Virus record (IMG/VR): IMGVR_UViG_3300027741_000030
Coordinates: 51,656 to 115,655 of that record
Source of the DNA: a virus
Length of the DNA: 64,000 nucleotides
Reading direction: 5' to 3' (one strand)
Below the pieces are notes generated by a model. The model was given only the letters and a program-made list of their open reading frames with translations, was not told where the DNA came from and did no database searches. The translations under genes and the position numbers were made by a program. Each line of letters begins with the position of its first letter. Positions within the stretch are counted from its first letter, which is position 1. Below are positions 1 to 64,000 of the stretch, piece after piece.

Positions 1-2605
1 ATTAGACAGCACTGGAAAAATTCCAGCAGCTCAATTAAATATTACAGAAACAATTCAAGACGTAGTTGGCTCAACGTTAGTTTCTGGAAGAGGATCAACT
101 TTTTATTATAGCGATCAAGATAATACAATAACTCTTACAGCAGGTTTAAGAGGACAAGGTTCAGTTTCCGTAACTAATGCAACAGATAATAATGATTTAA
201 TTGTTAAATTAAATCCAGTTGTTGCTGCTGATACAAAATTTACAGGACCTCTTGTTGAAGTTGGAACAGTAACAGCAACAGATGTTAATGCAACAAATGT
301 TTCAATATCTGGAAACTTAACAGTAAATGGAACAACTACAACTGTAAATTCAACAAATGTTACAATTGATGACCCAATGATCTACATTGGCGATAACAAT
401 CAATCAAATAGCCTAGATCTTGGTGTTGTAGCAGCATTTAATAATGGAACATATCAGCACTCAGGTCTTGTTCGTGATGCATCAGATGGAAAATGGAAAC
501 TTTTTTCAGGTGTAATAGCAGAACCAACAACAACAGTAGATTTTACAACGTATACAAAAGATTCTCTTGAAATTGGAGGATTGCATGCAGACTCAGCAAG
601 AATTGGAAATGTTACTAATGATGAAATTCAACATCTAGACGGAGTTAGCTCAGCAATTCAAACTCAAATTGATTCAAAGCTTTCTACAACTAGAGCAGAG
701 GCAATATATGCGCCAAAAGAATCACCTTATTTTTCTGGAACAGTAACTTTGCCAGAAGGAACAGTTACATCAGCAATGATTGCAAATGGCACAATTGTTA
801 ATGCAGATATAAATACTTATGCAGAAATTGATCAATCAAAAATTGCTAATCTTGTTACAAATCTTGCAGCAAAAGCTCCATCAGCATCTCCTACATTTAC
901 AGGCACAGTAGTTCTTCCTGCAAATACATCAATTGGAAATGTTTCATCAACAGAAATTGGTTATCTTGATGGAGTAACATCAGGAATTCAACAGCAACTT
1001 GCTCCAGTTCAAGGTTTAGTCAATTCAGTAAATACACTTGTAACTGATTTAAATTCAGCTGAAAATACAATATCTTCACTTGAATCATCTGTTACTTCAA
1101 TTAATACAACAACAAATAGCCTTCAAACACAAATTAATACAAAAGCATCAACTGCATCACTTACAGCACATGAGGCAGACACAACAAATATTCATGGCAT
1201 TGCAGATACAACTGCACTTGCTACAAAAACTTATGCAGATTCAGCAGTTTCAACTGCAGTTTCTGCACTAACAAAATCATCAGTTGGCCTTGCAAATGTT
1301 GATAACACATCAGATGCAAATAAGCCAGTATCTTCAGCAACATCAACAGCACTTGCGCTCAAAGCGTCACTTGCCTCACCAACATTTACTGGAACTGTTT
1401 CTGGTATTACAAAGTCTATGGTTGGGCTTTCAAATGTAGATAATACTGCAGATTCAGCAAAACCTGTTTCAACAGCACAGCAAACAGCACTTGATGCCAA
1501 ATTAGCGCTTGCTGGAGGAACAATGACAGGAGCACTTACACTTTCAGGTGCACCTACATCAGATCTTCATGCAGCAACTAAGTCTTACGTAGATGGAATT
1601 GCTTCTGGAATTAACTTTCATAAATCAGTTAAAATTGCAACAACAACTAACTGGTCAGCAGTATATGCAAATGGAACAAATGGTTATGGAGCAACATTAA
1701 CAGCATCCGTAAATCAATCAATTAACCCAGCAGATGGAGTAACTCTTGCTGTTGGTGATAGAATTCTTGTAAAATCACAAACAGATGCAAAGCAAAATGG
1801 TATCTATGATATAACTTCTGTGGGAGGTTCTTCTTCCAAGTGGGTTCTTACTCGTTCAGCAGATTCTGATAACAATCCAAATGGGGAAGTTGCAGGTGGA
1901 GATTTTACTTTCGTAACAGAAGGTTCTACAAATGCAAGTATTGGATTTATCTTGTCTTCACCATCAGGTGCAGCAACTCTTGGAACAGATAATATTGTTT
2001 ATACACAGTTTAACGCAGCACAAGCAGTAACTGTAGGTGCTGGTATTACTAAGTCTGGTTCAACACTTTCAATTGGAACTGGTGCCATTACATCAGATAT
2101 GATTGTAGATGGAACAATTGTTGATGCAGATATAAATGCTTCAGCAGCAATCGCACAATCTAAAATCTCAGGACTTTCAACAAGCCTAGGCTTAAAAGCT
2201 AACTTAGCAGATCCTACATTTACTGGAACAGTAACAGTTGATGCAGCAGGAGTAGCATTTACAGATGGAACTCAGACAAAAGAAGGCGTTCCATCACGGA
2301 CAACAATTATTTCAAAAACAACAGACTACACTCTTTCAAATCTTTCAGAACGTGATTCATTAATTGAAATAAATGCAGCAGGAGCTACAACATTAACAGT
2401 TCCAGCAGATTCATCAACAAACTATCCAGTAGGAACATCTTTGGATATTCTGAGAGTAGGAGCTGGAGCATTAACAGTGTCACCTGCAGCTGGCGTAACA
2501 TTAAATTACACACCAGGAAACAAGCTTCGTGCACAATGGTCATCTGCAACTCTTGTAAAGAGAGCAGCAAATACATGGGTACTTCTTGGAGACCTAACAG
2601 CTTAA
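1..2605 (+). CDS. Tail fibre-like structural protein, 5'-partial
   Basis: Frame is open from nt 2 (LDSTGKIPAAQL...), so the ATG at 377 is internal. Ala/Thr/Ser-rich, with repeats typical of phage fibres (SPTFTGTV, VGLxNVDNTxDxxKPVS, GDRILVKxQTxxxQNGIY). Confidence 0.75.
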   Translation, partial: LDSTGKIPAAQLNITETIQDVVGSTLVSGRGSTFYYSDQDNTITLTAGLRGQGSVSVTNATDNNDLIVKLNPVVAADTKFTGPLVEVGTVTATDVNATNVSISGNLTVNGTTTTVNSTNVTIDDPMIYIGDNNQSNSLDLGVVAAFNNGTYQHSGLVRDASDGKWKLFSGVIAEPTTTVDFTTYTKDSLEIGGLHADSARIGNVTNDEIQHLDGVSSAIQTQIDSKLSTTRAEAIYAPKESPYFSGTVTLPEGTVTSAMIANGTIVNADINTYAEIDQSKIANLVTNLAAKAPSASPTFTGTVVLPANTSIGNVSSTEIGYLDGVTSGIQQQLAPVQGLVNSVNTLVTDLNSAENTISSLESSVTSINTTTNSLQTQINTKASTASLTAHEADTTNIHGIADTTALATKTYADSAVSTAVSALTKSSVGLANVDNTSDANKPVSSATSTALALKASLASPTFTGTVSGITKSMVGLSNVDNTADSAKPVSTAQQTALDAKLALAGGTMTGALTLSGAPTSDLHAATKSYVDGIASGINFHKSVKIATTTNWSAVYANGTNGYGATLTASVNQSINPADGVTLAVGDRILVKSQTDAKQNGIYDITSVGGSSSKWVLTRSADSDNNPNGEVAGGDFTFVTEGSTNASIGFILSSPSGAATLGTDNIVYTQFNAAQAVTVGAGITKSGSTLSIGTGAITSDMIVDGTIVDADINASAAIAQSKISGLSTSLGLKANLADPTFTGTVTVDAAGVAFTDGTQTKEGVPSRTTIISKTTDYTLSNLSERDSLIEINAAGATTLTVPADSSTNYPVGTSLDILRVGAGALTVSPAAGVTLNYTPGNKLRAQWSSATLVKRAANTWVLLGDLTA

Positions 2606-2631
2606 TAAAATAAAAGAAATAGGGGAAAAAA

Positions 2632-3429
2632 ATGGCTAATAAGAAATTTGGTATTAAATCATCAGGACAGGATAACTTCCTAGCTCCATTTGCACCAACA
2701 ATAGGAACTGCGACAGATGTTGGTACTAACCGTCCATTTGGTAGCGGTGCAGTTACAGTAACATTTACACCTGATCCTACATACCCTGCAACATCTTTTA
2801 CAGCATCTGGTTACTGCAGTGTTCATAACATGACTCACTCAGCAACAGGATCATCTTCACCAATAACCATTACTGGTTTTGGTTCAGACATGACAACAAC
2901 AATTACTGTAACAGCTACAAATCAATATGGAACATCCCCTGCTTCAAATGCATCTAATACAGTAACAGTTACAACTGTTCCAGCAACTCCTTCGGCCCCA
3001 TCTGCAACAGCGCAGGTAAACCAAGACTCAGTATCTTGGTCAACACCTGCAAATGGAGGAAAAGCAATAACAGGTTATACATTAAGGTCAAGCGATGGCC
3101 CAACATATTCAACAGGATCAACTTCTTATACTGTTTCTGAAACTGCCAATACATCGCAAACATATTATGTAAAAGCTACAAATGCAAACGGAACTTCTCA
3201 AGAATCAGCCGCCTCAAATTCGGTTACAACTCTTGCACCGTTCTTTCCACCTTCATTCTTTGCACCACCAGGATTCTTTGCGCCACCTTCATTCTTCGCA
3301 CCTCCAGGGTTCTTTGCGCCACCTTCATTCTTCGCACCTCCAGGGTTCTTCGCACCTCCAGGGTTCTTCGCACCTCCAGGGTTCTTCGCACCTCCAGGGT
3401 TCTTCGCACCTCCAGGGTTCTGGGATTAA
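2632..3429 (+). CDS. Fibronectin type III domain protein with C-terminal (FFAPP[G/S])9 tail
   Basis: Two FN3-like segments (APTIGTAT...VTATNxYGTSPASxASN; WSTPANGGKAITGY...YYVKATNANGTS) followed by FFPPS(FFAPP[G/S])9FWD. SD-like AGGGG upstream. Confidence 0.8.
   Translation: MANKKFGIKSSGQDNFLAPFAPTIGTATDVGTNRPFGSGAVTVTFTPDPTYPATSFTASGYCSVHNMTHSATGSSSPITITGFGSDMTTTITVTATNQYGTSPASNASNTVTVTTVPATPSAPSATAQVNQDSVSWSTPANGGKAITGYTLRSSDGPTYSTGSTSYTVSETANTSQTYYVKATNANGTSQESAASNSVTTLAPFFPPSFFAPPGFFAPPSFFAPPGFFAPPSFFAPPGFFAPPGFFAPPGFFAPPGFFAPPGFWD
3241..3426 (+). repeat. Coding tandem repeat, 18-bp unit (TTCTTCGCACCTCCAGGG and variants) x9
   Basis: Nine in-frame units at 3256-3417 after a 15-bp FFPPS unit. 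Units 5-9 are identical and units 2-3 equal units 4-5. Confidence 0.95.
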
Positions 3430-3447
3430 TTAAATAAATTTTAGCTC

Positions 3448-3476
3448 TTGACAAAATAGTTTATAATTGATAAACT
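3448..3476 (+). promoter_or_regulatory. Sigma70-type promoter upstream of the oxygenase cluster
   Basis: TTGACA (3448-53), 17-nt spacer, TAAACT (3471-76) preceded by TGn. Confidence 0.7.
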
Positions 3477-3497
3477 ATAAATAAAGAAAGAGATGTT

Positions 3498-4172
3498 ATG
3501 ACACAAACATGGTCAAATAAAGAAATTTTATTTCCAGGATTATGGGTATATAAAGACGTAATTAAACCAGAATTAAATTTGGTTCCTAGACTGCTTAACC
3601 TAATTGACAGCAGTGCTGGAAGAATTAATTGGAAAGAAGCAACTGTTGGCTATAATGAAAATAGGCCAAAGTATAGGGATTGCCAAGATATAAAAATTGG
3701 TGAAATTAAAAATCCTAACAATCCATATGATTATGAATTTAATGAAATATGGAAATTAGCAAAACATGCACAGTCTGGTCCAGTCGAAGATTACTGCACA
3801 GCTCACAGCGTAAGAATGGATTTTTGGGAAGTAATGAATTTTATTTCTTATGGTCCAGGGCAACATTTTCAAGAACATGCAGATCACGGATTTTCTTACA
3901 GTGCAACCGTTTCCCTTGTTGCATATCCAAACGATGACTATGAGGGTGGAGAACTAGCTTTTCCAAAACTAGGAATTACTGTTAAACCACGAGCAGGAGA
4001 TCTATACATATTCCCTTCAAGCTATATTTATTCTCACGTGGCTCTTCCAGTTAAAAGCGGAAAAAAATATTCTATTGTAACTATGCTTGATTATAATGAC
4101 AATACGCATAACGATGAATACCGTGCATTAGTTGATAGAAGACTAGGCAATGATAAAAATAAGGGCATATAG
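3498..4172 (+). CDS. Fe(II)/2OG oxygenase, prolyl-4-hydroxylase-like
   Basis: HAD motif, YPNDDYEGGELxF, distal His (YSHVALPV), Lys at the 2OG-binding position (SGKKYSIV). Confidence 0.85.
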   Translation: MTQTWSNKEILFPGLWVYKDVIKPELNLVPRLLNLIDSSAGRINWKEATVGYNENRPKYRDCQDIKIGEIKNPNNPYDYEFNEIWKLAKHAQSGPVEDYCTAHSVRMDFWEVMNFISYGPGQHFQEHADHGFSYSATVSLVAYPNDDYEGGELAFPKLGITVKPRAGDLYIFPSSYIYSHVALPVKSGKKYSIVTMLDYNDNTHNDEYRALVDRRLGNDKNKGI

Positions 4173-4860
4173 AAAACAAAAAGATTCTGCAAACATATCA
4201 CAGCTTTCAGTTAAGAGAGACTGGATGGATGAAACATGGGAATCTCATGCATACAAATGTTTTCCAGTAAGCCTCACCAATCAGTTGGGATGGGGAATAT
4301 CATTTCCAGAGGATATAACTTTTATATGGGATGGGATTTCAGACTCTTCTTCAGATCATGTAAAAATATTATCAGGATTAAAATATGCACATTCAGGAAG
4401 AGGAAATGCCACAGTAAGCTTTAATACAGGCATTAGCTTTAAAACTGATGAAAATATAAGCCTACTAACAATGCCAGTTCCTAATTATTTAAGGGACGGC
4501 ATTCAGCCATTTACAACATTAATGAGCACTTCATTTTTTAATGGCGAATTGCCATGTGCTTTAAGAGTAACAAGACCAAATGTTGAAATAACAATTAAAG
4601 CAAATACTCCAATATTTTCAATTCTTCCAATTAACCTTGAAGAAATTCAAGATTCTGAAATAATATTTGAAGATGCAAGCCTTCTTCCAGAATTAAGTTT
4701 TGATCCAAAAGCTTATGGAGAAGAGGTATATAAAATAAATATGTCTGGAAAGTGGACAAATTTTTATAGAGATGCCGTTGATCATTTAGGAAACATTTTA
4801 GGAAAACATCAAATAAAATCAGTTAGGCTAAAGGTCCATGAGGACAAAAGCAACATATGA
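4150..4860 (+). CDS. Conserved hypothetical protein (DUF6065-like)
   Basis: KRDWMD...HAYKCFPVSLTNQLGW motif. Clear paralogue of 48870..49562. Confidence 0.6.
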   Translation: MIKIRAYRKQKDSANISQLSVKRDWMDETWESHAYKCFPVSLTNQLGWGISFPEDITFIWDGISDSSSDHVKILSGLKYAHSGRGNATVSFNTGISFKTDENISLLTMPVPNYLRDGIQPFTTLMSTSFFNGELPCALRVTRPNVEITIKANTPIFSILPINLEEIQDSEIIFEDASLLPELSFDPKAYGEEVYKINMSGKWTNFYRDAVDHLGNILGKHQIKSVRLKVHEDKSNI

Positions 4861-4887
4861 TAAAATTATATAAAAGGGGTATTAAAA

Positions 4888-5583
4888 ATGATGAGACAAA
4901 ATAATGAAATAATAGCAAACAGAGATATTGGTTTGCATGCTCCAAAATCAATAACCCCTTCAGGATTCTTTGGCAATTCATCTGACAATATAGTAGAGCT
5001 AGAAAACTTTTTAACAGAAGATGAAAGAGCAAGACTAATTGATTTTGCAATGAATAATAAAGTTTGGGATCAAACAGAAAGCCATGTTGATGAAGATGGC
5101 CTTGTCCTTTATGATGCTAACATATGGAAAGATAGAGTTTGCACATATCATTCTTTAATGAAATCAGATCCAAGTATACTAGAATTAATTAATTCCATGA
5201 TTGCAAGATTAAAAATTGAAGTAGATAAATTTTTTAATGTTGATGCAAAAGAAACTGGACCAGCAATTGTAAGGTGGCCAATAGGTGCAAGACAAGAACC
5301 ACATGCAGATAAAGAATTTCACACTGGAATAGAAAAGGGAAGACCAAATGATTTCCCCTGGTATGATCTAGCAGGCTTATTTTATTTTAATGATGATTAT
5401 GAGGGTGGAGAATTATATTTCCCACAACATGGAATTGAGTTTAAACCAAAAGCAGGAGCAGCTTATTTTTTCCCAGGAGACATGAACTATACTCATGGAG
5501 TTAGACCAGTAACCTCTGGAAATAGATTTACCTCCCCATTTTTTTGGACCATAATGAAACATTTGGATCAAGTTGAAAAATAA
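4888..5583 (+). CDS. Fe(II)/2OG oxygenase
   Basis: PHAD, YFNDDYEGGELYF, THGVRPVTSGNRFT. Confidence 0.85.
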   Translation: MMRQNNEIIANRDIGLHAPKSITPSGFFGNSSDNIVELENFLTEDERARLIDFAMNNKVWDQTESHVDEDGLVLYDANIWKDRVCTYHSLMKSDPSILELINSMIARLKIEVDKFFNVDAKETGPAIVRWPIGARQEPHADKEFHTGIEKGRPNDFPWYDLAGLFYFNDDYEGGELYFPQHGIEFKPKAGAAYFFPGDMNYTHGVRPVTSGNRFTSPFFWTIMKHLDQVEK

Positions 5584-6208
5584 TAATTGTTTAATTGATG
5601 ACAATTTTTTGCTTGATGAAGAGATAGATTATTTACAGCAAATAATGTACTCTTATGAAAACACCTTTAATTGGATATATACTCCCACAGGAAACATGGA
5701 CGCTGGAGATTATCGAGCAGTTCACACTAAAAATACAAACAATTCAATGCAATTTATTCACACAGCAAAATTAGGAAAAATAGAATATTCAAATTTTTCA
5801 AAAGATGCTGAAAAAGTTTTATATAAGTTTTGTAAAAAAAACAATATAGAGGTTATAGATGTTTTTAGAATTAAAGCTAATTTAATTCCAAAACAAAATG
5901 ATTATTTGCAAACAAATATGCCACACGTAGATAATGTTATTGATATTATTCCTGAACATACAGAGGGAGAGCATTATGTTTTTTTGTATTATGTAAACGA
6001 TTCAGACGGCCCAACAGTAATCTTTAATGAAAAATATAATGGAGAAAAAAAAGATATCTTTTCTATAAAACAAAAAATTAACCCAGTAGCTGGAAGAGGC
6101 ATATTGTTTAATGCAGACCAATACCACGCCTCATCTATACCTAAAAAAACAAACTTAAGATGTGTAATAAACATTAATTTAATAGGAAAAAAAATAAATG
6201 ATAATTAA
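5573..6208 (+). CDS. Fe(II)/2OG oxygenase (phage type)
   Basis: RIKANL...PHVD...YYVNDSDGPT...YHASS...RCVININ. Confidence 0.75.
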   Translation: MKNNNCLIDDNFLLDEEIDYLQQIMYSYENTFNWIYTPTGNMDAGDYRAVHTKNTNNSMQFIHTAKLGKIEYSNFSKDAEKVLYKFCKKNNIEVIDVFRIKANLIPKQNDYLQTNMPHVDNVIDIIPEHTEGEHYVFLYYVNDSDGPTVIFNEKYNGEKKDIFSIKQKINPVAGRGILFNADQYHASSIPKKTNLRCVININLIGKKINDN

Positions 6209-6638
6209 AAATTTAACCAAAAAAGAAATAGAGGCTTCCAGAGTCCTATTAGATCTGACCCTAGGCATAGAGCATTCAGGTAAATCTTTTTTTAGTCATT
6301 TATACAACACATTTTATATATTAAAAAAAATGAATTTAGACGAGGATACATGCCTGGCAGGAATGTATCATTCGATATATGGAACAGAGTATTTTAAGAT
6401 AGACAAACAGGTGCAAAAAGATGAAGTTATTAAAACAATTGGACAAAAAGCAAATAAATTGGTAGAATATTTTTGTACAGAAAACAGAAATGATTTTATT
6501 TTAAACGGTAAAATAGAAGATCAAGATAGGCTTTCTTTATTGTATATTTTATATGCAAACGAAATAGAGCAAAGAGGCGAAAAAAACATTTTGTTTTTAA
6601 ATCAAATAAAAGAAGAAATAGGAAAGAAATTGCTATGA
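6198..6638 (+). CDS. DUF6817-like (HD-related helical) protein
   Basis: HSGKSFFSHL...CLAGMYHSIYGTEYF motif. Confidence 0.55.
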   Translation: MIIKNLTKKEIEASRVLLDLTLGIEHSGKSFFSHLYNTFYILKKMNLDEDTCLAGMYHSIYGTEYFKIDKQVQKDEVIKTIGQKANKLVEYFCTENRNDFILNGKIEDQDRLSLLYILYANEIEQRGEKNILFLNQIKEEIGKKLL

Positions 6639-7462
6639 CAAACTTAGAGTATATTGAGCTATATCCAAGAATAGATGTTTATAGAAATGTTTTAAAAGAT
6701 CCACAGGCTTTATATCAAACTATGAAAAAATCTGAGGAAACTTCAAATGGAGAATACCTTTTAAAAACTTGGGATGCATGGGCAAAATTTGGAACCTACA
6801 CTCAAAAGAAAGACTTGGCTGAAGTTTCAGAAGATACAAAAACTAAAAATATGTTTATTGAAGAAAAAGATTTTGTAGATCAGGTTCAAGCAGCTTATGA
6901 TTTAGTTTTGTTGGATTACATAAAAAGACACAATGTTGAGTTAAAGCCAGGTTGGCATTTTAGCGGCTGCTCTTTTTCAAAATATAAAGATGGAGTAGAC
7001 ACTCTAAAAAATAAAATGACAATGCAGTATCACACTGATTTTATTATTGCAGAAAGAGAAATGCCTGGACCTAAGTTTCAATTAACATGTACAATGTACA
7101 TAAATGATGATTATCAAGGCGGAGACATAGAATTTTTTATTGATGGAAAGCTGATTAATCATAAGCCACAAGCAGGAGACATTCTTGTCTTCCCATCAGA
7201 CGAACCATATTTTCATGGAGTTAAAACAATATACAATGGCCAAAAGTTTTTTGTAAGAAATTTTGTAATGTACCCTTACGATGGAAGCCCTGAATGGCTA
7301 GCAAATCAAAAACAATTTGGTGCAGTAAATTGGATGAAAAAAGAATTTATTAGATTAGAAGAAGATACAAAAAGAAACATGAAATACGTTGAAGATGGTG
7401 TAGAAATTGCAGTAGAGATTGCACACGCAAACCATAATGTAGAGTCAAAGGAAAGTATGTAA
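6635..7462 (+). CDS. Fe(II)/2OG oxygenase
   Basis: YHTD, YINDDYQGGDIEF, YFHGVK...GQKFFVR. Confidence 0.85.
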   Translation: MTNLEYIELYPRIDVYRNVLKDPQALYQTMKKSEETSNGEYLLKTWDAWAKFGTYTQKKDLAEVSEDTKTKNMFIEEKDFVDQVQAAYDLVLLDYIKRHNVELKPGWHFSGCSFSKYKDGVDTLKNKMTMQYHTDFIIAEREMPGPKFQLTCTMYINDDYQGGDIEFFIDGKLINHKPQAGDILVFPSDEPYFHGVKTIYNGQKFFVRNFVMYPYDGSPEWLANQKQFGAVNWMKKEFIRLEEDTKRNMKYVEDGVEIAVEIAHANHNVESKESM

Positions 7463-8220
7463 TGGAACTAATAAAAATAGCAGAAGACATTCATCTATAT
7501 AAAAATTTTATAGAAGATGAAGAACTTGCTAAAGTAACATCTTTATTAAAAAAATTACAAAATACCGACAAAGACTATTGGAAGTCTATATCTTTTTATG
7601 AGTCATATTCCGCCAGATACCCTTATGATGGAGAACCAATTTTAGAAGAATTTGGTTTGCCTGCAACTTATTTTTCTGATCTAAGAAATAGGTTTAAAGA
7701 AGCAGCCGCACATGTTGCTAATCAGCCAGTTGAAAAAATGTCTCAAATAAGTTTTCATATTCAAAGATGGCTTCCAGGTTCTTTTGCACCAAAGCATTCT
7801 GACAACAGTGATAATGAAGGAAACATGGGAGCCTTTACAAGAAGCAGATACGCTGGATTTTTATACTTAAATGATGACTTTGAAGGAGGCACCTTAAAGT
7901 TTGAAGCACAACACGGAGAGCTGCCATTAGAAATAATTCCAGAAGCTGGATCTTTTTTAATATTCCACGGCGGTCACAAAAACATGCATGAGGTTACTGT
8001 AGTAAAAAAGAGCCCAAGATACACAATAGGTTCTTTTTGGGACGATAGAGAAGAATCAGATTATCCACAAGACGTAAGAGATGCTTGGGCTGAAGAGCTT
8101 AAAAAAGTTAGAGCAATTCAAGCTGAAGAAGCGGTAGAGTGGAAAGAAGTTAGAGAAAAGGGATTACGTCTAACACCAGATGGCAAGTCTATACCAGCAT
8201 CTGAAGTGGAAGATTTATGA
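7462..8220 (+). CDS. Fe(II)/2OG oxygenase
   Basis: KHSD, YLNDDFEGGTL, MHEV...RYTIGSFW. Confidence 0.85.
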   Translation: MELIKIAEDIHLYKNFIEDEELAKVTSLLKKLQNTDKDYWKSISFYESYSARYPYDGEPILEEFGLPATYFSDLRNRFKEAAAHVANQPVEKMSQISFHIQRWLPGSFAPKHSDNSDNEGNMGAFTRSRYAGFLYLNDDFEGGTLKFEAQHGELPLEIIPEAGSFLIFHGGHKNMHEVTVVKKSPRYTIGSFWDDREESDYPQDVRDAWAEELKKVRAIQAEEAVEWKEVREKGLRLTPDGKSIPASEVEDL

Positions 8221-8882
8221 TAGACGAAAAATCAAATAAATTTGATCCAAATGACATGTATCACATGTTTATACCAAATGTTTTAGAGAACAATATTTGG
8301 TATTATAAAAATGTTGTAAGCTATCCAAAAGAGCTATTAGATTTTATTAATGAAGTTGATAATGATGCTAGAAGCCACGGTAAAATAACAAAGTGGTTCC
8401 CTTGGACTGCTAGCAATAATGGCTCTTTAATATACGGAGATAACAAAAATGTTCTACCTTCAAATATGAAAGATGTCACAGACGCTGGAAGACTAGATCA
8501 AAAAATACTATATATATCAAATAGCATAAAGATGGCTTTTCAAATGTGTCTTGATAATTACTTTGCTTCAAGAAATATTGATTCGTCAAATTATGTTTTG
8601 CCAATGAGTGAGATTCCATTAAGAAGGTGGGGAGTGGGTCCTGGAATGGGTCCTCATTGTGATAACTATGACGGGCATACAAATCTTGCTTTTTCTATGA
8701 TTCTATATTTAAACAACAACTACGAAGGCGGGGAAATCGAGTTTCCAAATCAGGGAGTGTCTTTAAAGCCAGATGAGGGCAGCCTAATTATATTCCCAAG
8801 CAGTGAGCCATACCTTCACAAAGTAAATGAGATTAAATCGGGAGATAGGTACACATCACATCTTTCAGTATATACAAGATAG
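8217..8882 (+). CDS. Fe(II)/2OG oxygenase
   Basis: PHCD, YLNNNYEGGEIEF, LHKVNEIKSGDRY. Confidence 0.85.
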   Translation: MIDEKSNKFDPNDMYHMFIPNVLENNIWYYKNVVSYPKELLDFINEVDNDARSHGKITKWFPWTASNNGSLIYGDNKNVLPSNMKDVTDAGRLDQKILYISNSIKMAFQMCLDNYFASRNIDSSNYVLPMSEIPLRRWGVGPGMGPHCDNYDGHTNLAFSMILYLNNNYEGGEIEFPNQGVSLKPDEGSLIIFPSSEPYLHKVNEIKSGDRYTSHLSVYTR

Positions 8883-8898
8883 GTGGTATAATTAAAAA

Positions 8899-10095
8899 AT
8901 GAGCACAGTTCCTAATCAACACGGATTGCATTTTCCAAACTACACGGATTCTCCAGACGTGCCTAAAGACCTGTCGCTACTAGCTAAAGATATTGCAGAT
9001 CTTATTGATGCTAACCCTGGACCGCAAGGTGAAGTTGGCCCAGCAAACTCTCTTGATGTAATTGCAACAAACACAATTACAGCAGGCCTAAATGCATCTG
9101 TAACAATTTCAGGAACAGCTCCATCACAACATTTAACGTTTAACATTCCCAAAGGACAAGATGGTGTGTTAGGTGGTCCAGGACCATCAAATGTTTTAAC
9201 AATAGGAACAGTAACTTCGGGAGCAACAGCAAGCGCATCAATTACTGGAACATCTCCATCTCAAATTTTAAATTTAATTTTACCGATAGGTCCCACAGGA
9301 TCAACTGGCGCAACAGGAGCGCAAGGAGCAAAAGGAGATGCAGCAGCAACTATAGCCGTAAACTCCACTACAACAGGAGCTGCAGGAACAAGTGCATCTG
9401 TAACAAATTCTGGAACATCAAGCAATGTTTTATTAAACTTTACAATTCCAAGAGGAGCAACTGGAGCAACTGGAGCAACTGGAGCGCAGGGTCCTACTGG
9501 AGTTGATGGAGCAACTCCAAGCATAGATCCAATATCATTAAGAATTGGTCTTATGTCACCAAATACATCCTCAACTGGAGTTAACTCAAACTGGTATCCA
9601 TTTTCTACAAACTTATATTCTTTAGGAAAAGATACATCTGATGGTGGACCAGCAAGATATTGGAAAGATATTTTTTCTAATGGAACAATAAGAGCAGCAT
9701 CTGTTATTGCAACAGGAAACATGTACATAAATACATCTACAGTAGTTACATCAGATGAAAATTTAAAAAATACAATAGCTCCATCTAATCTAGGTCTTAA
9801 TTTTATTAACTTGTTAAATCCAGTAAGCTACAAGTTTAATGTTGGCGGAATAAATTATTCAGTAGATGAAGATGGCAATCAAGTTGAGACTGCAGTTCCA
9901 GGTAATAGAACTCATTATGGCCTTATAGCTCAGGAAGTTAAAGAATCTCTAGACAGTTTAAATATTGAAGATTTTGGCGGATGGGTTCAAAAAGAAGATA
10001 AAACTCAAGCTTTGAGATATGAAGAATTTATAGCGCCATTAATTAAAGCAGTACAAGAACTTTCAGCGAGAGTACAAGCTTTAGAAGAAAAGTAG
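8899..10095 (+). CDS. Collagen-like tail fibre with C-terminal intramolecular chaperone (peptidase S74-like)
   Basis: G-X-Y runs (GATGATGATGAQGPTG); SDENLKxxI...GLIAQEV...LRYEEFIAPLIKAVQEL. Extended -10 TGGTATAAT at 8884. Confidence 0.8.
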   Translation: MSTVPNQHGLHFPNYTDSPDVPKDLSLLAKDIADLIDANPGPQGEVGPANSLDVIATNTITAGLNASVTISGTAPSQHLTFNIPKGQDGVLGGPGPSNVLTIGTVTSGATASASITGTSPSQILNLILPIGPTGSTGATGAQGAKGDAAATIAVNSTTTGAAGTSASVTNSGTSSNVLLNFTIPRGATGATGATGAQGPTGVDGATPSIDPISLRIGLMSPNTSSTGVNSNWYPFSTNLYSLGKDTSDGGPARYWKDIFSNGTIRAASVIATGNMYINTSTVVTSDENLKNTIAPSNLGLNFINLLNPVSYKFNVGGINYSVDEDGNQVETAVPGNRTHYGLIAQEVKESLDSLNIEDFGGWVQKEDKTQALRYEEFIAPLIKAVQELSARVQALEEK

Positions 10096-10101
10096 GTAAA
10101 G

Positions 10102-11907
10102 ATGTCATATAAGAATGCGGTCTTAAATGATCATCCAAATTCATTTTACCTTTTAGACGAAGTAAGATCTGGAACAGTAGGATCATACTCTGGAATTATT
10201 TCTCAGTTTGCAACATATCAAGATTTAAAAGATAGCGGTATTACATATTCTGCATTAAGCGGATTACCAATTATCGACTATTCAGGAAACATAAATAATG
10301 GATATGCAATAAGCACATCAAGCAAAGAACTTATGCCATTAGTGCCAGGAAGCATAAGAGGCACACAAGTTCTTGAGCAAACAATAGTTGCATTTAGTCC
10401 AAAAGGAATAGCAACAAAATATTTTAACGATAATTCTTTTAGCATAGAGGCCTGGGCAGTTTTGCCAAGCTATGATGTAGACGCTACAATTGTCGCAGAC
10501 CCAGACCTGGGAATTGGAATATTTTATGAAAACGGAAACATAGTATTTAAAGTAGGAGATATACAGACTAGCTATACCGTATCAAATTCAAGATCAAAAT
10601 ATATTGTTGCATTATTTGAAAACAGATCTATATCCCTTTATATTGATGGTGTAATTGTTGATAAGCAACCAACCAACAATTATAAATTTACAAATGAATA
10701 TATTAATTTTATAAGCAGCACATCAGAGGAACAGCTGGTTATAGACTCTGTAGCGTTTTATAAATTTGCCCTTTCTCAATCTCAAATAAACAATCATTAT
10801 AATGAAGGCATAAAAGAAATAAAGTACTCTCAAATAGTAAATCTTGATAACGGATATTTGTTTAGCATGAATGTAGAGCCAATTAAACCAAAATTTAAAT
10901 ACTCTTATCCAGAATCAAAATCATGGAGAGAGATTTATGGAGATAATGTGTCTATAGCAGATGACGGATCATACCTTTATTTTAAAAAAACTTTAGACTC
11001 TGCAACCTCAGAATTTTCTTTTATAGATTCTTTTATTGTTCCAAATTATTTAAACTTAACAACATCTCAAATTTATTGGGAATATGATGTTGACGGAATA
11101 TCAGTAGAAGTCAGCACCAACGGATCTAACTGGCAAGAATGCCAAAATGGAAACCCATTGCCATATTTTAATAAAAATGAAAATCTGTTTTCAGATTTGC
11201 TTTATTTGAGAGTTACAATTTCATCAGCTGATACAACAAAATATTTGCCAATATTAAAAAGCTTAGAAATTTTGTTCTTTAGTTCAAAAAATTTTTACAG
11301 CGATAACTCAGGCTACTATTTATCTTCAGACTATGACTATTCACTTCCTAAAAAAAATAATAGAATTTTAGCATACGATAAAAATAATGGTTTACGCATG
11401 TACAGCGGCCATGGATTTTATTTAAATAATGTGCCCTCAATTAAAACAGTTGAAATGATATTTACTCCAAGATATTCAGAAAACGTTCTTGTTTCTGCTA
11501 CGTCAAAAATATACGAGTGGAACCAGGCTGGAACTATAACAAAGTCAGGAATTGCCTCAATATATGTAAATGGTATAGATCAAACAAACAGTACAAATAT
11601 ATGGGATTTTATATCTCCAGATTTGCCACATCATGTGGTTATAACATTTTCTTCTCAGGCCACAAATCTTAAATTTAATCAAAATCAATCAGATTCCAAG
11701 TCTGGTTTAGGACACATGTATAACAATCTTGCTATATACCCAGACGAGCTTGGGGAATATAATACATTAAATCATTATACGCTTTATACAAATAGAATAG
11801 TAAATTCAATTAACGACACCTCATTAACAATATCAGAAAGCACATCAGGTAACGATTCTACGTCTGTCAGATTGATTTTAATACAGCCAGAAGCCATAAG
11901 TATATAA
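10102..11907 (+). CDS. LamG/concanavalin-like domain virion protein
   Basis: FSIEAW...ISLYIDG...IDSVAFYKFALSQSQINNHY pattern; located among structural genes. Confidence 0.6.
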   Translation: MSYKNAVLNDHPNSFYLLDEVRSGTVGSYSGIISQFATYQDLKDSGITYSALSGLPIIDYSGNINNGYAISTSSKELMPLVPGSIRGTQVLEQTIVAFSPKGIATKYFNDNSFSIEAWAVLPSYDVDATIVADPDLGIGIFYENGNIVFKVGDIQTSYTVSNSRSKYIVALFENRSISLYIDGVIVDKQPTNNYKFTNEYINFISSTSEEQLVIDSVAFYKFALSQSQINNHYNEGIKEIKYSQIVNLDNGYLFSMNVEPIKPKFKYSYPESKSWREIYGDNVSIADDGSYLYFKKTLDSATSEFSFIDSFIVPNYLNLTTSQIYWEYDVDGISVEVSTNGSNWQECQNGNPLPYFNKNENLFSDLLYLRVTISSADTTKYLPILKSLEILFFSSKNFYSDNSGYYLSSDYDYSLPKKNNRILAYDKNNGLRMYSGHGFYLNNVPSIKTVEMIFTPRYSENVLVSATSKIYEWNQAGTITKSGIASIYVNGIDQTNSTNIWDFISPDLPHHVVITFSSQATNLKFNQNQSDSKSGLGHMYNNLAIYPDELGEYNTLNHYTLYTNRIVNSINDTSLTISESTSGNDSTSVRLILIQPEAISI

Positions 11908-11969
11908 ATTTGTCACAAGCTCAGACAAAATCTGGACTTTAGCTACAACTAATGGTATGATTATGGTCT

Positions 11970-12308
11970 ATGGATATCTTAAACAAAAATACTAAAATTA
12001 TTGAAGAAACCACCCTAGGGATATATGTGTGGGAAATGCCTGACGGCAGATGGATTGGAGACGACGATGGCAACTTTCTTTCGATCACGTCCAAAAAAGG
12101 TAATAGATCCAGAATCGATGCTTTGGCTAGAGAAGTTCGCTCGTTTGGTATATATGAGGGCAATCCCAAGTTCCTTTCAGGGCGTAGAAAAATTGACGAC
12201 GAAGAGTTTGAGCATCAAAACGAAAGACTCAAGTGGGGACTCACACCAGATCCTTTAGATATTGGTGTTTACAAAGACGCAATGCTTAGGGATGGTAAGG
12301 TTCAATGA
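11970..12308 (+). CDS. Hypothetical protein coupled to the portal gene
   Basis: ATGA overlap with portal; extended -10 TGGTATGAT at about 11953. Confidence 0.6.
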   Translation: MDILNKNTKIIEETTLGIYVWEMPDGRWIGDDDGNFLSITSKKGNRSRIDALAREVRSFGIYEGNPKFLSGRRKIDDEEFEHQNERLKWGLTPDPLDIGVYKDAMLRDGKVQ

Positions 12309-13891
12309 GAGCTGAATATATTGAAGATGATGAAACCTCATCAAATACTATAGATATTTCAAACAGTGCAGATTGGTTTCATTTTCAAAAATCTGAAGAG
12401 CATGACGACCCATTTAAAATTAGTCTAGATGAAATTAAAAAGCTTCGTGGCCTAGGCACCAACTTTAAAAGAAAAATAAACCGTGACTTCTCAAAAGCCT
12501 TTGTTGGAAAAGAAGGGGTAGCAACACAACAAAATTTATTGCAGCAGGCAATCAGCGGATATGCATTATTTGATTTAGTTGAGCCAACCTACAATCTTGA
12601 ATATCTTTCAAAAATATATGAAATATCAACATATAACTATGCAGCAATTAATGCAAAGGTTTCAAATATTGTTGGATTAGGATATACGTTTGCAGAAACA
12701 CCTAAAGCAAAAGATGCAATGGATCAGATTACTGATGACAAACAGCTTGAAAGAGCTCGTACAAAAATAAATAGAATTAAGAATGGCTTAGATCAATGGC
12801 TTGATGATTGTAACGAAGAAGAGTCATTTACAGAAACCCTTATAAAGGCTTACACAGACCTTGAGGCCACAGGAAACGGGTACATTGAGATAGGACGTAC
12901 AACGGGTGGAGATATAGGCTACATCGGTCATATACCAGCTAAAACAATGCGTGTGCGTAGATTCCGTGACGGCTTTATTCAATTGCTTTATGGCAAGGCT
13001 GTATTCTTCCGTAACTTTGGAGACCTAGAAACGCCTAGCCCGATTGCTGGCCAAGAAGACAGACCAAATGAGATTATTCATTTAAAGAAATATACACCAA
13101 TGAATAACTATTATGGTGTTCCAGATATTATTGCAGCACAGCAAGCTTTAGCAGGAAATGAATTTGCAGGAAGATATAACCTTGATTACTTTGAAAACAA
13201 AGCGGTTCCAAGATATATTATTACAGTTAAGGGAGCAAAGCTTTCTCCAGAGTCAGAAAGAAAATTACTTGAGTTTTTTCAGGTCGGCTTAAAAGGAAAG
13301 AATCACAGATCTCTTTACATTCCACTTCCAGCGGATACACCAGACTCAAAGACTGAATTTAAGATGGAGCCAATTGAGGCGGGAGAGCAAGAGTCCTCAT
13401 TTAACATCTATCGTAAAACAAATAGAGATGAAATCCTTTTAGCTCATCGTGTTCCTATTAATAAAATTGGAACTCCTGAAGGTGTTAATTTAGCTGTAGC
13501 AAGAGATGCGGACAAGACATTTAAAGAGCAGGTTTGTCGTCCAGCACAAGATAGACTAGAAAAGAAATTAAACTATTTAATTGCAGAAAAAACAGATGTT
13601 GTCGAATTAAAGTTTAATGAGCTAAGCCTTACAGACGAAATAACTCAAAGCCAGATAGATGAGATTTATTTAAGAATGCAGGTTATTACTCCTAACGAAG
13701 TAAGAATTAGAAAAAATATGATTCCTAGAGATGGTGGAGATGAAGTCGTTGAATTAAAACCTCAGCAGGCGGCAGACCAACAGGCCAAATCTACTGGAAA
13801 TAAAACTAGAGACCAACAAAGAGCTTCAAATGCCCCAGATAAAAATGGGGAAGGTAGAAATGCCAAGGGAGATGGTCCAAAAGTCAAATAA
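12305..13891 (+). CDS. Portal protein
   Basis: DLEATGNGYIE, EIIHLKKYTPMNNYYGVP, YFENKAVP, RDEILLAHRVP, ITPNEVR. Confidence 0.9.
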   Translation: MRAEYIEDDETSSNTIDISNSADWFHFQKSEEHDDPFKISLDEIKKLRGLGTNFKRKINRDFSKAFVGKEGVATQQNLLQQAISGYALFDLVEPTYNLEYLSKIYEISTYNYAAINAKVSNIVGLGYTFAETPKAKDAMDQITDDKQLERARTKINRIKNGLDQWLDDCNEEESFTETLIKAYTDLEATGNGYIEIGRTTGGDIGYIGHIPAKTMRVRRFRDGFIQLLYGKAVFFRNFGDLETPSPIAGQEDRPNEIIHLKKYTPMNNYYGVPDIIAAQQALAGNEFAGRYNLDYFENKAVPRYIITVKGAKLSPESERKLLEFFQVGLKGKNHRSLYIPLPADTPDSKTEFKMEPIEAGEQESSFNIYRKTNRDEILLAHRVPINKIGTPEGVNLAVARDADKTFKEQVCRPAQDRLEKKLNYLIAEKTDVVELKFNELSLTDEITQSQIDEIYLRMQVITPNEVRIRKNMIPRDGGDEVVELKPQQAADQQAKSTGNKTRDQQRASNAPDKNGEGRNAKGDGPKVK

Positions 13892-13908
13892 GTTTAATCG
13901 ACTGTTAT

Positions 13909-13937
13909 TTGCTTTATATGATATAAGACTATAAAAT
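13909..13937 (+). promoter_or_regulatory. Promoter for head genes
   Basis: TTGCTT-N17-TAAAAT, same pattern as 19578-19606. Confidence 0.55.
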
Positions 13938-13944
13938 TAAGCAT

Positions 13945-15300
13945 ATGAACATCGAAAAGTCGCATTGGTCCAGCGATGGAGAAAACCTCCATCTCTCAGT
14001 TCCATTTACAAAAGTTAATCGTGAGACCAGAACCGTGTCTGGTTTTGCTACGCTAGATAATGTTGATCAAACAGGTGACGTTGTAACTGCAGAAGCAAGT
14101 CTAAAAGCATTTGAAAATTTTAGAGGAAATCTTCGTGAGATGCACCAGTCAATTGCAGTTGGTAAAGTAGTTTCATTTAAGCCTGAAACATACTACGATC
14201 AAAAGTCTCAAACATTTTATAATGGAGTTTACGTAACATCTTACATTTCAAAGGGTGCACAAGATACTTGGGAAAAAGTTCTTGACGGCACTCTTTCTGG
14301 TTTTTCAATCGGCGGAAAAATTAAAGAGTCAGACAATGAAGTTAACAAAGCTACAGGTGAAGCAGTAAGATTTATTAAAGATTATGATTTAGTAGAACTT
14401 TCAATTGTAGATTCGCCAGCAAACGAACTATGTAATATCTTTTCAATTGAAAAGGTTGGCGGAAAAATGGTTTATAAAGGTTTAGCAACTCAAGTTGTTA
14501 CAGAAAATATTTTTTATTGCGAAGAAAGCGATTCTGTATTTATGTCTACAGAAAAAACTTTTGAATCACCAGTATCAGGAAAACCAGCCACGCTAATTGG
14601 TTGGGTAGAAAGTTCTGATATTAATAAATCAAAAGAAATAAATAAAATTCTTGCTTCATTTAAGAAGTCAAGATTACCGTTGCCTGAAACACAATTAGCA
14701 AAACAGGCAAACGTAGAAGGAGGTAATAAAATGTCACATCATGATGAGAATGTTGTAGATGCTCCAGTAGCAGAAGCAGCAATCGTTGAAGAGACACCAG
14801 TTGCAGAAGCAGTAGAAGCTCCAGCAGCAGATGAATCAAACGTCAATCTTTTTGACAAGTCATTAGAAACTACTGATGTAGTTGCTGATGAAACCTCTGC
14901 CGACAACGTTGAAAAAGCAGCCGATACAGTAGAAGTTATGGTTGATGAACCTGATTTTGCAAAGATGTTAGGCGATCTAAAAGGCTTTTTCGCAGACACA
15001 CTCACAAAAGCTACAGAAGCTAATGCTGCACAAGTTACAGAAATTAAAACATCTGTAGAAGCTTTCAGCAAGAGCGTTGACGATAGAATTTTTGAGTTGG
15101 CAGAAAAGCACAGCGCACTTAGTGATGCTGTTGCAGAAATAAAGGGCACCATCGATGGTGTTCAAAAGCGTGTAGATGCCGTAGAAGGCGAAACCGCAAT
15201 TAAGAAGTCCTCTGACCTTGGCGGGTCTGAGGTTTTTACTAAATCAAAATCAAAATGGTCTGGAGCTTTCCTCGGTTCCGTAAATGAAATCTTTAACTAA
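13945..15300 (+). CDS. Prohead protease (HK97-type) with C-terminal scaffold-like region
   Basis: VSGFATLDNVDQTGD, LREMH, LSGFSIGG, ELSIVDSPAN; acidic coiled-coil C-terminus. Confidence 0.85.
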   Translation: MNIEKSHWSSDGENLHLSVPFTKVNRETRTVSGFATLDNVDQTGDVVTAEASLKAFENFRGNLREMHQSIAVGKVVSFKPETYYDQKSQTFYNGVYVTSYISKGAQDTWEKVLDGTLSGFSIGGKIKESDNEVNKATGEAVRFIKDYDLVELSIVDSPANELCNIFSIEKVGGKMVYKGLATQVVTENIFYCEESDSVFMSTEKTFESPVSGKPATLIGWVESSDINKSKEINKILASFKKSRLPLPETQLAKQANVEGGNKMSHHDENVVDAPVAEAAIVEETPVAEAVEAPAADESNVNLFDKSLETTDVVADETSADNVEKAADTVEVMVDEPDFAKMLGDLKGFFADTLTKATEANAAQVTEIKTSVEAFSKSVDDRIFELAEKHSALSDAVAEIKGTIDGVQKRVDAVEGETAIKKSSDLGGSEVFTKSKSKWSGAFLGSVNEIFN

Positions 15301-15321
15301 AATAAGGTAGGTGAAATAAAA

Positions 15322-16371
15322 ATGAGTAATGAATTATTAGAAAAGGCCGCAGCAGCAGGTACAACAGTATCAACTGGCTTTGGCTCAACAACTGGTGGTT
15401 CAGGCGTACACGTTGCTTCAGAAAATGGCAACGGTGGACTTCTAAACCCAGAACAATCAGCACGATTCTTGGACTATATGTTCGATGCTACCGTAATTGG
15501 TAAAGTTGCACGTACTGTCCGAATGAAAGCTGACACAACAGAGATTGATCGTATGTCTATTGGTGAGAAGCTTGTAAAGCTTGCATCAGAAGGCGAGAAC
15601 ACAGCTGCTAACAGCGGTGTAACTTTCTCAAAAATCTCTCTTACAACAAGAAAACTTCGCATGGATTGGGAACTTTCAACAGAGTCTCTAGAAGACAACA
15701 TTGAAGGTGCTGATCTTGAAGATCACATTGCCAGAATGATGGCAACACAGGCAGGTAACGACATTGAAGATGTTATCCTAAACGGAGATACATCACTTTC
15801 AAGCGATGCTCTTTACAAGTCATTTGACGGTGCAGTTAAGAAGGCAAAGACATACGGTCACGTAGTTGATGCAGCAGGTGCGGGAATTTCTCGTGCAGTA
15901 TTTAACTCAGCACTTAAGGCACTCCCACGTAAGTACAAGCAGCGTCGTACAGACCTTCGCTTCCTTTCAGGATCAAACTTGATCCAAGATTACCTATACT
16001 CTAACTCACAGAACATTCAGAACGTTACTCCACAGGATATTGCTTCAGGCATCATCCGTGGTGATGTTCCAGTTCTTGGTGGTCCAGCAGGATATGTAGC
16101 TCCATACGCATTTGGTATTCCAATCGTTGAAGTTCCATTGCTTCCTGAGACACAGACAGGTACATATTCAAGCCCATCAGGTTCACATGGAGATATCCAC
16201 TTGACATTCCCAAATAACGTTGTTATTGGTATCAAGCGTGATGTAACTGTTTACCGTTTCTTCTGGCCACGTAAAGACTCAATTGAGTACACAATGTACA
16301 CAAGAGTTGGCGTACAGATTGAACAAGCTGATGCTTGGGTAGTCGTAAAGAACGTTAAGGTTGCTTCTTAA
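15322..16371 (+). CDS. Major capsid protein
   Basis: GGLLNPEQS...ELSTESLEDNIEG...NGD; follows the protease; biased codon usage; followed by a terminator. Confidence 0.9.
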   Translation: MSNELLEKAAAAGTTVSTGFGSTTGGSGVHVASENGNGGLLNPEQSARFLDYMFDATVIGKVARTVRMKADTTEIDRMSIGEKLVKLASEGENTAANSGVTFSKISLTTRKLRMDWELSTESLEDNIEGADLEDHIARMMATQAGNDIEDVILNGDTSLSSDALYKSFDGAVKKAKTYGHVVDAAGAGISRAVFNSALKALPRKYKQRRTDLRFLSGSNLIQDYLYSNSQNIQNVTPQDIASGIIRGDVPVLGGPAGYVAPYAFGIPIVEVPLLPETQTGTYSSPSGSHGDIHLTFPNNVVIGIKRDVTVYRFFWPRKDSIEYTMYTRVGVQIEQADAWVVVKNVKVAS

Positions 16372-16393
16372 TTAAATAAGAATTAACTACCGA

Positions 16394-16428
16394 AAGGCCC
16401 CCAATTAAATTTGGGGGCTTTTCATTTT
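16394..16428 (+). terminator. Rho-independent terminator
   Basis: GCCCCCAA/TTGGGGGC stem followed by TTTTCATTTT. Confidence 0.85.
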
Positions 16429-16476
16429 AATTTAACAATGCTATAATTAAAGCACCTAGAAAGAGGAGAACTAAAT

Positions 16477-16869
16477 ATGTCATTTGACACATTAACAGTA
16501 GCTGAATTAAAGGAAATTGCAACCGAGTTTGCTGTAGACACAGAAGGTCTAAAAAATAAAAAAGACGTAATTGCTGCAATGGCAGAAGAAGGTGTAACAT
16601 ATTCCGTATATGCAAAAACACTAGAAGCAGTAGAAGCAGCAACAGAAGAAATTGAAGTTTTACCAAAATTTGACCCAAAAAATCAACCAGAGGATACAGT
16701 TTTGGTACGCATGACAAGAGCAAATTACAGATATGATGCTCATGGATATACGTTTACAGACAAACATCCATTTGTAGCAATGTCAGAAGAAGACGCTCAA
16801 TTAATCTTTGATACAGAGGAGGGTTTTCGTTTAGCGACACCAAAGGAAGTTCAAGACTTCTATAACTAA
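16477..16869 (+). CDS. Head-associated protein with N-terminal HeH/Rho-N-like motif
   Basis: LTVAELKEIA...KKDVIAA; AGGAG SD; extended -10 TGCTATAAT at 16439. Confidence 0.55.
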   Translation: MSFDTLTVAELKEIATEFAVDTEGLKNKKDVIAAMAEEGVTYSVYAKTLEAVEAATEEIEVLPKFDPKNQPEDTVLVRMTRANYRYDAHGYTFTDKHPFVAMSEEDAQLIFDTEEGFRLATPKEVQDFYN

Positions 16870-16885
16870 ACGTTAACATAAGTTA

Positions 16886-17863
16886 ATGGAGATATTAGTA
16901 GGCACCAATTCACCAATTACTCATAGAATTTTTTGGAAAGGCGAAACTGTCGATGCCGACTCTTTGCCTATAGTAAAGATTTATGACATCACAGAAGATC
17001 CTGCTGTCACACCCGCAATAAACCCTGGAACTTTAATAACAACCATAACATCAGAAAAAAGAGAAACTGATGATGGTGTTTATGTTGCATATCTTCCTCT
17101 TGAATTAACAGATAGAGACAAGCAGCTAAAGGTTGTATGGGAATATGTAGTAGACGGAAGCCCAGTTAGAAAAGAGCATAAGCTTTTTGTTCAAACTCCA
17201 TATACTGATTTGACTCAAGCTGCAGAAGTTTTAGGGGTTGGAGCAGATTATTCTGACCCTAATAACAAAACATTCTTTGATTTATTAGAGGCAGAAAAAT
17301 ATGCTAGAAAATTAATTGAAAATTATACACAGCAACAATTTTATTTGTATGATGATGTTACTGTGGTATATGGAGCTGGAACAGATATTTTGCCGCTCCC
17401 ATATAAACTTTCTGAGTTGCATGAATTACATTCAAATGATATTTTGCTTGTAGATAATATTAACAATATCAATAACTTAGGTTATGATATAGTAGTTTCA
17501 GAAAGCGGATTTGGAATAAGAATTAATCGTGCTAATATGCTTGACAATACTGTATATGTTGCAAATGGTATGGTTCCTCCAACAATTAATGATTATGCAG
17601 GAGTTTTTGCTAAAGATGTTACCTACAGAGTTTCTGGCAAATTTGGATGGTCTGAAATTCCAGATGAAGTAGATCTTGCATGTATAGAATTAATGAAAGA
17701 TTATTTCTCTAAAGATAAAGTTTGGAGAAATAAATACATTAAAAACATCTCCACGTTTGACTGGAAATTTGAATACGATTCAACAACATTTTCTGGAACT
17801 GGAAACAATTATGTAGATCAACTACTTCTTCCATACGTTTTAAATAAGATGGTTGTTATTTAA
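16886..17863 (+). CDS. Head-tail adaptor
   Basis: ARKLIENYT...GKFGWSEIPDEVDLACIEL; synteny. Confidence 0.65.
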   Translation: MEILVGTNSPITHRIFWKGETVDADSLPIVKIYDITEDPAVTPAINPGTLITTITSEKRETDDGVYVAYLPLELTDRDKQLKVVWEYVVDGSPVRKEHKLFVQTPYTDLTQAAEVLGVGADYSDPNNKTFFDLLEAEKYARKLIENYTQQQFYLYDDVTVVYGAGTDILPLPYKLSELHELHSNDILLVDNINNINNLGYDIVVSESGFGIRINRANMLDNTVYVANGMVPPTINDYAGVFAKDVTYRVSGKFGWSEIPDEVDLACIELMKDYFSKDKVWRNKYIKNISTFDWKFEYDSTTFSGTGNNYVDQLLLPYVLNKMVVI

Positions 17864-17864
17864 T

Positions 17865-18293
17865 ATGAGCAGTATAGTAGACTCCCTTATGCCAATGGAG
17901 GCTGACATATATGTTCAAGAAGATGAACAAGATCCAGACACGGGAGCAATTAAAAAAAACTGGAACTACTCTAGAACTATAGCATGTTCAGCAAAAGGAA
18001 TAATATCAAATTCTGGCACAGCAAGATCTGGAGATAAACAAAATTTTTCAAATAGATATGCCAATGAACAAACAATTGAAATTAGAACAAATCTTCAAAT
18101 TAACTATAGAGAAAAAATTAGCAATATTAGGGATATTCAAGGAAATGTAATTTGGAAAGAATTAAACTATCCGACAGAAACTCCAACTGTTTTTGAAGTA
18201 TTTAGTTCAACACCAATAACCGATCCTTTTGGAAATATTCTTGCATATAATTCTATTGCAAAAAGATCGGAAAATCAAGAAATTGGACTCTAG
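17865..18293 (+). CDS. Head closure/stopper protein
   Basis: Synteny; QDPDTGAIKKNW; ATG at 17865 preferred over TTG at 17853. Confidence 0.55.
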   Translation: MSSIVDSLMPMEADIYVQEDEQDPDTGAIKKNWNYSRTIACSAKGIISNSGTARSGDKQNFSNRYANEQTIEIRTNLQINYREKISNIRDIQGNVIWKELNYPTETPTVFEVFSSTPITDPFGNILAYNSIAKRSENQEIGL

Positions 18294-19071
18294 CGTAGCC
18301 TTAATTCAAACTGCAAGCGGACTAGAAAGACTTATGGCTGGATCAGTTCCAGGAGTTCTTAAAGATAGTACTGTGGCGCAAGTGTCAGCTTTTTTATATT
18401 ATGAAGCATCGGTTTTATCAAAGCTTACAACAAATGATGCATTTAAGAAATTGTTTAAGACAACAGTCTTTAATCAAATAGAAAAAGATTTTTCAGAGTA
18501 TTTAGATTCGCAAGCAAGAATAAAACAAAAATCTTTGCAGCATGTTTATGAGTGGAATAAGGCTGGAAATCCAGCAGCTAGATTATTTAAGTTAAACAGG
18601 TTAGACACAGAAGGCCTTTCGTTTAGAATTAATTATGATTTTAAATTATCAAAATCAACAGTTCCTTCAACTAATAAGCTACAAAAGAAAAAATATGTAT
18701 TTGCAAACAAAGCCTCAATTATGGAATCTGGTATGCCAGTAGTTATAAGGCCAAGATCTGCAGAAAGACTTGTTTTTGAATTAGATGGAGAAACTGTATT
18801 TATGCCAAAAGGAACTTCAGTAACAGTAAAAAGACCTGGTGGCACAGCATCAACAAACCAATTTGCATTAGCCTACGGTAGATTTTTTGGCGGACCACTA
18901 GTTAATTCATCTATTAAATCTTCAGGCCTACAAAGAATATTTAACTCTAAAATGGCGGCAACCCTAGATGTTCCAATGAATATAAAGAAAGTGCAATATA
19001 TCTTTAGCCCTGGTAAAATAAGATTACAAGCAGATGCAGCATTAGAAAGATCATTTGGAGGCTCACTATGA
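18283..19071 (+). CDS. Neck/tail completion-type protein
   Basis: Synteny between stopper and terminator; likely TTG start at 18283 (ORF track starts at 18229). Confidence 0.5.
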   Translation: MDSSVALIQTASGLERLMAGSVPGVLKDSTVAQVSAFLYYEASVLSKLTTNDAFKKLFKTTVFNQIEKDFSEYLDSQARIKQKSLQHVYEWNKAGNPAARLFKLNRLDTEGLSFRINYDFKLSKSTVPSTNKLQKKKYVFANKASIMESGMPVVIRPRSAERLVFELDGETVFMPKGTSVTVKRPGGTASTNQFALAYGRFFGGPLVNSSIKSSGLQRIFNSKMAATLDVPMNIKKVQYIFSPGKIRLQADAALERSFGGSL

Positions 19072-19577
19072 CAGTAGATTATAAGATAGACGCAATGTTT
19101 GAGCTCCGTAAATTTCTATGGAAAGAACTAAAGGCTACAGGAATTTTTGATAAAAACGACTATTATTCAGATAATCTAAACGCTGAAATTATTCCTATAA
19201 TTCCAGTTCAGCAGTCCCCAGAATTAGATCAATTCTTAAATGGTAAAAAGCATATAGTCTACGACAAGATTGGATTGTCATTTGAGGACATATGGCTACT
19301 GGCATGCGAAAAGGTTTTATTTACAATATATTCAACTGACATAACAGATATATATGAAATAAGAAACTTAATGATGGACCTATTCAGAAGAATGGACGAG
19401 TCCGCAAGAGATGTCAATAATAGCTCAGATTCAACTAAATTAATATTTCATAGCATACATGTTGTAGAGACATCACCCATCGAGCCTTCCTCTGAGCTAA
19501 AGGGCTTCTTGTCGGCAGATGTGATTTTAGAGGTAAAATACTCAAGAACAACAGATGGCAGAGGAAGATTTGATTAG
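19068..19577 (+). CDS. Tail terminator
   Basis: Immediately upstream of the major tail protein; 169 aa. Confidence 0.55.
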   Translation: MTVDYKIDAMFELRKFLWKELKATGIFDKNDYYSDNLNAEIIPIIPVQQSPELDQFLNGKKHIVYDKIGLSFEDIWLLACEKVLFTIYSTDITDIYEIRNLMMDLFRRMDESARDVNNSSDSTKLIFHSIHVVETSPIEPSSELKGFLSADVILEVKYSRTTDGRGRFD

Positions 19578-19606
19578 TTGCTTTTAGTCAACTTATCCAG
19601 TAAAAT
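19578..19606 (+). promoter_or_regulatory. Promoter for major tail protein
   Basis: TTGCTT-N17-TAAAAT. Confidence 0.55.
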
Positions 19607-19696
19607 TGAACTTGAGGTAAAAAGCCTAGCCAGCTTTGATTAGATTTAAAATGTAAGTCAATATATATATATTTATTTAACAGGAGGTTTTACAAC

Positions 19697-20431
19697 ATGG
19701 CAAAGTTTAATAATGCTAAGAATATCCTTGTTGGAGCTTCACCGCTCTTTTTGTCTACTAAGGACATCACAACATCAGGATACGTAGAAAACATGGAGCC
19801 TGGTACAGTTGCAGGTGTAGCTTTCGAAAACGAAACTACAACAGGAACACCAGTAGTTAAGACAGCAGGAAAGTCTTATACAGATACTCTTAATGCAGAT
19901 TCAACAAACAAATTCCGTAACGTAGGTTACACAAACAACGGTCTTCAAATTACTTACAACCCATCATACGGTTCAGTAACAGTAGATCAGCTTCTTGATA
20001 CAGCAAAGCTTTTCAAGGAGACAATGGAAGTTATGATCGCTACAGAAATGGCAGAAGGTACTCTTGAGAACATTCTTGCTGTATTTGGTCAGGGAACATC
20101 AACTCTTAACGATTCAGGAACAGGTGTATCTGCAAAGCGCACACTTGGTCTTGAAGCAGGTGCTCTTGGACAGGCTCCAAATGAGCGTCAATTAGTTGCA
20201 GTCGGTGCAGCACCACAAGGTGGATCAGCATCAGCTGACGGTACACTTGGTTTAATTACTGAGCGTGTATATTATGCACGTCGTGTTCTTTCTGTACAAC
20301 AGTCACAGTTCTCTTTGGCTCGTAACGCAGCAACAACATTCCCAGTAACATTCCGTTTGCTTCCAGACGGTGCTAAGTCAGGTCAGGAATACGGACTAAT
20401 TATTGACCGTATCCTTTCAACTCACGCATAA
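19697..20431 (+). CDS. Major tail protein
   Basis: NILVGA...VGYTNNGLQITYNP...VDQLLD...TEMAEGTLEN...FPVTFRLLP; strong SD AGGAGG. Confidence 0.85.
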   Translation: MAKFNNAKNILVGASPLFLSTKDITTSGYVENMEPGTVAGVAFENETTTGTPVVKTAGKSYTDTLNADSTNKFRNVGYTNNGLQITYNPSYGSVTVDQLLDTAKLFKETMEVMIATEMAEGTLENILAVFGQGTSTLNDSGTGVSAKRTLGLEAGALGQAPNERQLVAVGAAPQGGSASADGTLGLITERVYYARRVLSVQQSQFSLARNAATTFPVTFRLLPDGAKSGQEYGLIIDRILSTHA

Positions 20432-20454
20432 TTAATACAAATTAATTAATAGAT

Positions 20455-20494
20455 GCCCCCCAAGAAATTGGGGGGTTTCTTATTGCTCTTATAT
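20455..20494 (+). terminator. Rho-independent terminator
   Basis: CCCCCCAA-GAAA-TTGGGGGG followed by TTTCTTATT. Confidence 0.8.
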
Positions 20495-20540
20495 TTTGCA
20501 TATGATACAATAATTAAGACAGAATCCTAGGAGGATTAAA

Positions 20541-20873
20541 TTGGCAACTACAGTATATGATGTTGAAGAAATTCAACTACAAAATGGCGCAACAGTTAAG
20601 CTCAAGCCTTTAACAATTAAAGAGCTTCGTGAGTTTATGAAAGTCATTCAAAGAACACAAGAAGTTACATCAGAAGATGAAACATTAACAATTCTTATTG
20701 AGGCATGTGGAGTAGCTTTAAAAAAGCAGCTTCCAGACCTAGTAGCAGATAAAGACGCATTTGAAGACACACTTGACGTTCCAACTATCAACCGCATTTT
20801 AGAAGTTTGCGGAGGAATTAAGATGGACGACCCAAACCAACTAGCGGCAGCAGTACTGGCTGGTCAGAACTAG
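20541..20873 (+). CDS. Tail assembly chaperone (gpG-like)
   Basis: TTG start with AGGAGG; located between major tail and tape measure genes; upstream promoter TTGCTC-N17-TACAAT (20483-20511). Confidence 0.8.
   Translation: MATTVYDVEEIQLQNGATVKLKPLTIKELREFMKVIQRTQEVTSEDETLTILIEACGVALKKQLPDLVADKDAFEDTLDVPTINRILEVCGGIKMDDPNQLAAAVLAGQN
20831..20837 (+). promoter_or_regulatory. Programmed -1 frameshift slippery site C CCA AAC
   Basis: X XXY YYZ heptamer in the chaperone frame; the -1 frame is open from 20822 (after TAA 20819-21) to 21205. Confidence 0.75.
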
Positions 20874-21205
20874 ATCTAGCCGCTTTAGAAGGGGAAGTTT
20901 TTCTTCTTGGTAATTGGATAAATTACGAACAACTAGAAGACAATCTTTCAATGCCAGAGTTAATCCAGACTTTTAAATCAATGCAAAAAACTGAATCAGA
21001 AAAAAGAAAATTCTTAGCTTCAATTCAGGGTGTAGATTTAAATGAAAACAGTAATCAAAATGAGGAGGGATCTTCCTTCGAAGATGTTAGAAGAAGAGCA
21101 CTTGGTATAAATGCATCAGCAGATGATGTTGTTTCACTACAAGGTTCATTTGCCAGCGAAGCTGGTTTCGGCATTGGAGCAGGATTAGGATACTCTATAG
21201 AGTAA
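20837..21205 (+). CDS. Frameshifted extension of tail assembly chaperone (gpGT-like)
   Basis: The -1 frame reads PTSGSSTGWSELDLAALEGEVFLLGNW...MPELIQ..., extending the 20951 ORF upstream to the slippery site. Confidence 0.75.
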   Translation, partial: PTSGSSTGWSELDLAALEGEVFLLGNWINYEQLEDNLSMPELIQTFKSMQKTESEKRKFLASIQGVDLNENSNQNEEGSSFEDVRRRALGINASADDVVSLQGSFASEAGFGIGAGLGYSIE

Positions 21206-21214
21206 TATAAGTAT

Positions 21215-24200
21215 ATGGCAGATAATTTAATCACGACCAATATTACCGCCAATGCAGACTTTACGAGTTTAAAAACTCAATTAGCTGCAGTTACTGCCCA
21301 ACTCATAAAACTTCAAGAAACAACTGCTGGAACAAACGCAAAACTTGCAAATCAAATTGCAGTAATGAACAAGTCTTTTGCAGAGACTATGCGTTCTACT
21401 GGACAGTTTTCCTCACATTTTGTTTCTTTAACTTCAGACGTAGAAAAGTTTGGAAAGAATTTAGATCGTGGCCGTCTTAAATTAAATGATTACTATAATA
21501 CTTGGAACGGCCACACTAAAAAAACAAGCAATTTAATTAAAGATCTTGCAAAACAGCAAGTAATGCTTGAACAATCGATTATTCAACCATTAGGCAAAAA
21601 TGCACAAGGTCTAATGCAATACAATATAATGGTTGCAAAAGGTCTTGATGAAATAAAAAACAAAACAGCTTTAGCTAGACAAGAAGCTGCAATTATGAAT
21701 AAGGTCATGCAAGACGGAGCTGGCCAATTAATTAACTGGGGTAAAAATACACAGTGGGCAGGCCGTCAGCTTACTGTAGGACTTACAGTGCCTCTTGTTG
21801 CATTTGGCGCAGCAGCACAGAAAGCATTTAGAGAAGCAGATGCAGAGCTTGTAAGATTAACAAAAGTTTATGGCGGATTAGCAGCAACTTCATCTCAAGA
21901 TTTAGCGCAAGTTAGAAAAGATGTAAGCGCAACTGCAAAAGAAATTGCTAGCTCATATGGAGTTGCTTATAAAGATACAATATCTTTAGCTGCAGATTTA
22001 GCAGCAACAGGTAAACAAGGAAATGATTTACTTCAAGCAACTCAACAAACAACAAGGCTTGCAGTACTTGGTGAAGTAGACAGACAAGATGCTATGAAAG
22101 CAACTCTTGCTATTCAAAATGCATTTAAACAAAATACAGATCAGCTAACAGAATCAATTGATTTTCTTAACGCAGTTGAAAACCAAACATCTACAAGCCT
22201 TGCAGATTTAACAGAGGCAATTCCAAAAGCTGGTCCAGTAATTAAATCTTTAGGCGGAGATGTAAAAGATTTAGCTTTGTATCTTACAGCAATGAAAGAA
22301 GGAGGAGTTAATGCTGCAGAAGGTGCAAATGCAATTAAATCAGCAATGGCTTCTCTTATTAATCCAACAAAGGTTGCAACAGAGATGTTTGCTTCTTTTG
22401 GAATTGATCTTAGGGGAATAGTAACAAAAGACGCTGGAGATTTAACACAAACAATTTTAGATTTGCAATCAGCATTAGATGGGTTAAATCCATTAGATAA
22501 ATCAAGAGCAATTGAACAACTTTTTGGCAAATTTCAATTTGCTAGAATGTCAGCGTTATTTGAAAACTTAGGAAAATCTGGATCACAAACTCTTCAAGTT
22601 ATGGATCTTATGAAAGCAAGTGCATCAGACCTTGCTAATATATCTTCACGAGAATTAAAGTTGATGACAGAATCAGCATCAGGACAGTTTAAGCGAGCCT
22701 GGGCTTCTGTTCAGGCAGACCTAGCTTCTACTGGAGAACAATTCTTAAGAGTAAGTACAAAAGTATTAAATGTTGTAGATAAAATAATAAAGTTTTTTGA
22801 AAACTTACCAAAACCAATTAAAACATTTTTAAATGTTTTGGGAGGAATTACAGCAGTTACTGGACCAATAATCATGCTTACTGGTGTTTTAGGAAATTTC
22901 CTTGGATACATAATTAAAGGTATATTTCATTTAAAGCAATTAGGAAAAGGTGGGCAAGGGTTTAAACTTCTTACACCTGAAATTATGGCAGCGGAAGCTG
23001 CAGCAAAAGGACTTGCAACATCATTTTATAGTGATTCAGAAGCAACAATTGTTTTATCTAATGCTGTAAATACACTTGCAGAATCATTTGCTAATCTTGA
23101 AATGAAAGCAAATGCTGCAAAAGTTGCTGTTCAACCAGCAGTTACAACTGTTGCAGGAAATGCTGTAGCACCAGGAGTTTTTGGACAACGAGTAGTTGAT
23201 AAAAATAATCCATTAATTGGTGCACCTTATTCAAGAGATATGTCACATTTGATTCCAACTCAGATGCCACAGGCGGGAACAATTTTTGGAACAGTGCCAG
23301 GAGCTGGACCAGTAAACGTTAGAATTGGAAAAAATCCTCAAGCCTACATGGATCAGGATATGCCAAAGATTCCTGGGGTCACTTCAGTAAATAATGTTTC
23401 CACTGGAATTGTTGCTTCAGAAGCTGCAAAATGGCATGCAATGACTGCAGCAATTGCAATGCAATCAGAAGCAGAAATTAAATTACTTAAAACAGAAGTT
23501 ATGGCTACAGGAACTGTAACTGAAAGTTTATCTCAATCTTACCAAGCACTTCTCCCACAATTTTCTGAAATCACACAATTAGCAGCAGCTGAAACAAAAG
23601 CAATTGTTGCAGATTTACAAGCAAGTAAAATAACTGTTGATGAAGCTAGAGCAAAAGTTATTCAAATGAATGCAACTGTTGAAGCAATGCTTGCAGAAAC
23701 TGCAGCAGCCACAGCAGCTGGAATGGGAAGAACTGTTAATTTAACAACCGTTCCACTTACATCACAGCCAGTAGTTGATCCAGCTACAGGAAAATCAAAC
23801 ATGAAAGAAATGTTCCATAAAGGAACAACAAAAGAAATTGCAGATAGAATTGCAAGAGCTTTAGGCGGAGTTAGAACTTCAGGTGCTGGATATAACATTC
23901 ATACAACAAAGCCACAGCAATTAAACTCTGGAGGAAGAGTATATAATCCATCAAGAGACGGTAACATAGTCCCTGGAGACACATCAATTAACTATGATAA
24001 TACTCCAGCAGTTTTGCAAGAGGGCGGATATGTATTAAATCAAGGCGCTTCAAAAAATAATCCAGACTTAGTTAGTCTTGCAAAAAATTCCCGCAACTCT
24101 GGAGGAAAAATTGTACCAGCTGTAGTAACTCCAGGCGAAACTTATTTCCCTCCAGAAGTTGCTGAGACAATAATGCCTACACTTGAAAAAGCTAACAAAG

Positions 24201-27200
24201 GTTCAAAAATATCATTAAGAAATGTCGGCGGATATATAGGTGGTCTTGTAAAAAGATCAAAGAAGAACTATGGAATTAGTTTTGAAGATTCAGAGCAGAT
24301 GCGTAGATATGTTGAATATCATACATCATCAAATTTTGATCAGTATGCAAAAGCGGCTTCAATTGCAAATGATGCAGAAGCATTAGTTTCTTTAGGATTA
24401 AATCCAGAACAAGCTGTAAAAGAGGCTGACCGCTGGTTTGAGGAAAGATACAATAAGGCTTTAGAAAATAACAATGGCATATTTAAGCAATCAGAATTTG
24501 ATAAAGTTACACAAGAAAGTTATTCTGATTTACAAAAACATTTAAAGAAAAGATACGGTATAACAAAACCTATCTCAAAAGAATGGCGCACACTTTCAAA
24601 GTCTGGAAGCCAGCAAATGAAAACTCAAAGCTGGAGATATGTACGTGGAAAAGTTGATTATACAATAAGAAATAAAATATTTGATTTACTTGGAGAACCA
24701 GGAAAGAGATTAAAAAAAGAAGCCGTTTTTGCAAATCAAGAACGAGCACACTACACCTCTGGAAGCACACAGGCTAAGTCTGGATTTAATTATTTAGGAC
24801 AGGCAGTAATACAGCCTTGGGAAATTAATCAGCTTGCTCACGAGCTTTCAAGATATGGAGTTATACAAAATTCATTTTCTTTGTCATCTGCTGAGAATAA
24901 ACAGCAGTTTGATAGAATTGCAAAAAATTTAGGGTACTTAGATCACGATGACATGTTGGAAAGCTTAAAGGGCAAAAAGAGCTCTCCAGCAAAACCTCCT
25001 AGAGTATTTAAAGTTGAAAATGGAATGACAGCGCCATTGCGTAAAATGGTTTCTTCTTCCCCTGCACAATTTAAAAATTACATGAGATTGCCAGCCGTAG
25101 CAAGAATGCTCGCTATGTCTGGAGCAAGATTTAATGCTGGAGGAGCAGTTGGTGGCTCAGTTCGCAAAGATAAGCATAATTATGGAAAACTCCCAGCATG
25201 GATAATCAGAAATGAAAAGATCAAAAACTTAGCCAACACTGATCCAGCACATGGTGTTTTACAAATTGGTAAATATCACCCAGCTTTGCATGTTAGAAAT
25301 CAATATGTTGCTCCTTCTATTAGATATAAGAGTAACTATGAACCATTTACATGGGATAAAGGACCTCAAGCTGGCCAAACAGTATATTCTCCAAGAAGAA
25401 CTGGTGGGGTGCCAGCATTTGAAACTGGAACAATAGAAACAAGAGCAAAGACAGCTTTATACAATTACATGCAAGGTGATTATCAAGCAATTAATGATCC
25501 AGCAGTCCAAACATACCTTTCAACTTTAAGAACTAAATTTACAGGAACACTTCATAGAGGAGTTAGAAACATATCTAGCCTTCCTCCTGTAATTAGTAAT
25601 CTAATTAAAGAAGGCAAATGGGATGAGCTTGTAGGTAAAGAATTTATTATGCGTCGCTCATCATGGAGCACAAATAAAGATACCGCAGAAGGATTTGGAC
25701 AATTACAGCTTATTGCAAATGTAAAAAATAGAAATGCTGTTCCAGCTTCTGAAATATTTCCAAACTTAACATTTCAATCTCCACAGGGACCAGTACCAGT
25801 AAACGAAAGTGAAGTTTACATGGGAGGTAAGTTTAAAGTTATTGCAGCTGATAAAAATAGATTAAAGCTACAAGCAATATATGATGCTGCTCGTGAAAAT
25901 GGCGGACCAGTAAATGCTGGAAGACCTTATCTTGTTGGAGAAAAGGGTCCAGAAATCTTTGTTCCAAAAAATGCTGGAGGTGTAATTCCAGGATATAACG
26001 TTGGCGGAATGGTAAAGTCAATGATTATGAGCACACTCGGATACACGGGTGGATCGATGCTTGGAGGAATGACAGGTTTGCCAGGCGGAGCAATGATTGG
26101 CGGAATGCTTGGCTCAATGTTTGGAATGGGCGGAGACTCATCTATGGGAAGAAGTCCAAGGCCACAACCAGAAGGCCCACGTATGGAAAATGGAATGTTT
26201 TCAAAAAACTTTTCTATGGAGCATTTTACAAAACCAATAGGTCCAGCAGGAAAACTTGCAGATAAATTAAATCTGCTTGGATTATCAGGTGGAAGATTTT
26301 CTAATGTTTTAGCAAAAATAGGACCACTTCTTGCAAGACTTCCAATGGCATTTAATCCAGTTGGGGTTGCAATTGCAGCAGTAACAGCAGCTACAGTTCT
26401 CGGGGTTAAAAGATGGAAAGACCATAATGAACATTTAAGAATTGGAATGCTTCAATATAGTTTAACTGCAGAAGCAGCAAAAAAAGCTGGAGTAAAATTT
26501 ACTGATTACAATACAAAGTTAGCAGACACTGTTGCAAATATTAAAGCAATAAGAGAAAGAAATCAACTTCTTTATGAAAGCATGGAGTCTGCTGGAATGC
26601 CAATAGAAATGACTATTGAACAATATAAAAAATTGCGTAAAGAAGTTAAAGATTCTTATGCAGATCAAATTAAATTAATTAACCAAACAAAGGGTGAAGG
26701 AAATACAAGAAAGCTTGCAGAAGACCTTAAAATTGAATTAATGGCAGCAGGCATGTCAGCAGAAGATGCAACAAAGAAAATTTGGGCAATGTTTAAACTT
26801 TCTGAAAAAGCAAAAGACGCTGCAACATTTACACTAGGAAACTCTGGCTTTAATAAAATAAAAGATGGCCAATCTGTAGCAGTCAGTGCAATATCTAGAT
26901 ACAACGCTGCTGCAAAAGAAGGCGGGCGTGAAGGCGCAGGTGCAGTACAAACTGGACTAACATCAATAGATGCTGGCATACAAGACATGATTGCTAGAAG
27001 TAAAAAAGCAGCAAAAGCAGATAAGTCTGGAAACACAAAAGTATTAACTGAATATCAGGCACAAGAAGCTATGCTTAATAAATTAAATTCTCTTGAGTCA
27101 TCAAAAGCAAGATTAACAAAAGCAACAAGAGATGAAATGATTAAGCAAAACCCAGAACTTAAAAAGATTATTAATCCACTAGACACAATTGTAAGTCTAT

Positions 27201-28708
27201 GGGGAAAGATGAATCTTGCAGCAAAAGGCTTTACAGGTAATTTAGAAGCTCTAGGTCCAAAAGCAGTTGAAACATTATCTAAGATTGCTGATGCTGTTTC
27301 TGAAGCAACAGCTTCTTCAAACAAAACTGGACTATTAAAAGATCAATATGCAATGCTTGATAAATTAACTGCACAACAAAAGGCGTTAATGAAGGCTGCA
27401 AAAGGACAAAGCGTAGCACAGCAAATAAGTACTAAAGATCAACTTAAAGCTCTTCAGGCACAAATTGATGCAAACAATAAACTTGCGGATGCAAGATTAA
27501 AAGCTCTTGATGCTGCAAAACAAGAAGGAGATATAGCAAGAGAAATTGCTAAGAAGCAAGCAGAGTATGATGCTGCCTTAGCAACAGGTAATTCAGCTGC
27601 AGCACAACAGGCAAGCTTAGATATTCAAGGGCTTCAATCAGATCAGCAATATCTTGCACAGAAAAAAGCAATTGAAGATGCGCTTAAATTACAAAATGCA
27701 CCACTTGAAGCAAAAATAAAAGCAATTAACGAAGGTCAAGAAAAACTTTCAAATCAAGCAGCCCTTGCAGCTGAAAGTTTAGGAAAAATTAATGAAAAGA
27801 TAGCAACACAAAAACAAAAAATTGATGACGTTAATTCAGCAATGACAACATTTAGAATAAATGCAATCGCAGCTGGCAAAACTCTTGAAGAGTATGCTTT
27901 GACCAAAGAAGGAAAACAAGATGCTGCAGCAGTTGTAGGTGCATCAAAGACAGCGGGAATAAAAGTGCCTACCAGTGGCGGCGGTCATTACGAAGGAAGC
28001 ACATTTGTTCCAGACAAAAAGAATGTTGGATCACAAGCACTAGACTTAGTCAATCAGACTGAAGATGCTGTAGCCTCAGCTCTATCCTCAAAGGGCATTC
28101 AAATGGGTAGCGGAGACATCTACATTGTTGGAAAAGATGGAAAGAAAACAAAAGTTGATGCAACTTCATATCAAGATGGTAAAAAATCTAGTGCAGGTAT
28201 AAACAAATCCATGGTAAATGGAAAAGAAAAACTATCTGTTCAAGCATTGCAATTAACTGCAGAAAAAATACCTACAAAACAGGGAACAGAATTTTTTATT
28301 AAAGACCAAAAATACAAGATTACTGGGCCAGTGGGTTCTAACGGATATCTTCCAATTGAAAAAGCTGGATACGGAACAATGAATCTAAATCCAAGAATTC
28401 CTACAATTGTTGGAGACAGAGGCCCAGAGCTAGCATTTGGCGGAATGATTATTCCTAATATGGCTAAGGTGCCATTTTCTTCTCCAAGATATGATGTAAA
28501 TAAAGCAAATCTTAGATTTGAATCAATGCGTGATAGTTCAAGCGGAAGCGTAATTAATCTTACTCAAAACATTTATCCTTCAGACGGAATGAATACAGAA
28601 GCATTTGTAAGACAAGTTGTTCAGCAAACAAAGCAAGCTATTGGACAAGATACAAAATTAAATGCTAAAATGGTAGGAAATTCAATGAATGTGAGTATTA
28701 GATCATGA
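21215..28708 (+). CDS. Tape measure protein with inserted ADP-ribosyltransferase-like domain
   Basis: 2497 aa following the chaperones; TP901-like core (LTVGLTVPL, AENQTSTSLxDL); GGxV...YLVGEKGPE motifs; LHRG/SSWST/ESE at 25550-25813. Confidence 0.9.
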   Translation: MADNLITTNITANADFTSLKTQLAAVTAQLIKLQETTAGTNAKLANQIAVMNKSFAETMRSTGQFSSHFVSLTSDVEKFGKNLDRGRLKLNDYYNTWNGHTKKTSNLIKDLAKQQVMLEQSIIQPLGKNAQGLMQYNIMVAKGLDEIKNKTALARQEAAIMNKVMQDGAGQLINWGKNTQWAGRQLTVGLTVPLVAFGAAAQKAFREADAELVRLTKVYGGLAATSSQDLAQVRKDVSATAKEIASSYGVAYKDTISLAADLAATGKQGNDLLQATQQTTRLAVLGEVDRQDAMKATLAIQNAFKQNTDQLTESIDFLNAVENQTSTSLADLTEAIPKAGPVIKSLGGDVKDLALYLTAMKEGGVNAAEGANAIKSAMASLINPTKVATEMFASFGIDLRGIVTKDAGDLTQTILDLQSALDGLNPLDKSRAIEQLFGKFQFARMSALFENLGKSGSQTLQVMDLMKASASDLANISSRELKLMTESASGQFKRAWASVQADLASTGEQFLRVSTKVLNVVDKIIKFFENLPKPIKTFLNVLGGITAVTGPIIMLTGVLGNFLGYIIKGIFHLKQLGKGGQGFKLLTPEIMAAEAAAKGLATSFYSDSEATIVLSNAVNTLAESFANLEMKANAAKVAVQPAVTTVAGNAVAPGVFGQRVVDKNNPLIGAPYSRDMSHLIPTQMPQAGTIFGTVPGAGPVNVRIGKNPQAYMDQDMPKIPGVTSVNNVSTGIVASEAAKWHAMTAAIAMQSEAEIKLLKTEVMATGTVTESLSQSYQALLPQFSEITQLAAAETKAIVADLQASKITVDEARAKVIQMNATVEAMLAETAAATAAGMGRTVNLTTVPLTSQPVVDPATGKSNMKEMFHKGTTKEIADRIARALGGVRTSGAGYNIHTTKPQQLNSGGRVYNPSRDGNIVPGDTSINYDNTPAVLQEGGYVLNQGASKNNPDLVSLAKNSRNSGGKIVPAVVTPGETYFPPEVAETIMPTLEKANKGSKISLRNVGGYIGGLVKRSKKNYGISFEDSEQMRRYVEYHTSSNFDQYAKAASIANDAEALVSLGLNPEQAVKEADRWFEERYNKALENNNGIFKQSEFDKVTQESYSDLQKHLKKRYGITKPISKEWRTLSKSGSQQMKTQSWRYVRGKVDYTIRNKIFDLLGEPGKRLKKEAVFANQERAHYTSGSTQAKSGFNYLGQAVIQPWEINQLAHELSRYGVIQNSFSLSSAENKQQFDRIAKNLGYLDHDDMLESLKGKKSSPAKPPRVFKVENGMTAPLRKMVSSSPAQFKNYMRLPAVARMLAMSGARFNAGGAVGGSVRKDKHNYGKLPAWIIRNEKIKNLANTDPAHGVLQIGKYHPALHVRNQYVAPSIRYKSNYEPFTWDKGPQAGQTVYSPRRTGGVPAFETGTIETRAKTALYNYMQGDYQAINDPAVQTYLSTLRTKFTGTLHRGVRNISSLPPVISNLIKEGKWDELVGKEFIMRRSSWSTNKDTAEGFGQLQLIANVKNRNAVPASEIFPNLTFQSPQGPVPVNESEVYMGGKFKVIAADKNRLKLQAIYDAARENGGPVNAGRPYLVGEKGPEIFVPKNAGGVIPGYNVGGMVKSMIMSTLGYTGGSMLGGMTGLPGGAMIGGMLGSMFGMGGDSSMGRSPRPQPEGPRMENGMFSKNFSMEHFTKPIGPAGKLADKLNLLGLSGGRFSNVLAKIGPLLARLPMAFNPVGVAIAAVTAATVLGVKRWKDHNEHLRIGMLQYSLTAEAAKKAGVKFTDYNTKLADTVANIKAIRERNQLLYESMESAGMPIEMTIEQYKKLRKEVKDSYADQIKLINQTKGEGNTRKLAEDLKIELMAAGMSAEDATKKIWAMFKLSEKAKDAATFTLGNSGFNKIKDGQSVAVSAISRYNAAAKEGGREGAGAVQTGLTSIDAGIQDMIARSKKAAKADKSGNTKVLTEYQAQEAMLNKLNSLESSKARLTKATRDEMIKQNPELKKIINPLDTIVSLWGKMNLAAKGFTGNLEALGPKAVETLSKIADAVSEATASSNKTGLLKDQYAMLDKLTAQQKALMKAAKGQSVAQQISTKDQLKALQAQIDANNKLADARLKALDAAKQEGDIAREIAKKQAEYDAALATGNSAAAQQASLDIQGLQSDQQYLAQKKAIEDALKLQNAPLEAKIKAINEGQEKLSNQAALAAESLGKINEKIATQKQKIDDVNSAMTTFRINAIAAGKTLEEYALTKEGKQDAAAVVGASKTAGIKVPTSGGGHYEGSTFVPDKKNVGSQALDLVNQTEDAVASALSSKGIQMGSGDIYIVGKDGKKTKVDATSYQDGKKSSAGINKSMVNGKEKLSVQALQLTAEKIPTKQGTEFFIKDQKYKITGPVGSNGYLPIEKAGYGTMNLNPRIPTIVGDRGPELAFGGMIIPNMAKVPFSSPRYDVNKANLRFESMRDSSSGSVINLTQNIYPSDGMNTEAFVRQVVQQTKQAIGQDTKLNAKMVGNSMNVSIRS

Positions 28709-29151
28709 CTTTAACATTGCCCGTAGGTTCGGCTTTATTTATACAAGATGCTAATGGAACTTGGCAAAAGTTAACTGAGCATAACAGATCACCCATATCT
28801 TTTGATACTCAAAGAATTGAAAGAACATCTAGGATGTCAAACGGAAGTCTTAGAAAAGTATTTGTAGCAGATAAAAAATCTTTGTCTACTTCATGGACCA
28901 TGGTACCTTCATATAATTCAATGACTGTAGACGGCGGTTGGGGAGCTGAAGATTTAAAATCATTTTATTTAAGTGCAAAAGGTCAAGGTACATTTAATGT
29001 TAGAATAGCCTATAATCTATCTAGAACTGAAGATTTTATTGCTACATTTACCTCATGCTCATTTAGTATTATAAAAAGAAATGTTAAGGCTAGCTCTTCT
29101 GACACGCCACAGCTTTTTTGGGATGTATCTATTTCATTGGAAGAAGTATAA
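28705..29151 (+). CDS. Distal tail-like minor tail protein
   Basis: ATGA overlap with TMP; RMSNGSLRK...WDVSISLEEV. Confidence 0.6.
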   Translation: MTLTLPVGSALFIQDANGTWQKLTEHNRSPISFDTQRIERTSRMSNGSLRKVFVADKKSLSTSWTMVPSYNSMTVDGGWGAEDLKSFYLSAKGQGTFNVRIAYNLSRTEDFIATFTSCSFSIIKRNVKASSSDTPQLFWDVSISLEEV

Positions 29152-32100
29152 TGTTAACGGCATCTTCTAGTGTTTTAAATGCAATAAATAAATCAACAAG
29201 CATCTCAATTACAAATGGATGCATGCTTGAATATAATATGAATGACATTATCCAGGGTACCTCTATAACGGCTCCAGAAGGGGTTTTAACGGCCTCTTTA
29301 ACAGCTTCTGCAGATCAGGGAGGGTATACCTACAAACCCTTTGAAAAGCTATTTCCAATAACCAGCATAATTGACCCAAGACGCCCAAAATACGCTGGAA
29401 TTCAATACATGATTGCGGGAGATCCAAGCTTAGCAACAACGCTATCAAGTGGTGTGGGGTCAAAAGATACATACGCTTCTTCTAAAGAATTTTCTAAAAG
29501 GCTTTATTTTTCAAGTATAAAAACTGCATATAAATATTGGGTTACACCGAAAGCATCTGGAAACTCATTATCAAATTGTATTTTATCATTAACATATCCT
29601 GCAGCAAAAACAGCAGTGTCAAACAAAATAACTATTAAGTTTGAGGTATCTCATTCAAAACCTACATCTTGGAATCTGAAGCTATTAAACTTGTCTGGCT
29701 CTGAATCTACTATATATACAGGAACAACCTGCCCAGATTCTGGAATTGTAAATCTTTATTATAATGGATCTACATGGACAGAGACAGAGCCATCATTACC
29801 ATCAACAGGAGTTGATTTAAGCGGACTAAAGCTACAAATAAATTCAATTAGCACATCAGGTGGGTATTTAGGAATAATAGAAATGTCTGCAAGGTATATT
29901 GTAGATATAACACAAAGGCTAGAATCATTTACTATATCCCAAAGCGCATCAGATTCAGTGGATGGAATTGTTCCAGTAGGCTCTGTTACAGCAAACTCAA
30001 TTTCACTTAATTTAAATTCATACGATAGGGTATGTGAAAATTATGACAAAGCAATAGCTTTTAATAAAAGTAAAATTAATTTGTATAAAAATGTTATGGT
30101 TAAGCCCTATGTTGTTATTGAATCTGAAAAAATAAATTTAGGTGTTTATTATTTAGAATCATCAGACATAAGTGAATTTGGAGATGTATCAATTACTGCC
30201 TTAGATGGGGCTAAAGAATTACAGTATATTAAGCCACCAGATACTGTGACAAAAGATATGTCTTCTGTTGCAATAATAAGAAGATTGCTTGACTCAGTTG
30301 GATTTACAAATTATAAGTTTAATGTTGCTGAAACAGATACGGCAACTATAACTCCAAATTATTGGTATACAGATCCAAACAAAACCGTGTGGGAACATAT
30401 TCAAGATTTATGTAAAGACACTCAAATGGTTGCTGTATTTGATCAAAATGATGTTTTGCAATTTTACCCAAGAGATTACATATTTGCAAAAAATAAATCT
30501 CCACAAATGTCATTTAGGTATAGTGCAAAATCTGACAAGCTTTCAAACATAGCATCTTTATCAGTAGAAACTGTCCCATCTGCAAAAGCAGTTAAGGTTT
30601 TGTATAGCCCGCAGCTTAGTTCTTCGTACGACATTAGCTCAAAAGATATCCTATATAGTTCTCCAGTAGTATCTCTTGGAGCAGCAGCACTCACTAAAGA
30701 TCTTTTACCAAATGCTCCAGCAGAGGGAACACAAGGAACAGACGACTATGCACCTCTAGGTGTAGCTTATTTGGAGCCAGTTGTAATCAGAGGGCAAGAA
30801 AAGCAATTATATTCTTATAGCGGTTATCTTGTTATTGAAAAAGAAATTATTGAATACGATGCAATACAATATCAATATCAAGACATTAACGATTCGTCTG
30901 TTAAGTATAAATGGATGCAATCTGAATCTGATGTTCAAAAAAGCCAGGGCCTTGCAAAACCAAATACTTTTGCTCCAACAGGTAAATATAGAATAAAAGC
31001 TAGAAATGTTTTTAATGTTGTTTCCAGCACTGACACCGCTTCATTGACTCACATTGTAAATACTGACACATTAGCAGCAGAATGGGAAGGTAAAAAATGG
31101 AACAGCGTTGCTGGAACAATTACATCAGATCAATCTGTTTTTACATTAAAAGAAGTTGTTGCATCAACAACAAATAATTTATTTAATCCAATACCAAAAT
31201 CTATGATGACGCTGTTTGCACCTAATGCAACTACAGTTGTAAATGCAGATAAAACTTTGCCAAATTCTTATAATCAAAATACAATTTATTCAATGGCAAC
31301 AACTAATGCAAAGTATTTAAATGGCAACAGCTTTGTTATAGGAACCAACATGTACTTCCCCTTAATTAAAGATCCAAAAACTCAGTTAGGCACTGGAGAG
31401 CAAAGAGTTACCTCTGGCTTGGCATTTTCTTTAAGCCCAGATAATAGAAGCGGATACCTTCTTACAGTATCAACATCTCAAAATTCTAATGGTGAAAAGA
31501 ACTATAGAGATGTAAATTTTTATAAAATAGTTGATGGAAAACCTGTGTCTATGACTAACTCTCAAAAAGATACAGACGGAACAATTATTACAAATATTAA
31601 TGGCGGTCAACTTTATAGAATAGATATTCGTGCAAACTATTCAATACCAGCTGGAGGAACAACCAAAGTTCTTGCGCTTAAAATTTTAATAAATAATAAA
31701 ACATTTGTTGTTGTTGACTCTAATCCATTAAGCATAACTGAAAAAATTGGTCTATTGTCTCTTCAGGGGACATCTGCTTTTGACTACGTCTATTCATCTT
31801 CAATAACCTCAGCAGAATTTTTAGCCAATAATAGTTTTAATTTGTATAAAGGATTTTTAGGTGGAGAATCTTCTGTTGTTAAAAATTTTGGAGACTTTAT
31901 TTTTGATCAAGGTAAAAAAGTAGAGAGCCCTTCCTGGATAAAAGAATTTGGTCCAGTAGCAAGAGAACTAAGAAGAATACAAACTAGATACACTACTCCA
32001 GGATTTCCAAAATATTCTCAGCTTGTAAATAACCCAGACGTTACAATTGTTGGCGAATCAATAGATTCTTTTACAATGGATATATTTGCAATGAATAACA

Positions 32101-32534
32101 GTGGAGCTTTTGCCTCATTAGCAAATGGTGAAGAAAAATCTTTTACTGTTGTAGGAGATTTTATTGTTCCATCTGATCCATTTCAATATATGGATTCCAC
32201 ATTAACAGATTTAGACAAACAAGAACAAGTTAGTTTTGAGTCTACATGGATTCAAAGAGAAACAGAGGCTAGAGATTTAGCAAAATGGATGACTGAGCAA
32301 TGGTCTAAGCAGCAAAGAGTAATTACCCTAGAAACATTTATAAACCCATTGATTCAAATAGGAGATGTTATTGAAATTTCTTATCCAGAAAATAAAATAT
32401 ACTCTTCAGAAGATACAGGTATACCTTCAGGATATTTGGCAAGCAAGTTTGCAGTGCTATCTTTAGACACCACTTATGATAATCAATCTTCTCCAACAAC
32501 AAGAATAACCTGTAGATCGATTTATACTGGATAA
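29151..32534 (+). CDS. Large minor tail/baseplate hub protein
   Basis: Synteny; C-terminal NPLIQIGDVIEI hub motif; TAATG coupling favours the start at 29151. Confidence 0.65.
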   Translation: MLTASSSVLNAINKSTSISITNGCMLEYNMNDIIQGTSITAPEGVLTASLTASADQGGYTYKPFEKLFPITSIIDPRRPKYAGIQYMIAGDPSLATTLSSGVGSKDTYASSKEFSKRLYFSSIKTAYKYWVTPKASGNSLSNCILSLTYPAAKTAVSNKITIKFEVSHSKPTSWNLKLLNLSGSESTIYTGTTCPDSGIVNLYYNGSTWTETEPSLPSTGVDLSGLKLQINSISTSGGYLGIIEMSARYIVDITQRLESFTISQSASDSVDGIVPVGSVTANSISLNLNSYDRVCENYDKAIAFNKSKINLYKNVMVKPYVVIESEKINLGVYYLESSDISEFGDVSITALDGAKELQYIKPPDTVTKDMSSVAIIRRLLDSVGFTNYKFNVAETDTATITPNYWYTDPNKTVWEHIQDLCKDTQMVAVFDQNDVLQFYPRDYIFAKNKSPQMSFRYSAKSDKLSNIASLSVETVPSAKAVKVLYSPQLSSSYDISSKDILYSSPVVSLGAAALTKDLLPNAPAEGTQGTDDYAPLGVAYLEPVVIRGQEKQLYSYSGYLVIEKEIIEYDAIQYQYQDINDSSVKYKWMQSESDVQKSQGLAKPNTFAPTGKYRIKARNVFNVVSSTDTASLTHIVNTDTLAAEWEGKKWNSVAGTITSDQSVFTLKEVVASTTNNLFNPIPKSMMTLFAPNATTVVNADKTLPNSYNQNTIYSMATTNAKYLNGNSFVIGTNMYFPLIKDPKTQLGTGEQRVTSGLAFSLSPDNRSGYLLTVSTSQNSNGEKNYRDVNFYKIVDGKPVSMTNSQKDTDGTIITNINGGQLYRIDIRANYSIPAGGTTKVLALKILINNKTFVVVDSNPLSITEKIGLLSLQGTSAFDYVYSSSITSAEFLANNSFNLYKGFLGGESSVVKNFGDFIFDQGKKVESPSWIKEFGPVARELRRIQTRYTTPGFPKYSQLVNNPDVTIVGESIDSFTMDIFAMNNSGAFASLANGEEKSFTVVGDFIVPSDPFQYMDSTLTDLDKQEQVSFESTWIQRETEARDLAKWMTEQWSKQQRVITLETFINPLIQIGDVIEISYPENKIYSSEDTGIPSGYLASKFAVLSLDTTYDNQSSPTTRITCRSIYTG

Positions 32535-32551
32535 AATGGTAGAATGTAAAT

Positions 32552-32917
32552 ATGAGCAATATTAAACAGCCAGCGTCAAAAACAGCAAAGCCGCAAAAGC
32601 TTTTGCTGTTTCCTGGAGACCCATTAATAAAAACATTAAAGCCAGACTATTACGTAATTGTTGACCCATCAACATTAGAAGAGATTGGTGTTTCTGGATT
32701 ACAAAATACAGATGAGCAAACAACTGTTGAAGATGATGAGGCTGCAGCGGAAGAAGAATTTTATGGTGGCCTAGAAGCTCCAAATCTAGAAGATATAACT
32801 TTGATAAGTAAAAAAATGATTACAGACGATAATAAAAACCAATATGTTGAATTTGTTTTTAACATTAAAAATCACGTAGGCGATAAAGTGGTAGGAGTGC
32901 ATGGATATGGACAATAA
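32552..32917 (+). CDS. Hypothetical protein (tail region)
   Basis: ORF with extended -10 TGGTAGAAT at 32537. Confidence 0.5.
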   Translation: MSNIKQPASKTAKPQKLLLFPGDPLIKTLKPDYYVIVDPSTLEEIGVSGLQNTDEQTTVEDDEAAAEEEFYGGLEAPNLEDITLISKKMITDDNKNQYVEFVFNIKNHVGDKVVGVHGYGQ

Positions 32918-33863
32918 TTTAAATGTAACTGGAGAATATTTTTTTTATGAAGATGGAAAAGAAATATATCGCAGTAAAAATATTTTAACTAAATTTGGTA
33001 AAAGATACATTACTCAATACCTTGCAGGAAAATCTACTTCAAATTTAAAAGATATAGCGCTAGGAGTTGGATCAACAGCAGCAACAATAAATGATACTCA
33101 ACTTGAATTTGAATTTTATAAATCAGTTGTAAACATGAGCAGCGTAGATATACAGACTAGTCAACTAACTGGAGAAAGCACATACGGAATAGTTTATAAA
33201 TCAACAGTCCCAGTAGACGTAGCTGGAGTTATAAGCGAGGTTGGTTTATTTCCTTCAGTGACATTTGGCAGTACAGATTATGCAGGAAATTCAATATCAA
33301 CTTTTGAAAATAATCAAGAGTGGTACGATTCAAATAAAGAATTTGCACAATCATTAACATCTCCTGAGCCAAAAATTGGAACCTACTATATTTCAATTGG
33401 TGCAGCATCTTCACAATCTAAAAATTATTTTTATAATTTTAATTTAGATATTTCTGGGTATAGTTCAAATGACAGTCTAACATTAGCGTACTACCAGTCT
33501 GATTTAAATTTAGACTATGTGTTTGTAAGAACATATGATTCAAATGACAGATATTATGAAATTAGGTACCCTTCAAACAATTCAATAGGATATAAAATAA
33601 ACTCTTTAACTTTAAACAATTTATATACTAGTGGATACGGAAATGGAACACCCGATAATGAGTCTATTGTTAAAATATCAGTAGGGGTTAAAGCAAAGTC
33701 TTCGGGCTCAACAAATGTTTTATTTGATGGCTTAAGAATTAATGATGAAGATGCGTTTAGATCTGACTACGGACTAATAAGCAGATCAGTTTTATCTACA
33801 CCAATTGTAAAAACTTTGGGAAAGCAAATGGACATAGAGTATAGATTGGGAATTAATTTCTAG
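32901..33863 (+). CDS. Minor tail protein
   Basis: KNILTKFGK...IALGVGSTAATINDTQLEFE...ISEVGLF motif common in tail/baseplate proteins. Confidence 0.6.
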   Translation: MDMDNNLNVTGEYFFYEDGKEIYRSKNILTKFGKRYITQYLAGKSTSNLKDIALGVGSTAATINDTQLEFEFYKSVVNMSSVDIQTSQLTGESTYGIVYKSTVPVDVAGVISEVGLFPSVTFGSTDYAGNSISTFENNQEWYDSNKEFAQSLTSPEPKIGTYYISIGAASSQSKNYFYNFNLDISGYSSNDSLTLAYYQSDLNLDYVFVRTYDSNDRYYEIRYPSNNSIGYKINSLTLNNLYTSGYGNGTPDNESIVKISVGVKAKSSGSTNVLFDGLRINDEDAFRSDYGLISRSVLSTPIVKTLGKQMDIEYRLGINF

Positions 33864-36514
33864 TGGCAAGCTATTATGCAGATAATCCAGGAAATGCAAA
33901 TTTTTTATTTCCTGATTTACAAAAAAATACAAATGAAGCTGCAGCTGCCGCATCTAAAACATCACCAGGTTCATATGAAGTAAAGCTAAAACTTCCTCTA
34001 ACAAGAGCTGCAAAAGTTTTTTCTTTTTGGTTTAATTATTTATATGAAAATCCAGAAACAAAAATTGTTACAGAAGGCCCAAGATCACCGACAGTTCAAT
34101 ATGGATTTGATGTTCCAAATTTAACAAAATCAGTTCTTAACTTAACATTAACTGCAGGATTTAAATCTTACGGTGTTAAATTTGAAATAGATCCAACTAG
34201 TGTTCAAGAAGATATTGTAATATATGAAAGTCTTACGGGAGCATTTGGTGGAGAACAATATATAGTGTATGTAGGAACATCTACAAATGTAACCATTAAT
34301 ACATCAGATTTTGCACCTAGATGGGTTTTAGTTAGAACTAGAGATAAATGGCTAACAGCTAATCACTCAGATTCAACCGCTGGTCCAGTAACTCCTAAAA
34401 ATGCTGATCCAGATACCTCTACTCCGCCATCTGCACCGCAGTCCGCATCTGTAGCTGGATCTATAGATGCAAATGATAAAAGTGGTTTTAGCGCAAAGCT
34501 CACAGCTTCTTGGACGGCAAACTCGGATAATAATACTTCAGGGTATGTGATAAGATGGACAACTCAAAATCCAGCAACAACAATTAGTCCTTTATGGGAA
34601 TATGGGCAGGTTGATGGTAAAGCAACCACAACCTTTGACATAACTGGTTTAATTCCAAACACACTTTACTATTGGCAAGTAACAGCAAAGAGTCCTTACA
34701 ATGCTTTGACATGGGTAGGCTCTCAATCTGGAACAGTAGGTCCAATTGTAGATGCAAATGCTCCAGCAGATGCTTTTGCACAATTAAGATCAATTATTTC
34801 AATAGGCGGAAAAACAGCAGACCTGTTTAAAATAGGAACAGGAATATCTCAATCTATAAATACATCTACAACAATAACACCATCACAAACTTCAGGTAAT
34901 TATAGTGGAATAATTCTTAATAAATCAACAACAAATTTCGGACACAACTACTGGCTAAATACAGGGCAATTCAGAGTAGGCAGTGCAACAAACTTTTTAT
35001 ATTGGGACGGATCAGATTTATATACAACAGGTAAAATAAATGCAACTGGTGGCTCTTTTAGCGGAGATGTTCAAATATCAACAGGATCTTTGTATGCTGG
35101 AACACAACCAAATACTGGTGCAAGAGTAAGATTAAATAGCGCAGGTTTATTTGCATATGACACAAACAATAATCAAACAGTTGCAATTACTCAAGCTGAT
35201 GGAAAATTAGATGCAAGGCAAGGTTCTATTGCAGGTTGGACTATAAATGTAGCGTCTGGACAAACATATGGAACTATATCTCGAAACGCAACAATATTTG
35301 ACAGCAATGGTAATATAACTTTAGGAGATATAACAGGAACTCTTCCTTCAATTGTAAGGATGAGTGCAACAGATTCAACATACAGACTTTGGGTAGGATC
35401 TCAATCTGCATCAGCTGCAGCATTTAAAGTAGATTTAAATGGAAAGCTTTATGCAACAGGAGCGGTAATTGATGGAAGCGCATCGATTTCTGGAACAGTT
35501 ACAATAGGTGGAACCACTGCGTCAACAGTTGTTTCAAATGCATCAACAGCAGTATCTACTGCAAACACTGCATCTTCTAGTGCAAGCACCGCATTGGCTA
35601 ACGCACAAGCAGCTGCAACAGAAGCAAATACAGCTAAAGTTTCTGCAGCAGCTGCAAAAGCTATTGCAGATGCAGCACTTCCATCAACAAGCTTTAATGG
35701 TGATGCAATTGCTTCAAGAATTAATAGTCCAACAACAACTACAACAATTGATGGTGGAAAATTAACCACTGGAACAGTTAGGGCCAATGCTGTTGTTTCA
35801 GATTTTATTTCAGCATTTTCTATAAATGCAGATAATATTACTACTGGAACACTAACTGGTAGAGATATATCAATTGCTGGTGATTCAAATACAAATAGAT
35901 TTAGAACTTCTTATAATAGAAATACTCCAGTTAGCTTGTCAACTGTAAGCTCATTGGGAATAAACGCCATAGCAATGATTAGCGTTAATACTTCTGGTGT
36001 AGTAAGTCACTGGTATCCTTTTTTAGATGCGGAATCAGATATTGGAACTACAACTTATAAATGGAGATATATTAGATCTAATAATGGAACTATTCAAACT
36101 TCTGATATAAGAAAAAAAACAAATATAACAGACTCAGATCTTGGGTTAAATTTTATAAATTTATTAAGGCCAGTAAAATATAATAATAAATATGACCCAC
36201 AAATTCCAGAGGTAAATGAAAATAATCAACCTATATTAGATGAAAATGGAAATAGAGTCATCAAGCCTGGTCATGGATACACTGGGTCTAGGTATCATTA
36301 TGGACTTATAGCTCAAGAAGTAAAATCAACATTAGATCAAGTAGGAATCGGAGATAGTTTTTCTGGATGGACTCTTGATAATTTAGAAGATCCTGATTCA
36401 TATCAGGGTTTATCTTATGATAAATTTATTGCTCCAATGATTAAGTCTATACAAGAGCTATCAGATATGGTAGAATCGTTACAACAAGAAGTAAATACAC
36501 TGAAAGGTATATAA
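33863..36514 (+). CDS. Tail fibre/spike with FN3 domain and C-terminal S74-like chaperone
   Basis: ITGLIPNTLYYWQVTA (FN3); SDIRKKTNI...HYGLIAQEV...YDKFIAPMIKSIQEL. Confidence 0.8.
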   Translation: MASYYADNPGNANFLFPDLQKNTNEAAAAASKTSPGSYEVKLKLPLTRAAKVFSFWFNYLYENPETKIVTEGPRSPTVQYGFDVPNLTKSVLNLTLTAGFKSYGVKFEIDPTSVQEDIVIYESLTGAFGGEQYIVYVGTSTNVTINTSDFAPRWVLVRTRDKWLTANHSDSTAGPVTPKNADPDTSTPPSAPQSASVAGSIDANDKSGFSAKLTASWTANSDNNTSGYVIRWTTQNPATTISPLWEYGQVDGKATTTFDITGLIPNTLYYWQVTAKSPYNALTWVGSQSGTVGPIVDANAPADAFAQLRSIISIGGKTADLFKIGTGISQSINTSTTITPSQTSGNYSGIILNKSTTNFGHNYWLNTGQFRVGSATNFLYWDGSDLYTTGKINATGGSFSGDVQISTGSLYAGTQPNTGARVRLNSAGLFAYDTNNNQTVAITQADGKLDARQGSIAGWTINVASGQTYGTISRNATIFDSNGNITLGDITGTLPSIVRMSATDSTYRLWVGSQSASAAAFKVDLNGKLYATGAVIDGSASISGTVTIGGTTASTVVSNASTAVSTANTASSSASTALANAQAAATEANTAKVSAAAAKAIADAALPSTSFNGDAIASRINSPTTTTTIDGGKLTTGTVRANAVVSDFISAFSINADNITTGTLTGRDISIAGDSNTNRFRTSYNRNTPVSLSTVSSLGINAIAMISVNTSGVVSHWYPFLDAESDIGTTTYKWRYIRSNNGTIQTSDIRKKTNITDSDLGLNFINLLRPVKYNNKYDPQIPEVNENNQPILDENGNRVIKPGHGYTGSRYHYGLIAQEVKSTLDQVGIGDSFSGWTLDNLEDPDSYQGLSYDKFIAPMIKSIQELSDMVESLQQEVNTLKGI

Positions 36515-36669
36515 TGGATAAAGCAGAATTGGTAATACAGGCATTGCAGCAAAGAATTGGCGAAGTTGTCTCACAATATGAGACTCATATTGCAGTTCTA
36601 CGTGCAGAAATTACACAATTAGTAGAACAAATTAAAAATCAGGAAGCTACACCAGAAACACAGGAGTAA
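36514..36669 (+). CDS. Small coiled-coil protein (51 aa; absent from ORF track)
   Basis: MDKAELVIQALQQRIGEVVSQYETHIAVLRAEITQL...; TAATG-coupled to the fibre gene and fills the gap to the next gene. Confidence 0.7.
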   Translation: MDKAELVIQALQQRIGEVVSQYETHIAVLRAEITQLVEQIKNQEATPETQE

Positions 36670-36671
36670 AA

Positions 36672-37106
36672 ATGGCAGACTTAAAATCAAAGAATATCAA
36701 TGCTGGTGACCCAGTAACGGCGGAGCTTATTAATAACATTATATTAGATTTAAATGAAATTAATAAAGGCTCTACAATTTCTACGATTACTCTTGCAAAC
36801 ACAACTGCATCAGGATCATCTACAACCGTATCCAGCACAGTTCAGGCTGTTGGCCCACAGATAGTATCGATGTCTGGAGGATCAACTGTTACTGAAAGAG
36901 AGTTTAAATTTGCTAAGCCATTTGCAGAAGCTCCAAAATGTTGGGTTCAAATTTATACAGAGGGTCTAGATCAACCAACATTTGCACAGTCTCAAGTTTT
37001 CACACAGGTAACTTTAGTTACAACAACATCTGCAAAGGTAAAGTTTAGAACATCAACTTCAACTAAATTAAAGGTTGTTCTTTTTGCTACAGGAGTTTTA
37101 GCCTAA
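36672..37106 (+). CDS. Small structural protein, possible H-type lectin-like C-terminus
   Basis: INAGDPVTAELINNI...FKFAKPFAEAPKCWVQ; AGGAG SD. Confidence 0.45.
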   Translation: MADLKSKNINAGDPVTAELINNIILDLNEINKGSTISTITLANTTASGSSTTVSSTVQAVGPQIVSMSGGSTVTEREFKFAKPFAEAPKCWVQIYTEGLDQPTFAQSQVFTQVTLVTTTSAKVKFRTSTSTKLKVVLFATGVLA

Positions 37107-37110
37107 ACTA

Positions 37111-37138
37111 TTGACAAGTCATAACCATATGTTACAAT
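37111..37138 (+). promoter_or_regulatory. Promoter starting the replication module
   Basis: TTGACA-N16-TACAAT with TGn extension. Confidence 0.65.
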
Positions 37139-37150
37139 TACTGTAACATC

Positions 37151-37176
37151 AAAGTCACGTACCCGTGACTTTTTTC
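37151..37176 (+). terminator. Hairpin with U-tract (terminator or attenuator)
   Basis: AAAGTCACG-TACC-CGTGACTTT followed by TTT. Confidence 0.7.
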
Positions 37177-37191
37177 GCATAAAGGTAAATA

Positions 37192-37992
37192 ATGAGTAAC
37201 GATTTAAAGTGGATGCTATCATCCGACCAGCAGTTTCCATATCAGGATGATAAGATGATCGCCCTATGGTTTAAAGTAATGAAATGGTTTAAGCCAGATG
37301 TTGTTGACTACCTGGGAGACACTGACGATCAGGCATGCTATAGTAAGTACACAGAAGGTCGTTCTGCAGAGTTTATGCAACTTCACAAAGATGACAGTCG
37401 TGATTTAATTGTTCCAATGATGAGGCATGAAGCAAAGGGTGCTAGAGATTTCTACGCCAAAACACGAGAGATGCTTCCAGATGCACAGCTATTCTCAGCG
37501 CTTGGAAATCACGACATTAGAATTTTTGATTATATAGACAAAAAACTTCCAGACTATGCAAATGAAGTAACACCAGAAGCACTCTGGTCTTTGGACTCAT
37601 TGGGATACGATTACATATATTACGATGAACTCCCTAAACTTCGTTTTGGAGATATACATGTACACCATGGACTTTCAATTGCAACAACTGGATCTGCAAG
37701 AAAAGATATGGAAGACATGCAGATATCTTTAATTAGAGGACACTCTCACAGAATTGCATCGCATATGGTAACATATGAGCTTAGAAACAATGGTCAAGGA
37801 GAAACACTTCGTGGCTATGAGATTGGTCACATGTGTGACGAAAAAGGTCCAGGAATGAAGTACACACAACATCATGATTGGCAAAAAGGATTTGCAGTAG
37901 CGCATATTGTAAATGATTATCCTCATATTCAAATGATCCATGTGTCGCCAGACTATAGCTGTGTAGTGGATGGAAAGTTTTTTACACTATAA
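37192..37992 (+). CDS. Calcineurin-like metallophosphoesterase
   Basis: SDQQ, GDTDD, GNHD, HHG, GHSHR motifs. Confidence 0.85.
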   Translation: MSNDLKWMLSSDQQFPYQDDKMIALWFKVMKWFKPDVVDYLGDTDDQACYSKYTEGRSAEFMQLHKDDSRDLIVPMMRHEAKGARDFYAKTREMLPDAQLFSALGNHDIRIFDYIDKKLPDYANEVTPEALWSLDSLGYDYIYYDELPKLRFGDIHVHHGLSIATTGSARKDMEDMQISLIRGHSHRIASHMVTYELRNNGQGETLRGYEIGHMCDEKGPGMKYTQHHDWQKGFAVAHIVNDYPHIQMIHVSPDYSCVVDGKFFTL

Positions 37993-38177
37993 TGTGGTGC
38001 GGTAAATGTGGTGGAAGAGTTTTTGTAGATAGAGTATTTTCACAAAAACTACATATGGAATTATTCTGTATCATGTGCGGCAAACGCTGGATGTGCAATA
38101 AAGAAACGAGTGCTTTCGGAAAATGGCTGGATCAAAAAGAAACGGCAAATCAAAAAACTTACGGTATTTCTTCTTAA
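37992..38177 (+). CDS. Zinc-ribbon protein
   Basis: CGKC...CIMC. Confidence 0.7.
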   Translation: MWCGKCGGRVFVDRVFSQKLHMELFCIMCGKRWMCNKETSAFGKWLDQKETANQKTYGISS

Positions 38178-38608
38178 ACGAAAAAGTACATAAAGTTTTA
38201 AGGTCATCCAGATCAAAAGATGAATTGGTTGCCTGGTGCTATCCAGACAGAAAGCGTGTAATGTATTCTTATTCGCAGGTAAAGAAATATATGGAAAACG
38301 CATACACAATTGTTGAAGTTTCTAGTATGTTAAATAAGCATAGAGTAACCATACAAGATTATATTTTAGAGGGTAAGGTTATGACGCCAGCCAAAATATA
38401 TCCAATAGGTGAGCCAGACAGTAAGTCTTGGTCAAAATATATGTTTAATGAAAAAAATATATTTGACATACACGAACATATATTAGATTCAGGACACTCA
38501 GGAGAACTTCCATCTAAAGCAGAATTAAAGGGGCTTCTCAAAAATAACTTTATATTGTATACTAAAACAGAAGAAGGAAAATTTATTCCAGTGTGGAAGG
38601 CGGAATAG
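38123..38608 (+). CDS. Putative HTH DNA-binding protein
   Basis: YTIVEVSSMLNKHRVTIQDYI, a MerR/excisionase-like helix pattern. Confidence 0.55.
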   Translation: MAGSKRNGKSKNLRYFFLNEKVHKVLRSSRSKDELVAWCYPDRKRVMYSYSQVKKYMENAYTIVEVSSMLNKHRVTIQDYILEGKVMTPAKIYPIGEPDSKSWSKYMFNEKNIFDIHEHILDSGHSGELPSKAELKGLLKNNFILYTKTEEGKFIPVWKAE

Positions 38609-38718
38609 TGGCAAGTAATAGAATCGTGATCTGTACAGAATGTTCAAAAGAGCTAGAAGTCAGATCAGGTTTTGCACACATGACATTATCTAATCATATA
38701 AAGAAGGAGCACAAGTGA
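38608..38718 (+). CDS. 36-aa C2H2-type zinc finger (absent from ORF track)
   Basis: GTG start; MASNRIVICTECSKELEVRSGFAHMTLSNHIKKEHK; overlaps both neighbours. Confidence 0.6.
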   Translation: MASNRIVICTECSKELEVRSGFAHMTLSNHIKKEHK

Positions 38719-38918
38719 CAACAAGGGTTAAGGTTGACTTATCTTTTACACGAAATCTAGGTAACTATGAAAGCATAAAGATTGGCATAGGTATTGAAGA
38801 TGACGTTAGGCAGGGTGAGACAGTTGATGCTGCAACCGAAAGAGTTTATGCTTTTGTTGAAAGTAAACTGATTCAAAAAACTCAAGAAGTAGAAGAAGAG
38901 TTAAAGAGTGGCAAATAG
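38715..38918 (+). CDS. Hypothetical protein
   Basis: TRNLGNYESIKI motif; AAGGAG SD. Confidence 0.6.
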   Translation: MTTRVKVDLSFTRNLGNYESIKIGIGIEDDVRQGETVDAATERVYAFVESKLIQKTQEVEEELKSGK

Positions 38919-39231
38919 CAAAGAGCCATATATCTTGCTTACAATGTATCAAAATTTATATAAAGATAAATATGGCAAGCCTGTAACCATAAATAAGTTT
39001 CGTGAAAAATGGGCTATGCAAGATGTAATAGATAGTGTAGGATTTGATCGTGCAAAAAAATTGCTAGAGTACTACTTTGGGTTAACAAAAAATGGACACC
39101 CACTTCAGTTTTTCTTTTATAACTTTGACAAAATGGATGAGCTAAAAAAAGAGATTGAAAAAGATAAAGAAAAACGTCGTTTGTTACTGGAAGAAACGAA
39201 GAAAATGGTAGAGCAAGGCGGAATAGAATGA
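38908..39231 (+). CDS. Hypothetical protein upstream of helicase
   Basis: Translationally coupled to dnaB. Confidence 0.55.
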   Translation: MANSKEPYILLTMYQNLYKDKYGKPVTINKFREKWAMQDVIDSVGFDRAKKLLEYYFGLTKNGHPLQFFFYNFDKMDELKKEIEKDKEKRRLLLEETKKMVEQGGIE

Positions 39232-40490
39232 ATACAGAAGCTACATTAATTTCTGCTGTTTGTAAAAACAAAGATATCAGCACACTATTGGCAGATAACG
39301 TAGATGATTTATTTACCTCTCATAAAGACATTTGGGAAGGTCTTAAGTCATACTATTATAAATTTAAAGCTGTTCCAGAGGTAGGAATTCTTCAAGAAAA
39401 GTTTAAAGACTTTGAGCCAGTAGATACAAAAGCAGAGACAGGCTACTACCTAGATACATTAAAGAATGAATTTTTATCTGCAAAACTAAAGAATATACTT
39501 TTAAAAAGTGGGTCTGCATTAAAAGAAGATGCTGCCTCTAGAGTTCTTGAGCAAATGCAAAGCCAGCTAGCTAGCTTAAGTAGATTTACAAACAATGTAC
39601 GAGACTTAGATATTACAGATGCAGATGCAGCAATTAGGCATATGGAGTTGTTACGTGTTAGGTCTGCCGAAATGGGAGGATCTCCAGGCATCAAGACGGG
39701 CTTTGAGGCTATTGATTTAGCATATCCAACAGGTATGGCTCCAGGCCACCTGATTGTTGCTATTGGTTGGCCAGGCCGTGGTAAGACATGGTTTACCTCA
39801 TACCTTGCATGCAAAGCATGGGAGCAAGGATTTAAGCCAATGATTGTTTCTCTTGAAATGTCTCCAGAAAATATGCGTGACCGTATTTACACCATGCTAG
39901 GCTCTGGATTATTTAAGGCTTCTGATTTTTCAAAGGGCAATATTAATATAGATGATTTTCGTTCTTGGTCACAGAAGAAGTTTGAAAATAAGAACAGCTT
40001 TATTTTAATTTCAAATGAAGGAAATACTGAAGTTACTCCAGCAACTATTCAGGGTAAAATAGATCAGCATAAGCCAGACTTAGTTATTCTTGATTACCAC
40101 CAGCTATTTAATGATAACAAGCGAAGCAATTCTGAAGTTGAGCGTAACCGAAATGTTTCTCGTGAATTTAAGATGCTAGCGGTATCTAATAATATTCCAA
40201 TTATTGATATTACAGCAGCAACTGCAGACGATGTTTCAGACCAAGATAACCCACCAATGATGTCTCAAGTTGCCTGGTCAAAGGCAATTGAGTATGATGC
40301 AGACATGGCTATGGCTGTACATAGATACCCAGGTACAAATATGATTGAGATTGTATCACGCAAGAATCGACATGGACACGAGTTTGGTTTATACTTAGAT
40401 TGGGATATCAACAGGGGTATCGTCAAAGAAATTTATGAGAATCCATTCCAAAATAATGAATCACAAACCAATCAAAAGATTTCAAATTAG
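39228..40490 (+). CDS. dnaB: Replicative DNA helicase (DnaB-like)
   Basis: Walker A GWPGRGKT, SLEMS, LVILDY, IEYDAD, KNRHG. Confidence 0.92.
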   Translation: MNTEATLISAVCKNKDISTLLADNVDDLFTSHKDIWEGLKSYYYKFKAVPEVGILQEKFKDFEPVDTKAETGYYLDTLKNEFLSAKLKNILLKSGSALKEDAASRVLEQMQSQLASLSRFTNNVRDLDITDADAAIRHMELLRVRSAEMGGSPGIKTGFEAIDLAYPTGMAPGHLIVAIGWPGRGKTWFTSYLACKAWEQGFKPMIVSLEMSPENMRDRIYTMLGSGLFKASDFSKGNINIDDFRSWSQKKFENKNSFILISNEGNTEVTPATIQGKIDQHKPDLVILDYHQLFNDNKRSNSEVERNRNVSREFKMLAVSNNIPIIDITAATADDVSDQDNPPMMSQVAWSKAIEYDADMAMAVHRYPGTNMIEIVSRKNRHGHEFGLYLDWDINRGIVKEIYENPFQNNESQTNQKISN

Positions 40491-40746
40491 AGTTGAATTT
40501 CTAGACGACTCTGATATTATTCGAATTAAGCATCAATACGAAAGTATGCTTACGCATCAGATGAGAGATAAAGGATATCTTAGGGTACTTGACATAGATA
40601 CCAACTTTTCGGTAGAATTTGACGGTACAACATGGGTGTTCTTAATGACACTCTATGGAACATATGTGGGAAAGAAGAAAGCATGGCAATCAGAAGCAAT
40701 TACGCAAGGAAAGCTGATCCCACGCACTACGCTATCTCGCAAGTAA
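40456..40746 (+). CDS. Hypothetical protein
   Basis: Lies between helicase and primase; probable start MNHKPIK. Confidence 0.55.
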   Translation: MNHKPIKRFQIRVEFLDDSDIIRIKHQYESMLTHQMRDKGYLRVLDIDTNFSVEFDGTTWVFLMTLYGTYVGKKKAWQSEAITQGKLIPRTTLSRK

Positions 40747-41675
40747 AAGCAATTGTAAAAGCTTTAGGGCTTCATGAAACTTCAGAAGCAAATAATAATT
40801 TACTTCTATATTGTCCTTTTCATTCCAATAGACATACTGCAAGCTTTAGCATTAGCTGCGAAAATGGAGCATGGCTATGCTATAACCCAGCATGCGGAGA
40901 GTCTGGTAATTTAGTTGAGCTTGTTAAAAGAATACTACACAAAAATGATTTTGAAGCACTAAGGTTTATTGCAGCTAAGCAAAACGAAACTCTAGAAAAT
41001 TTTGATGAACTTCTTGAAGGCATAATAGAAGATAAGCCAGAATTTGAAAAGTTTCCTGAAGAAACTCTTGTAAAGCTTTCTAATGAGTTAGCTTCGACAC
41101 AAGAAGGAAAAGATTATTTTAAGTCTAGAGGCATAGAGCAGCAATCAATTATTGACTTTAATTTAGGCTACTCTAAAAATATGGGAATGGTAACTGTCCC
41201 AGTGCATAGCCCAGACGGAGTTGCTATTGGAATTGTCGGTAGATCAATCGAAGGAAAGTCATTTAAAAATAGTACAAATTTACCTAAAAGCAAAACAATG
41301 TTTAATATACATCGTGCTAAAAAAATTGGCAGCAATGTAATAGTAGTTGAGTCTAGCTTTGATGCGATACGTGTTCACCAGGCTGGATTTCCAAATGTTG
41401 TAGCAACACTTGGAGGATCTTTGTCGTCAGAGCAGCAAAGGCTCCTAAATAAATATTTCAGCACAATCGTTATAATGACTGATGCTGATGAAGCTGGTCG
41501 TGAGCTTGGACTAAGTATTGCAAATAGATTAAATGCAAAAGATATCTTGTGGGCTTCTTATGATTATGGTAAGATATACCCTCATGACGCAAAAGATGTA
41601 GGAGATATGACAGAAGAAGAGATACAGAAATGTATTAAAAATTCTGTATCTCATATTGAATATGTCAGTTGGTAA
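40683..41675 (+). CDS. dnaG: DNA primase (CHC2 zinc finger + TOPRIM)
   Basis: CPFH...CYNPAC; VVESSFDA; MTDADEAG; KDVGD. Confidence 0.9.
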   Translation: MAIRSNYARKADPTHYAISQVKAIVKALGLHETSEANNNLLLYCPFHSNRHTASFSISCENGAWLCYNPACGESGNLVELVKRILHKNDFEALRFIAAKQNETLENFDELLEGIIEDKPEFEKFPEETLVKLSNELASTQEGKDYFKSRGIEQQSIIDFNLGYSKNMGMVTVPVHSPDGVAIGIVGRSIEGKSFKNSTNLPKSKTMFNIHRAKKIGSNVIVVESSFDAIRVHQAGFPNVVATLGGSLSSEQQRLLNKYFSTIVIMTDADEAGRELGLSIANRLNAKDILWASYDYGKIYPHDAKDVGDMTEEEIQKCIKNSVSHIEYVSW

Positions 41676-41733
41676 TGCTATACTAATAATACAGATGGAT
41701 CTATACCATCGACTATATAAATAAGGAGATACA

Positions 41734-42405
41734 ATGGGTATCGTTAAAGGACTAAAAGACCTAAATAAGGTTATGGATGCACCGCAACACTCAGGCGGAG
41801 ACGGAGTGAAAGCACGTTGGGCGAAGCTAGAAGATGCAGAAAGCGTAAAGGTTCGTTTTCTTCAAGAGCTTGATCCAGATTCACCAACATACAACGAAAA
41901 AGCTGGACTTGGTTTTATTGCAGTAGAACACACCAATCCAAAAGACTATCGTCGCAAGGCACTTTGCACAATGGAGGATCAAGGCAAATGTTACGGTTGC
42001 GAACAACACAGAAAAGATTACAAGGCAGGATGGAAGGGTCGTTCAAGACTTTACATCAATGTACTAATTGATGATGGAAAAGAAGATCCATATGTTGCAA
42101 TTCTTTCACAGGGTTCAAGCGGAAAAACAATTACGCCAACTTTAATTGAATATGCAGGAGAAATGGGATCAATCACAAATCTAATGTGGCGTGTTAAGCG
42201 TTCAGGAACAAAGACTGATACAAGCTACACAATTATTCCACTTGCAAAAGATGAATCACCATTTGATTCATCATCACTTGAACTGTACGATTTAGAAACA
42301 ACTGCAGTTCGTGATCTACCATACACTGAGCAAGAATCATTCTTCGCTGGTGAAGGCGGACATACAGAAGAAGCTTCTGCATCAAGCAGCAGCGTAGACT
42401 GGTAA
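41734..42405 (+). CDS. Single-stranded DNA-binding protein (gp32-like)
   Basis: VKVRFL...C..CYGC...; acidic tail ending in W; AAGGAG SD; extended -10 at 41676. Confidence 0.7.
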   Translation: MGIVKGLKDLNKVMDAPQHSGGDGVKARWAKLEDAESVKVRFLQELDPDSPTYNEKAGLGFIAVEHTNPKDYRRKALCTMEDQGKCYGCEQHRKDYKAGWKGRSRLYINVLIDDGKEDPYVAILSQGSSGKTITPTLIEYAGEMGSITNLMWRVKRSGTKTDTSYTIIPLAKDESPFDSSSLELYDLETTAVRDLPYTEQESFFAGEGGHTEEASASSSSVDW

Positions 42406-42416
42406 ATTAAATAGTT

Positions 42417-42449
42417 AGGGGCAGTCTATTGACTGCCCCTATTCTATTT
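42417..42449 (+). terminator. Hairpin terminator after ssb
   Basis: AGGGGCAGTC-TATT-GACTGCCCCT followed by ATTCTATTT. Confidence 0.75.
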
Positions 42450-42463
42450 GATAGAATGACATC

Positions 42464-42667
42464 ATGATTTCATATGATATTCCAGATCCTTTTGAAACAT
42501 TTGTAGCTAAAAAATATGCTAAAGCTAAAGGCTATGTATATGATTTTTTTGGTAGAGAATGGCATTATAAATGTACATGCAATGAAATACTATATGGTCC
42601 AACAAGAAAAACTATGACTAAGATAAGACTTTATCATACAAGAAACGAATGCACAGGCGGATACTAA
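42464..42667 (+). CDS. Small hypothetical protein (possible Zn-binding)
   Basis: CxC...H...C; TAATG-coupled to dnaE. Confidence 0.5.
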   Translation: MISYDIPDPFETFVAKKYAKAKGYVYDFFGREWHYKCTCNEILYGPTRKTMTKIRLYHTRNECTGGY

Positions 42668-45600
42668 TGAGTTTTACACACCTACATGTTCATTCATACT
42701 ACTCATTAATGGATGGGCTAAATTCGCCTAAAGAATTATGTCAGGCAGCATTAGATGCGGGACAAACAGCAATTGCAATCACAGACCATGGAACATTGTC
42801 ATCTCATCGTGATATGCAAATTGCAGCAAAAGAATTAGGAATAAAACCAATACTTGGAGTAGAAGCGTACATTTCGCCTACAGATAGATTTGATCGCTCC
42901 TCTAAAACAGATAAATCAATTCAGGCATACAATCACATCATACTTCTTGCAAAAAATAAGAAGGGCCTAGAAAATATAAATATTTTACAGGAGCTGGCAT
43001 GGAACGAAGGTTTTTATCATAAGCCTCGTATTGATAGAGAGGTTTTAAATGATTATAGCGAAGGTATTATCGTTCTTAGCGGATGTCTTAATGGACTCAT
43101 TAGTAAGGCTATCGATAAAGGTAACATGGAGGAAGCAGAACTTCTTCTCAAAAGCTTTAAACAAACTTTCGGACAAGATTTTTACGTGGAAGTGCAATCA
43201 CATAACCCTGTGGAGATCAACTCTGCCCTTCTAGAATTAGCAGATAAACTTGGAATTAAAGCGGTGGCAACAGGAGATGCTCACTTTGCTAAAGAAGAAG
43301 ATAGAATCCTAGAAGAAGCATTATTGATTCTATCAACATCTCCTAAGTTTGATAAAGATGCTGACTTTGATATGTCTAGAAATATGAAAGATATGTTAGA
43401 TAGATTTAATTATCTTTATTCTGACCGTAAAATTTCATTTCAAGGTATGAATTTATTTATTCAAAGCCGTTCTGAGATAGAGGCAGACTTTAATAAATCT
43501 GGAATTAATAGAACAGACATCTATGATAATACAATGGAAATTGCAGACAAGATAGGAGAATATGACTTCTATCAGGGATTAGACCTACTGCCAGTTCCTA
43601 AAACAGATGCCGATGAAAGGCTTAGGGAGTTGGCTGAAAATGGCTTAGATAGGCTTCAGAAGGCTTCTGACCCTGCGTACATTAATAGACTTAACGAAGA
43701 GCTATCTATTATTGCTAAGAAAAACTTTGCTTCATACTTCTTGGTGGTGGGAGATATGATTAATTGGGCTAAAGAAAATGATATTCGTGTTGGTCCTGGC
43801 CGTGGCTCAGCTGCTGGATCATTGGTTTGCTATGCCTTGGGAATTACAGATGTAGATCCAATTGAATATAACCTATTGTTTTTTAGATTTATTAATGAAG
43901 AGCGTAATGACTTTCCAGATATTGACACCGACTTCGAAGACCGTCGCCGCAAAGAAGTTAAGGATTATTTAAAGAAAAAGTTTAAGCATGTGGCATCAAT
44001 TTCAACATACACTTATTTTAAAGATAAGGGTGTGGTTAGAGATGCTGCTCGTGTATTTATGGTTCCGCTTCAAGAAGTAAACCGTGCATTAAAAACTGTT
44101 GATACATTTGAAGACTTTATTGATTCTCCAAATACAAAAGAGTTTAGAATGAAATACCCAGAGGTAGTTTGGCTTGCAGATAGGTTGCGTGGAAGAATTC
44201 GTTCAGTTGGAGTTCATGCTGCAGGTGTTGTAGTTGCTAAAGATGACTTAAGAAAGTTTGCCCCAGTAGAGTCTCGTGAAGATTCACAAGATAAAGTGTC
44301 TGGAAGAATTCCTGTTGTTGCATACGATATGGATACAGTTGCGGATATTGGCCTAATCAAGCTAGATGCTTTGGGACTTAAGACATTGTCTGTAATCTCG
44401 GACACACTAAAATCAATTAAGGAAAGAACAGGTAAAGAGATTGACCTTTCAAAACTTTCACTTGATGATCCAAAGGTTTATCAGATGCTCAGTGATGGGT
44501 ATACAAAGGGAGTTTTTCAAGCAGAAGCAACCCCATACACAAACTTATTGATTAAGATGGGTGTAGACAAGTTTGAAGATCTTGCTGCTTCTAATGCTCT
44601 TGTGAGACCAGGTGCGATGAATACAGTAGGTGCTTCTTATATAAATAGAAAAAATGGAAATGAGGCAGTTGACTTTAGCCACACTATCATGAAGCCGTTT
44701 ACCGAGAACACATATGGTGTTATTATATATCAAGAGCAAGTTATGCAGGCATGCGTACACTTGGGCGGTATGACTTGGGCAGAGGCTGATAAGGTCCGCA
44801 AGATTATTGGAAAGAAAAAAGATGCAAAAGAATTTGACCAGTTCAAGGATAAGTTTGTTACTGGGGCTTCAGAACACATTACTAAGAAAAAAGCAGAAGC
44901 GCTTTGGCACGATTTTGAAGCGCATGCTGGTTATTCTTTTAACCGTTCCCATGCTGTTGCTTACTCTATGCTTAGTTACTATACTGCTTGGCTTAAGTTT
45001 TATTATCCACTTGAGTTCATGTTTTCAATTCTTAAAAATGAAAATGACAAAGACGCAAGAACAGAATATTTGATTGAGTCAAAAAGACTTGGCCTTAAGG
45101 TATTGCTTCCACATATTAATGAATCAGAGCTATACTTTTCATTACAAAAAGATTCTATTCGATTTGGTTTAGCTGAAGTAAAGTTTATTTCAGATAGCAT
45201 TGCAAACAAAATAATAGAAAGAAGACCTTACAGTGATTATGCTGATTTTATTGAGAAGGCATCGAAAAAAGGTTCTGGCATTAATAGCCGTGCTGTTACT
45301 GCTCTTAACGCCATCGGCGGTGCTGCGTTTCCTGATAACAAAAGGCAAGGAAACGAAAAAGACAATTACTACGAATACTTAGGAATACCAACATTTAATC
45401 TTGAGGGCATTCCCCCTAGAATTAAAGCTCAGGCTAGACCAATCAATGAGTTTGATGACCTAGGTTCGTTCGTTATGTTTGGAATGGTTAAGTCTATTAA
45501 GCGAGGTAATGGCTGGGCTAGAGTTGAGCTTGTTGATGAAAGCGGAACAGTTGGACTATTTCACACAGAACAAACTCAAATTGAAACAAATCAAATGTAT

Positions 45601-45936
45601 TTTATTCTAGTAGGAGATAATCGTATTGCTAGATACATTAAGGTTTCTGACATTGATCCAAAATCAGATGATCTATTTATTGATTACCTATATAGAAAAG
45701 AATATGATCTTGAAGAAGATGAGTATATTGTAGTAAACTTTACTCCATATACTACAAAAGCTGGAAAACAAATGAGTCATATTGTGTTGTCTAATAAGAA
45801 AAAAGAGCTTACTAGAGCTATTGCTTTTCCAGCTCTGTATAAAATGACTCTTGCAAAAATGCGAGAGGGAATGAAGTGCAAGGTTGTGTTATCTAAACTA
45901 GATGACGGAACATTAAGTATAAAGGAGATAAAATGA
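42667..45936 (+). CDS. dnaE: DNA polymerase III alpha subunit
   Basis: PHP motifs HLHVHSYYSLMDG, TDHG, DAH; GPGRGSAAGS; PDIDTDF; HAAGVV; KLDALGL; YSFNRSH. Confidence 0.97.
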   Translation: MSFTHLHVHSYYSLMDGLNSPKELCQAALDAGQTAIAITDHGTLSSHRDMQIAAKELGIKPILGVEAYISPTDRFDRSSKTDKSIQAYNHIILLAKNKKGLENINILQELAWNEGFYHKPRIDREVLNDYSEGIIVLSGCLNGLISKAIDKGNMEEAELLLKSFKQTFGQDFYVEVQSHNPVEINSALLELADKLGIKAVATGDAHFAKEEDRILEEALLILSTSPKFDKDADFDMSRNMKDMLDRFNYLYSDRKISFQGMNLFIQSRSEIEADFNKSGINRTDIYDNTMEIADKIGEYDFYQGLDLLPVPKTDADERLRELAENGLDRLQKASDPAYINRLNEELSIIAKKNFASYFLVVGDMINWAKENDIRVGPGRGSAAGSLVCYALGITDVDPIEYNLLFFRFINEERNDFPDIDTDFEDRRRKEVKDYLKKKFKHVASISTYTYFKDKGVVRDAARVFMVPLQEVNRALKTVDTFEDFIDSPNTKEFRMKYPEVVWLADRLRGRIRSVGVHAAGVVVAKDDLRKFAPVESREDSQDKVSGRIPVVAYDMDTVADIGLIKLDALGLKTLSVISDTLKSIKERTGKEIDLSKLSLDDPKVYQMLSDGYTKGVFQAEATPYTNLLIKMGVDKFEDLAASNALVRPGAMNTVGASYINRKNGNEAVDFSHTIMKPFTENTYGVIIYQEQVMQACVHLGGMTWAEADKVRKIIGKKKDAKEFDQFKDKFVTGASEHITKKKAEALWHDFEAHAGYSFNRSHAVAYSMLSYYTAWLKFYYPLEFMFSILKNENDKDARTEYLIESKRLGLKVLLPHINESELYFSLQKDSIRFGLAEVKFISDSIANKIIERRPYSDYADFIEKASKKGSGINSRAVTALNAIGGAAFPDNKRQGNEKDNYYEYLGIPTFNLEGIPPRIKAQARPINEFDDLGSFVMFGMVKSIKRGNGWARVELVDESGTVGLFHTEQTQIETNQMYFILVGDNRIARYIKVSDIDPKSDDLFIDYLYRKEYDLEEDEYIVVNFTPYTTKAGKQMSHIVLSNKKKELTRAIAFPALYKMTLAKMREGMKCKVVLSKLDDGTLSIKEIK

Positions 45937-46160
45937 CAGAAGAAGTAAAAGTTTCTACAGCAGAAGAAGTTTTTGGTTCGCTCAGCGTTCCTAAAATTCT
46001 AATTGCCACTTTGCAAATGCTGGGAGAAATCGTTGTTCCAACAGATTTATTTTTAAATGCAGGAACAGAAGATCAAGAGCTTGAGGTTGATTATAATTCT
46101 GATAATCAAACATTTACATTTAAGTTAAAGGAAAATAATGTACGAGAAGAAAATATCTAA
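45933..46160 (+). CDS. Hypothetical protein
   Basis: ATGA overlap with dnaE; AAGGAG SD. Confidence 0.55.
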   Translation: MTEEVKVSTAEEVFGSLSVPKILIATLQMLGEIVVPTDLFLNAGTEDQELEVDYNSDNQTFTFKLKENNVREENI

Positions 46161-46551
46161 AAAAATATTGGGTAGACATAAGCCAGAAGAGCGTAGACAT
46201 AAGCCAGAAGAGCCTAGAATGGTTACTGATTATGGCCTAGACGCACTGGCTGCAATATTGCATGAAACTGCAATTGAAAAGGGATTCTGGGATGGACCTA
46301 AAAATTTCGATGTGTTTGGAAATAAGATTGCTCTTATTCATTCAGAGGCAACAGAAGTTCTTGAGGCAGTTAGAAAAAACAAAGGTTCTGAATCTATTGT
46401 TGAAGAAATGTCAGACATTTTAATTAGAACTCTTGATCTATATGCAGCCATGAGAAACGCTGGCTTTGTAACAGATAGTTTGGATGAAATATTATCAAAT
46501 AAAATGAATAAGAATAGGTCACGTCCAAAGCTTCACGGCAATTTGTTTTAA
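46138..46551 (+). CDS. MazG-like nucleotide pyrophosphohydrolase
   Basis: IALIHSEATEVLEA...EEMSDILIRTLD...KMNKNRSRP. True start may be 46219. Confidence 0.75.
   Translation: MYEKKISKKILGRHKPEERRHKPEEPRMVTDYGLDALAAILHETAIEKGFWDGPKNFDVFGNKIALIHSEATEVLEAVRKNKGSESIVEEMSDILIRTLDLYAAMRNAGFVTDSLDEILSNKMNKNRSRPKLHGNLF
46172..46213 (+). repeat. 21-bp perfect tandem duplication
   Basis: GTAGACATAAGCCAGAAGAGC x2. Confidence 0.9.
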
Positions 46552-46579
46552 TGATATACTATAACAAAGAGAGAGATCA

Positions 46580-47584
46580 ATGACTATAACAATAGATAAT
46601 ATTCTAGCAGGACTAGATCCAAAAACAAGAGCACGAGTTCAATCTGCACAAAATGTAAAAGTTAAAAAACAAGTAACTCCCAGCATTGGCCTTAATATGG
46701 CTTTAAAAGGTGGTCTTGGATATGGCAGACAAGTACTTGTATGGGGAAATAAATCTGCTGGCAAGTCTTCGTTTTGTTTGCAGATGATAGCCCTTGCACA
46801 GCAAGAAGGCAAAACATGCGCTTGGATTGATGCAGAAGCATCATATGATCAGTCGTGGGCAGAGAGTTTAGGAGTAGATTCTTCTTCCCTTATTTACTCA
46901 CCAGCAAAAACTGTTAATGATATGGTTGATGTTGCAACAAAGCTAATGGATGCTGGTGTTGATATTATAGTTGTTGATTCAATCTCTGCGTTATTGCCAG
47001 CAATTTATTTTGAAAAAGACGGAAATGAAATGAAAAATTTGCAAGACACAAAGCAAATCGGAGCAGAAGCAAAGGATATGACTCATGCAGTCAAAATGTT
47101 AAATTATGCAAACAAAAACACACTATTGGTTCTCATCTCACAGCAAAGAAATCAGTTTGGATCTATGCATGCCTCCCACATCCCGACAGGAGGTATGGCA
47201 GTTAAGTTCTTCTCTTCCACTGTCATTAAATTATGGTCTTCAGAAGCTGAAGCTAATGCGATTAAAGCGGGCATTAAAGTTGGTGACAAGATCATTGAAC
47301 AAAGAGTTGGCAGGCCAGTCAATTGGATTATTGATTACAACAAGCTCGGCCCCCCTAATCTTTCAGGACAGTATGACTTCTACTACCAAGGAGAATCATT
47401 AGGGGTTGACAGAGTTGGAGAAACCCTTGATGTTGCAGAAATGGTTGGAGCTGTTGAAAAAGGCGGAGCATGGTATACAGTTAATGGAGAAAGACTACAG
47501 GGCAGAGCAAAAGCAGTTGCTTATCTTAGAGACAATCCAGAAGTTGTAGGCAAACTAATTGGAGAAATCAATGCCAAATCTTAA
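46580..47584 (+). CDS. recA: RecA-like recombinase
   Basis: GNKSAGKS, WIDAE, VVDSISAL, TGGMAVKF, GAWY. Confidence 0.93.
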   Translation: MTITIDNILAGLDPKTRARVQSAQNVKVKKQVTPSIGLNMALKGGLGYGRQVLVWGNKSAGKSSFCLQMIALAQQEGKTCAWIDAEASYDQSWAESLGVDSSSLIYSPAKTVNDMVDVATKLMDAGVDIIVVDSISALLPAIYFEKDGNEMKNLQDTKQIGAEAKDMTHAVKMLNYANKNTLLVLISQQRNQFGSMHASHIPTGGMAVKFFSSTVIKLWSSEAEANAIKAGIKVGDKIIEQRVGRPVNWIIDYNKLGPPNLSGQYDFYYQGESLGVDRVGETLDVAEMVGAVEKGGAWYTVNGERLQGRAKAVAYLRDNPEVVGKLIGEINAKS

Positions 47585-47762
47585 TGAGTTTTTGAATAAA
47601 GAAACAAAGGTAGCAAACGATTCTACATTTGAAAACCTTCCAGGAACAAGACCTTGCTCCAAATGTGAGATTGATGTAGATGGTGGGCTGTGGGATCCTA
47701 AGAATTTAATAATGAAATGGACGTGTCCGTCTGGACACGAGACTGTACACAGGTTTGGATAA
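47571..47762 (+). CDS. Zinc-ribbon protein
   Basis: CSKC...WTCPSGH; GGAG SD before ATG 47571. Confidence 0.6.
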   Translation: MPNLNEFLNKETKVANDSTFENLPGTRPCSKCEIDVDGGLWDPKNLIMKWTCPSGHETVHRFG

Positions 47763-48570
47763 TATTAAAATGGATAAGCTTGTTGTTGCCCCTCAAATTG
47801 TTGTTTATAAAAACATTTTTAAAAACTCCAAGGAACTTATAGAAAATCTTGATATAGATAGAGAAGACTCTCTGTTTGATGGGTGGAGACAGTGGTATCA
47901 GCAAGGTTTTAGAAAAGATGTGGTCTTTGATTTAAATGAAAATTACCCAGAGACACAGGAGTCTTTATACTTAAAAGAAGCTTGTGAAATTGTAAACTTT
48001 ATTAGACAAGATTATTTTAATGATTTTGAAAAAGATAAAGGTGTTTGGCCTACGTTTATTAATAATTGGGATTCTTTAAAAAAAACACAAGACATATTTT
48101 ATTTAGACTACTTCAGATATGTAAAAGAACAAAATCATTATTCTGATGAAAAACTATTAATGGAATACCATGTAGATGAATTTCCAGTAGTGAACGAAGC
48201 TAAGACAAGAAGACATGTTGTAACTATTAACTTTTATTTAAATAACGAATACACTGGGGGAGAGATATCTGCATATGACGCTATCTCAAATAAGATCTAT
48301 ACATATAAGCCACAACCAGGTGATGCGGTTGTAATGCCATCAACCGAGCCTTTCTATCATGGAGTAAAGGGATTTAAAGATGCAGACAGGTATTTTTTAA
48401 GATCATTTATAGATTATAGAATGGACTCTGAAGAAGAATGGGTTGCTAAATATAAGTTAAATCAATCTGATAGACACAAAGAAGTTCAGCAACACGAAGA
48501 CGATTATGTTTCAAAAGACTTGCAGATGATAACAGTGTCTTCAGCAGAAGAAGTTATAGTTGGTAATTAA
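47755..48570 (+). CDS. Fe(II)/2OG oxygenase
   Basis: YHVD, YLNNEYTGGEI, FYHGVK...RYFLR; resembles 6635..7462. Confidence 0.82.
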   Translation: MDNIKMDKLVVAPQIVVYKNIFKNSKELIENLDIDREDSLFDGWRQWYQQGFRKDVVFDLNENYPETQESLYLKEACEIVNFIRQDYFNDFEKDKGVWPTFINNWDSLKKTQDIFYLDYFRYVKEQNHYSDEKLLMEYHVDEFPVVNEAKTRRHVVTINFYLNNEYTGGEISAYDAISNKIYTYKPQPGDAVVMPSTEPFYHGVKGFKDADRYFLRSFIDYRMDSEEEWVAKYKLNQSDRHKEVQQHEDDYVSKDLQMITVSSAEEVIVGN

Positions 48571-48877
48571 TTTGTCAGAGAGATCAGAAGTTAAAAGAGA
48601 CGGTGCTAAAGCTCAAAAAAATAGTGGTAGGGGAGAATATCAAAAGGGTGACGCACAATGGAAACAATTTCTTGTTGATTATAAAGAAGCATCATCATCT
48701 TTTACTTTAAATAAACAGGTCTGGTCTAAAATATGCACAGACACATTTAAAGTTAATAGAGATATGCATCCAGCATTAAAGATAATAATAGGAAATGAGT
48801 CAAAGGTTAGACTTGGTATAATAGAGTGGACAATTTTAGAAGAGCTAATAGAATTTTGGGAGAAAAATAATGTATGA
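48560..48877 (+). CDS. Holliday junction resolvase-like PD-(D/E)XK nuclease
   Basis: NSGRG...KGDA...VDYKE...W.KI motif. Confidence 0.65.
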   Translation: MVINLSERSEVKRDGAKAQKNSGRGEYQKGDAQWKQFLVDYKEASSSFTLNKQVWSKICTDTFKVNRDMHPALKIIIGNESKVRLGIIEWTILEELIEFWEKNNV

Positions 48878-49562
48878 ACTAGATGTATATAAAGATAATA
48901 GCAGAATGCCAAGTGCAAAAATAAGACAGCTTAAAACAAAAAGAGACTGGATGCATGAGGTTACTTATAACTGTACACCAGTTACCTTGGTAAACACACT
49001 TGGATATGGTATATATTTTGAAGAAGACATAGCATTTTCTTGGGATGGAGATAGAAAAAATCCAGCTGAGGCAACCATAGGTAAACATCTAGTATGGTCT
49101 GGAAGAGGAGAGGGAACTGTAAGCTTTAATACAAATTTAATATTTAGAACAGATAAAGATGTTAGCATGCTTACACTTCCAGTCCCAAATCAATTTATTG
49201 AAGGGGCAGAGGTTATATCTACTATATTATCTACATCTTTGTTTACAGGAGCATTTCCAATAGTATGGAAGCTGCACCATCCAAACAAAGAATATGTTGT
49301 GCCAGCAGGAACAAATATAGCTTGCTTGCTTCCAATTTCAATCGCTCAATTTCAAAATTCAAATATAAATGTAATAGATAAAATTTTTGATCCATCAAAA
49401 AGAATTCAAGATAGACCAGAGTATCTTAAAAAAATTCAAGAGTACGTTGAACAAGGAAAAAGAATTAGAATGTATAAAAAAGCTATTAATGAAAATAATG
49501 AAAAAATTGGTGAGCACGAAGTTGAAAATTTAACAATGAATGTGACATATAAAAATGACTAG
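48870..49562 (+). CDS. DUF6065-like protein (paralogue of 4150..4860)
   Basis: KRDWM...YNCTPVTLVNTLGYGI...SGRGEGTVSFNT...LPVPN. Confidence 0.6.
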   Translation: MYELDVYKDNSRMPSAKIRQLKTKRDWMHEVTYNCTPVTLVNTLGYGIYFEEDIAFSWDGDRKNPAEATIGKHLVWSGRGEGTVSFNTNLIFRTDKDVSMLTLPVPNQFIEGAEVISTILSTSLFTGAFPIVWKLHHPNKEYVVPAGTNIACLLPISIAQFQNSNINVIDKIFDPSKRIQDRPEYLKKIQEYVEQGKRIRMYKKAINENNEKIGEHEVENLTMNVTYKND

Positions 49563-49659
49563 TTTATTTTTTGGAGTTATGATAGGATTCTCTATAGGTT
49601 ATCCATTAGGATTATTTATAGATCAACTAAACAAAAGGATTAAGAATGACAGAAGATAA
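49555..49659 (+). CDS. 34-aa single-TM protein (absent from ORF track)
   Basis: MTSLFFGVMIGFSIGYPLGLFIDQLNKRIKNDRR; overlaps both neighbours. Confidence 0.55.
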   Translation: MTSLFFGVMIGFSIGYPLGLFIDQLNKRIKNDRR

Positions 49660-49981
49660 AAATACACTTCAACTAATTAGCGATATTACAGAGTTTAATG
49701 ATCTTCATGAGTACATGCAGGACGAGCATTTAGACAAAGCCCTTGCCATAGTTGTTAAGATATTAATGAATCCAGAAGTTCCCTCTGCAAAAGCACCTAT
49801 GCTTATAATGGAGCTCCAGGCAATGTCTACTAAGTTTGCTGTGATGGCTTCAGTTTATTCTACTATCGCCAAAGACAAATCTGGAACAGTAAACAATAAC
49901 AAGAAGAACGTATACTATTCTGTAAAGGAGTCCATAGACAAGCTTGTAGATGCACTTAAGTATGTCGTTAGGTACAACTAA
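49646..49981 (+). CDS. Hypothetical helical protein
   Basis: ORF within the core replication operon. Confidence 0.55.
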   Translation: MTEDKNTLQLISDITEFNDLHEYMQDEHLDKALAIVVKILMNPEVPSAKAPMLIMELQAMSTKFAVMASVYSTIAKDKSGTVNNNKKNVYYSVKESIDKLVDALKYVVRYN

Positions 49982-49984
49982 TAA

Positions 49985-50776
49985 ATGGGTAGAGATATAG
50001 TAAAAAATCTTAAATTTAAAAAACATGCTGGTAAGCATTTTGATCCAGAAAGATTTGCTCAGCTGCTCGATGAGTCGTATCGTAATACTAAACGTGCTGA
50101 TGGAGAGATGACAAAAAAATCATTTAGCCCAAGCTCCCTGGGATATGGACACGGAAGATGCCCCAGATACTGGTACATGGCTTTTTCTGGCGCAGTATTC
50201 ATTGATGAAAATGATGCAGTTGCCGTAGCAAACATGGCACAGGGAACTCAAGCTCATGAAAGACTTCAAAAGCTTATTTCTACTATGCCAGAGTGGAGGG
50301 CGGAAGAAGAAGAAATTGTTAGCGAGTACCCACCCATCAGAGGCTTTATAGATCTTATCATGGAGTATGATGGTGAAACGGTTATAGGCGAAATCAAAAC
50401 AGCTAAGCAGGAAGTATGGGATACGAGACAATCAGAGATGAAATCATCTGCAAACCACATGCTTCAGCTACTAACTTATATGAAATTAAAGAACGCAAAA
50501 GAAGGATTCTTTTTGTATGAGAATAAAAATACACAGGAAATATTAATTATTCCAATATCAATGAATGATAAGAATAAAAAAATTATCGAGGATGCATTTT
50601 TGTGGATGCAGGAAGTATATGATAATTTTAAAGACGGAGATCTACCAATGAGACCCGCAGGATCTACAAAGTCAAAAATGCCATGTACGTATTGTCCAAT
50701 TAAAAAAGAGTGCTATTCAAAAGAAACTCCTTTGGGAACTGTTCAAATTGAGCTGTTTGAGGTGGCAGGTATATGA
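49985..50776 (+). CDS. Cas4-like PD-(D/E)XK exonuclease
   Basis: CPRYW, GTQAHE, GFIDL, EIKT, QLLTY, CTYCPIKKEC. Confidence 0.85.
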   Translation: MGRDIVKNLKFKKHAGKHFDPERFAQLLDESYRNTKRADGEMTKKSFSPSSLGYGHGRCPRYWYMAFSGAVFIDENDAVAVANMAQGTQAHERLQKLISTMPEWRAEEEEIVSEYPPIRGFIDLIMEYDGETVIGEIKTAKQEVWDTRQSEMKSSANHMLQLLTYMKLKNAKEGFFLYENKNTQEILIIPISMNDKNKKIIEDAFLWMQEVYDNFKDGDLPMRPAGSTKSKMPCTYCPIKKECYSKETPLGTVQIELFEVAGI

Positions 50777-51051
50777 TTTGTGTAAACTCAGAATGTAAAA
50801 AAGATTTTAATCCTAAAACACATAATCAAAAATACTGTTCTGATGAATGTTGCAGAATAGCAACAAACAAAAGAATTATGGAAAAATATTATGAAAAAAA
50901 AGCAATAAAAAATGGAGCTATTAGAAGTTGTAAAAAATGCAAAGCAGAACTTAGCAGATACAATAGCGAAAATGTTTGCTCAATCTGTCAAAAAAATAAC
51001 TATAAAAAATCTAAGGATCTTCTCTTGGAGATAATAAATGAAATTAGCTAG
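50773..51051 (+). CDS. Cys-rich zinc-finger protein
   Basis: CVNSEC, YCSDEC, CKKC, CSIC. Confidence 0.65.
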   Translation: MICVNSECKKDFNPKTHNQKYCSDECCRIATNKRIMEKYYEKKAIKNGAIRSCKKCKAELSRYNSENVCSICQKNNYKKSKDLLLEIINEIS

Positions 51052-51604
51052 CTTAGTTAAAACAAAAGCTTACAGGGTTTTGGGTATAGACGCCTCAACA
51101 AATTCAATAGCCTTTTGCTTAATGGAAAATGATGTTCCTTTAAAATGGGGTAAGGTAAACCTATCTGGCGAAGACATCTATGAAAAAATACATGATGCAA
51201 AAAATAAAATGTCAGTAATGTTAGATGAATTAAAGTCTGATTACATAGCAGTAGAAGGCGCAGTGCTTGTCAGATCACCAGACGCTGTGATAAAATTGTC
51301 TTACGTATACGGAGTAGTTATTGCTGAACTAATGTCTACTGGCGCAAAGGTTATTACAATTAGCCCGTCCGCTTGGCAGTCATACATAGGCAATAAGAAC
51401 CCAACTAAAGATGAAAAGTCTGCAATAAGGCTGGCTAATCCAGGCTATGCGGATTCATGGTATAAAAATCAATTACGTAATATGAGGAAGCAGAGAACTG
51501 CTGACTACTTTAATAAAAAATATGGTTTACAAATTGTGGATTTTGATGTTGCAGATAGCTTTGGTATTGCACATTATAGCAACCAGGTGCTTACAAAACG
51601 ATGA
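51038..51604 (+). CDS. RuvC-like Holliday junction resolvase
   Basis: VLGIDAS, IAVEG, DVADSFGIA. Confidence 0.8.
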   Translation: MKLASLVKTKAYRVLGIDASTNSIAFCLMENDVPLKWGKVNLSGEDIYEKIHDAKNKMSVMLDELKSDYIAVEGAVLVRSPDAVIKLSYVYGVVIAELMSTGAKVITISPSAWQSYIGNKNPTKDEKSAIRLANPGYADSWYKNQLRNMRKQRTADYFNKKYGLQIVDFDVADSFGIAHYSNQVLTKR

Positions 51605-51744
51605 AGCTGTATCAGAGTAAAGACTGGCTATATAGAAGATATGTAGTTCAAAAGAAAAATGTGACAGAGATTGCTAAAGAGTGTAATGTGTCTGCTATGA
51701 CTATACAGAGATATTTAGAAAAATTTAATTTGATGAGGAAATAA
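51601..51744 (+). CDS. 47-aa HTH protein (absent from ORF track)
   Basis: MKLYQSKDWLYRRYVVQKKNVTEIAKECNVSAMTIQRYLEKF; coupled at both ends. Confidence 0.7.
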   Translation: MKLYQSKDWLYRRYVVQKKNVTEIAKECNVSAMTIQRYLEKFNLMRK

Positions 51745-52547
51745 TGTTAGATCGTAATTTATTAATAAATCATCCAGAACCAGAAAAAATAGAATGGCTA
51801 AGGATTAGTAAAGAAGATTATATTGAAATTGAAAAAGTTGCAACCGATAATGTTGTTTTTTTTGATCCGTTTGTTATTGATAATTTTTTTAATGAGAATG
51901 ATTTTGAAGAGCTAAAAGAATATTTATTTAATAAAGACAAATCAGAATTTGAATATCAAGAGAATATGAAGAAGTTAGAAAAAGTTGTTGATCTGCCAGA
52001 AAAATTTGTTGATATGGCAACTAAAAAACTAAAGAGTATTTTAAATACAGAAGATTTAATAATGACTCATTCAAGATTTGCACATCATCAAATATCTAAA
52101 GATAAAGAAAAGCCAAATGTTTATTTCCATATAGATAGATCTCCAGGAACTTACATGGTAAACATACATATAGATGGCAATAAAGAATGGGGATTTGTTG
52201 TAAACGATAAAGAGTTCGTTACAAAACCATCACAATCAGTTTTGTGCCAGCCAGAATTTGATTTCCACTACAGGCCTGAGTGGATAGGCGATGATGAAAA
52301 TGAATATCATCAAGCTTTGTTTTTATTTTTTGTAAATAAAAATCATTGGTCAATAAGTAAAGATAATTTAGAACAAACCAGATCTGATTATTTAAATAAT
52401 AAATATAATTTTGGAAAAGATTTTAAAAATTCAAAAGAGTTAAGAGGCTTTGCAGATCAAAAATTTGAAATGTTTTTTAAATATTATAAAGAATTAAATA
52501 AAGATTTATTAAAAAAAACTAACCCAGGATTTGGAAAAAAACAATGA
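51744..52547 (+). CDS. Divergent Fe(II)/2OG oxygenase-like protein
   Basis: IDNFF N-terminus, FHID, FHYR...LFLFF pattern. Confidence 0.5.
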   Translation: MLDRNLLINHPEPEKIEWLRISKEDYIEIEKVATDNVVFFDPFVIDNFFNENDFEELKEYLFNKDKSEFEYQENMKKLEKVVDLPEKFVDMATKKLKSILNTEDLIMTHSRFAHHQISKDKEKPNVYFHIDRSPGTYMVNIHIDGNKEWGFVVNDKEFVTKPSQSVLCQPEFDFHYRPEWIGDDENEYHQALFLFFVNKNHWSISKDNLEQTRSDYLNNKYNFGKDFKNSKELRGFADQKFEMFFKYYKELNKDLLKKTNPGFGKKQ

Positions 52548-52876
52548 CACCTAAAACATACCCGAATAAAGAAGGCGGATACCAAGCTTGGATAACTGAC
52601 CTTCAGTTAATTTCAACAGATGCCCCATCAGGACATAAGATTATTGTAGAATGCTTAGAGATAGCAGAAATGCTAATTAAAAAGAATATATCATACGGAA
52701 ACTCTGCCCTGGAACCAATTCGTATATTTTCAAAGGCGGACTCAAAAGAACAGATTCGTGTACGTATTGATGACAAGCTTAATAGAATTCAAAATGATCA
52801 GGCTTTCCCAGGAGACAATGACATTGACGATTTAATAGGCTATTTAATTTTATTAAAAATTGCAAATAAATCTTAG
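52544..52876 (+). CDS. Nucleotide-modification-associated domain protein (DUF1599-like)
   Basis: KKNISYGNS...RIDDKLNRI...DLIGYLILL. Confidence 0.6.
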   Translation: MTPKTYPNKEGGYQAWITDLQLISTDAPSGHKIIVECLEIAEMLIKKNISYGNSALEPIRIFSKADSKEQIRVRIDDKLNRIQNDQAFPGDNDIDDLIGYLILLKIANKS

Positions 52877-52903
52877 TCAACTAAAACATGGTATAATAAT
52901 TAT

Positions 52904-53452
52904 ATGACAGAATTAGAGCCAGCAGTTCATTTTGACCGTATGAATAAAGTTGTTCAGGAATTGCTTAAGGGCAATTCAGCAACCCAGATAGCCACACTAA
53001 CAGGTTTCTCAAGAAAAGAAGTTTTAGAATATGTAGATGAGTGGAAATCTGTTGTTCATAATGATCAAAACATGCGTGACAGAGCAAGAGAGGCTATCTC
53101 TGGTGCTGACGAACATTATGCAATGCTCATCAAAGAAGCCTGGAAAACTGTTGAAGATGCGGACACACAAGGCCAGCTCAACGTTAAAGCTGGAGCCCTT
53201 AAGCTTATAGCAGACATAGAGACAAAAAGAATTGCAATGCTTCAGTCAGTAGGAGTTTTAGAAAACTCACAGCTTGCATCTCAGATTGCAGAAACAGAAA
53301 GAAAGCAAGAGCTACTTGTTGGCATTCTAAAAGAAGTTACCGCTGGATGCCCTAAGTGCAAGATGGAAGTTGCAAAACGTTTGTCTCAAATAACTGGTAT
53401 AGTTGAGTCTATAAAAATTGAAGATGCAGAGGTTATAACTAATGTTCAATAA
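52904..53452 (+). CDS. HTH + coiled-coil protein, probable terminase small subunit
   Basis: LLKGNSATQIATLTG HTH; lies upstream of TerL; extended -10 at 52889. Confidence 0.55.
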   Translation: MTELEPAVHFDRMNKVVQELLKGNSATQIATLTGFSRKEVLEYVDEWKSVVHNDQNMRDRAREAISGADEHYAMLIKEAWKTVEDADTQGQLNVKAGALKLIADIETKRIAMLQSVGVLENSQLASQIAETERKQELLVGILKEVTAGCPKCKMEVAKRLSQITGIVESIKIEDAEVITNVQ

Positions 53453-54068
53453 AGATGGCTTTAAAGAAATTGGTAAAAATATATATGTATATAACAACTT
53501 TTTGTCAGACGAAGAATGCAATTTAATACTTGAAGATATTTTAAAATTAAAAGAAGAGGATTGGTCGGTAATACCTGGAACTAAAACTAAAGATTATTTT
53601 GGATCTATTGATCATTTAAAATCAATAATAAATGTAAGAAAAAAAATAATTTCTTTGATGTCAGAAGATAGTTATTGCACAATAGGTGGTAGAGTTCAAA
53701 AATTGCTTAAAGGTGCATATAGAAATCCTCATGCAGACATATATCAGTATCAAAATGTAGTTGATAAATCAGATAAATATATTAATGGACAAGATTTTGA
53801 ATTAGCAGATTTAATAACACATGGAACAATACTTTATTTTAATGAATTTGATGGAGGAGAGCTATGCTATTCAAATCAAAACAATTTAACATATAAGCCC
53901 AAAAAAGGTGATTTCCTAGTGCATGGTGCAGAAGAAGAATGCAGGCATGGAGTAAAAGAAATTTTAAGTGATGTTCGTTATTTTGCTGTAGGACATTTTT
54001 TTAAACACGTCAAAGTCCCAGCTGGATCTAATTTTAAATATACTCCAGCAAACAAGGCTCTGGGATAA
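53442..54068 (+). CDS. Fe(II)/2OG oxygenase
   Basis: NFLSDEEC, PHAD, YFNEFDGGEL, RHGV...VRY. Confidence 0.82.
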   Translation: MFNKDGFKEIGKNIYVYNNFLSDEECNLILEDILKLKEEDWSVIPGTKTKDYFGSIDHLKSIINVRKKIISLMSEDSYCTIGGRVQKLLKGAYRNPHADIYQYQNVVDKSDKYINGQDFELADLITHGTILYFNEFDGGELCYSNQNNLTYKPKKGDFLVHGAEEECRHGVKEILSDVRYFAVGHFFKHVKVPAGSNFKYTPANKALG

Positions 54069-54070
54069 AA

Positions 54071-55873
54071 ATGTCATTTGATTTTTCTGATTTAATTGAT
54101 ATTTTAGATGGTGAAGAGTTTGAAGAAAAGCCAGTAGACTTAAGAACATTTGTAAATGATCCAAACTATTTAGGCCTTCCTCCGCTATCTGATTATCAGT
54201 ATATATTGATAGAAAAAAGCTCTCAGATATATAAAGAGTCTACATTAAAAAAATTATTTGGAGAAGATGAGGGTGCAGTTAGGTTTAAACAAACTGCCAA
54301 TGAAGTAGTTGCTCAGCTAGGTAAAGGTTCAGGAAAAGATTACTGTTCTACAATTGCTGTGGCATACATAGTATATTTACTTCTCTGCTTAAAAGATCCA
54401 GCAACGTATTACGGTAAACCTGCTGGTGACTCTATTGATATTATTAATATTGCTATTAACTCACAGCAAGCAACCAACGTATTCTTTAAAGGGTTTAAAA
54501 GCCGAATAGACAAGTCGCCATGGTTTGTTGGTAAATATTATTCCAAGGCATCTGAAATTCAATTCAGTAAAGCTATAACAGTACACTCAGGTCACTCAGA
54601 AAGAGAAGCTTGGGAGGGATACAATGTTATTGTTGTAATCCTTGATGAAATTTCTGGATTTGCAATTGAAAATACTACTGGGCACGATCAAGCAAAAACT
54701 GGTAGTGCGGTATATGACATGTACAGGGCCTCAGTAGATTCACGTTTTCCAGACTTTGGAAAAGTAATCTTACTATCATTTCCCAGATTTAAAAATGACT
54801 ATATACAGCAAAGATATGATGCTGTTGTTGGAGAAAAAGAAACTGTAGTTAGAGAGCATAAATTTAAGATGTACGAGGAGCTACCAGATGGCACAGAAGG
54901 CAATGAGTTTGAGATACAATGGGAAGAAGATCATATTGTATCTTATAAAATACCTAAAGTATATGCTATTAAACGCCCAACTTGGGAGATTAACCCAGTT
55001 AGAAAAATTGACGATTTTAAAACAGCATTTTACACAAACCCAACCGACGCCCTTTCAAGATTTGCATGCATGCCCCCCGACGCAATTGATGCATTTTTTA
55101 AATCAAGAGAAAAAGTAGAAAAAGCTTTTAATGTTGGCGCAATTGCAGTAGATAATTTTGGAAGACTTGAAGAATGGTTCTTGCCAGACCCAGATAAAAA
55201 ATATTACATACATGTAGACTTGGCTCAAAAACATGATCATTGTGCTGTAACTATGGCACATATAAACAAATGGGTAAACGTCAAAGTCACAGACACCTAC
55301 TCTCAGCCAGCTCCAATAGTAGAAGTAGATGCTGTAAGATACTGGACACCAACTAAAGATAAGTCGGTAGATTTTACAGAAGTAAAAGACTATATTCTTT
55401 CTCTTAAGACAAGAGGATTTAATATAGCAATATGTACCTTTGACAGATGGAACTCTCATGATATGATGCAACAACTAAAACAATACGGCATCAATACAGA
55501 GATTCTGTCTGTCGCTAAAAAACATTATGATGATATGGCAATGGTTGTTGCTGAAGAAAGATTAATTGGGCCACATATACCTTTGCTTATAGACGAATTG
55601 TGCCAGCTTAGAATCATGAGAGACAAGGTGGATCACCCTAGAAAGGGTTCAAAAGATTTAGCGGATGCTACTTGTGGAGCTATATTCAATTCAATTAGTA
55701 GAACAAGATTTGATAACAATCAAGAAATTAATGTGCATACTTATGAATCAATGAGTTATGATAATGATTTTGGGTCCAAAGATGACCCAGATACAACATC
55801 TTATAATATGATCAGGGCACCAAGAATGCCCCAAGATTTAAGAGAAGCAATGGACAGGATGCAAATAATATGA
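54071..55873 (+). CDS. Terminase large subunit
   Basis: GKGSGKD, VILDE, HVDLAQKHD, FDRWNS, DHPRKGSKDLADA. Confidence 0.9.
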   Translation: MSFDFSDLIDILDGEEFEEKPVDLRTFVNDPNYLGLPPLSDYQYILIEKSSQIYKESTLKKLFGEDEGAVRFKQTANEVVAQLGKGSGKDYCSTIAVAYIVYLLLCLKDPATYYGKPAGDSIDIINIAINSQQATNVFFKGFKSRIDKSPWFVGKYYSKASEIQFSKAITVHSGHSEREAWEGYNVIVVILDEISGFAIENTTGHDQAKTGSAVYDMYRASVDSRFPDFGKVILLSFPRFKNDYIQQRYDAVVGEKETVVREHKFKMYEELPDGTEGNEFEIQWEEDHIVSYKIPKVYAIKRPTWEINPVRKIDDFKTAFYTNPTDALSRFACMPPDAIDAFFKSREKVEKAFNVGAIAVDNFGRLEEWFLPDPDKKYYIHVDLAQKHDHCAVTMAHINKWVNVKVTDTYSQPAPIVEVDAVRYWTPTKDKSVDFTEVKDYILSLKTRGFNIAICTFDRWNSHDMMQQLKQYGINTEILSVAKKHYDDMAMVVAEERLIGPHIPLLIDELCQLRIMRDKVDHPRKGSKDLADATCGAIFNSISRTRFDNNQEINVHTYESMSYDNDFGSKDDPDTTSYNMIRAPRMPQDLREAMDRMQII

Positions 55874-56100
55874 GCGAATACCAAGAAAAAGCAAAAGAAT
55901 GCAAATGCTGTAGCAAGCATGTGCCCCTACCTACCGTACTAAGAGAATACTCTGGCATAGTTGTATGCCCAACAACATTTGCAAATATAGTAGAGTATAA
56001 AAGGATATGGGAATCGTATGGACAAAGACCTATGGGAAGCATTAGAAAACATTTTTCAGAATACGTACAGCAGATAGTAGAAAAAGAATTTGTTAAATGA
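55870..56100 (+). CDS. Small Cys-containing hypothetical protein
   Basis: CKCC...CPT; overlaps both neighbours. Confidence 0.5.
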   Translation: MSEYQEKAKECKCCSKHVPLPTVLREYSGIVVCPTTFANIVEYKRIWESYGQRPMGSIRKHFSEYVQQIVEKEFVK

Positions 56101-56999
56101 ATTTAGATATATGGAAAGAGTCATCTTATCCACTAAAGAATGACATATCTGATTGGCAAAATGTTTGTAACGAGTATGGCTTTAACTCTAAAGAATTTTC
56201 TAGCTCAGCAGATTTTTTAGCTTTAGGGTGTTCTATGACATTTGGGATAGGTGTTGAAGAAAATAAAAATTGGGCAGACATAATTTCTAAAAATGCTAAT
56301 TTAAATGGACACAACCTATCAGGATGTGGGAAATCAATAATGTGGAGCATAAATAAATTTTTTTCATACGTAAACAAATTTGGTAATCCAAAATTTGTAT
56401 TTTGTTTTTTCCCAGAGTTTTATAGGATTGAAATTGCTTCAAGAGCTGATCACATGATTCCAAAATACAATCATTTCCCAAAAAATAATTTAAACGAAAA
56501 AGATATTATAAGGTACGGAGTCTGGAATAAAAATAATAATAAAAATGAATTTAAAATAAATGAATCTTTAATTGCAGAAAACGTAATCCCAAAAGAAACT
56601 TCTTTTGATATATCAATTCAATATATAAAGATGTTAGAAATGTATTGTAATTCTAACAACATAAAGTTATTTTGGACAACGTGGTCTCAAGAGGAGTCTG
56701 ATTGGCTAGATTTAAATGTACAAAATACTGAATTTAAAAATTATATATCAAGCGATATGAAAAATTGGCATTGCAGAAGTGTTGATAATATGAAAGAAAT
56801 TTTTTGTCAAAACATATCTCAATGCTCTTCAAATGACGAATGTAGTTTTGCAGATAGCTGCCATCAAGAATATTCAAATGAAAAAAATTTTTATTATCCA
56901 AGGGATGCATATACCTCACCAGCCGTACATTTTGGCTTTCATAGACAAATTCATATTGCAGAAATGTTTTTAAAATCTATTGACGTTCCTGTAGTTTAA
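56097..56999 (+). CDS. SGNH/GDSL-like hydrolase
   Basis: LGCSMTFG (block I), NLSGCGKS, C-terminal HFG...HIAE. Confidence 0.55.
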   Translation: MNLDIWKESSYPLKNDISDWQNVCNEYGFNSKEFSSSADFLALGCSMTFGIGVEENKNWADIISKNANLNGHNLSGCGKSIMWSINKFFSYVNKFGNPKFVFCFFPEFYRIEIASRADHMIPKYNHFPKNNLNEKDIIRYGVWNKNNNKNEFKINESLIAENVIPKETSFDISIQYIKMLEMYCNSNNIKLFWTTWSQEESDWLDLNVQNTEFKNYISSDMKNWHCRSVDNMKEIFCQNISQCSSNDECSFADSCHQEYSNEKNFYYPRDAYTSPAVHFGFHRQIHIAEMFLKSIDVPVV

Positions 57000-57008
57000 A
57001 TGTATAAT
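56980..57008 (+). promoter_or_regulatory. Promoter for tRNA-ahpCD unit
   Basis: TTGACG-N17-TATAAT, 10 nt before the first tRNA. Confidence 0.7.
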
Positions 57009-57018
57009 TTACTAACTG

Positions 57019-57092
57019 GCGCCAGTAGCTTAGTTGGTTAAAGCCCCGAACTCATAATTCGGTAATCGTAGGTTCGAGTCCTACCTGCCGCA
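57019..57092 (+). tRNA. tRNA with CAT anticodon (Ile2/lysidine type or elongator Met)
   Basis: Cloverleaf: acceptor GCGCCAG/CTGCCGC (one C-C mismatch), anticodon arm CCGAA-CTCATAA-TTCGG, T arm GTAGG-TTCGAGT-CCTAC. Lacks initiator features. Confidence 0.88.
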
Positions 57093-57093
57093 C

Positions 57094-57165
57094 ACCTCTG
57101 TAGCTCAGCGGAAGAGCAACAGACTTCTAATCTGTTGGTCGCTGGTTCAATTCCAGCCAGGGGTA
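57094..57165 (+). tRNA. tRNA-Arg(TCT)
   Basis: ACCTCTG/CAGGGGT; ACAGA-CTTCTAA-TCTGT; GCTGG-TTCAATT-CCAGC. Confidence 0.93.
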
Positions 57166-57200
57166 CGATACACCGTATCACTTATATATAAGGAGAAAAA

Positions 57201-57737
57201 ATGAAAACCGTAGGAGATAAACTCGGTAATTTTGCCGTTACTGGAGTTAAACCTGGAGCTTTGTCTTATGAAGACAGCTCTTTTGAAACAATTACGCAAG
57301 ATTCTTTTCCAGGCAAATGGAAAATTATTGCGTTTTACCCAAAGGATTTTACCTTTGTTTGCCCAACAGAAATAGTTGCGTATGATGCATTAGTTAATGA
57401 TTTTAATGACAGAGATGCAATTCTTATGACGGGTTCTGTTGATAATGAATTTTGTAAAATTGCATGGAGAAATGCACATGAAGATCTTAAGAAGACAAAC
57501 TCATGGTCATTTGCAGATACAGCACATCAACTTGCAAACGATTTAGGAGTTCATCATCCATCAGGTGTTGCTTATCGTGCAACATTTATTATAGATCCAG
57601 ATAACATTATTCAGCATGTTACATGCAATAACCTTGATGTAGGACGTAATGCTGATGAAGCCTTACGTGTATTGGATGCACTTCAAACAGGAGAGCTATG
57701 TCCATGCAATAGGCCATTAGGAGGAGAAACTCTATGA
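57201..57737 (+). CDS. ahpC: Peroxiredoxin AhpC
   Basis: FYPKDFTFVCPTE, RATFIIDP, GRNADEALRVLDALQTGELCPC. Confidence 0.95.
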   Translation: MKTVGDKLGNFAVTGVKPGALSYEDSSFETITQDSFPGKWKIIAFYPKDFTFVCPTEIVAYDALVNDFNDRDAILMTGSVDNEFCKIAWRNAHEDLKKTNSWSFADTAHQLANDLGVHHPSGVAYRATFIIDPDNIIQHVTCNNLDVGRNADEALRVLDALQTGELCPCNRPLGGETL

Positions 57738-58249
57738 CAAATTGGGTTACTCAACTTCAAGAATCTATTCCAGAATTTGCAAAAGACATTAAGCTTAATT
57801 TAGATGCAGTAATAAATAGATCAGAAATTGATCCAGAATATGCATTACATATTGCAATAGCATCAGCATTTGCTACTGGAAATTCAAAGCTACTAGCTTT
57901 TTTGGTTGCTAATTCAAATGATGAATTGGAAAAAAATGCAGCACTTGGAGCAGGTGCTGTCATGGCTCAAAACAACGTTTGGTATCCATATTCAAGAAAA
58001 TCACATAACGAAGAATTTAGACAAGTTAATGGTCAGCTTAGAATGAATATAATTGGAACCCATGGCGGAACTACAAAAGCTAAATTTGAATCATATGCAT
58101 TAGCAGCATCAATAATTGGTAAATGTGATTATTGTGTTTCTGGGCATTTTGATCTTCTTAAAAATGAAGGTTACACCAATGAACAGTTGCGTGATATTGG
58201 AAGAATTGCAGCAACAATTAATGCATTAGCAAAAATACTTAACGCATAA
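57734..58249 (+). CDS. ahpD: Alkylhydroperoxidase AhpD
   Basis: IPEFAKDIKLNL, MAQNNVWY, LRMNII, FESYALAAS, CDYC...H; coupled to ahpC. Confidence 0.9.
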   Translation: MTNWVTQLQESIPEFAKDIKLNLDAVINRSEIDPEYALHIAIASAFATGNSKLLAFLVANSNDELEKNAALGAGAVMAQNNVWYPYSRKSHNEEFRQVNGQLRMNIIGTHGGTTKAKFESYALAASIIGKCDYCVSGHFDLLKNEGYTNEQLRDIGRIAATINALAKILNA

Positions 58250-58254
58250 AAAAA

Positions 58255-58280
58255 CTCCTTGGCAAGAGAATAAACTGCCA
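58255..58280 (+). ncRNA. Putative H-type pseudoknot motif, copy 1
   Basis: CTC-CT-TGGCA-A-GAG-AATAAAC-TGCCA; covaries with copy 2. Confidence 0.5.
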
Positions 58281-58283
58281 TAC

Positions 58284-58356
58284 GTTCCTATAGCTCAGCT
58301 GGTAGAGCAGCAGACTTTTAATCTGCGGGTCGATGGTTCGATACCATCTGGGGACA
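58284..58356 (+). tRNA. tRNA-Lys(TTT)
   Basis: GTTCCTA/TGGGGAC; GCAGA-CTTTTAA-TCTGC; GATGG-TTCGATA-CCATC. Confidence 0.93.
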
Positions 58357-58376
58357 CATATGATAGAATATAAGTT

Positions 58377-59132
58377 ATGACTAGAAAAATATTAATAATT
58401 GGAGATTCTCATTCGGCTAAACTTTCATTTGGCCTTAATAATTTTTTACAAAAAAATGAATCAAATGACACTAGGCAAGAATCTGATCATCAATACAGAA
58501 CAAAGTATATAGATAAACTTGGAAATAGTGTGTGGATGGAAGACTCTCTTGTAACTTATAAAAATGAATCTTTAAATTTTTATATATCTTGTCACCCAGG
58601 AAGATCTGCTTTACATTTTGATTTTGAAAATTTTGCAAGCGGAACTCAAAAAGAAATTTTAAGCGATTGGAATGAAGAGGGCAAAATAATAATGCCGTGG
58701 TTTGGGTATATAGATATAAGAAATTGGTTGCCGCAAACAGATTTAAAAAATTATGTTAATGTTTCAGGTGTTATCTCTAGATATATTGATAATGCTTTGG
58801 CTAAATTTAACAAAGCTAGGATTATATTTATTGAACCTATGCCTCAATTTATATGTATAGTTACAAGCAAATTTAGATTTTTTCATACAGATCCAGCTAT
58901 AGAGTTTGAAGATAGGCATGAGTTTCATTTAATGTTTGTAGAAGAGTTAAAAAAGCAGTGTTTAGAAAGAGGCCTTGATACCCCAGTAAACATAAGAGAA
59001 ATTTTGGGTACAGACATGATAGAGCCATGGATGCAGCCTAAAAAACCAATTAATTACCTATTAAATGATCATTTATTGCCAGAACATTACACAAAAATTT
59101 TAAAATATATATATGAAAATGTTGGAGTATAG
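58377..59132 (+). CDS. SGNH-like hydrolase/acyltransferase
   Basis: IIGDSH at the N-terminus, NDHL near the C-terminus; extended -10 at 58361. Confidence 0.5.
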   Translation: MTRKILIIGDSHSAKLSFGLNNFLQKNESNDTRQESDHQYRTKYIDKLGNSVWMEDSLVTYKNESLNFYISCHPGRSALHFDFENFASGTQKEILSDWNEEGKIIMPWFGYIDIRNWLPQTDLKNYVNVSGVISRYIDNALAKFNKARIIFIEPMPQFICIVTSKFRFFHTDPAIEFEDRHEFHLMFVEELKKQCLERGLDTPVNIREILGTDMIEPWMQPKKPINYLLNDHLLPEHYTKILKYIYENVGV

Positions 59133-59164
59133 ACCATAAATCACAAAAATGGTATACTGAGATT

Positions 59165-59614
59165 ATGGATACAATAATTAGTTTATTAAAAAAATGGCAA
59201 GCAAATTCAGTTGTGCTTTATTCAACAGCACACGGGTTTCATTGGAACGTAGAGGGACCACTATTTACTCAGTATCACGCATTTTTTGAAAAAATATATA
59301 CAGATATATATGAAACTGTAGATACAATTTCAGAATTTTTAAGAAAATATGATGTACAAGCGCCTTATACTCTTCAAGAATTTATTCAAAATAATACCTA
59401 CGGAGATGTACAGATGGATAGCAATTCTCCAATTGCTATGTCAAAACAACTTTTATCTATGATTGAATACATGATTCAAGATGTTAAGATTTTGTTTGAC
59501 GAAGCAACCTTACAAAAAGAACAAGGATTGGCTAATTTTTTAGCAGATAGACAAGATCAACTTCAGTTCCACGCTTGGTGGTTGAGATCTTCGCTAAAAC
59601 AAACAGTAAACTAA
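59165..59614 (+). CDS. dps: Dps (ferritin-like DNA protection protein)
   Basis: HGFHWNVEGPLFTQYHAFFE...DTISE...WWLRS. Confidence 0.9.
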   Translation: MDTIISLLKKWQANSVVLYSTAHGFHWNVEGPLFTQYHAFFEKIYTDIYETVDTISEFLRKYDVQAPYTLQEFIQNNTYGDVQMDSNSPIAMSKQLLSMIEYMIQDVKILFDEATLQKEQGLANFLADRQDQLQFHAWWLRSSLKQTVN

Positions 59615-60291
59615 TGAAAGATATTGTTGTAGTGACTGGTGCTTCTCGTGGAATTGGTAGAGCAACTTCAATACTACTTGCAGAAAACGGATACCATGTA
59701 ATTGCAATTGCAAGAAATAAAAAAAGTCTTGAAGCAATTCAAAATGATAATATAGAAGTTCATGTTGTAGATATAACAGAAAAAGATCAAGTTTATAATT
59801 TTTGTCAAAAACTTATTGGAAAAAATGTAGTAGCATTAATAAATAATGCAGGTGGAAAAGTTGGTTTTTCTGATAATATATTAGATGATGATATAGAAAA
59901 TTGGTCAAAATCATTTGATTTAAATGTAACATCTGTTGCAAACATAACAAAACAAATTGTTCCAATTATGGAAAATAATGGCGGAGGAAATGTTGTTGTT
60001 GTAACAGCAATGCAAGGTCATTTTGCTTATAAAGGTGGAAGTCTTTATAATGTTGCAAAACATGCAGAGGTGACGCTTACTGAAATTTTAAGATTTCAGC
60101 TATGCAACAAAAATATTAGAGTTACTGAAGTAGTACCTGGGCGTACTGAAAGTTATGATCATAAAGATGGGTCAAAGAACACATTAAGGCCAGAAGATGT
60201 AGCTGAATCAATTAGGTGGTCCATAATGGCACCAAAACATGTTAATATAGAAAAAATATATATATCACATGTTAATCCAGTTAAAAAATAG
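59614..60291 (+). CDS. Short-chain dehydrogenase/reductase
   Basis: TGASRGIG, NNAG, YNVAK; TAATG-coupled to dps. Confidence 0.88.
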   Translation: MKDIVVVTGASRGIGRATSILLAENGYHVIAIARNKKSLEAIQNDNIEVHVVDITEKDQVYNFCQKLIGKNVVALINNAGGKVGFSDNILDDDIENWSKSFDLNVTSVANITKQIVPIMENNGGGNVVVVTAMQGHFAYKGGSLYNVAKHAEVTLTEILRFQLCNKNIRVTEVVPGRTESYDHKDGSKNTLRPEDVAESIRWSIMAPKHVNIEKIYISHVNPVKK

Positions 60292-60301
60292 GAGAAATAA
60301 A

Positions 60302-60826
60302 ATGGCAGAAGAAACAAGACATCCAAATGCAGTAAAAGTTTTAGCAGCAGCAAAAAAGTATGCTGATGAAAAATATGTAGAGGGCCCAAATAACGATACA
60401 ATTTTTGGTAAACGTTATGGAATGAATAATCAACCTTGGTGTGCAATGTTTGTATCAGGTTGTTTTGATGATGCAGGATTAGTTCACCTAGTTGCTGCTT
60501 CAACAAAAAGGGGTTTTGCATCATGTGATGCAGGAGCACAATGGTTTGCTAAGAACAAAAGAATTGTTCCAATTGGGCAAGCACAGCCAGGAGACATCGT
60601 ATTTTTTAACTTTGACAAGAACCCAACAGACACAGAGCATGTTGGAATTGTTTACTCAAATGATGGAAAAAACCTAATTACTTTTGAAGGAAATACTAGC
60701 GGTGATGCAAAAGGATCTCAAGCAAATGGAGACGGTGTTTTTAAAAAGAAGAGAGCTTACAGTCTTGTAATGGCAGTTGCACGTCCAGATTGGGATGCAC
60801 CAGCACCAGTAAAGAAGGCTAAGTAA
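60302..60826 (+). CDS. CHAP-domain peptidoglycan hydrolase (endolysin candidate)
   Basis: PWCAMFVS, PGDIVFF, HVGIV, EGNT; AGGAG SD before 60302. Confidence 0.85.
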   Translation: MAEETRHPNAVKVLAAAKKYADEKYVEGPNNDTIFGKRYGMNNQPWCAMFVSGCFDDAGLVHLVAASTKRGFASCDAGAQWFAKNKRIVPIGQAQPGDIVFFNFDKNPTDTEHVGIVYSNDGKNLITFEGNTSGDAKGSQANGDGVFKKKRAYSLVMAVARPDWDAPAPVKKAK

Positions 60827-60828
60827 TT

Positions 60829-61353
60829 ATGAAAAAGCTGGGACTAACAATAATTGGATTATCAATAGTCCTATTAACATTTCAAGCAAGTGCAGCAACA
60901 CCAGATTGGGTAGTTCAGGATAAAAAAGTTACTCCTGGAGCTATTAATAAAGATGTTACACAAGCAAACATTGCTACAACTGTTTGTAAAGTCGGATGGA
61001 CAAAAACAATTCGTCCAACTGTTACTTATACAAACAAGTTAAAGGATACTCAGCTAGCAACAACATATAAATCATATGTTGCAATTTGGGGCTCAAAACC
61101 ATCTGCATATGAAGAGGATCATTTAATTTCTCTTCAGCTTGGCGGACATCCATCAGACCCTAAAAATCTATGGCCAGAGCCATATGCAGGAATTGGTGCA
61201 AGAAAGAAAGATGTTACCGAGACCGCATTAAAGCGTTTGGTATGTGATGGAACAATGAAATTGGTTGATGCTCAAAAAGCAATTTTAGATTGGCCTACAG
61301 CCTATAAGAAATATGTAAAGCCAACAGATCAGCCAGACACTTCCGATAACTGA
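60829..61353 (+). CDS. Secreted protein with HNH-like motif
   Basis: Signal peptide MKKLGLTIIGLSIVLLTFQASA; YEEDHLISLQLGG...NLWPE. Confidence 0.6.
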   Translation: MKKLGLTIIGLSIVLLTFQASAATPDWVVQDKKVTPGAINKDVTQANIATTVCKVGWTKTIRPTVTYTNKLKDTQLATTYKSYVAIWGSKPSAYEEDHLISLQLGGHPSDPKNLWPEPYAGIGARKKDVTETALKRLVCDGTMKLVDAQKAILDWPTAYKKYVKPTDQPDTSDN

Positions 61354-61360
61354 AAGTAAA

Positions 61361-61427
61361 TGCTATAATATATTAGTACCTGCCTTATGGGGGTACTAAT
61401 TTAACTCGCTTAAAAGGAGCAAAAATG
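61361..61427 (+). promoter_or_regulatory. hsp20 promoter and ROSE-like structured 5' UTR
   Basis: TGCTATAAT (61361); hairpin ATTAGTACC/GGTACTAAT; CTCGCT-TAAA-AGGAG hairpin sequestering the SD. Confidence 0.65.
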
Positions 61428-61841
61428 GTAACAAATTTCGCTATGGATCTTTTTAAAGATCCATTTTTTATTGGTTTCAACCGAGAGTTGGAGCGATTTA
61501 ATAGTTTAAGTAAAGTAAATAATACAGCATTTCCGCCGTATGATTTATTGAAATTAGATGAAGACAACTACCAGCTATCGCTGGCTGTTGCTGGATTCAC
61601 AAGAGAAGATTTAACTGTATCAATTGAGGACGGAAGTCTATGGATTACAGGTGAAATTAAAGAGGTAGTAGATGCCGAAGTTGTTCATAAGGGCATTGCT
61701 GCACGTAAGTTTACAAGAATCTTTGAATTAAGTGAATACATGGAAGTTTCAAATGTAGAGCTAAAAGACGGCATGCTTCATATCCGTGTAGTTAGAAATC
61801 TACCTAAAGAAAAACAACCTAAAATTCTGAAAATTAAATAA
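61425..61841 (+). CDS. Small heat shock protein (Hsp20/IbpA-like)
   Basis: FPPYDL, LAVAGF, HKGIAARKFTRIF, LKDGMLHI. Confidence 0.92.
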   Translation: MVTNFAMDLFKDPFFIGFNRELERFNSLSKVNNTAFPPYDLLKLDEDNYQLSLAVAGFTREDLTVSIEDGSLWITGEIKEVVDAEVVHKGIAARKFTRIFELSEYMEVSNVELKDGMLHIRVVRNLPKEKQPKILKIK

Positions 61842-61849
61842 CAAAATGA

Positions 61850-61875
61850 GACCTGGGTATGTCACAAAACTGCCC
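61850..61875 (+). ncRNA. Putative H-type pseudoknot motif, copy 2
   Basis: GAC-CT-GGGTA-T-GTC-ACAAAAC-TGCCC. Confidence 0.5.
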
Positions 61876-61896
61876 ACTATAATTAAAGGATAGGTA

Positions 61897-62085
61897 ATGC
61901 CAGTATACGAATACAAGTGCTCATATGATGATGCACATCCAACAATGTCAACTCATAGATCAATTATGGATGAAGATCCAGGATACACATGCGTTGAATG
62001 TGATTCGGTAATGACAAGACACTTTACTCCATTTGGTATACAGTTTAAAGGTAATGGTTTTTACAAAACAGATAATGTTAAGTAA
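61897..62085 (+). CDS. FmdB-family zinc-ribbon protein
   Basis: MPVYEYKC...CVEC...FKGNGFYKTD. Confidence 0.85.
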   Translation: MPVYEYKCSYDDAHPTMSTHRSIMDEDPGYTCVECDSVMTRHFTPFGIQFKGNGFYKTDNVK

Positions 62086-62153
62086 TTTAAACTAACACTC
62101 TGCTATAATTACTAAGTAAGCAAAAAATATTGCATTACTTTGGAGAGCCTTAG

Positions 62154-64000
62154 TTGACTAGAAAGATTAAATATTTTTTAACCAGCCTTTTTATAATCGG
62201 CTGGCTTTTCCTTTTTGGACCCAGCGTTGCATATGGTGATGAAGTACCAGCACCCGCAGAGCAGGTAGTTGTAAGTCCTGCACAACAAGCGGTTAACACA
62301 GCACTTGCTACAGCAACGACAGAAGTTGCACAAGCTGTAGCGGCATCAGATACAGCAACTGTAACAATAGCAACAGCGGTTCGGGCTGTATCAGCATCTA
62401 ATACTGCTGTAGTAGCAGCAAATACAGCAGTTGCAGCAGCAACCACTGCGGTTGCAGAAGTATCAAATGTGTCCACAGCGGTAGACACAGCAACAGCAGT
62501 TACTCAGACAGTTACTCAAACCGTGACTAGCGTAACTCAGGCAGTAGCAGCAATCCCAGTAAGCGCTACAACTCAAACACCAGAAGTTGTGGCAGCTCAA
62601 GCAGTAATATCAGCAGCAGTCCCTGTAATTGAATCAGCAACAGCCACGGTTATAGCCACAGCAACTCCATTAATGACAACAACACCAACTACAGTTGCAC
62701 AAGTTGCTACAGCAATTGCAACAGAAGTTGCACAATCTGTAACAGCTTCTACTGCAGTTCAAGCAGCACAAACAGCAATAAATACTGCTACTTCAACAGT
62801 TGCTACAGCAAGTACGGCTGTGGCAGCAGTAACACCTGCACGGACAGAAGCTCAAACACAATTAACTCAAGCAAATATAGCAATTAATAATGCTCAAGAT
62901 GCGGTAAATGCATTAGCAGCAACAATTGGAGCATCAACAAATGTGTTAGCAAATACAGACGATGCTGGCGTTCGTATGAACCTTCCATTTAATTTACGTA
63001 TGGGAAACACTATTTATAACAATGTGTATGTAGGTTCCAATGCGACTCTTACTTTTGGCGTAAATGAAGGACAAAATTATTATTCAACACCAACTGCCCC
63101 TTCTATTTCTATAGCAGGATATGACTGGACTACTTGGAGTAGTGGCTCTGGAGTTACCTACTCAACAACAACTAATACTCTTTCGGTGGCTTGGGATGTT
63201 CGTGTTTATCCTTTAAGAACAGCCGATACTCAGATGACACAAATTAGATTTAACGCTGATGTAAACCCAGCAAACGGTGCTTGGTTGGCAGATGTAAGTG
63301 TTACTGGTCCTATACCTAATGGTGCTCGTTTTAATGTTCGTGAGACTACTAACGGAACAGTAACCCCTATTACTGATACAAATTCTGGACCTGGATTTAA
63401 TGGAACTATTAGTCAAGGTGCATCATTTACACCTACACCAGATCCTTCAACAGCAGCAATTCAAACAGCAATTGATACGGCTAATGCACAAATTGCTACA
63501 TTAAACTCAGCAATTACAACAGTTGTTGCAACAAATACAGCAAATACAAATACAGTAATTGCTCCTATTGCAACAGTTTCACAAAATACTGTGACTGCAT
63601 TAGCAACAGCAAACACAACATTAACTGCAAAAGTAGCAGATCTTGCAATTGTTTCTACAGCAGTAGAAAAAGTAACTACTGCACCTGCAATAATTGCAGA
63701 AGCACAAACAGTAATTAATGCAATTCCAGCACCTGCACCAGCTCCTACTCCACCTGCGGTTGAGCCACCTGCGGTTGAGCCACCTGCGGTTGAGCCACCT
63801 GCGGTTGAGCCACCTGCGGTTGAGCCACCTGCGATTGAACCACCTGCAGAAGAACCACCTGCGGTTGAGCCACCTGCGGTTGAGCCATCTGCGGTTGAGC
63901 CACCTGCGGTTGAGCCACCTGCGGTTGAGCCACCTGCGGTTGAGCCACCTGCGGTTGAGCCACCTGCGGTTGAGCCAGAGGCGGGATCAACAGAAGATGT
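62154..64000 (+). CDS. Large secreted Ala/Thr/Val-rich surface protein with Pro repeats, 3'-partial (absent from ORF track)
   Basis: TTG start after GGAGAG; signal peptide MTRKIKYFLTSLFIIGWLFLFGPSVAYG; frame open to the window end; extended -10 at 62101. Confidence 0.8.
   Translation, partial: MTRKIKYFLTSLFIIGWLFLFGPSVAYGDEVPAPAEQVVVSPAQQAVNTALATATTEVAQAVAASDTATVTIATAVRAVSASNTAVVAANTAVAAATTAVAEVSNVSTAVDTATAVTQTVTQTVTSVTQAVAAIPVSATTQTPEVVAAQAVISAAVPVIESATATVIATATPLMTTTPTTVAQVATAIATEVAQSVTASTAVQAAQTAINTATSTVATASTAVAAVTPARTEAQTQLTQANIAINNAQDAVNALAATIGASTNVLANTDDAGVRMNLPFNLRMGNTIYNNVYVGSNATLTFGVNEGQNYYSTPTAPSISIAGYDWTTWSSGSGVTYSTTTNTLSVAWDVRVYPLRTADTQMTQIRFNADVNPANGAWLADVSVTGPIPNGARFNVRETTNGTVTPITDTNSGPGFNGTISQGASFTPTPDPSTAAIQTAIDTANAQIATLNSAITTVVATNTANTNTVIAPIATVSQNTVTALATANTTLTAKVADLAIVSTAVEKVTTAPAIIAEAQTVINAIPAPAPAPTPPAVEPPAVEPPAVEPPAVEPPAVEPPAIEPPAEEPPAVEPPAVEPSAVEPPAVEPPAVEPPAVEPPAVEPPAVEPEAGSTED
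63750..63974 (+). repeat. 15-bp coding tandem repeat (PPAVE) x15
   Basis: CCACCTGCGGTTGAG x15, including variants PPAIE, PPAEE and PSAVE. Confidence 0.95.

Follow-up and report, generated by a model that had tools for sequence, protein, structure and literature searches.

What is the function of the two similar 26-nt elements that lie just past the stop codons of an AhpD-like gene and an Hsp20 gene in a 115.7-kb tailed-phage genome? Both lie in the window (the whole 64,000-nt stretch of DNA that was analysed, positions 51,656 to 115,655 of IMG/VR record IMGVR_UViG_3300027741_000030) and were singled out in a sequence-only reading. The two 26-mers and their coordinates (Table 1) are exactly as written in that reading, and the distances given there are all correct when measured again: copy 1 is separated from the TAA of the AhpD-like ORF by a gap of 5 nt and is followed 3 nt later by tRNA-Lys, and copy 2 is separated from the TAA of the Hsp20 ORF by a gap of 8 nt. 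The naming of the upstream genes as ahpD and hsp20 agrees with the Pfam assignments, which are CMD (AhpD-like) and HSP20, and it is also found, as had been noted, that neither copy has a normal terminator, no intrinsic-terminator-like site being present there. The ATG of a 62-aa gene is located 21 nt past copy 2 and is preceded by the Shine-Dalgarno sequence AAAGGA at 61885-90.

Table 1. Coordinates of the two pseudoknot copies and of the neighbouring genes in the window (S1 and S2, stems; L1 and L3, loops; CM, covariance model).
Feature	Position	Strand	Details
Pseudoknot copy 1	58255..58280	+	CTC-CT-TGGCA-A-GAG-AATAAAC-TGCCA; 8/8 pairs; CM 27.6 bits
Copy 1, S1	58255-57 with 58266-68
Copy 1, L1	58258-59		CU
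Copy 1, S2	58260-64 with 58276-80
Copy 1, junction	58265		A
Copy 1, L3	58269-75		AAUAAAC
Pseudoknot copy 2	61850..61875	+	GAC-CT-GGGTA-T-GTC-ACAAAAC-TGCCC; 8/8 pairs; CM 38.2 bits
Copy 2, S1	61850-52 with 61861-63
Copy 2, L1	61853-54		CU
Copy 2, S2	61855-59 with 61871-75		one U-G pair
Copy 2, junction	61860		U
Copy 2, L3	61864-70		ACAAAAC
AhpD-like gene	57734..58249	+	carboxymuconolactone decarboxylase family (CMD); Pfam PF02627, E 4e-11
tRNA-Lys(UUU)	58284..58357	+	ARAGORN; Rfam tRNA 66.2 bits
Hsp20 small heat-shock protein gene	61425..61841	+	Pfam PF00011 (HSP20), E 8e-17
62-aa zinc-ribbon-like gene	61897..62085	+	weak Zn_ribbon_8 match

The two repeats are confirmed to be genuine copies of one motif, far above chance expectation. 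With a sequence-only regex (...CT............AAACTGC..), four copies are found in the 115,655-bp genome, on both strands and each with 8/8 stem pairs; the two additional ones map outside the window, to the minus strand. All four are sense-strand, 5-10 nt past a TAA stop, and a tRNA is directly 3' of two of them. The covariance model scores the four copies at 27.6-45.3 bits and the next-best match in the genome at 12.2 bits; since the model is trained on an alignment containing those four copies, the drop to the next match carries weight, not the E-values.

The repeats are, as predicted from covariation, copies of a compact H-type RNA pseudoknot (the knot) in polycistronic phage messages. The knot consists of a 3-4 bp S1 with a closing C-G pair, CU as L1, a 5-bp S2, a 1-nt A/U junction and an L3 of three free bases plus AAAC. 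This fold, and the compensatory changes that had been pointed out in both stems, are strongly upheld on hundreds of independent copies. The IMG/VR pattern was sequence-only, leaving positions 1, 2, 13, 14 and 26 free and fixing the letters of C3, G12 and AAACUGC; 115 of its 116 unique 26-mer variants are fully paired in both stems. The search-free S1 pairs 1-14 and 2-13 form in every one of the 116 variants and occur as 6 and 4 pair types, respectively, and C3-G12 is constant in 116/116, but both of its letters are fixed by the search pattern. Pair 7-25 of S2 is AU in 100 variants, GC in 15, GU in 1 and AC in 0. At three orthologous sites selected on anchors only (CCT, G12 and AAAC), 98.9% of the cells are paired, compared with about 30% with slid partners, pair 6-26 occurring as GC, GU, UA and AU and pair 9-23 as CG, UG and UA. 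Compensatory changes in S2 are therefore seen at three pairs (6-26, 7-25 and 9-23), together with a single change at 8-24 (GAACA/UGUUC). A U-G pair at 9-23 is present in 34/116 variants, where the opposite strand would have mismatches. These G-U pairs show that the fold is one of the sense-strand RNA, and the covariance model matches in 80 related loci are all on the gene strand (151/151).

The loop bases are also preserved. The CT loop and AAAC linker, described earlier as invariant, are near-invariant at the positions not fixed by the search, the departures being an AAAAG-GCUC variant and one AAAAA variant. AAACU follows three variable nucleotides in 4/4 genome copies, and the database pattern itself fixed AAACUGC; at the orthologous sites, which were not selected on the spacer, AAACU is kept except for AAAAG in 15/79 loci and the one AAAAA. 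A sigma-70-type promoter was considered as another identity for the repeats and rejected: the TATAAT that follows copy 2 shows no conservation among relatives, the putative -10 of copy 1 overlaps the tRNA, and interleaved covarying pairs, including G-U, are unexpected for a DNA site.

The pattern and covariance searches across phage genomes find further covarying copies, one narrow sequence-only pattern being matched in at least 120 IMG/VR contigs. Other carriers are cultured phages of Mycobacterium, Synechococcus and Paracoccus (three phages) and bacterial chromosomes of many phyla; by DUF932 similarity, the nearest cultured relatives of the genome are actinobacterial phages. No Rfam 15 family matches the motif, no Rfam match overlaps either copy at E up to 10, in line with the sequence-only reading, which could assign no known family, and the motif is not found in the searchable literature. 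Judged by these searches, it is a widespread family absent from Rfam 15, with a core shared with the coremin exoribonuclease-resistant RNA (xrRNA) of eukaryotic RNA viruses. In a bacterial subset, the knot follows a conserved Cys/His micro-ORF and is upstream of an Rrf2-family regulator and a 429-aa ORF, which we read as putatively Hcp-like from its N-terminal Cys motif alone.

The placement of the knot is narrowly defined with respect to the upstream stop codon. Stop-to-knot gaps set in abruptly at 6 nt, or at 5 nt in the AhpD lineage, and 73 of 146 copies have a gap of 6-10 nt. The preceding stop is TAA in 74%, a second in-frame stop follows in 14/87 copies, and the open frame runs on past the first stop for a median of 7 codons. 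On the other side, the next start is 20-39 nt past the knot in 65/146 copies, and a co-oriented tRNA, of 6 identities, lies 3-14 nt downstream in 20/146 (14%), the acceptor stem of the tRNA at copy 1 beginning 3 nt past the knot; a tRNA just upstream of the knot is found in 0/146 copies. A co-oriented ORF is upstream in 95/113 copies, compared with 53/113 for downstream. At the Hsp20 site, the knot-to-start gap is 19-22 nt across relatives, and the knot ends only 8-10 nt ahead of the next Shine-Dalgarno sequence. The flanking genes (AhpD-like, Hsp20, DUF932, tRNAs) are unrelated to each other, and the downstream 34 nt are not more structured than shuffles (mean z -0.23), a nearby hairpin being present in just 23% of copies.

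The comparison of orthologous sites shows both conservation and interchange. After Hsp20, the knot is present in 64/79 relatives by a strict descriptor, and the remaining 15 have a variant form. After the AhpD-like gene, the orthologous copies share the unusual U6-A26 pair with copy 1; in some relatives this gene is joined straight to the tRNA with no structure between them, so that the knot is not required at these junctions. At the DUF932/tRNA-Asp site, 7/80 close relatives carry an 11-bp GC hairpin and a T-run in place of the knot. At the site after a 138-aa gene, the knot is always directly followed by a small covarying UUCG hairpin, and in 4/80 both are replaced by a 12-bp hairpin and then TGCTATAAT. 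The site after the homologue of gp86, a protein described as "abundant in lytic growth" (PMC4324244), is occupied by a knot in mycobacteriophage Labelle and by a 15-bp hairpin in Patience; these two phages are a ready-made experimental pair. The hairpin replacements arose by mosaic module swaps, so that the equivalence is positional and only putatively functional.

The closest known structure is coremin (xrRNA-C; Beet necrotic yellow vein virus, cucumoviruses and many other eukaryotic RNA viruses; PMC6546385, PMC10520033), at which Xrn1 and scanning ribosomes are stalled; it also causes frameshifting, and does so in E. coli as well (PMC6546385, PMC10520033, PMC10321173). Coremin likewise has a small 3-bp hairpin on its 5' side, the loop of which needs to be closed by C-G (PMC6546385), a loop that starts with a pyrimidine and ends with A-D, and three mutation-tolerant spacer bases before the essential AAACU; both motifs are located in untranslated or intergenic RNA. 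Many bacterial copies (GUC...GAC-GUUAAAC-U) are identical to coremin outside the loop. The loop itself is different, being 8 nt (CUGRGYAW) in the phage motif and 4-6 nt (YGAD or YGNNAD) in coremin, the two having in common just the pyrimidine at the start and the A-(A/U) at the end, and in the phage motif it forms five Watson-Crick pairs with UGCYC, whereas in coremin it makes a non-canonical contact with CUAC. Coremin also needs a second hairpin (at least 4 bp, directly after the spacer) for Xrn1 resistance; this is missing at most phage-motif copies, the two-hairpin layout being matched after the 138-aa gene, by the small UUCG-loop hairpin. Moreover, the carriers here are DNA phages and bacteria, which are without Xrn1, and not eukaryotic RNA viruses. 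In WCC (xrRNA-WCC; known from a frameshift screen and Sanxia picorna-like virus 5; PMC10321173), the loop pairs antiparallel with the 3' spacer, generating a canonical H-type pseudoknot as in the phage motif, and an A after stem 2 is common in both; however, the loop of WCC is 4 nt long and its second stem 3 bp, compared with 8 nt and 5 bp, plus a 1-nt junction, in the phage motif, and WCC still needs the second hairpin for Xrn1 stalling (PMC10321173).

The luteovirus-type -1 frameshift pseudoknots (BWYV, PLRV) and the MuLV read-through pseudoknot share with the phage motif the 26-28 nt size, the H-type topology, the 2-nt loop 1, an A-rich loop ending in AAAC and the 5-9 nt spacing from the A-site codon. 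Unlike these, the phage motif has no slippery heptamer and is placed past the stop, not within an ORF. A role as a frameshift or read-through knot is rejected on the in-frame extensions, which are too short for a recoded product, and the tandem stops and the predominance of TAA also speak against it. With respect to position, the knot resembles the intercistronic and 3'-terminal stem-loops (REP elements, the puf and malEFG intercistronic hairpins, terminator hairpins), which stabilise upstream mRNA segments. REP/puf/malEFG-type stem-loops occupy the same kind of position, just past the stop within operons, and the phage knot interchanges with GC hairpins at orthologous sites. In contrast to a long GC hairpin, it folds as a pseudoknot, its loop bases are invariant, and it is AT-compatible and far shorter.

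It is possible, although unlikely, that the knot is a true prokaryotic xrRNA with the coremin core as its working part, a 26-nt fold that would stop RNase J, 5'-end-dependent scanning by RNase E or other processive nucleases, and would protect the downstream cistron or tRNA precursor against 5'-to-3' decay. The shared core (the C-G closing pair, three tolerant nucleotides and AAACU), the full two-hairpin layout after the 138-aa gene and the short distance to the Shine-Dalgarno sequence at the Hsp20 site are consistent with this, as is the promoter included in the module that replaces the knot after the 138-aa gene, which would be an alternative route to a protected 5' end. The nearest cultured relatives also fit, as the actinobacterial phylum has RNase J. 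However, most copies are without the second hairpin, the copies before a tRNA precede a 5' leader that RNase P removes anyway and none follow a tRNA, the link with the upstream ORF is stronger than that with the downstream one, and at one orthologous site a terminator-like hairpin takes the place of the knot. The stop-to-knot spacing could be read as that of a ribosome insulator, preventing post-termination sliding and re-initiation, or stopping ribosomes that miss the stop codon, such that cistrons would be uncoupled and ribosomes kept off tRNA precursors. The minimum gap of 5-6 nt corresponds to the mRNA entry site of a ribosome with the stop codon in its A site, which is the geometry of frameshift and read-through knots, coremin is a barrier to scanning ribosomes and withstands elongating ones, and the TAA preference and second stops are in agreement. 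This role is nevertheless decidedly improbable: a mere need to stay clear of the ribosome explains the spacing equally well, bacterial ribosomes are not known to slide in these contexts, and the swaps with terminator-like hairpins point to RNA-end functions.

These swaps also raise the question of whether the knot is an unconventional intrinsic terminator, taking the place of the GC hairpin, with a following U-run that frees RNA polymerase. The DUF932/tRNA-Asp copy has an A7 run on one side and a U6 run on the other, as an L-shaped terminator would, and is the one exchanged for a classic hairpin and U-run, and a T-run of at least 4 is present within 14 nt downstream in 23-25% of copies, compared with 6% in the upstream control region. 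Yet three quarters of the copies, including both in the window, are without a U-run, its offset, where present, is scattered over 0-7 nt, and in many copies the 3-14 nt to the next tRNA, or the roughly 20 nt to the next start codon, are too few to hold a promoter; termination is very improbable. The least likely role is that of a binding site for a specific phage or host protein or for a small molecule, as in a mini riboswitch like preQ1-I. The invariant loop nucleotides (C4, U5 and A18-C21), the topology, which is that of the preQ1-I and SAM-II classes, and the bacterial subset with its Cys/His micro-ORF, Rrf2-family regulator and putative Hcp-like ORF could be explained in this way, but up to four copies per genome follow unrelated genes with no consistent gene association, no copy sequesters a Shine-Dalgarno sequence, no riboswitch matches in Rfam at E up to 10, and the spread over many phyla argues against a phage-specific protein. 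A ligand-binding riboswitch is, on these grounds, unlikely.

The probabilities are about evenly balanced for the reading that we prefer, in which the knot would act as a cistron-boundary roadblock and stabiliser; among the candidate roles of the sequence-only reading, end protection or boundary marking would fit the context best. The invariant loop bases probably lock the stems via minor- and major-groove triples, as in the luteovirus and coremin knots, which would generate a very small, mechanically tough fold. Beginning where the mRNA exits a stop-paused ribosome and ending just short of the next ribosome-binding site or tRNA, the knot would remain in its folded state during the use of both neighbours. 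Its targets would be processive enzymes, mainly exoribonucleases that gain access through cuts by endonucleases or RNase P, and possibly sliding ribosomes. By halting them it would fix where the upstream message ends and make that end stable, and perhaps do likewise for the beginning of the downstream message, without terminating transcription. What is observed is the pseudoknot, how it is conserved and placed, and that stem-loops can take its place; the tertiary contacts, the enzyme that is blocked and the direction of the block are inferred. The lines of evidence disagree on this direction: coremin blocks from the 5' side, whereas the tie to the upstream gene suggests a 3'-side barrier. The missing second hairpin at most copies, the positional nature of the hairpin equivalence and the structure-free AhpD-like/tRNA junctions weigh against the roadblock reading.

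If the function holds, the knots would be among the smallest natural RNA devices that set message boundaries and half-lives in bacteria and phages, and the first sign of the xrRNA principle of eukaryotic RNA viruses operating in prokaryotes. Were the knot a true prokaryotic xrRNA, one minimal roadblock design would be common to DNA phages, bacteria and eukaryotic RNA viruses. The family would also improve the annotation of phage intergenic regions, and the knot is an AT-compatible element of 26 nt with which operon expression could be tuned and, for structural biology, a compact pseudoknot with rich natural covariation.

The single 115,655-bp virus contig, whose right-hand 64 kb form the window, has a G+C content of 35.6% and carries four copies of a 26-nt H-type RNA pseudoknot, referred to here as the knot (a first stem of 3-4 bp, a CU loop, a second stem of 5 bp and a spacer ending in AAAC). 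The two copies of the window are identical in sequence to those described in the sequence-only reading, and their surroundings are also in agreement with it: a TAA ends 5 nt before copy 1 and 8 nt before copy 2, tRNA-Lys starts 3 nt past copy 1, the upstream ORFs are, by Pfam, carboxymuconolactone-decarboxylase/AhpD-like (copy 1) and Hsp20 (copy 2), and a terminator check of both sites finds no terminator-like site at either. The other two copies are both in the left half of the genome, the third 10 nt past the TAA of a 138-aa ORF, and the fourth between a DUF932 gene, whose TAA is 9 nt upstream, and tRNA-Asp, 12 nt downstream. A descriptor using structure only (3 bp + 5 bp, fixed loop lengths) is common, with 118 matches in the genome, both strands counted; the pattern using sequence only (...CT............AAACTGC..) has exactly 4 genome sites, with 8/8 pairs formed in 4/4. 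Chance similarity is ruled out by this perfect pairing and by that of 115/116 database variants. The covariance model (CM) gives 27.6-45.3 bits for the four copies versus at most 12.2 bits for anything else in the genome, and, as its training alignment included these four copies, the weight of this result rests on the separation. A possible fifth, diverged copy is rejected, being a partial CM match inside coding sequence without the 3' half.

Positions of the knot copies and of other features discussed in the text (window positions unless another sequence is named; L001 is from the left half of the genome)
Feature	Position	Strand	Sequence
Knot, copy 1	58255-58280	plus	
Knot, copy 2	61850-61875	plus	
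Knot, third copy	genome 25835-25810 (L001 11836-11811)	minus	GAC-CU-GAGUA-U-GUC-GCCAAAC-UGCUC
Knot, fourth copy	genome 24315-24290 (L001 10316-10291)	minus	AUC-CU-GAGCA-A-GAU-UUAAAAC-UGCUC
Partial CM match, rejected	L002 2717-2728		
tRNA-Met(CAU) and tRNA-Arg(UCU)	57019-57166 (junction 57093/57094)		
Oxidative-stress gene set	57201-60291		
Region of the Hsp20 extended -10	61354-61424 (-10 at ~61363-71)		TGCTATAAT
Further occurrence of the same -10	~62103		TGCTATAAT
Promoter-like element	L001 ~10135, 11390, 12300 (genome left half)	minus	
Micro-ORF and knot, bacterial example	L164 4604-4681	minus	
Segment of phage Labelle absent from Patience	L245 629-800		

The IMG/VR pattern search with CCTGRGYAWGNNNNNAAACTGCY, in which positions 1, 2, 13, 14 and 26 were left free, matched at least 120 stretches, and many contigs have two to four copies. 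All eight pairs are formed in 115 of the 116 unique 26-mers among the matches listed. In the alignment of these variants (A1; numbers are positions inside the 26-mer), pair 1-14 is formed in 116/116 (GC 51, CG 26, AU 23, UA 14, GU 1, UG 1), as is pair 2-13 (AU 54, UA 54, CG 6, GC 2), and pair 7-25 is AU in 100, GC in 15, GU in 1 and A-C in 0. An additional fourth pair of the first stem, 0-15, is present in 77% of the variants, and pairing drops from 91% with the true partners to 27-41% when the partners are slid. Conservation ends at the borders of the knot, except that position 27 is often A and that an A-rich run lies upstream.

The knot is also present at the equivalent places in close relatives, which were collected by protein-anchored searches, 80 per gene, with DUF932, the AhpD-like gene and Hsp20 as anchors. 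Between these relatives the stems change in a compensatory way, from GAC/GUC to AAC/GUU and to GUC/GAC, from AUC/GAU to UUC/GAA, from GAGCA/UGCUC to AGGCA/UGCCU and from UGGCA/UGCCA to UGGUA/UACCA; a GAACA/UGUUC second stem is seen once, and the orthologues of window copy 1 share its unusual U6-A26 pair. When variants downstream of the three genes are selected by the loop anchors only (CCT, G12, AAAC), 98.9% of the cells of 35 unique variants are paired, versus ~30% for slid partners. The pseudoknot with compensatory changes in both stems, as proposed from the two window copies, is borne out by the database variants and the orthologous sites, and it is supported as fully as comparative data allow. 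A U-G at pair 9-23 occurs in 34/116 variants, a G-U type that is valid on one strand only, and all CM matches in the DUF932 loci (151/151) have the same strand as the gene, from which it follows that the fold belongs to the sense-strand RNA. A DNA palindrome for a dimeric protein is rejected, since the inverted repeats interleave and the G-U pairs work on one strand only. Fifteen relatives (Hsp20 loci L418, L434, L450, L479 and 11 others) have, in the stretch 3-90 nt past the Hsp20 stop, an extra insert of ~45 nt (CATTCTGTACGTCGGTGGACATCGGGATATGTAGGAAGCGTACAG) between this stop and a variant knot, in which AAAG-GCUC instead of AAAC-UGCUC leaves a 4-bp second stem.

That no known family could be assigned to the knot from the sequence is upheld by Rfam 15, which has no match for it and returns only tRNAs and noise in a gathering scan of the window and in scans with E up to 10 around both copies. 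The geometry can be compared with that of coremin (xrRNA-C), an Xrn1-resistant motif of eukaryotic RNA viruses. Coremin has the sequence GUC-CGAA-GAC-GUUAAACUAC, with a second hairpin after it, stalls Xrn1 and scanning ribosomes and drives -1 frameshifting. Its requirements are a loop of the form YGAD or YGNNAD closed by a C-G pair, a spacer whose first bases may vary but whose AAA-CU must be intact, and the second hairpin; in its Watson-Crick variants, engineered and natural, the second stem has 3 bp (PMC6546385, PMC10520033, PMC10321173). The phage knot has the same closing pair, three free bases, AAACU and identical spacing, and many bacterial copies are GUC...GAC-GUUAAAC-U. However, its loop has 8 nt, its second stem has 5 bp, the second hairpin is generally missing and the carriers are different, and because of these four differences it is filed as a variant of the coremin kind and not as a member. 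No description of the knot in phages or bacteria is found in literature searches on the motif, on coremin and phages, on xrRNA and bacterial RNases and on phage structured-RNA surveys.

Judged by the DUF932 protein, the most similar cultured relatives are Streptomyces BE-cluster phages (52% identity), which suggests an actinobacterial host; the nearest of these, Streptomyces phage Jay2Jay, has no strong knot match. Strong single copies are present in Mycobacterium phage Labelle, Cyanophage S-RIM4 and Paracoccus phage ParKuw1, and no strong match is present in Syn9, S-PM2, P-SSM2, T4 and SPO1, model phages with published transcript maps. On bacterial and archaeal contigs (one genome per species), 89/121 pattern matches, from many phyla, are fully paired. 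In Planctomycetota, Omnitrophota, Desulfobacterales and Aminicenantes MAGs (L129-L243), a conserved micro-ORF of ~18-25 aa precedes the knot, which directly follows it or overlaps its stop. The peptide, M(K/T)RFMIPR(V/T)AHCxxGC or MDITIKYMLRPVAHCKEGC, has no family match, and synonymous third-position changes indicate that the micro-ORF is coding. In one such locus (L164), micro-ORF and knot have a 344-aa hydrophobic ORF on one side and, on the other, an Rrf2-family regulator (weak NCBIfam match) with a 429-aa ORF; by our own reading, the 344-aa ORF is putatively permease-like and the 429-aa ORF putatively Hcp-like.

Among 146 non-redundant copies, half are separated from the stop codon by 6-10 nt; the gap sizes begin sharply at 6 nt, or at 5 nt in the AhpD lineage, and TAA makes up 74% of the preceding stops. 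In 65/146 copies, 20-39 nt separate the knot from the next start codon; the distance is 19-22 nt at the Hsp20 site, where the Shine-Dalgarno sequence is free. From established ribosome structure, about 5-7 nt past a stop codon are covered while this codon is in the A site, and the knot thus starts just past the mRNA stretch that the terminating ribosome covers, with its 3' border a short way outside the next initiation site. A co-oriented tRNA (Asp, Arg, Ser, Ala, Gly, Lys) is found 3-14 nt 3' of the knot in 20/146 copies and just upstream of it in 0/146. With the same 80-aa ORF criterion applied 5' and 3' of the knot, 95/113 copies have a co-oriented ORF ending just upstream, and only 53/113 have one starting downstream.

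At the DUF932/tRNA-Asp site, where the knot is flanked by A7 and U6 runs, 7/80 close relatives have instead an 11-bp GC hairpin with a T-run, of classic terminator shape, ending ~10 nt before the same tRNA. At the 138-aa-gene site, a small hairpin is always directly 3' of the knot, with a covarying stem (UCCC/GGGA, ACACC/GGUGU, ACAC/GUGU) and usually a UUCG loop; in four relatives, knot and hairpin are replaced by a 12-bp GC hairpin and then TGCTATAAT, an extended -10. In mycobacteriophage Labelle, the knot is 7 nt past gene 85, and Patience has a 15-bp hairpin there, after the homologous gene 86; according to PMC4324244, the protein made from gene 86 is abundant in lytic growth. All of these swaps are mosaic replacements and establish positional equivalence; functional equivalence is not thereby proven. 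Labelle also has, between knot and tRNA-Gln, ~185 nt that are absent from Patience, including an unannotated putative ATG-initiated frame, and this segment looks like a knot-plus-mini-gene insertion.

Several other elements are observed in this phage genome. Hsp20 has its own extended -10, followed, just before the Shine-Dalgarno sequence, by an 8-bp hairpin (UUAGUACC...GGUACUAA) in the 5'-UTR, which may stabilise the 5' end or act as an RNA thermometer of the heat-shock gene. Upstream of early-region genes and, in relatives (e.g. L349, L366), also after the AhpD-like gene, there is a recurrent promoter-like element, AATGTCAGTG(G/C)C ... TGT(T/AC)A(A)TACT, which is probably the phage early promoter consensus. 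The tRNA-Met and tRNA-Arg genes, joined without spacer, are 34 nt upstream of the AhpC-like gene. The oxidative-stress set carried by the phage includes an AhpC/TSA peroxiredoxin and the AhpD-like gene, both confirmed by Pfam, and, as judged by eye, a putative Dps-like ferritin and a putative SDR.

Other readings of the knot range from rejected to possible. The promoter candidates at the window copies, TTGGCA-16-TACGTT and TGGGTA-18-TATAAT, are rejected: at copy 1 the -10 would overlap the tRNA, at copy 2 the TATAAT is not conserved in relatives, and the covariation of stem 1 also argues against both. A recoding signal is rejected because extension ORFs are nonexistent; with a median of 7 codons, the in-frame extension beyond the stop excludes read-through products. 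A riboswitch is unlikely, as a gene association is absent and the Shine-Dalgarno sequence is not sequestered. Insulation of ribosomes by the knot is possible, and so is termination for the quarter of copies with a U-run after the knot.

Best supported by these comparisons is a role as a boundary roadblock at cistron ends. The small and probably mechanically robust knot would remain folded between terminating and initiating ribosomes and would halt processive enzymes at the cistron end. Protection of the 3' end of the upstream message after cuts by RNase P or an endonuclease is favoured by four observations: the knot is tied more strongly to the upstream than to the downstream ORF, it has tRNAs on one side only, it is swapped with terminator-like hairpins, and it is placed after genes whose proteins are abundant. 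A barrier on the 5' side, by which the knot would shield the downstream RNA, is favoured instead by the precedent of coremin and by the copies with knot and hairpin. It is possible that both hold, such that the roadblock may protect the end of the upstream message as well as the RNA that follows.
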